Source: a virus (taxonomy: Duplodnaviria > Heunggongvirae > Uroviricota > Caudoviricetes). Taken from it: DNA of 24,898 bases. Under the pieces are notes generated by a model. It was not told where the DNA came from and made no database searches. It worked only from the letters and a program-made list of their open reading frames with translations. Where the stretch lies: positions 1-24,898 of IMG/VR virus record IMGVR_UViG_2778261506_000001; one strand, written 5' to 3'. Positions 1 to 24,898 of the stretch are shown one piece after another; positions within the stretch are counted from its first letter, which is position 1; every line of letters starts with the position of its first letter. Both the position numbers and the translations under genes were made by a program.

Positions 1-593
1 ACGCGCATTTCACCGTACAGAACGGGCAGAACATTGCCCTGGGCAACCATGTTATCCAGTGAGGAGAAATAGGTGTTTTGTTTGCCGTTATCCGTTGTCT
101 GTGTACGGGGAGTTCTGGCTTTCGGTGCCAGCATCTGGGCCACACCACCGAGCACCATACTGGCACCGAGAGAAAACAGGATGCCGGTCATACCACCGGC
201 CCCAATGGCTTCCCCCCACGCTGCAAGGGTGGCTCCGGCAGTAAAGAATGATCCGGCAATGGCGGCTGCTCCCAGGACAATCTGGAATACGCCACCTGAC
301 TTGGCCCCGGCGACTCTGGGAACAATATGAATCACAGCGCCATCAGGCAGAGTCTCATGTAACTGCGCCGTTAACCCGGACGTGCTGACGTCCCGCCCGG
401 CAATCCGTACCTGATACCAGCCGTCGCTCAGTTTCTGACGAAACGCCGGGAGCTGTGTGGCCAGTGCGCGGATGGCTTCAGCCCCCGTTTTCACACGAAG
501 GTCGATGCGGCGGCCAAATCGTTGCAAATCCCCGTAAAGGCAGATGCGCGCCATGCCCGGTGACGCCAGAGGGAGTGTGTGCGTCGCTGCCAT
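1..593 (-). CDS. I: tail tip assembly protein I (lambda gpI-like); 5' part only, ORF runs off the window start
   Basis: ATG at 593-591 on minus strand; translation reads ...RRIDLRVKTGAEAIRALATQLPAF... and ...DNMVAQGNVLPVLYGEMR at the window edge with no stop; overlaps the 3' end of K by 103 nt. Confidence 0.85.
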   Translation of the reverse strand, partial: MAATHTLPLASPGMARICLYGDLQRFGRRIDLRVKTGAEAIRALATQLPAFRQKLSDGWYQVRIAGRDVSTSGLTAQLHETLPDGAVIHIVPRVAGAKSGGVFQIVLGAAAIAGSFFTAGATLAAWGEAIGAGGMTGILFSLGASMVLGGVAQMLAPKARTPRTQTTDNGKQNTYFSSLDNMVAQGNVLPVLYGEMR

Positions 594-1234
594 TTGTCGG
601 TATACCTCTCTCGTTTGCTCAGTTGTTCAGGAATATGGTGCAGCAGCTCGCCATCACCACAGTAAATGGCGGCATGATTCGGCACCGATGAACCAAAACA
701 GCACAGCAGCACATCGCCCGGTTGTGCTGATGACAACGGCACCTGATACAGCCCTGTGGCCTCCAGATTATCCAGATAGAGATTCTGACCGTGACGCCAC
801 CAGTCATCCTCGCGATGAAAATCCGGCATCTCAATCCCCGCCAGATGATAAGCATCCCGGAACAGCGTGTAACAGTCCGTCACCCCGTGCTCAAAGCGCC
901 GTCCGGTGAGATGCGGCACACAGCGGAACTTATGAATCGCCCCCCGGCAGACCAGCCACCACGGCAAATCACTCTGCACCTGCAGCCGCCGGTCAGTCTC
1001 ACTCAGCCAGGGCAGACCACCGGGGTGGCTGTGGACCAGCGCCACAATCTCACCCTGCATTTCTGCCTGCAGCCAGTCCTCCGGCGACATACGGAAATAC
1101 GCCTCCGGCTCACCGGAGATATTCACGCAGGGGAAATATCTTTCCCCCTCCGGCGTGCTTACCACGAAGCCGCACGACTCCGCTGGCGCACATCGCCGGG
1201 CGTGCGCCAGAATCGCTGATTCTGTCTGTGTCAT
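491..1234 (-). CDS. K: tail tip assembly protein K (JAMM/MPN metalloprotease motif plus NlpC/P60-like domain)
   Basis: 247 aa ORF starting 5 nt after L stop; HSHPGGLPWLSETD matches HxHx7Sx2D JAMM motif; C-terminal Cys/His region; alternative internal start at Met49 (1090) would give the 199 aa form. Confidence 0.9.
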   Translation of the reverse strand: MTQTESAILAHARRCAPAESCGFVVSTPEGERYFPCVNISGEPEAYFRMSPEDWLQAEMQGEIVALVHSHPGGLPWLSETDRRLQVQSDLPWWLVCRGAIHKFRCVPHLTGRRFEHGVTDCYTLFRDAYHLAGIEMPDFHREDDWWRHGQNLYLDNLEATGLYQVPLSSAQPGDVLLCCFGSSVPNHAAIYCGDGELLHHIPEQLSKRERYTDKWQRRTHSLWRHRAWRASAFTGICNDLAAASTFV

Positions 1235-1239
1235 GGGAT

Positions 1240-1938
1240 TTACTGCGAAAGTTTGTTAATGGAAAGGAAGCCGCCAAAGTTGCCGACGTTATTGCGAAAC
1301 TTACAGCCACTCAGGCATTTGCTGCATTTATCCTTCGTGATATCGGACGTTGTCTGGTCATATTCATCCGCGACCGCCGGACCGTGATAACCGCACTCAT
1401 CGCCGCGATAGGTCCAGGTGCAGGTGTTGGCCAGCATGATACGTCCCGGAAAAACAGCGCCATCTGTTTCCGTCGGCGTGGACAGTACAAAGGAGGCACT
1501 CACCGCGCTCAGTTCGCTGCACTGCTCGATGCGCCAGCGGCTGATCACCTCCTGCTCCGGATCGGCGTCACTGTTTCCGTTAACGAAGTTCACCGCATCC
1601 AGAAAACGGGCGTAAACCTTACGCCGGACCACCGTTCCGCCGACCAGACTCTGCAGATCTTCCGCCATCCCGGTGACCATACCGTACAGGTTAGAAACCA
1701 TCAGCGTGGGGCGCGTACTGGTGCCTTTGCCATTCAGTTCAAAACCACTCCCCTGAATGGGATACGGCTGATACTGTCGCCCCTGCCAGGTGACCGGCTC
1801 ACCTTTTTCGTTCAGCTCATTACAGAAAAAATAACGTTCTCCACCGACCTCTGTCAGGTCGATTTCCCAGAGCACCACGCTGGCCGACTGCTCCGCACGG
1901 GTGCATTCATTCAGTGTTTCCTGCCGGATATCCTGCAT
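1240..1938 (-). CDS. L: tail tip protein L
   Basis: 232 aa, MQDIRQETLNECTRAEQSASVVLWEIDLTEVGGERYFFCNE... recognised as lambda gpL; correct position between M and K. Confidence 0.95.
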   Translation of the reverse strand: MQDIRQETLNECTRAEQSASVVLWEIDLTEVGGERYFFCNELNEKGEPVTWQGRQYQPYPIQGSGFELNGKGTSTRPTLMVSNLYGMVTGMAEDLQSLVGGTVVRRKVYARFLDAVNFVNGNSDADPEQEVISRWRIEQCSELSAVSASFVLSTPTETDGAVFPGRIMLANTCTWTYRGDECGYHGPAVADEYDQTTSDITKDKCSKCLSGCKFRNNVGNFGGFLSINKLSQ

Positions 1939-2267
1939 CAGTTCACCACCTGTTCAAACTCTGCGCTGAACTCAACACGCAGCATACTGACCCGCGACGA
2001 CCATTTTGCGCAGGTCACCTTTATCTGCCGCCACTCATAAGGCGGCGTCCACAGAAAGGCTTTCCAGCCCCCGTGCTCTTCCAGAAACGACTCCAGTACC
2101 GTGGCCTCCTCACGGGGGACAGAAAGCGTCACGCTGTACGTTTTCAGGTTGGCATTCAGCCCGGCAGGCGCTCGCTGGGAATAGCCATCACCAAAGCGCA
2201 CCTTTCTTACAGAAGGGGCCGAAGCCACATCCATACCGGGTTTCACTTTCCAGCGGAAGGTTTTCAT
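1938..2267 (-). CDS. M: tail tip assembly protein M
   Basis: 109 aa, MKTFRWKVKPGMDVASAPSVRKVRFGDGYSQRAPAGLNANLKTY...; lambda gpM length and synteny. Confidence 0.95.
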   Translation of the reverse strand: MKTFRWKVKPGMDVASAPSVRKVRFGDGYSQRAPAGLNANLKTYSVTLSVPREEATVLESFLEEHGGWKAFLWTPPYEWRQIKVTCAKWSSRVSMLRVEFSAEFEQVVN

Positions 2268-4825
2268 CGTCCACCTCCGGAGAACAGGCCACCATCACGC
2301 ATCTGTGTCTGAATTTCATCACGGGCACCCTTGCGGGCCATGTCATACACTGCCTTCATCATCTGTGGACCTGGCAGACCATTCGTACCGTCGTTCTGAA
2401 TCACCACGTGATTGTTCTGATTAAAATTAATGCCTTCAGCCCGCCGCATCTGCGCCGGACTTCCGGCACCGCCCACATAACCACCTTCCGCATAGCCCCG
2501 CATCAGGCGGTACAGGTTGCCGACACCAATCCGGCTGGTTGCCTCCTTCGTGAAGACAAATTCACCACGGTGAACAATCCCCGCTGGCTCATATTTGCCG
2601 CCGGTTCCCGTAAATCCCCCGGTCGCAAAATGGAATTTCGCCGCAGCGGCCTGAATGGCTGTACCGCCTGACGCGGATGCTCCACCACTGGCAGCACCGC
2701 CAATGGCGCTGCCGATACTCCCGACAATCCCCACCATTGCCTGCTTAAGCAGAATTTCTGTCATCATGGACAGCACGGAACGGGTGAAGCTGCGCCAGTT
2801 CTGCTCACTGCCGGTCAGCATCGCCGCCATATTCTGTGCAATACCATCAAAGGTCTGCGTGGCTGCACTTTTAACCTGCGACATACTGTCCGTGGCGCTC
2901 TCTTCCCACTCACTCCAGCCGGACTTCAGGCCTGCCATCCAGCTCCCGCGAAGCTGGTCTTCAGCCGCCCAGGTCTTTTTCTGCTCTGACATGACGTTAT
3001 TCAGCGCCAGCGGATTATCGCCATACTGTTCCTTCAGGCGCTGTTCCGTGGCTTCCCGTTCTGCCTGCCGGTCAGTCAGCCCCCGGCTTTTCGCATCAAT
3101 GGCGGCCCGTTTTGCCCGTTGCTGCTGTGCGAATTTATCCGCCTGCTGCGCCAGCGCGTTCAGGCGCTCCTGATACGTAACCTTGTCGCCAAGTGCAGCC
3201 AGCTGGCGTTTGTACTCCAGCGTCTCATCTTTATGCGCCAGCAGGGATTTCTCCTGTGCAGACAGCTGGCGACGTTGCGCCGCCTCCTCCAGTACCGCGA
3301 ACTGACTCTCCGCCTTCCACAAATCCCGGCGCTGCTGGCTGATTTTCTCATTCGCTCCGGCATGCTTCTCCAGCGTCCGGAGTTCTGCCTGAAGCGTCAG
3401 CAGGGCAGCATGAGCACTGTCTTCCTGACGATCGCCCGCAGACACCTTCACGCCGGACTGTTTCGGCTTTTTCAGCGTCGCTTCATAATCCTTTTTCGCC
3501 GCCGCCATCAGCGTGTTGTAATCCGCCTGCAGGATTTTCCCGTCTTTCAGTGCCTTGTTCAGTTCTTCCTGACGGGCGGTATATTTCTCCAGCGGCGTCT
3601 GCAGCCGTTCGTAAGCCTTCTGCGCCTCTTCGGTATATTTCAGCCGTGACGCTTCGGTATCGCTCTGCTGCTGCGCATTTTTGTCCTGTTGAGTCTGCTG
3701 CTCAGCCTTCTTTCGGGCGGCTTCAAGCGCAAGACGGGCCTTTTCACGATCATCCCAGTAACGCGCCCGCGCTTCATCGTTAACAAAATAATCATCCTTG
3801 CGCAGATTCCAGATGTCGTCTGCTTTCTTAAACGCAGCCTCTGCCTTAATCAGCATCTCCTGCGCGGTATCAGGACGACCAATATCCAGCACCGCATCCC
3901 ACATGGATTTGAATGCCCGCGCTGTCCTGTCTGCCCAGGTCTCCAGCGTGCCCATGTTCTCTTTCAGGCGGCGGGTCTGGTCATCAAACCCTTTCGTTGC
4001 GGCTTCGTTCGCCGCCTGCAATGCCCCGGCTTCATCGCCGGAACGCTGCAACTGAGCAACATACGCAATCTGCTCCGCCGTCACGTTATGGAACTGGCGC
4101 GCCATCGCTGTCAGCCCTGACGTCGGGTCTGTGGTCAGCTTCCCGAAGGCTTCAGCGACCTTGTCCACCTCCACGCCGGATGCAGAGGAGAAACGCGCCA
4201 CACTCTGGCTGATGGACGCAATCTGAGCCTCACCGCTTACCCCCGCCTTAACCAGTGCGCTGAGTGACTCGCTGGTCTGGTTAAACGTCAGCCCTGCCGC
4301 CTGCCCGGCTCTGGACAGGACCAGCATACGATCTGCCGTCAGACCCGACTGATGACCGGAAAGGACCAGCGTTTTGTTGAAATCGGACAGGGTTGAGTTG
4401 CCCTGATACCAGGCATACGCCAGCGCACCGGTCGCTACCGCCAGCGAGGTGGCCCCCACCATCGGCAGGGTGAACGCACCGGCAAGCCCCCTGAACATGG
4501 GGATCATCCCGCCGAAGGAGTCCTTAACCTGACCACCCTGTTGCAGCAGGATCAGCCACGGACTTTGCCCGCCTGCAAGCTGCGTGGCCACGTCGGTGAA
4601 CTGTGCAGGCAGCATACGCATGGCGGCTTTATACTGCCCGACGGAAATCCCCGCTTTCTGTGCAGCCAGCGCCTGTCGGCTCAGCGACTGTTCAACGACT
4701 GCCGCTGTTTTTTTCGCATCACTTTCCGTACCGGAAAAATGACGCCTGACTCTGGCCATCTGCTCGTCAAATCTGGCCGCATCCAGACTCAAATCAACGA
4801 CCAGATCGCCTACCGGTTCAGCCAT
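2264..4825 (-). CDS. H: tail tape measure protein H
   Basis: 853 aa, long coiled-coil-rich protein with Gly-rich C-terminal region; length identical to lambda gpH; overlaps T stop and M start. Confidence 0.95.
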   Translation of the reverse strand: MAEPVGDLVVDLSLDAARFDEQMARVRRHFSGTESDAKKTAAVVEQSLSRQALAAQKAGISVGQYKAAMRMLPAQFTDVATQLAGGQSPWLILLQQGGQVKDSFGGMIPMFRGLAGAFTLPMVGATSLAVATGALAYAWYQGNSTLSDFNKTLVLSGHQSGLTADRMLVLSRAGQAAGLTFNQTSESLSALVKAGVSGEAQIASISQSVARFSSASGVEVDKVAEAFGKLTTDPTSGLTAMARQFHNVTAEQIAYVAQLQRSGDEAGALQAANEAATKGFDDQTRRLKENMGTLETWADRTARAFKSMWDAVLDIGRPDTAQEMLIKAEAAFKKADDIWNLRKDDYFVNDEARARYWDDREKARLALEAARKKAEQQTQQDKNAQQQSDTEASRLKYTEEAQKAYERLQTPLEKYTARQEELNKALKDGKILQADYNTLMAAAKKDYEATLKKPKQSGVKVSAGDRQEDSAHAALLTLQAELRTLEKHAGANEKISQQRRDLWKAESQFAVLEEAAQRRQLSAQEKSLLAHKDETLEYKRQLAALGDKVTYQERLNALAQQADKFAQQQRAKRAAIDAKSRGLTDRQAEREATEQRLKEQYGDNPLALNNVMSEQKKTWAAEDQLRGSWMAGLKSGWSEWEESATDSMSQVKSAATQTFDGIAQNMAAMLTGSEQNWRSFTRSVLSMMTEILLKQAMVGIVGSIGSAIGGAASGGASASGGTAIQAAAAKFHFATGGFTGTGGKYEPAGIVHRGEFVFTKEATSRIGVGNLYRLMRGYAEGGYVGGAGSPAQMRRAEGINFNQNNHVVIQNDGTNGLPGPQMMKAVYDMARKGARDEIQTQMRDGGLFSGGGR

Positions 4826-5258
4826 ACCGGACTCCTCCTGCGATCCCTTCTGATACTGTCATCAGCATTACGTCATCCTCCGTCATGTCCGCCACATCCG
4901 GGGAAGCGGGGATAACTTCATTCCCGTCCGGGCCAAAGCGGACACCTCCGGCAAGCCCTGCCGCTTTCTGCATCAGCACATCATCTTCAGGCTCTTCGTC
5001 AGCCTCGCGCCGGTTCAGCAGACTGAAATCCAGCGGATGCATATCCGGATCGCTGAAAAACAGGCTGAGCACGGTGTACGTCAGCCCGGAAAAGTGCATA
5101 TCCAGCAGAACATCATGAAAATAATGGGTACTGTAAAAGCGGTGCCAGTCGGCATACTCCGTGGATGACATCCCGGCAAGCATGGCACGCCAGTCGGGTC
5201 GCCCCATCTCACGCGCCAGTTTCAGGGCAAAACTCAGCTCACCGTCGAACACTTTCCC
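4818..5258 (-). CDS. T: T frame of tail assembly chaperone gpG-T, expressed as a G-T fusion by -1 ribosomal frameshift
   Basis: -1 frame ORF opens exactly at the slippery heptamer; reads GKVFDGELSFALKLAREMGRPDW...; no independent ATG/RBS. Confidence 0.85.
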   Translation of the reverse strand, partial: GKVFDGELSFALKLAREMGRPDWRAMLAGMSSTEYADWHRFYSTHYFHDVLLDMHFSGLTYTVLSLFFSDPDMHPLDFSLLNRREADEEPEDDVLMQKAAGLAGGVRFGPDGNEVIPASPDVADMTEDDVMLMTVSEGIAGGVRYG

Positions 5259-5656
5259 GCAGAAACAGGCTCTGCAGGCCCGGCGTCCTCTGTCTGTTCA
5301 GGGGCATTATTCACAACAAACTCATACATACCAGACAGCCGGTACACCACGTTTTCAGCATGAGAAATTGCCTCCGTGGGCCAGGTGGTAAGCACTTCCT
5401 GCTCAATCTGTTTAACGGCTTCATTCATAGACGGCATCTGCGTCTTCTGCGGATGGTTATGCCACAGGGACATCGCCACCAGAAACGCGCCGGTTCTGAT
5501 GGCGTCTTCCACAGTAAACTTCCGGTTGCTGTCTGACTCCGCCTGTTCTGCCTGCCGTTTCATCAGGGCGAGATGCTCAATACGCTGCAGGGCTGACAGT
5601 TCAGAAAGCGTGACGGTCACACCGTTATGTTCAAATGATTCGGTTTTCAGGAACAT
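5234..5656 (-). CDS. G: tail assembly chaperone G
   Basis: 140 aa, MFLKTESFEHNGVTVTLSELSALQRIEHLALMKRQAEQ...; lambda gpG, followed by T frame. Confidence 0.93.
   Translation of the reverse strand: MFLKTESFEHNGVTVTLSELSALQRIEHLALMKRQAEQAESDSNRKFTVEDAIRTGAFLVAMSLWHNHPQKTQMPSMNEAVKQIEQEVLTTWPTEAISHAENVVYRLSGMYEFVVNNAPEQTEDAGPAEPVSAGKCSTVS
5252..5258 (-). other. programmed -1 frameshift slippery heptamer GGGAAAG
   Basis: plus-strand ctttccc at 5252-5258 = minus GGGAAAG, 6 codons before the G stop; T-frame ORF begins immediately after. Confidence 0.85.
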
Positions 5657-5671
5657 CGCTGACTCTCCGGA

Positions 5672-6412
5672 TTAACTGGCGGTGACGTTGATTTCTGCAA
5701 CCGCAGCAAGTTCACCATTACCGGATACGACCGGAATGTTGACCTTGCCTGCAGCAACACCTTTCACGGTGATGGTCATACCACTGACCGACACGGTGGC
5801 TTTTGTTTTATCCGCTGACACCGCACGGAAGCTCTTGTCGGTTGCGCCTTCCGGCTGGAATGCCACGGTCAGCGTGGTGCTCTTCCCTTTCACTACGGAA
5901 GCGCTGGCTGGCGTCACGGTCATACCGGTTGCCGCTGTTACCGTGCTGCGATCTTCTGCCATCGACGGACGTCCCACATTGGTGACTTTCACCGTGCGGG
6001 TGATCACTTCCTTCGCCGTCACCGCCTTACCGATACTGCTGACCCAGCCGCGGAACACATCGACCGTGCCGTTCGGGAAGCGGATTTTATAGGCACGGGT
6101 ATCACCTTCATTAAACCACGCCAGCAGCGCCTGCTGCCCCTGCTCTCCGGGCATCCACGCCAGCGTGAAGCTGGTATCTCCGGCAGATTTCTGCCCCTGT
6201 CCGGTCGCGGTCCAGTCCGCATCTTCATCATCGAGATAACTGTCGTCATAGGACTCAGCGGTCAGTTCGCCGGGCGTCAGGTCTTTAACCTTTGCCAGAC
6301 GCGACCAGTCATTGTCTGAAAGCGGGTTTGCATAAGGGTCGCCGCTCCCGTTATAAACCCTCAGTGTGGTCCCGGCCCCTTTCACCGGTGCCAGAGGATT
6401 TGGTGTTGGCAT
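5672..6412 (-). CDS. V: major tail tube protein V (C-terminal Ig-like domain)
   Basis: Start placed at internal ATG 6412 ([17 protein letters not shown]...) giving 246 aa as in lambda gpV; the track ORF extends upstream to 6442 and would overlap U. Confidence 0.9.
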
Positions 6413-6419
6413 ATCGTCC

Positions 6420-6815
6420 TCACATTTCATAGGTAATGACATAAGTCAGATCGGCTGAACTCCACAGGCCCGCATCATCGTCGCGCCGGTAGTCATAGCC
6501 ACTGGCCACCATACTGGTGATCAAATCTGACAGTGCCGGGATATCGCTCATCACCGGATAAATCCGGGACTCCATCCACGAATCCAGCTCTGAATCCGGC
6601 ACCTGAGCAGGCAGGAAAACTTCAATATGCAGCTCCGCCTGCCAGGTATCGCTGTCCAGCTCTTCGCCCGTGTATTCAGCGCCGGTGAGATAAACGGCAA
6701 TTGCCGGAAAATCTTCCTCATCAAAAACAGCGGGGCGACCATCAAAAAGCGTCGCCCCGGTGTCATGCTTCTCCAGTGCATCCAGTACGGCTGCACGGAG
6801 TTCAGTATGTTTCAT
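6420..6815 (-). CDS. U: tail terminator protein U
   Basis: 131 aa, [48 protein letters not shown]...; lambda gpU. Confidence 0.95.
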
Positions 6816-7390
6816 CGCTTTATTACCATTCTCAGTTGATGCTGCAGCGCATAGCCCAGCTCTTTCGGAAGACGCTCACGCCGTATCCGCTCAATATTCT
6901 GTTTAAACGCCGTGGTCAGCGGCACCGCCATCGGGATTTTCACCACATCAATGGGGTAACGGTTTTTCCCGGCCACACGCTGCATGACATGCCACCGGCC
7001 ATTTTTCAGTTGCTGAATAAACGCGCCGGGAATACGACGGTTTCCCACCACAAGCACGCTGCCGCCACCTTTCAGGGATGAACGCTGCCCCTTTTTACGA
7101 CGCCTGCGGCGGGACAGGACAACCCGCGCATTACCCAGCCTGATTACGGGCAAATCCCCCCGGTTAACCCTGATTCTGGCCTGCGGATTTTTGACCGTGG
7201 CCCTTTTCAGCCTGGCCCTTTCCTTTACCAGTTTCCGGCGTACCTTTGTCTCACGGGCAACCTGTGACGCAGACTGCGATATCGCGGATGACGCAACGCG
7301 GTTAATGGCCATTGCGGCGGCACCAGGCACCGCCGTTTTGCTGATACGGCTGAGGTTTTCAACGGCCTGCTCAAGACCTTTTATGGCCAT
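6812..7390 (-). CDS. Z: tail completion protein Z
   Basis: 192 aa, MAIKGLEQAVENLSRISKTAVPGAAAMAINRVASSAISQ...; lambda gpZ; ATGA overlap with U. Confidence 0.95.
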   Translation of the reverse strand: MAIKGLEQAVENLSRISKTAVPGAAAMAINRVASSAISQSASQVARETKVRRKLVKERARLKRATVKNPQARIRVNRGDLPVIRLGNARVVLSRRRRRKKGQRSSLKGGGSVLVVGNRRIPGAFIQQLKNGRWHVMQRVAGKNRYPIDVVKIPMAVPLTTAFKQNIERIRRERLPKELGYALQHQLRMVIKR

Positions 7391-7401
7391 ACATCCCCCT
7401 T

Positions 7402-7755
7402 TCAGCGGCGACGGTTAACGGCAGGCGGCACGCCACGCCCAAGCCAGAGATGACAGCTTCCGCCATCATCCGGCGAAACCCGGTCTATCCAGAAGTTTTC
7501 CTCACCGATGGTCAGCGTGTCTCCACGCCGCAGCTGCCGCACCTCATCAGTCCGGACAAACAGGGACGGGCTGGAGCCTTCAACGCGCACGCCCTGTCCG
7601 GCATAGCTGATATTTTCAGGGTCATCAAAAACACCACGTATCACAGCACCGGACTGCTCACCGGATGTCATGGTGGCTGACGTTCCCATGTACCCGCGTA
7701 TCGTTTCATCAGCGCGGGCAATGGCAGCATCGAACAGGTTATCGAAATCAGCCAC
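7402..7755 (-). CDS. FII: head-tail joining protein FII
   Basis: 117 aa, MADFDNLFDAAIARADETIRGYMGTSATMTSGEQSGAVIRGVFDDPENISYAGQGVRVEG...; lambda gpFII. Confidence 0.95.
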   Translation of the reverse strand: MADFDNLFDAAIARADETIRGYMGTSATMTSGEQSGAVIRGVFDDPENISYAGQGVRVEGSSPSLFVRTDEVRQLRRGDTLTIGEENFWIDRVSPDDGGSCHLWLGRGVPPAVNRRR

Positions 7756-7766
7756 AGCGCCTCCCG

Positions 7767-8165
7767 TTATTGCATTCTGGCCAGGCCACGTTCTGTCATT
7801 TCGGCTGCCACACCGGCAGAGACACGAAACGCCGTTCCCGGCAGCACAAATGCCACAGGTTTATCCCGCGTGGCGTGAAGTGCATCAGTATGCAGCGTCA
7901 CCAGTGCCACGACCGTGACCAGTTCAGCCGTATCCTGAATCACGGTATCCGGCTGCGCTGATATCACCTCATTTTCATGCCCGGTCAGCACATTTTCCCG
8001 GCTGAGAGGGGTGTCCTGACCGGCAGTTTCATCCGTGTCATCAAGCTCTTCTTCCAGCTCTGCCACACGAAGCGCCAGTTCTTCTTTCGTTCCCGTCAAA
8101 CTGATATCGCGGTTCAGTTGCTCACCCAGCTCCTGAAGACGGGCAATCAGTTCATCTTTCGTCAT
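7767..8165 (-). CDS. FI: DNA packaging protein FI
   Basis: Start placed at ATG 8165 (MTKDELIARLQELGEQLNRD...) giving 132 aa as in lambda gpFI; track ORF starts 13 codons upstream. Confidence 0.9.
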   Translation of the reverse strand: MTKDELIARLQELGEQLNRDISLTGTKEELALRVAELEEELDDTDETAGQDTPLSRENVLTGHENEVISAQPDTVIQDTAELVTVVALVTLHTDALHATRDKPVAFVLPGTAFRVSAGVAAEMTERGLARMQ

Positions 8166-8206
8166 GAACTCCTCCACAGAGAGAAAATGGCCCCGAAGGG
8201 CCATGA

Positions 8207-9232
8207 TTACGCCAGTTGAACGGACACGAACTCATCAGGATCAGCCAGCAGCATCAGCGGTGCTGACTGAATCATGGTGAACTCACGCGCCGGATCGCCG
8301 GTGGTCACCCAGTTTTTCGGGTAACGGGCAGAGGCGTTAATGCCTTCGCGCTGTGCGTCCGCATCCTGAATGCAGCCATAGGTGCGCAGACCGCGAGCCT
8401 GAGTGTTCCCCAGCACCATCGTGTTGTCCGGCAGGAAGTTCTTTTTGACGCCGTTTTCCACGTACTGTCCGGAATACACGACGATGGCCACATCGCCATA
8501 CATTCCCTTATAGGACACCGCTTTGCCCAGGTCTTTTACCGCTGTCTCCAGCTCGGAATGAGAGCCGCGACGGGTATCCAGCTTCTCCTTGACGGCTTTG
8601 AAGGAACGGAACAGCGCCCAGCCTTTCGGGTCAAACACGATGATATTCACCACACCGCTGGCGTTCAGCGCGTAGGCTTCGATATCGTCGGTCGGGTCAT
8701 ACGTGGACTTGTCACGCTTGCTCCACTCCGTGCCGCCGGACTGCGTGATGTTATTCGCCGCACTGCGGCCCATATCCACCTCAACCGGATCGAAGGCTTC
8801 ACCGGTCATGGTGTATTTGCCCTTAAGCACGGCAGAAACTGCCTGCATCTCTTCGACCTGGGCAATCGCCAGATTTTCATCCAGCATATTCTGCCGAATA
8901 ATACGGCGACGACGGTAAGCCGGGTCCGCCAGATTCTGCGGATCTTCATCCGGCAGGCGACGCAGGGTCATCTGCGGATTCACCTCATGCTTGGGTTTGA
9001 CATATCCCGGCGTAAATTCAGAGGTGGAGCCGCCACGGGAACGGATAACCTCACCGGAAACAATCGGCGAAACGTACAGCGCCATGTTTACCAGTCCCGG
9101 AATTTGTGAGAGATAGACTTTCTCCGTGGTGAAAGGATAGGTTTCACGGAAAAACAGGCGCAGAAACAGCGGATCGAACTTAAAGTGATGCTGGGTCGAT
9201 GCCAGTAATTCTGCAGTTGTATATACAGACAT
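8207..9232 (-). CDS. E: major capsid protein E
   Basis: 341 aa, MSVYTTAELLASTQHHFKFDPLFLRLFFRETYPFTTEKVYLSQIPGLVNMALYVSPIVSGEVIRSRGG...; lambda gpE. Confidence 0.97.
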   Translation of the reverse strand: MSVYTTAELLASTQHHFKFDPLFLRLFFRETYPFTTEKVYLSQIPGLVNMALYVSPIVSGEVIRSRGGSTSEFTPGYVKPKHEVNPQMTLRRLPDEDPQNLADPAYRRRRIIRQNMLDENLAIAQVEEMQAVSAVLKGKYTMTGEAFDPVEVDMGRSAANNITQSGGTEWSKRDKSTYDPTDDIEAYALNASGVVNIIVFDPKGWALFRSFKAVKEKLDTRRGSHSELETAVKDLGKAVSYKGMYGDVAIVVYSGQYVENGVKKNFLPDNTMVLGNTQARGLRTYGCIQDADAQREGINASARYPKNWVTTGDPAREFTMIQSAPLMLLADPDEFVSVQLA

Positions 9233-9245
9233 AAATTATTTCCAT

Positions 9246-9270
9246 AAAAAAAGCCGCACAGGCGGCCTTT
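9246..9270 (-). terminator. stem-loop followed by U-run in the D-E intergenic region (possible partial terminator or RNA-processing structure)
   Basis: minus strand reads GCCGC-CTGT-GCGGC followed by TTTTTTT, 20 nt before the E start. Confidence 0.35.
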
Positions 9271-9287
9271 GTTGATGAAGGGGAAGA

Positions 9288-9620
9288 TTAAACGATGCTG
9301 ATTGCCGTTCCGGCAAACGCGGTCCGTTTTTTAGTCTCGTCGCTGGCAGCCTCCGGCCAGAGCACATCCTCATAACGGAACGAGCCGGACTTGTAGAACG
9401 TCAGTGTGGTGCTGGTCTGGTCAGCAGCAACCGCCAGAATGCCAACGGCTGCACCGTCGGTGGTGCCATCCCACACAACCAGCTTACGGGTAGTGCCATC
9501 CAGCATCAGCGGGGTCATTGCAGGCGTTTTCGCACTCAATCCGCCAGGCGCAATTGCTGTATGAGCCGGATCACTGTTACCCAGCGGCTGGTAATGGTTA
9601 AACTCTTCTTTTGTCGCCAT
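9288..9620 (-). CDS. D: head decoration protein D
   Basis: 110 aa, ...[71 protein letters not shown]...; lambda gpD. Confidence 0.95.
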
Positions 9621-9629
9621 AACTGCCTC

Positions 9630-10037
9630 TTATACCGGTAAAGCTTCAGGTGTATTAAGTAATTCTTTATTGGTATCAGATGCCAGGTTACCTGCAGCCA
9701 GCGGTGCCGGTGTACCCTGCATCAGACGATCCAGCGCAGTGTCACTGCGCGCCTGTGCACTCTGTGGTGCTGCAGCCAGAATGCGGCGGGCCGTTTCCAC
9801 GGTCATTCCGGGGGTTTCTGCCAGAACGCGCGCCTGTTCTTCGCGTCCGTGAGCCTCCTCACAGTTGAGGATCCCCATAATGCGGCTGTTTTCTGCCGCA
9901 ACCGCAGCGGTGATCTGCGCGTTCACGTCCGGCTGCGCCGCGCTGGCGTTTTCGCCCTCCGTCGCTGGCACCACGTCAGTAACGTCAGCCTGCGAAGCAG
10001 TGGCTGAAACAGTTGTTGATTGAGTCTCTTTGGTCAT
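9630..10037 (-). CDS. Nu3: scaffolding protein Nu3, nested in-frame in the 3' part of C
   Basis: internal ATG at 10037 gives MTKETQSTTVSATASQADVTDVVPATEGENASAAQPDVNAQITAAVAAENSRIMGILNCEEAHGREEQARVLAETPG..., 135 aa; lambda Nu3-like. Confidence 0.8.
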   Translation of the reverse strand: MTKETQSTTVSATASQADVTDVVPATEGENASAAQPDVNAQITAAVAAENSRIMGILNCEEAHGREEQARVLAETPGMTVETARRILAAAPQSAQARSDTALDRLMQGTPAPLAAGNLASDTNKELLNTPEALPV

Positions 10038-10941
10038 TCGCCCTCCTGAGAGACGGGATTTACGTGCATCCAGTGCATCACGCATAACGGTGATCGCATC
10101 GGTGCTGTTGACAAGTTCATCAGCCAGTCCGGCATCAATGGCCTCCTGACCGCTGTACACTGCAGCCTCGGTATCCAGCACAGCCTGCACGGACAGGCCG
10201 GTATATGCCGACACCTTCTGCGCAAACATCCGGCGGGTTGCATCCATCCGGGACTGCAGTGTCTCCCGGACGTCATCCGGAAGATGGCTGTAGGGGTTGC
10301 CATCCACCTTATGGCTGCCGCTGTAAATCAGCGTGATTTCCACGCCCTGTTTCTCCAGCGCAGCACCGTAATTACTGTGAGCCATCATGACGCCGATGGA
10401 GCCTGTCCGGGCGGTCTGCGTGACCAGACGCCGGGAGGCGGCGCTGGCAAGCAGCTGACCTGCACTGCAGTTCATGTCGTTGGCCAGCGCCCATACCGGT
10501 TTTATGTCTCGCACACGGGCGATGATGTCAGCACAGTCAAATGCTCCCGCCACCATCCCGCCCGGTGTGTCCATATCGAGCAGAATGCCGTCCACCATCG
10601 GATCGCTGGCAGCCTGTTGCAGACGGGCGATAATGCCGTTGTAACCGGTCATTCCCGAATACGGCTGCAGCGCCCGCGTCCGGCTGACCAGCGTACCGGA
10701 CACCGGCAGCACGGCGATGCCGTTCATGACCTGATAACTGCGGGCCTGTCGTGGTCCGTCATCATCACCGGATAACGCCAGCGCCGCGGGTGCCTCTCCG
10801 GCAGTCAGGCTGTCGCCGGACACCGCATCCGTCAGGCGACTGATCCCAAGCTGGCCTGCAAGCGCACAAAAGAAAACCCGCGCATAGGCGGGTTCAAGCA
10901 TCAGCGGCTCATTAAAAGCCATGCTGGCAATATGCGGGAGA

Positions 10942-10961
<20 letters not shown>
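9630..10961 (-). CDS. C: head maturation protease / scaffold C (ClpP-like S49 fold)
   Basis: Start placed at GTG 10961 (VTAELRNLPHIASMAFNEPLMLEPAYARVFF...), reproducing the 20-nt B/C overlap of lambda; track ORF starts further upstream inside B. Confidence 0.88.
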
Positions 10962-14642
<3,681 letters not shown>

Positions 14643-14668
<26 letters not shown>

Positions 14669-15188
14669 TCAGCAACCCCGGTATCAGTTCATCCAGCGCG
14701 GCTGCTTTGTTCATGGCTTTGATGATATCCCGTTTCAGGAAATCAACATGTCGGTTTTCCAGTTCCGGAAAACGCCGCTGCACCGACAGGGGGAGCCCGT
14801 CGAGAATACTGGCAATTTCACCTGCGATCCGCGACAACACGAAAGTACAGAATGCGGTTTCCACCACTTCAGCGGAGTCTCTGGCATTCTTCAGTTCCTG
14901 TGCGTCGGCCTGCGCACGCGTAAGTCGATGGCGTTCGTACTCAATAGTTCCTGGCTGGAGATCTGCCTCGCTGGCCTGCCGCAGTTCTTCAACCTCCCGG
15001 CGCAGCTTTTCGTTCTCAATTTCAGCATCCCTTTCGGCATACCATTTTATGACGGCGGCAGAGTCATAAAGCACCTCATTACCCTTGCCACCGCCTCGCA
15101 GAACGGGCATTCCCTGTTCCTGCCAGTTCTGAATGGTACGGATACTCGCACCGAAAATGTCAGCCAGCTGCTTTTTGTTGACTTCCAT
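14643..15188 (-). CDS. Nu1: terminase small subunit Nu1
   Basis: 181 aa, MEVNKKQLADIFGASIRTIQNWQEQGMPVLRGGGKGNEVLYDSAAVIKWYAERDAE...; winged-HTH N-terminus; lambda Nu1. Confidence 0.95.
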
Positions 15189-15199
15189 TGTTCATTCCA

Positions 15200-15365
15200 C
15201 GGACAAAAACAGAGAAAGGAAACGACAGAGGCCAAAAAGCCCGTTTTCAGCACCTGTCGTTTCCTTTCTTTTCAGGGGGTATTTTAAATAAAAACATTAA
15301 GTTACGACGAAGAAGAACGGAAACACCTTAAACCGGAAAATTTTCATAAATAGCGAAAACCCGCG
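15200..15365 (-). promoter_or_regulatory. cosB: terminase (Nu1) binding elements R1, R2, R3 with an A/T-rich IHF-type spacer
   Basis: three copies of the GGAAACG/CGTTTCC core at about 15216-15228, 15254-15266 (inverted) and 15316-15326, with A/T-rich tract 15281-15300 between R2 and R3; between Nu1 start and cosN as in lambda. Confidence 0.65.
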
Positions 15366-15377
15366 AGGTCGCCGCCC
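15366..15377 (-). other. cosN 12-nt cohesive-end sequence (virion chromosome ends)
   Basis: plus-strand aggtcgccgccc = reverse complement of GGGCGGCGACCT, the lambda 5' cohesive end; flanking sequence matches my recollection of both lambda chromosome ends. Confidence 0.88.
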
Positions 15378-15576
15378 CGTAACCTGTCGGATCACCGGAA
15401 AGGACCCGCAAAATGATAATAATTATCATCTGCATGTCACAACGTGCATCTACGCCATCAAACCACGTCAAATAATCAATTATGACGCAGGTATCGTATT
15501 AATTGATCTGCATCAACTTAACGTAAAAACAACTTCAGACAATACAAATCAGCGACACTGAATACGGGACAACCTC

Positions 15577-15810
15577 ATGTCAACGAAGAACAGAACCCGC
15601 AGAACAACAACCCGCAACATCCGCTTTCCTAACCAAATGATTGAACAAATTAACATCGCTCTTGAGCAAAAAGGGTCTGGGAATTTCTCAGCCTGGGTCA
15701 TTGAAGCCTGCCGCCGGAGACTGTGCTCAGAAAAAAGAGTTTCGCCTGAAGCAAACAAAGAAAAGAGTGACATTACTGAATTGCTCAGAAAACAGGTCAG
15801 ACCAGATTGA
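15577..15810 (+). CDS. small basic protein, likely ribbon-helix-helix-like (resembles the conserved lambdoid right-end ORF, YlcI/DUF3950-like); diverged C-terminus
   Basis: 77 aa ORF with ATG start; MSTKNRTRRTTTRNIRFPNQMIEQINIALEQKGSGNFSAWVIEACRRRL...; opposite strand to late genes, adjacent to cos. Confidence 0.55.
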   Translation: MSTKNRTRRTTTRNIRFPNQMIEQINIALEQKGSGNFSAWVIEACRRRLCSEKRVSPEANKEKSDITELLRKQVRPD

Positions 15811-15867
15811 AGCAATTTAGATAATCGTGCAGACTACGCCCCATCATATCACATGGAAGGTACTACA

Positions 15868-16278
15868 ATGGCTCAGGTTGCCATTTTTAAACAAATATTC
15901 GATAAAGTGCGAAATAATTTAAACTATCACTGGTTTTATTCTGAACTAAAACGTCACAATGTCTCACATTACATTTACTATTTAGCCACAGAGAATATTC
16001 ATCTTGTTCTTGAAAACGATAATACGGTTTTAATAAAAGGACAGGGTAAGGTTGTAAATGTAAGATTTTCAAAAAATAAATGCCTTATAGAAGCCACCTT
16101 AAAAGGATTCAAATCAGGAGAGTTATCATTTTACGAATACAGGAAAAATCTTGCTACAGCAGGGGTTTTCAGATGGATTACAAATATCCACGAAAACAAA
16201 AGGTATTACTATACCTTTGATAATTCATTACTATTTACTGAGAACATTCAGAACACTACACAAATATTTCCGCACTAA
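15868..16278 (+). CDS. DUF1398-like protein (YbcV / lambda right-end ORF family)
   Basis: Start placed at ATG 15868 preceded by GGAAGG RBS (136 aa: [18 protein letters not shown]...[24 protein letters not shown]); AT-rich; track ORF starts 5 codons upstream. Confidence 0.65.
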
Positions 16279-16286
16279 ATCATAAC

Positions 16287-16315
16287 GTCCGGTTTCTTCC
16301 GCGCCAGAACCGGAC
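16287..16315 (+). other. 8-bp inverted repeat / stem-loop after the DUF1398-like gene
   Basis: GTCCGGTT (16287-16294) and AACCGGAC (16308-16315) with 13-nt loop; no U-run. Confidence 0.3.
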
Positions 16316-16792
16316 TCGCTGGCATGATGAAATATGTGTACCCGGTAACCCCGGTGTGCATCGTTTTTGATTATTCCCGCACACTCACGCAGAAGGAATT
16401 CCCCGTCGGGCTACGGTCATGGTTAATGCGGGAATACGGCGACGATACAGCGCATGATGTGTCAGGCTTGAATACCTTTATCCGTTAAAAGGGATATCAG
16501 TTAAGTTATCCCGTGTAGGGTATAAGCCATTGTCGAGACCACTCATTGAATGGCCTCTGCAATAACCGATGTCTTTCCATCAGTCCGCCACCACAAAGAA
16601 TCTTTTTTGCCTTAAGGCAGGAGCTTCATCTTTCAGTGGCTGCCAGTGTTATTTCCCCACTTACTGGCTTGGGTTGTTTCGTGGTACTGCCGTTAACTGG
16701 TGGCCCAGAATAAATTCCGGTTTCATTATCAAGCCCACCCGTAAATGGGCTTTGTAATGAAGAGTTGTTATGAAAATTGCTCTAAACAAGCA

Positions 16793-17281
16793 TTAATAGC
16801 CATCAGAAGTAATCGCTACAGATTTCAATCCCTCAATGTCATCCTTGGACAGGGCGAACCATTCACCGTGCTTTCTCTTTGCGGCAAATTTGCGATGAAG
16901 CATGTTTTCAGTTTCTCTTCCACCAGGGATCAGGCACTCAAGCTTCAAGCAGTCTGGTCCAGAGTTGCCAAGCGATTTGATGCGTTGTGGAATGTTGGAT
17001 GAATACCCAATTTTGGTTAGCCCAGTTTTCTTCGATGACAAAACGTATACCTGAGGAGGTTCTTTTCTCTGGTCTTCCATTACACGTCTCATTGTTGCCA
17101 TAAGTCCGCCGTGCATCAGCATTTCAACAAAGAACGCTGACCGAACACCTGACGACTTAAGCATGCCAGAAAATTCACTTGCCAATTCCATTAACTCTGC
17201 GATGTTTTCAGGAACTTTTTGGCAGTTATCTTCCTTGTATAAGGAAATCATTCTTTGAAGCTTTTCTTCTAATTGGTTCAT
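16793..17281 (-). CDS. cargo protein with C-terminal T5orf172 (MUG113-like, GIY-YIG-related) domain; N-terminal ~85 aa of unknown function
   Basis: ATG at 17281 with AAAGGTAAAG upstream (162 aa); track start 17317 is GTG (174 aa). C-terminal pattern VYVLSSKKTGLTKIGYS...RIKSL...ETENMLHRKF...KHGEWF; occupies the bor position between Rz and cos. Confidence 0.6.
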   Translation of the reverse strand: MNQLEEKLQRMISLYKEDNCQKVPENIAELMELASEFSGMLKSSGVRSAFFVEMLMHGGLMATMRRVMEDQRKEPPQVYVLSSKKTGLTKIGYSSNIPQRIKSLGNSGPDCLKLECLIPGGRETENMLHRKFAAKRKHGEWFALSKDDIEGLKSVAITSDGY

Positions 17282-17430
17282 AGCGTCTTTACCTTTTAGA
17301 AAGTGAGCCTGTCTCACAGAAAAGCCGCCCCGAGATGGTCGCCACCATATACGGCAGTTCTCAGGCTCAACTTTCTGAAAGGCTCGGGTGATGTAATATG
17401 CGCGTGAGATGCGCTGTGAAATTCAGATGT

Positions 17431-17458
17431 AAAAAAAGCCCCGCATCGCGAGGCTCAT
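17431..17458 (-). terminator. intrinsic terminator after the lysis cassette
   Basis: minus strand AGCCTCGC-GAT-GCGGGGCT followed by TTTTTTT, about 30 nt after the Rz stop. Confidence 0.6.
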
Positions 17459-17486
17459 TAAATGGACTTTGTGATTTGCAAAAAAA

Positions 17487-17945
17487 TTATTTCAGGCATT
17501 GCGTCCTGATGTATTCCTGCAGGTAGTTAACCTGCGCGGTTATCTTGTCGATTCCACTTCGGAGACGGTAATAATTGAGTTCAGCATCTGCTGTAAGTCC
17601 TGGGCTTTCTCCATCGCCCATGCCGCTGGCTCCGGTCGTTGACTTTGCACAGGTGGCGGCGACTTGCAGGCGCTTACGCCCAGCAGAAACATCAGCACGG
17701 AGACTTTCGATAGTCGCGTTAGCATCAGCAAGCTCCTTTGTGTATCTTGCGTCGAGTTCTGCTACATCACGTTGACGCTTCCGCATGTCAGCGATGGTGG
17801 CGTTCGCCTTCTCCAGTTCACTGGCCTTGTTATCGCGCTGCTCTTTGTAGGCGATTGCGTTATCACGGTAATGATTAACAGCCCATGACAGGCAGACGAT
17901 GATGCAGATAACCAGAGCGGAGATAATCGCGGTTACTCTGCTCAT
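17487..17945 (-). CDS. Rz: i-spanin Rz
   Basis: Start placed at ATG 17945 ([38 protein letters not shown]..., ATGA overlap with R stop); N-terminal TM helix and coiled coil; track ORF starts 4 codons upstream. Confidence 0.9.
17540..17725 (-). CDS. Rz1: o-spanin Rz1, embedded in Rz in the +1 frame
   Basis: Start placed at ATG 17725 (track start 17731 is TTG); [20 protein letters not shown] with lipobox VSAC, then Pro-rich mature region [13 protein letters not shown]... Confidence 0.75.
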
Positions 17946-18439
17946 TGTTTCCCCCACAAACAGATTTCACGCTCAATCTCACGACGAGTCATGAGACCTT
18001 TCCATTGCTTACCGCCAGCATATGTCCAGCGACGTAGCTGATCACATGCGCCTTTGATATCGCCCTGGTTTATTTTGCGAAGAAGCGTCGATGTTCTGAA
18101 ATTGCCAGCACCCACGTTGTAAACGAATGAGTAAAGAGCGCCGCGCGTTGTTTCCGGTATATCGACTTCGATGTACGGGTTAATTTGTCTGGCGACAGTG
18201 GCAAGGTCTTTATTCAAGAGTGCTTTGCATTCTGCTTTGGTATACGTTTTACCGAGCATGATGTCTTTTCCTGTATGCCCGTGACATACAGTCCATACAC
18301 CAACAATATCTTTGTATGGTATGTAGCTGACACCTTCCAGACCATCGTTACCACTTGGGCCAGTGATTAACACTGATGCTATAGCAATTGCTCCGCCACC
18401 AATAGCAGCAGCAACGGCTTTTCGTAATGATGGAGGCAT
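17942..18439 (-). CDS. R: SAR endolysin (phage-21 R type lysozyme)
   Basis: 165 aa; N-terminal Gly/Ala-rich weakly hydrophobic SAR segment [20 protein letters not shown]; lysozyme-like body; matches remembered R21. Confidence 0.92.
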
Positions 18440-18654
18440 TATTCACCTCTCGCAGCCTTGCGCTTATCTTCTTTAATCTTGAAATAAAGGTTTGTCAGGT
18501 ACGTCAGCAGGCCAAATACCAGGCTACCCAGCACACCTATTGCTGCCCACTGTGAGGGCGTGACTTTATCGAGCAGCTGTAAAAACCAGTACCCGGCACT
18601 ACCTGCTGAGGTGCCATAGGCGACACCCGTTGTTAACTTATCCATGGATTTCAT
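18439..18654 (-). CDS. S: pinholin S (phage-21 S type) with dual-start motif
   Basis: 71 aa, [71 protein letters not shown]; Met1/Met4 dual start; two TM segments; GAGGTGGGG RBS. Confidence 0.9.
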
Positions 18655-18769
18655 AACCCCACCTCGCAGACAAAGCGGGTGTAAATTGAGGGAATACTAC
18701 GAAACGTAACAGACTCGGAGTCAGTGAATAACTCAGGTATTGGGTTATCAGCTAATATCGAGACTCAAA

Positions 18770-18800
18770 AAATGGAAAAACCCGCTCGACGGCGGGTTTA
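18770..18800 (-). terminator. intrinsic terminator about 115 nt upstream of S (candidate tR'-like terminator)
   Basis: minus strand AAACCCGC-CGTCGA-GCGGGTTT with the stem running into TTTTTCCATTTTTT. Confidence 0.55.
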
Positions 18801-19226
18801 AGCTGTGTGACGAAGTAACCACTCTTAACAGCATAACCAATTTTTTACGTACGTAAACCACTAAATGATATTTGCGAGAATGCTACCGAGTATTGAAAAC
18901 ACCACTACAAATACATAAGCAAATCTCAACAAATAACCAACAAATAATTTCCAGTGTTATTTTTAGCCGGTTTAAATTGAACCTTCAAATTATAGAGCAC
19001 TTATAAATAACAGCCGTTAATATAAATTGGCTAATAGATTTATTTTTATTCAGCCAAGAGCCATGAATAGGATTCGATAGAAAAAAGTTCAGATAAAAAT
19101 AGAGATCTACTTCACAAATCAAACGAGAAACCAAAACTTACATCTTGAAATAATCACATTGATTAGATGAATATTTATCGCGCAGTGACATCATTTTTTA
19201 ATAATAGTTCAAAAAAAGGGCTCACG

Positions 19227-20324
19227 ATGAAAAAATTAACAGTGGCAATTTCTGCTGTAGCTGCATCAGTACTGATGGCGATGTCTGCTCAGGCAGCTGA
19301 AATTTATAATAAAGACAGTAACAAGCTGGATCTGTACGGGAAAGTTAATGCTAAGCACTACTTCTCCTCTAATGATGCAGATGATGGTGATACTACTTAT
19401 GCCCGTCTTGGCTTCAAAGGTGAAACCCAAATCAACGATCAACTGACTGGTTTCGGTCAGTGGGAATATGAATTCAAAGGCAACCGCGCTGAATCTCAAG
19501 GTTCCTCCAAAGATAAAACCCGTCTTGCCTTCGCTGGCCTGAAATTCGGTGACTACGGCTCCATCGATTACGGCCGTAACTACGGTGTAGCATACGACAT
19601 CGGTGCGTGGACTGACGTCCTGCCAGAATTCGGTGGTGACACTTGGACTCAAACCGACGTGTTCATGACTCAACGTGCAACTGGTGTTGCAACCTATCGT
19701 AACAACGACTTCTTTGGTCTGGTTGATGGTCTGAACTTTGCTGCTCAGTACCAAGGCAAAAACGATCGTAGCGATTTCGATAACTACACTGAAGGTAACG
19801 GTGATGGCTTCGGTTTCTCTGCTACCTATGAATACGAAGGATTCGGTATCGGTGCAACTTATGCGAAATCTGATCGTACCGACACTCAAGTTAATGCAGG
19901 GAAAGTTCTTCCTGAAGTATTTGCTTCCGGTAAAAATGCAGAAGTTTGGGCCGCAGGTCTGAAATATGACGCTAACAACATTTACCTGGCCACTACCTAT
20001 TCTGAAACCCAGAATATGACTGTATTTGCTGATCACTTCGTTGCTAATAAAGCCCAAAACTTCGAAGCTGTTGCACAATATCAGTTCGATTTCGGTCTGC
20101 GTCCGTCCGTTGCTTACCTGCAATCTAAAGGTAAGGATCTTGGAGTATGGGGCGATCAGGACTTAGTCAAATATGTTGATGTAGGTGCAACCTATTACTT
20201 CAACAAAAATATGTCTACTTTCGTTGATTACAAAATCAACCTGCTTGACAAAAATGACTTCACTAAAGCACTCGGTGTAAGCACTGATGACATCGTTGCT
20301 GTAGGTCTGGTTTACCAGTTCTAA
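19227..20324 (+). CDS. nmpC: outer-membrane general porin of OmpC/OmpF family, prophage NmpC/Lc type
   Basis: Start placed at ATG 19227 after AAAGGG RBS (365 aa); signal peptide [23 protein letters not shown] then [17 protein letters not shown]...; C-terminal VYQF; track ORF starts 20 codons upstream. Confidence 0.93.
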
Positions 20325-20462
20325 TCTGATTACGAAAAAGATATGTTGCGGGAGGCGTTGCCTCCCCAACATATAAGTGGCTCCCTCAAGCCACTTCCTT
20401 TAGAAGCACAACCTTGCTTCTAACTATATAAACCTTCTGTTATATATTACCCTTTATTTTTG

Positions 20463-20486
20463 GGGGCGTCTCAACGCCCCATTTTT
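20463..20486 (+). terminator. intrinsic terminator downstream of the porin gene
   Basis: GGGGCG-TCTCAA-CGCCCC followed by ATTTTT; last of four consecutive hairpins after the porin stop. Confidence 0.6.
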
Positions 20487-20513
20487 AATAATTTTTAGTA
20501 AACAATTGGCATA

Positions 20514-20897
20514 TTAATTAGAGTTATTAACAACGATATCCATCTCTAACCGGATATCTAATGCCATTAACATCCCTTCAATTATGCCCTCAGCCTTTTG
20601 TAACCTTTTCCCGATATAACCATCAGAGCAGCAATGCTTACCTGCCAGTGACATGAATGTCATACCGACTACATAATAATCTACTAATAAATCGTGCAAA
20701 TCGCTGTTGTTCTTTTTCAGACGGGCCATGCACCCGCAAATGATCATCGCGTCATCGTCACAACATTGCGGGCGAGATTTTACTTTTGAAGGAATTAATC
20801 CCTTAAAACCGGCGGCAATGGACGACCAGGTCACATCTTCATGATTATTAGCCGCCCACGCTCCCCAACGCTCAAGAACCATCTGAATATCACGCAT
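20514..20897 (-). CDS. quuD: late-gene antiterminator Q (DLP12 QuuD / phage-82 Q type)
   Basis: Start placed at ATG 20897 (127 aa: [34 protein letters not shown]...[16 protein letters not shown]...); track start 20912 is TTG. Confidence 0.85.
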
Positions 20898-20982
20898 CAA
20901 CTTACTCCACAAAAATCAGACCAGAACGCCAATTACAAGCAAAAATCAACAAAACAGTATTAGTTGATTGTTATCTCTGACT

Positions 20983-21123
20983 TCATACTCCTGCTCCTGT
21001 CAGGGTTTTGGCGTAATTCTTCAGTATTCGGTAATCGGTCAAAACAGAACCGGGGAAACGATATAAGCGCAGATGCCCCCAGCGGTGGCGAAGAAGTTCT
21101 GCCATATAAAACTCAAACATCAT
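20983..21123 (-). CDS. ylcG: small protein YlcG-like (46 aa)
   Basis: hand translation, not in ORF track: [49 protein letters not shown] overlaps rusA stop (ATGA); length matches DLP12 ylcG. Confidence 0.6.
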
Positions 21124-21482
21124 TCATTCCCCATTTCGGTGATGGTCAGTTCCAGCCTCCCACCTTTGGTAACAGGCATCTTCACAACGCGGTAATCAAC
21201 GACCTGAGCATCATCCAGCCAGAAACCTGCTTTAGTGAGTGCGTCAAAAGCGGCTTTTTGCAGATTATCCAGGTCACGGCGACGGCGATCCGGCATGTGG
21301 CACTCAATGCGGATTTTCACAGGCATAGCCAGGCCGATATCCAGCATTGCGTTTTTAATGATTCGGGCGACGTTATCGCGGTATGCCTGCCCCTCTGCGC
21401 TGACGTGCGTGCGCCCGCGATTATGGCGGTAATAGCGATTATTGCTCGGAGGCCAGGGTAATGTGATGCTGTAGGTATTCAC
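21120..21482 (-). CDS. rusA: Holliday junction resolvase RusA
   Basis: 120 aa, [74 protein letters not shown]... Confidence 0.93.
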
Positions 21483-21769
21483 GCCTTAATAACCCCCTCT
21501 TTCAGCCAGATAACCTGTGTTCTCGCCATACCTTCCAGCGCGCATTCTTTTGCATATCCAGCGTCAACAAAATGCGTGCGGCGGTCGATTTCGTCGTGGC
21601 AGGCAGAACATGCAATGGTGGCAATCAGGTCTGGCAGTTTCGTACCGGTGCCGCACAATCCAGTCAGCCGGATATGTGCCAGTACAGACGTTTCAGGGTT
21701 GCCATTACATACGCCAGGGATTCTTACCTGGCATTCCCGACCACGCGCTGCTTTTCTCAAATCAGCCAT
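21479..21769 (-). CDS. ybcO: putative zinc-binding nuclease YbcO (DUF1364)
   Basis: Start placed at ATG 21769 (96 aa: [64 protein letters not shown]...); Cys-rich. Confidence 0.85.

Positions 21770-24898: not shown

Follow-up and report, generated by a model that had tools for sequence, protein, structure and literature searches.

A T5orf172-type nuclease-like gene behind a Shine-Dalgarno-pairing leader is one allele of a variable cassette at the rha site of lambdoid phages

What kind of gene lies between the lysis cassette and the packaging genes of this lambdoid prophage, and under what control would its product be made? The window (the whole stretch of 24,898 nucleotides of viral DNA that was analysed) carries at this place a minus-strand open reading frame that the original prediction took to encode a protein of 162–174 aa with a T5orf172/MUG113-type C-terminus, starting at ATG 17281 or GTG 17317. 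The reading frame is indeed present, running from 17317 to 16793 from the GTG (174 aa) or from 17281 to 16793 from the ATG (162 aa), and its parts are as follows.

16793–17281, minus strand: coding sequence, 162 aa plus stop, helical module joined to a T5orf172/MUG113 domain; equivalent of HK106 gp64
17066–17281, minus strand: N-terminal module, residues 1–72, predicted three-helix bundle (helices 3–16, 24–43 and 49–71)
16796–17065, minus strand: C-terminal T5orf172/MUG113 domain, residues 73–162, predicted GIY-YIG-type alpha/beta fold

The true start codon is ATG 17281, because the PGAP annotation starts the gene there, because the unrelated Rha gene of E. coli A28 begins at the homologous ATG behind 99.7% identical upstream sequence covering the 3′ end of Rz, the terminator and the leader, and because the epsilon34-type leader has an in-frame TAA in the GTG frame ahead of the ATG, which led us to reject GTG 17317. 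The dN/dS ratio was 0.15 against the Salmonella homologue and 0.08 against the Klebsiella homologue (overall range 0.08–0.16), and it was low for both domains in the Salmonella comparison, where synonymous sites are unsaturated; the reading frame is therefore a real phage gene under purifying selection. As predicted, it is richer in AT than its neighbours, with a GC content of 42.9% versus 52.2% for Rz, 54.2% for terL and 51.8% for the whole window. The gene had also been called the least explained of the window, a description that does not survive comparison with known phages: HK106 gp64 is 99.4% identical and epsilon34 gp68 is 33% identical, PHROG 4284 is matched over the full length (4.6e-91), and RefSeq names the product 'GIY-YIG nuclease family protein'. 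A profile search of the protein against NCBIfam assigned no family. A literature search found no paper characterising HK106 gp64, epsilon34 gp68 or the leader described below, and gene 68 is absent from the discussion in the epsilon34 genome paper.

The C-terminal assignment was borne out by profile searches and by structure prediction. MUG113 (PF13455; E=7.4e-15, 55.7 bits against a cutoff of 22.3, residues 102–163 of the 174-aa form) and T5orf172 (PF10544; E=3.3e-10, 40.8 bits against a cutoff of 20, residues 90–162 of the 174-aa form) both match above cutoff, the motifs quoted in the original prediction are all present, and the domain model, which is confident (pLDDT 91.7), shows the beta1-beta2-alpha1-beta3-alpha2-beta-alpha order of the GIY-YIG fold. 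The canonical GIY-YIG profile (PF01541) remained below threshold (12.5 bits versus a cutoff of 22.6, E=0.18), and sequence and profile searches of the PDB gave no significant match, the best being the GIY-YIG protein BH0048 (E=0.4). Across 36 diverse homologues, with 29–79% identity to the domain of the window, we found Y79, K90-I91-G92, R100, E125, H129 and E140-W141-F142 to be invariant (162-aa numbering); one cluster representative, P0002, carries E140G in the GEWF motif. The two tyrosines and the helix-1 His/Tyr that together mark a canonical GIY-YIG domain are not all retained, the Tyr of 'YIG' being replaced by Lys90 and a Leu standing four residues past Arg100. E125-N126 aligns with what we take to be E75-N76 of I-TevI (ETENML here, ERENFW in I-TevI). 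[quoted passage not shown]

The N-terminal half had been thought to match nothing recognisable. It is homologous to stand-alone phage proteins of 84–87 aa (epsilon34 gp68 N-terminus, BLASTP 1e-10; a profile search agrees), which come after KilA-N genes at the rha site in 10 of the 10 places examined. The genes that they follow are of the KilA-N+ORF11CD3 or KilA-N+P63C type and have a more divergent leader; a constant association with ORF11CD3 proteins was ruled out in the pattern-defined sample. Residues 1–72 have no Pfam match, and the AF2 model of this mildly acidic module (pLDDT 84.9) returned generic helical matches only. Neither a Zn-finger cysteine pattern nor any recognisable sequence-specific DNA-binding domain was found in the protein, and its N-terminus (MNQLEEKLQR) shows no signal peptide or lipobox. 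We consider the three-helix module most likely to serve protein interaction or oligomerisation.

The surroundings of the gene identify the site. It is the classical rha locus of lambdoid and P22-like phages, lying on the late-operon strand behind Rz and a terminator and ahead of the packaging genes, and it is delimited by the following features.

17487–17957, minus strand: Rz spanin gene, which closes the lysis cassette and anchors the site on its upstream side
16731–16759, minus strand: 3′ boundary of the cassette, from BLAST junctions with L004 and L005 and from the sequence
16568–16700, minus strand: conserved 3′ flanking module of about 130 nt (>80% column identity, 94 distinct sequences)

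The original prediction had put the gene in the position of lambda bor. The borD gene of the K-12 prophage DLP12 does lie between Rz and cos as well, but is encoded on the opposite strand, whereas the cargo gene here is co-directional with Rz; strand, promoter (consensus scan) and N-terminus, which has no lipoprotein signal sequence, all depart from a moron of the bor type. At the 3′ end, the sequence common to alleles with other cargo resumes at about 16759, and the boundary stretch includes a hairpin, AAGCCCA-N8-TGGGCTT, at 16731–16752. The 3′ flanking module is common to phages regardless of their cargo or packaging module and was seen in HK106, epsilon34, A28 and G12. On the plus strand, a terminator-like hairpin lies inside this module at 16604–16623.

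At the rha site there is a polymorphic cassette of one or two genes, of which the gene studied here is one allele. Gene content across the Rz junction, a comparison proposed with the original prediction, showed Rha, KilA-N and ANT alleles at the same place; these are the commonest alleles and they are without a nuclease domain, so that the common function of the site may be DNA binding or regulation. A fusion of Rha with T5orf172 also exists (P0029). No empty site was found among the 49 IMG/VR sites with both flanks, a sample that is defined by the exact leader pattern and hence limited; the spacing was always 520–670 nt, equal to one cargo gene, and the cargo measured about 160–180 aa at every two-flanked site of that sample. 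This lack of empty sites looks like allelic replacement of a retained function, unlike the presence/absence pattern of classical homing. The phi80 record annotates rha as 'DNA synthesis inhibition in IHF- hosts', and according to a secondary source rha belongs to the late operon and is detrimental to lytic growth when IHF is lacking (PMC4936722).

Between Rz and the ATG lie the elements that appear to govern expression.

17436–17456, minus strand: Rho-independent terminator at the Rz/cassette junction, GAGCCTCGC-GAT-GCGGGGCTT followed by a T-run
17282–17388, minus strand: structured 5′ leader of about 105 nt, four stacked helices with 34 base pairs
17292–17295, minus strand: Shine-Dalgarno AAGG, within the 3′ arm of the leader's basal helix

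The terminator, which had been correctly recognised as closing the lysis cassette upstream of the gene, has a 9-bp stem with 6 GC pairs ahead of its T-run (17456–17436); it is kept upstream of the cassette in HK106, epsilon34, E. coli A28 and the Salmonella and Klebsiella loci, and is annotated in the HK106, epsilon34 and phi80 records. The leader that follows it pairs through its basal helix with the Shine-Dalgarno region and ends about 10 nt short of the ATG, with a minimum free energy of about -44 kcal/mol (z=-3.8 for a 201-nt stretch). RNAalifold on MAFFT alignments of divergent leaders gave a poor consensus with register errors and was replaced by a covariance model (R1) built from the minimum free energy structure of the window, followed by model-guided alignment; this model scored 143 bits on the minus strand versus 21.6 on the plus strand. 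Over 58 distinct sequences, 94.2% of cells pair and compensatory changes occur in 29 of the 34 pairs, counts that are inflated because the alignment was fitted to the model; none of 500 shuffles reached the observed pairing values, and slid controls paired at 41–50%. In the basal helix (columns 6–11 with 129–137) the inner four pairs form in 53–58 of the 58 sequences and the outermost in 45, and G-U pairs are numerous on the sense strand only. A search of Rfam at E<=1 over 15200–20600 left the leader unmatched and returned just two chance-level miRNA matches near 15210–15272. Matches to the covariance model stand upstream of Rha, KilA-N, ANT and T5orf172 cargo; the leader also precedes phi80 rha and, elsewhere in the late operon, genes for HNH_3+AP2 homing-type endonucleases.

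A scan with the sigma-70 consensus found no promoter between the terminator and the ATG; the best candidate by eye, TTCACA-16-TATTAC, is weak and is not kept in HK106, and the stretch from terminator to hairpin differs among alleles. Because no sigma-70-type promoter was found and the Shine-Dalgarno sequence is held in a conserved hairpin, expression in the lysogen as a moron is not favoured. The notion of cargo at a 'moron site' stands in so far as an AT-rich gene occupies a variable site behind the terminator of the lysis cassette. Such tight control, by a terminator and by a hairpin that occludes the Shine-Dalgarno sequence, suggests a toxic product.

The distribution of the cassette bears on how it moves. 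It was present in 80 of 5426 complete E. coli genomes and the leader in 904 of them, and 77 records of Stx-converting phages contain the leader. Comparison of this prophage with HK106 showed a difference of 1 nt over the roughly 575 nt of the cassette, against about 33 mismatches in the adjacent leader; across backgrounds in which Rz is 65–100% identical and the lysis and packaging genes are unrelated, the cassette remains 98–100% identical. Patchy spread and a cassette better conserved than its flanks are features of homing genes; two others, a joined sequence-specific DNA-binding domain and empty target sites, were not seen, the latter among the 49 IMG/VR sites. Homologues in Salmonella, in Klebsiella and in phages of other types, with protein identity as low as 33–48%, still lie between the lysis genes and terminase, and this deep positional conservation, together with strong purifying selection, would be expected of a gene that benefits the phage no less than of one that spreads selfishly. 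A family-profile scan of species-representative genomes yielded a single copy of full length, from a MAG that is probably contaminated; at the 11 remaining loci only part of the query was matched, mostly the nuclease domain in Streptomyces and MAG contigs.

Our preferred reading, to which we give somewhat less than an even chance, is that of a late-expressed, translationally locked DNA endonuclease cassette which serves homing-like spread or conflict between phages; the product is probably a tightly locked DNA-cutting protein of the late phase rather than that of a bor-like lysogen gene. We infer an order of events in which the terminator at 17436–17456 would be passed only by Q-antiterminated late transcripts, whereupon the hairpin that pairs with the Shine-Dalgarno sequence would hold off translation. 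The hairpin would then have to open, most likely by RNase III cleavage of its long stem. The protein, once made, would be expected to cut DNA, and its most likely roles would be in the conflict of co-resident mobile elements or in homing-like spread of the cassette into phages that carry another allele.

A wider proposal, rather doubtful in our estimation, is that of an undescribed late-operon cassette system in lambdoid and P22-like phages, including many Stx-converting ones, with a translation-locking leader, swappable DNA-acting genes and exchange mediated by the flanks. Here the leader of about 105 nt, absent from Rfam, would lock translation of any gene that follows it, and the interchangeable genes would encode the helical-module+T5orf172 nuclease, HNH-AP2 endonucleases and Rha, KilA-N and ANT proteins. 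These effectors may be weapons or selfish elements in inter-phage conflict, the T5orf172 allele being the nuclease version, and the 72-aa module would act as a common adaptor, in one form joined to the nuclease and in the other a separate partner of KilA-N proteins.

The evidence for a locked late endonuclease has to be set against readings in which the protein acts at another time or in another way. One of these, a defence or superinfection-exclusion nuclease that a moron would express from the prophage at a low level to cut or nick incoming phage DNA, and that would resemble single-gene GIY-YIG defence proteins such as PD-T4-3, appears unlikely. It would suit the AT-rich cargo with its own upstream terminator, the rare and patchy occurrence of the gene among strains, and a weak domain-level match to the candidate defence system PDC-S57 (E=8e-6). 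This match was, however, the sole one in PADLOC-DB v2 and covers profile positions 3–83 of 212, the shared nuclease domain only; no defence model was matched over most of the length and no established defence family was matched. The gene also lies on the late-operon strand, unlike bor, behind a stable conserved hairpin that sequesters its Shine-Dalgarno sequence; the consensus scan saw no sigma-70-like promoter from the terminator to the ATG, the terminator-to-hairpin stretch varies among alleles, and rha, described as a late-operon gene, has the same leader and site. Equally improbable, as we see it, is a DNA-binding or regulatory protein without nuclease activity, an analogue of Rha, KilA-N and ANT that would behave like an antirepressor or inhibit replication or packaging, with T5orf172 merely binding DNA. 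The site is always occupied, for the most part by proteins whose recognisable domain binds DNA and that lack a nuclease domain; two-gene KilA-N cassettes have the N-terminal module too; and of the GIY-YIG residues the helix-1 His/Tyr is missing and a Lys replaces the second Tyr. The T5orf172 domain was originally put forward, as summarised in 10.1101/2020.11.28.402263, as one that binds DNA and is shuffled with Bro-N and KilA-N; a Rha+T5orf172 fusion exists (P0029), and a precedent is offered by CapR of an ICP1 satellite, a repressor derived from a homing endonuclease. The repressor function of CapR resides, however, in its Zn-finger domain and not in a T5orf172 domain (PMC10448857; 10.1101/2020.11.28.402263); the invariance of Tyr, Arg and Glu at positions equivalent to the GIY-YIG catalytic ones, in sequences 29–79% identical, is expected of an enzyme; and Odn of phage ICP1, which deviates from the canonical motif in the same ways, does act as a nuclease.

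A benefit to the phage through late DNA processing, whether by structure-specific, SLX1-like debranching of concatemers before packaging or by degradation of host DNA in the manner of T4 EndoII, we hold to be very unlikely. In all the phage types examined the gene does immediately precede the packaging genes, its Klebsiella counterpart overlaps a downstream Endonuclease_NS gene, and the lack of a sequence-specific DNA-binding domain would suit a structure-specific enzyme. Yet the gene is optional, most related phages having unrelated non-nuclease cargo at the site, and lambdoid phages already encode the resolvases Rap/NinG and RusA, of which rusA is present in the window (annotated in the identical Combat11I9 record).

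To our knowledge, work on T5orf172 nucleases has been confined almost wholly to lytic vibriophages; here a small form of 162 aa, without a Zn-finger, is available in classical coliphages that are open to genetics, HK106 and prophages of the DLP12 type among them. We likewise know of no explanation, since the 1980s and 1990s, of the mechanism by which Rha inhibits phage DNA synthesis in IHF-deficient hosts. The shared leader and the swapping of cargo bear on the silencing of toxic late proteins by temperate phages and on the movement of accessory cassettes between them. Should the protein prove to be an active nuclease, the known range of homing-type or conflict nucleases would come to include lambdoid late operons, and recombination among Stx phages could be affected.

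Compared with known GIY-YIG enzymes, the protein has an arrangement of its own. I-TevI and the Seg proteins of T-even phages consist of an N-terminal catalytic domain, a long linker and a C-terminal DNA-binding domain, whereas the protein described here has its catalytic domain at the C-terminus, lacks a DNA-binding domain and scores below threshold against PF01541. For SLX1 and UPF0213 (URI-type) proteins the sequence match is not significant (E=0.4), and SLX1 has a C-terminal zinc finger of the RING or PHD type and works with SLX4. PD-T4-3, other single-gene GIY-YIG defence nucleases and PDC-S57 show no full-length homology to the protein, and unlike genes of that type the gene here lies on the late-operon strand behind a locked leader, with no promoter detected.

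Closer parallels come from phages. ICP1 Odn (Gp88) is a T5orf172 protein and a proven nuclease, which needs the equivalent Glu (E180A) even though it is without the helix-1 His/Tyr (PMC8263062), and T5orf172 genes are the main class of homing endonucleases in ICP1 and T5-like phages, where they cluster near terminase genes and typically carry Zn-finger domains (PMC10448857). With Odn and these genes the protein shares a C-terminal T5orf172 domain, the conserved Arg and Glu, the lack of the helix-1 His/Tyr, phage origin, patchiness, proximity to packaging genes and a modular N-terminal partner domain; at the Odn locus, as here, genes of the Rha or Bro-N type also occur nearby, together with small partner genes. 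To bind DNA, Odn relies on a RepA_N domain and most T5orf172 homing endonucleases on CapR/DUF723/DUF4397 Zn-fingers, whereas here there is only the 72-aa helical bundle, in a much smaller protein (162 aa) of temperate lambdoid phages rather than lytic ones. The closest relative by position is Rha (PF09669; phi80 rha, P22 orf201), which has a winged-helix-type DNA-binding domain and no nuclease domain and to which the protein is unrelated in sequence or fold, but which shares its site, its strand, its structured leader and, in A28, its very start codon, and whose product is a potentially harmful late protein of similar size (160–185 aa).

The window is a complete lambdoid E. coli prophage with a DLP12-type layout, and the 1201 nt compared at 16300-17500 were 100% identical to strain Combat11I9. 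Its late operon, on the minus strand, runs through quuD, essD, rrrD, Rz, an intrinsic terminator, the ORF studied here, approximately 500 nt without an annotated gene, nohD/Nu1, terL, and the head and tail genes.

19167-20324, plus strand: intact OmpC/NmpC-type porin gene between quuD and essD, opposite to the late operon
18439-18654, minus strand: holin gene essD, late operon
17942-18439, minus strand: lysozyme gene rrrD, late operon
17487-17957, minus strand: Rz gene, late operon
17456-17436, minus strand: intrinsic terminator between Rz and the ORF
17282-17388, minus strand: structured RNA leader
16793-17281, minus strand: the ORF
15853-16278, plus strand: DUF1398 (YbcV-like) gene, 31.5% GC, antisense to the late operon, between the cassette and cos
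15577-15810, plus strand: YlcI/DUF3950 gene, antisense to the late operon; like the DUF1398 gene it lies between the ORF and nohD
14643-15188, minus strand: nohD/Nu1, late operon, ahead of terL

The porin gene, whose nmpC orthologue in K-12 DLP12 is interrupted by IS5, is preceded by a very AT-rich stretch at 18800-19200 (GC approximately 31%). The PHROGs label for the DUF1398 gene, "head protein", looks doubtful given its position and orientation. Both strands of 15208-15274 matched Rfam miRNA hairpin models at chance level (E values of 0.24 and 0.86), a sign of an inverted repeat or symmetric hairpin immediately upstream of nohD/Nu1, in the part of the window where the cos region presumably lies.

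The minus-strand ORF of the original prediction is present, encodes 162 aa from ATG 17281, and at 42.9% GC is AT-richer than the window (51.8%), as had been claimed. The GTG at 17317, previously offered as a second possible start, was ruled out: PGAP starts the gene at ATG 17281, the unrelated Rha gene of E. coli A28 begins at the homologous ATG behind an upstream flank that is 99.7% identical, and a TAA closes the GTG frame in the epsilon34-type leader. Values of dN/dS were 0.15 against a Salmonella homologue and 0.08 against one from Klebsiella; both protein halves gave low values against Salmonella, a comparison with unsaturated synonymous sites, and this is therefore a real gene under selection. 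A few disrupted alleles were found among the homologues (P0012, P0015 and P0163). The in-frame extension given by GTG 17317 (window 17282-17317) has a counterpart in the phi80 record, where rha (locus L227, 2668-3222) is started 36 nt upstream of the ATG aligned with the window cargo starts, inside the 3′ side of the leader hairpin. The leader is overlapped in this way by many CDSs that PGAP calls "Rha family", and the starts assigned to them probably lie too far upstream.

The gene had been described as the least explained in the window, and we found no paper characterising the protein or its HK106 or epsilon34 counterparts; it was, however, already on record: HK106 gp64 is 99.4% and a phage Chlobot gene 100% identical to it, PHROG 4284 ("unknown function") covers its full length, and RefSeq lists it as "GIY-YIG nuclease family protein". 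More distant relatives include epsilon34 gp68 and g341c gp64 (33% identity).

The predicted T5orf172 (GIY-YIG superfamily) domain was borne out by Pfam profiles over the C-terminal ~90 aa (MUG113, 55.7 bits, cutoff 22.3; T5orf172, 40.8 bits, cutoff 20), with the canonical GIY-YIG profile scoring 12.5 bits, under threshold. A confident model covering residues 72-162 and based on 36 homologues (pLDDT 91.7, pTM 0.82) has the order beta-beta-alpha-beta-alpha-beta-alpha, and the catalytic-type constellation is intact: Y79, K90, I91, G92, R100, E125, H129, E140, W141 and F142 are invariant in 36/36 sequences whose identity to the window's domain is only 29-79%. We take E125-N126 (ETENML) to correspond to the catalytic E75-N76 (ERENFW) of I-TevI. 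There are two departures from the canonical motif, namely Lys for the second Tyr and a helix 1 without His or Tyr. The domain profile matched 38,231 cluster representatives at E≤1e-3, but the full-length architecture is rare, with only 3 representatives at E≤1e-30 and approximately 15 of the best 150 of the 38,231 matches aligning from the N-terminal part of the query. P0002, which represents a 114-sequence Salmonella/E. coli cluster, has Gly for Glu140 in the otherwise invariant GEWF and a D-to-Y change at residue 109, possibly marking one variant or a common, perhaps inactive allele.

Residues 1-72 form a mildly acidic three-helix bundle in an AlphaFold model, with no Pfam match and only generic structural matches. 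The earlier statement that this half matches nothing recognisable did not survive a BLASTP search with epsilon34 gp68 and a profile search, which revealed homology to stand-alone Enterobacteriaceae phage proteins of 84-87 aa. The gp68 N-terminus matched an 87-aa protein of E. coli G12 at 1e-10 (the window protein's own match was weak, 0.048), and the profile search returned mostly the stand-alone form, plus T5orf172 fusions of 160-163 aa. In 10/10 diverse places the stand-alone gene lies at the same site directly after a KilA-N+ORF11CD3 or KilA-N+P63C gene, overlapping it or 2 bases away, which suggests that the two genes encode a two-protein unit. These pairs (loci L228-L237, e.g. L228 2007-2764; KilA-N partners of 165 aa or 242 aa, respectively) lie between Rz and terminase among very different lysis and packaging modules. 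We infer that the module mediates protein interaction or oligomerisation, not DNA binding. Because it pairs with KilA-N genes, and because P0029 is a Rha+T5orf172 fusion, the locus draws on the network of mutually shuffling Bro-N, KilA-N, Rha and T5orf172 domains that is already known (summarised in 10.1101/2020.11.28.402263).

The gene had been placed at a bor-type moron site, but borD of K-12 DLP12 occupies this interval on the opposite strand, whereas the gene studied here runs in the direction of the late operon; the locus is that of rha. From the Rz 3′ end through the terminator and leader up to the ATG (17277-17600), the window is 99.7% identical to A28, which has a 174-aa Rha protein as cargo; that of G12 is a 165-aa KilA-N+ORF11CD3 protein followed by the 87-aa ORF. 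Cassette boundaries are sharp across the prophages compared, and sequence shared between alleles restarts at approximately 16759. Homologues with as little as 33-48% identity, from Salmonella, Klebsiella and phages whose lysis and packaging modules differ, keep the position after the lysis genes and before terminase on the same strand; the distant homologue P0016 has a different context. A Klebsiella variicola prophage (L010, 5001-6187) carries a 74% identical T5orf172 homologue with a 4-nt overlap to a downstream 232-aa Endonuclease_NS (PF01223) gene, an arrangement that would put two nucleases in one cassette at this site. The phi80 rha gene, also preceded by the leader, is annotated "DNA synthesis inhibition in IHF- hosts", and according to a secondary source (PMC4936722) rha and P22 orf201 belong to the late operon and are detrimental to lytic growth when IHF is lacking.

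Downstream, a core of ~130 nt (16568-16700) is kept whatever the cargo or packaging genes, with >80% conservation across 94 distinct phage sequences, and may serve a second variable gene slot as its leader. It holds a plus-strand terminator-like hairpin (16604-16623), is followed by a possible 24-codon minus-strand ORF starting at 16579, and is noted in the epsilon34 record as similar to the N-terminus of ST64T orf118.

The ~105 nt ahead of the ATG (17282-17388) fold as a long imperfect hairpin (MFE approximately -44 kcal/mol; z = -3.8 for the 201-nt stretch) that occludes the Shine-Dalgarno sequence, AAAGG, by pairing it with GYCUUU in the basal helix. Divergent leaders from Klebsiella, Salmonella and IMG/VR have the same fold with compensatory changes. 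A covariance model from the window structure found 95 copies in 94 sources; among 58 distinct sequences, in an alignment that was fitted to the model and so favours the structure, 94.2% of cells paired (84.8% in shuffles), both sides changed at 29/34 pairs (12.3 in shuffles), and the covariation score was 0.302 (0.130 shuffled), a value reached by 0/500 shuffles. In slid controls 41-50% of cells paired and the score was 0.03-0.06. Several pairs are mostly G-U, and the covariance model gives 143 bits for the sense strand against 21.6 for the antisense, which suggests an RNA read in the same direction as the late transcript. The leader had no Rfam match; it occurs in 904 of 5426 complete E. coli genomes and in 153 phage records, including 77 Stx-converting phages, phi80, HK620, CUS-3, SPN3UB, epsilon34 and HK106.

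Cargo behind the leader in an exact-pattern scan of IMG/VR (at least 120 loci; counts among the matches listed; ORF directly after the leader)
Rha family: 57 loci, plus 9 with a longer form
Helical module + T5orf172: 15 loci
KilA-N: 12 + 10 loci (two clusters)
198-aa protein without recognised family: 8 loci
ANT/KilAC: 6 loci
Bare T5orf172, 108 aa: 1 locus
Unclassified 50-aa ORF: 1 locus
No ORF of at least 40 aa: 1 locus

No empty IMG/VR site was found where both flanks were present, and the flanks were always 520-670 nt apart. Some phages have a second leader copy elsewhere in the late operon, preceding HNH_3+AP2 proteins (a homing-endonuclease architecture), one truncated HNH_3+AP2 remnant, a Rha+ORF11CD3 protein or two unknown ORFs. 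Copies at L070 595-707 and L165 438-545 stand ahead of HNH_3+AP2 genes of 170-177 aa, and the copy at L033 11107-11216 (minus strand) ahead of the truncated remnant; L012 (2517-3029) has an HNH_3+AP2 gene between the antiterminator Q and holin genes. The window-type allele was found in 80/5426 complete E. coli genomes. Against HK106, 17330-16756 contains one mismatch and the adjacent leader ~33; across 40 IMG/VR loci the gene is 98-100% identical, with Rz, where detectable, ranging from 65% to 100% and the holin, lysozyme, DUF1398 and nohD genes often absent or unrelated.

The original observation is thus confirmed and its interpretation partly supported: the protein belongs to a known nuclease family, of which it is an uncharacterised variant in architecture, and is encoded at a phage locus that is known but poorly understood. 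A toxic product would explain why the gene is insulated twice, by the terminator and by the hairpin. The protein would be made only late, from Q-antiterminated transcripts, once the hairpin had been opened, a step most readily ascribed to RNase III given the ~29 near-continuous pairs of the stem, and it would then cut DNA.

The likeliest role, which we put forward tentatively, is that such cutting spreads the cassette in a homing-like manner or is directed against competing phages or satellites; the ICP1 T5orf172 genes and Odn provide the analogy (PMC10448857, PMC8263062). Against this, the protein lacks a DNA-binding domain, the site was never found empty and mostly carries non-nuclease alleles, and the position of the gene persists across deep divergence. 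That the protein is instead a non-catalytic regulator comparable to Rha and KilA-N is in our view unlikely. We doubt to the same degree that the gene is a defence moron, and consider a debranching or host-DNA nuclease improbable. The newest element is the RNA leader that the cargo genes share, together with the surrounding cassette logic. As for the putative nuclease activity, ICP1 Odn likewise has no helix-1 His or Tyr, yet is a proven nuclease dependent on the equivalent Glu (PMC8263062).

Follow-up and report, generated by a model that had tools for sequence, protein, structure and literature searches.

The stretch of DNA analysed here, hereafter the window (24,898 nucleotides), is an E. 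coli lambdoid prophage of the DLP12/PA-2-like type, in reverse orientation. Its minus strand reads, in order, nin-region genes (rusA, ylcG), the antiterminator gene Q (quuD), a reverse-oriented porin gene, holin gene S, the endolysin gene and Rz, with lambda-like terminase and head genes further along, past Rz (Table 1). QuuD is 79–81% identical to Q of the 933W-type Stx phages. Like Q of 933W and the other PF06530 proteins, it is a distant relative of Q21, as represented by structures 6P18 and 6JNX (E 7e-8).

This gene order is widespread. The 2.6-kb Q–porin–S segment is found at a coverage of at least 80% in 2394 of 5426 complete E. coli genomes (~44%). In BLAST searches of phage records, the 572-nt porin–S intergenic region is 99.7% identical to a substitution in the laboratory phage 434B, and it shares 94% identity with PA-2 and 90–99% with many sequenced viable lambdoid phages. 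RefSeq and GenBank carry no late promoter annotation for the Q–porin–S arrangement.

Table 1. Features of the Q–porin–S region and related promoter dyads, with positions in the window.
Feature	Position	Strand	Details
Antiterminator gene Q (quuD), 127 aa	20514..20897	-	Pfam PF06530 Phage_antitermQ, E 1e-53; RefSeq name quuD
Possible left-arm vestige of promoter dyad, GTTTAC/TAAAAATT	20490..20503	-	adjoins Q stop; weak evidence, may be chance
Hairpin cluster between Q stop and porin stop	20329..20490	both	three hairpins
Terminator for porin gene	20463-20480 + T run	+	33 nt from Q stop
Terminator-like hairpin	20368-20335 + CTTTTT	-	inside hairpin cluster
Intact porin gene (nmpC/lc type)	19227..20324	+	Pfam Porin_1, E 5e-157; annotated lc in PA-2, nmpC in K-12
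Published sigma-E promoter essDp of DLP12	19178..19210	-	GAACT 19210-19206, TCACT 19189-19185, +1 ~19178; inferred
Sigma-70-like promoter towards S	19194..19206	-	-10 TATTAT 19206-19201, start ~19194; K-12 start U00096.2 576081, score 90.2, +/-1
TATAAT hexamer	18994-18989	-	no supported promoter
Late promoter pR'	18830..18857	-	-35 TTTACG (18857-18852), 16-nt spacer TACGTAAAAAATTGGT, -10 TATGCT (18835-18830)
Perfect 14-bp dyad TTTACGTACGTAAA	18844..18857	-	overlaps -35; candidate Q-binding element
Predicted transcription start A, 7 nt past -10	18823, +/-2 nt	-	K-12 Cappable-seq and Stx-phage figures
Conserved block round start site, GTTAAGAGTGGTTACTTCGTCACACAGCT	18800..18829	-	most conserved block past promoter across Q subtypes
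Intrinsic terminator tR'	18766..18799	-	stem 18799-18778 (+25..+46), then U-rich tail
S21-type holin S	18439-18654	-	Pfam Phage_holin_2_1; RefSeq essD
SAR endolysin	17942-18439	-	Pfam Phage_lysozyme; RefSeq rrrD
Rz	17487-17957	-	lysis gene after endolysin
Dyad GCGTACGC			Stx2a_1447, Stx1_499, 569R4
Dyad TGCGGTCCGCA			PhiR5_1
Dyad GGAATTCC			phiP27

Several observations place a late promoter, pR', close to S in this intergenic region. Local BLAST aligns window positions 18858-18776, which run from the -35 to the first hairpin, with the leader of Stx phage 933W (77% identity across 83 nt, E 4e-12); the same search with the whole 933W leader found no match in the window for the rest of the StxS leader. 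In 933W the matching segment starts inside the last codons of Q and is annotated as pR' (TTTACG-N16-TATCAT), qut and terminator. The window aligns with it base for base through the -35, the spacer, the -10, the block GTTAAGAGTGGTTAC and the hairpin. When the intergenic region was searched against phage records, 18858-18776 was the only part common to several hundred Stx phages. The element occurs in 363 phage records and a QuuD-like Q in 416, and these are largely the same kinds of phage. Within the window the motif TTTACGNNCGTAAAA-N7-TANNNT occurs once, against 0.01 expected, and the interval between the Q stop and the porin stop holds no copy of the late-promoter motif.

The promoter is linked to Q across genera. 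We compared 30 genome loci carrying a QuuD homologue (68–99% identity) in Escherichia, Shigella, Trabulsiella, Citrobacter, Pantoea, Xenorhabdus, Providencia and Morganella. Of these 30 loci, 26, spanning eight genera, carry the exact motif TTTACG-WW-CGTAAAA, as does every locus with a Q of at least 68% identity and enough downstream sequence. The other four are two short contigs, one 36% relative and locus L111; the Q stop was not located by our script in L111 (motif at 6388) or in L116 (motif at 6390). Where the Q stop was located (24 of the 26 loci), the motif lies -12 to +29 nt from it in 21. Since most C-terminal tails of Q, which vary in length, stop short of the motif, its conservation does not come from coding. 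Among viral contigs with a near-identical QuuD, 79 of 80 have the motif 1600–1700 nt past the Q stop, which is the porin arrangement. Viable phages share this arrangement (PA-2, mEp332 and ev099), and in them the block 18857-18766 is invariant except for a stem mismatch in PA-2 and ev099.

Conservation within the element follows the form of a promoter. A -35 of TTTACG and a -10 of TAnnnT are present in 26/26 loci, which were themselves picked by the -35/dyad motif. In 16 of those loci the T, A and final T of the -10 are invariant while its middle varies, and the spacing is fixed at 16 nt. Judged from sequence, an invariant -35, fixed spacing and TA...T with a variable middle are the signature of a promoter. 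The window's pR' agrees with the sigma-70 consensus at no more than 8 of 12 positions, and a promoter scan did not pick it up; it also lacks the A-rich tract found 5' of the -35 in insert-free relatives.

Mapped starts from K-12 and published figures from Stx phages agree on where transcription from pR' begins. K-12 starts were tabulated on U00096.2, whose offset from U00096.3 at this locus we take to be 777 bp (776 bp for an IS1 and 1 bp in ylbE); this value fits the essD and ompT coordinates, and mapped start positions are good to +/-1. The Cappable-seq table of Ettwiller et al. (PMC4782308) gives plus-strand starts at 572979, 573406, 575093, 575453, 576081, 576452 and 576907, with scores of 90.2 for 576081, 9.3 for 573406 and 1.7 for 576452, the last barely over the study's cut-off. 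Position 576452 converts to NC_000913.3 577229 and to window 18823 +/- 1, the homologous A located 7 nt past TATGCT. For Stx phages, Sy et al. (PMC7547250) give a distance of 258 nt between the pR' start and tR', with RNase E cutting within GU/AUU at +173, and on the Stx2 II and 933W sequences both figures fit a start at the A 7 nt past TATCAT. We also considered an alternative in which transcription begins within the A run of CGTAAAAA and TATGCT serves as a pause element. This was rejected, as the Stx figures and the K-12 start fit only TATGCT as the -10.

The block around the start site probably holds a sigma-dependent pause element, for which sequence comparison offers TTACTT/TACTTC at +6..+12 as a candidate. 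In 933W the annotated 'qut', ACATTGCC, aligns to this block. The candidate pause position reads TACATT in 933W (+7..+12), TACTTC in the window, and TAGCAA or TCACTT in other genera; we found no clean -10-like pause element in the window and no consistent TAnnnT across the genera compared. The PA-2 record annotates a 'CRP site' on the same block (window 18823-18803), which has a single good half-site, TCACA, and was not relied on. A full-text literature search with the element's sequence strings returned nothing relevant.

A preliminary description of this DNA had looked for the promoter further upstream, tentatively taking the TATAAT hexamer to be pR', some 200 nt 5' of the terminator, and proposing a 6S-like RNA of ~200 nt that ends at the hairpin. 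The hexamer is indeed present, a perfect -10 on the correct strand ~190 nt upstream of the terminator, but it does not hold up as a promoter. It has no usable -35, a weakness that the description had itself pointed out, and it reads TATGAT in PA-2. It sits in the most variable stretch of the intergenic alignment, between variable flanks, and falls outside the segment homologous to the 933W pR'. Nor are such hexamers enriched in the window (2 copies against 6.7 +/- 2.7 expected from shuffles). Around it, between U00096.2 576081 and 576452, the K-12 Cappable-seq table contains no plus-strand start site. TATAAT is a chance hexamer here, and we give its use as pR' virtually no credence. The pR' that we propose lies instead ~160 nt downstream of it. 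The supported start is only 25 nt ahead of the hairpin, which would make the leader ~50 nt long in place of the ~200 nt proposed.

The second element of the unit is a canonical intrinsic terminator, tR', on the minus strand ahead of S. It had been noted from the sequence at the outset, and a terminator scan, RNA folding and conservation all bear it out. Its sequence is AAACCCGC-CGTCGA-GCGGGTTT (18799-18778) followed by TTCCATTTTTT, forming eight pairs, five of them G-C. The fold of ~-12 kcal/mol is the dominant structure of the folded leader, and the terminator ends ~120 nt 5' of the S start codon (18654). Other terminator-like sites turn up in the window too (6 in all against 3.8 +/- 1.7 expected); what singles this one out is its conservation. 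K-12 DLP12 has the identical sequence, 933W and Stx2a_1447 also possess the terminator, and the stems of PA-2 and ev099 carry one mismatch (G to T, GCGGG to GCTGG). Across related loci from several genera, a hairpin and U run lie at +24..+64 in 20 of 26, and in a 21st at +95. Stem sequences vary by genus (CCCGC/GCGGG, CCTCGC/GCGGGG, CCTTGC/GCAAGG, CCCCG/CGGGG), so that it is the structure of the hairpin that is conserved, not its sequence.

Annotation in 933W agrees with this assignment: the aligned hairpin is labelled 'possible rho-independent terminator' in one record and 'homologous to tR'' in a second. By comparison with the Stx phages, the hairpin at 18799-18778 may be a leaky terminator, since the Stx-phage pR' transcript of 258 nt (PMC7547250) crosses the homologous first hairpin and reaches a second terminator. 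The predicted 3' end is absent among the entries listed in a Term-seq supplement (PMC7815308). Searching the whole window against Rfam gave no family at gathering score; all that came up was a Trp_leader match below threshold (20.8 bits against 41, E 0.95), which owes its score to the terminator. A coincidental hairpin-like match falls within a head gene (10895-10870).

The one candidate for a Q-binding site in this unit is the perfect dyad TTTACG-TA-CGTAAA, made up of the -35 together with the first half of the spacer. Among the copies in the fetched loci it is perfectly symmetric in 114/114, and its centre is only ever TA or AT, never AA or TT. Both centres occur inside Escherichia, Citrobacter, Xenorhabdus and Providencia, from which it follows that the centre has switched repeatedly by double substitutions that keep the symmetry. 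Phages whose Q is only 46–52% identical have the same downstream module (GTTAAGAGTGGTTAC through to the hairpin) and a different dyad at the same position (Table 1). These alternative dyads always precede AAAA. Such subtype dependence has the look of a specificity-determining protein site, and on this comparative basis we regard the dyad as a candidate Q-binding element.

Combining these observations, we propose with good though not complete confidence that 18857-18766 on the minus strand is a Q-dependent late regulatory unit of the 933W/H-19B pR' family, with a compact, phage 21-like geometry. Homology, the pattern of conservation, the structure of the terminator and one weak K-12 start are the observations behind this proposal; Q binding, pausing and antitermination are what we infer from them. 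In the lysogen, sigma-70 polymerase would start at about A18823 from TTTACG-N16-TATGCT, and without Q the RNA would end ~50 nt on, at the hairpin and its U run. S, R, Rz and the head genes would stay off in the lysogen because the transcript terminates so early. Upon induction, QuuD would be made from the early rightward transcript and bind its promoter site, for which the dyad is the candidate. It would then load onto polymerase paused just past the start and let it read through the hairpin, so that S, R, Rz and the head genes would be transcribed. If it works as Q21 does, QuuD may form a nozzle at the RNA exit channel and in this way keep the hairpin from forming (Yin et al., bioRxiv 651190).

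In this locus ~1.66 kb separates the unit from Q. Homology to insert-free relatives ends near Q codon 126 and resumes a few bases 5' of the -35, so the extra DNA is set exactly between Q and pR'. It contains the porin gene, the porin regulatory region and the hairpin cluster. Together with its promoter region and terminators, a porin gene would thus have been inserted in reverse between Q codon ~126 and the -35 of pR'. Possible left-arm vestiges suggest, on sequence grounds, that insertion may occur at the dyad itself: besides the possible vestige that adjoins the Q stop in the window, Citrobacter braakii (L099) has TTTTTACGAC at the matching place. The narrow interval that separates the Q stop from the dyad may be a recurrent insertion point for reverse-oriented cargo. 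It is filled with reverse-strand genes in C. braakii (three ORFs, 2.3 kb) and in Stx2a_1447 (two genes), and probably in a similar way in Stx1_499, PhiR55_1 and 569R4.

Lying reversed upstream of pR', the porin gene is transcribed away from it, without convergent transcription in the lysogen, and it also stays outside the late transcript. A reverse-oriented lysogenic-conversion gene can in this way separate a regulator from its target site while disturbing neither.

The preliminary description had reasoned that the porin separates the late promoter and qut from Q, and this part of it is supported: the homology to 933W, the single copy of the motif, the linkage to Q across genera and the K-12 start all point to a pR' on the far side of the porin. 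Late transcription could instead start beside or inside Q and run antisense through the porin, leaving the hairpin as the only checkpoint. A moderate K-12 plus-strand start does lie inside quuD (U00096.2 573406, ~window 20670, score 9.3), near a promoter-like scan site at 20700-20673. Against this, the Q-linked motif is absent there, and transcripts would meet the three hairpins that separate Q from the porin, of which one is terminator-like on the minus strand. The K-12 Cappable-seq table also lists no plus-strand start between the Q stop and IS5. We consider a start in or beside Q very improbable.

A more serious competitor to pR' lies upstream, near the porin. Rueggeberg et al. 2015 reportedly found the DLP12 promoter essDp to depend on both RpoE and Q. 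A study of the operon (PMC7918800) cloned its regulatory region as '-121 to +650' with reference to that work, and the primers of PMC7918800 map to window 19299-18529, which puts the essDp +1 at ~19178. The sequence there fits a sigma-E-like promoter, GAACT-N16-TCACT. Only 16 nt upstream of this +1 is the K-12 start at ~19194, whose -10, TATTAT, overlaps the proposed sigma-E -35.

One of these promoters could be the one that serves S, with QuuD acting there, 18857-18766 being a vestige of pR' and the hairpin attenuating read-through. The Cappable-seq start at 19194 is ~50 times stronger than that at 18823 (90.2 against 1.7), and PMC7918800 cites work on regulation of the operon by a Q-type antiterminator and RpoE, with a numbering that puts +1 at ~19178. 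However, the Q-linked motif is absent near 19178-19210, while 18857-18766 is near-invariant in viable phages and linked to Q across eight genera. The reporter fragment 19299-18529 contains both promoters and cannot discriminate between them, and mutations in the -35 could hit either promoter because TATTAT overlaps the sigma-E -35. Transcripts from 19194 or 19178 must also cross the hairpin at 18799-18778 before they reach S. We therefore regard an upstream promoter with a vestigial pR' as unlikely, and retain 18857-18766 as the working late unit.

The placement of pR' says where Q would switch on a DLP12-type lysis cassette. Such cassettes have been associated with the formation of biofilms, the production of vesicles and the release of peptidoglycan. 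pR' at 18857-18830 offers a concrete alternative to the published sigma-E promoter, and it predicts a constitutive leader RNA of ~50 nt. The unit is of an ordinary kind, and its arrangement is modestly interesting.

A broader idea, which we hold only tentatively and would not yet bet on, is that PF06530 Q proteins recognise subtype-specific dyads (TTTACGWWCGTAAA, GCGTACGC, TGCGGTCCGCA, GGAATTCC) that overlap or abut the -35, ahead of a shared start-site and terminator module, and that the gap between Q and dyad is a recurrent point of cargo insertion. If this were true, the sigma-E model published for essDp of DLP12 would have to be reconsidered. The subtype-varying dyad is also a directly testable candidate DNA site for the Q family that controls Shiga-toxin expression.

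Comparison with known systems clarifies the identity of the unit. It has the components of a lambdoid late unit: a Q gene upstream on the same strand (at 1.66 kb, not adjacent), a promoter with a weak mapped start, a terminator and, further along that strand, the genes for lysis and morphogenesis. Like lambda pR'-6S RNA-tR', it would combine a constitutive sigma-70 promoter, a Q-loading site and a terminator, followed by S. Lambda differs in that its Q comes from an unrelated protein family, its terminated RNA is ~194 nt against ~50 nt here, and its unit is adjacent to Q. With the published DLP12 essDp the window shares the operon essD-rrrD-rzpD and the Q protein; the +1 of essDp, by contrast, is ~355 nt 5' of the start proposed here and without the Q-linked motif.

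Two further comparisons had been proposed at the outset, with phages 21 and 82. The latter fell through. Q82 is an unrelated 229-aa protein of another family (PF06323; BLASTP E 8.6), so QuuD is not a phage 82-type Q, and both a 'GCC at +15-17' match and a placement of the Q-binding element modelled on phage 82 fall with it. Phage 21 was more instructive. After its Q stop come 7 nt and the -35, then a spacer that holds a 16-bp Q-binding element, then the -10, the start, a pause at +2..+8 and the terminator. The window shares this compact layout, with a promoter-embedded Q-binding element and an early pause element (both candidates here) and a terminator that ends by ~+50. Q21 is a distant homologue of QuuD, and the downstream lysis genes of the window are of phage 21 type. 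Nevertheless, the two units have no DNA homology, and the Q21 element consists of two 8-bp subsites repeated in direct orientation (ATTGAGCA, AATGAGCA), unlike the candidate here, an inverted repeat of 14 bp that overlaps the -35.

Among the closest relatives is the pR'-qut-terminator unit of 933W and H-19B, which forms the start of the StxS locus. Two differences concern context: in 933W the unit abuts and overlaps the end of Q, whereas here it lies 1.66 kb off, past a reverse porin; and nothing in the window corresponds to the remainder of the StxS leader, to the second terminator at +258 or to the tRNA genes. Without a 258-nt leader, a second terminator and a 3' StxS fragment, it is not an StxS small-RNA locus. 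In the promoter itself, the -10 is weaker than that of 933W (TATGCT against TATCAT), and the A-rich tract 5' of the -35 is absent. The DNA is homologous from the -35 to the first hairpin (77–78% over ~82 nt), with the same -35 TTTACG, 16-nt spacer, TAnnnT -10 and start-site block TAAGAGTGGTTAC, and a Q that is 79–81% identical. An exact 15-nt motif common to both places the unit by homology with the 933W/H-19B-type pR' (PF06530 Q, subtype A). The window unit is thus an unannotated member of a known pR' family, in a recurrent split arrangement.

A strong K-12 transcription start site on the late strand lies in the porin 5' region and is oriented out of that region toward the holin gene S. It is preceded by a TATTAT -10 element, and the +1 of the published sigma-E promoter essDp lies 16 nt downstream of it. 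RNA initiated here would be about 420 nt long if it ended at the tR' hairpin, and is probably antisense to part of the 5' UTR of the porin gene. A weaker sense-strand start lies within quuD itself, 156 nt ahead of the Q stop codon, with a promoter-like site (20700-20673) close by. The coordinates of these starts and of several other features are collected below.

Additional features in and around the late region of the window
Feature	Position	Strand	Basis or setting
Strong start site	Window 19194-19206; K-12 NC_000913.3 about 576858	Minus	K-12 Cappable-seq, score 90
Sense-strand start site inside quuD	Window about 20670; U00096.2 573406	Minus	K-12 Cappable-seq, score 9.3
Apparent left arm of promoter dyad	Window 20490-20503	Minus	GTTTAC|TAAAAATT, just past Q stop
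Apparent left arm of promoter dyad	C. braakii locus L099, 6390-6405		TTTTTACGAC, just past Q stop
174-aa ORF, T5orf172/MUG113 domains (GIY-YIG-like)	Window 16793-17317	Minus	Between Rz and terminase genes
125-aa ORF	Window 24461-24838	Minus	Window edge

Both the window and C. braakii retain, just past the Q stop, a sequence resembling the promoter dyad's left arm, the dyad being the candidate Q-binding palindrome at pR'. The comparison suggests that cargo inserted at the dyad and partly duplicated it, though the resemblance could be due to chance. In the sequenced lab phage 434B (OL657227, 1-3114), the "434 nonhomology" region carries an IS5-interrupted nmpC. Between porin and S, this phage shares 99.7% identity with the intergenic sequence of the window, which is itself nearly identical to K-12 DLP12, and the Q-S-R region of this stock appears to have been acquired from its K-12 host.

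Alignment of the porin-S intergenic region (A1) also revealed variation in the terminator and the S leader. In PA-2 and ev099 the terminator stem has GCTGG in place of GCGGG in its 3' arm (window 18781-18785; column 445), an uncompensated mismatch that should weaken termination in these two phages, both of them viable. The same pair carries 16 nt (CTGCTTTTTTGCGATA; columns 527-542, window about 18680-18690) that are absent from the window and K-12 and sit ~45 nt ahead of the first codon of S.

Of the two ORFs listed above, the T5orf172/MUG113 ORF falls within the late operon, and the ORF at the window edge looks like the C-terminal part of the IS1 transposase (InsB).

The Q protein of Stx2a_1447 (PF06530; L003 3021-3359) also matches the Pfam family Sigma70_ECF, though weakly (E 8e-4). 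Q21 has been reported to resemble region 4 of ECF sigma factors, with which this match is consistent; it may also be relevant to the link between Q and RpoE that has reportedly been seen in DLP12.

Finally, the start-site block of the window, AAGAGTGG-TTACTTCG (18811-18826, minus strand), resembles the lambda pause region AACGATGGGTTAATTCG (L123 189-205) at 12 of 17 columns. Set against lambda, the mapped start in the window does not coincide with the first base of AAGAGT but falls within it.
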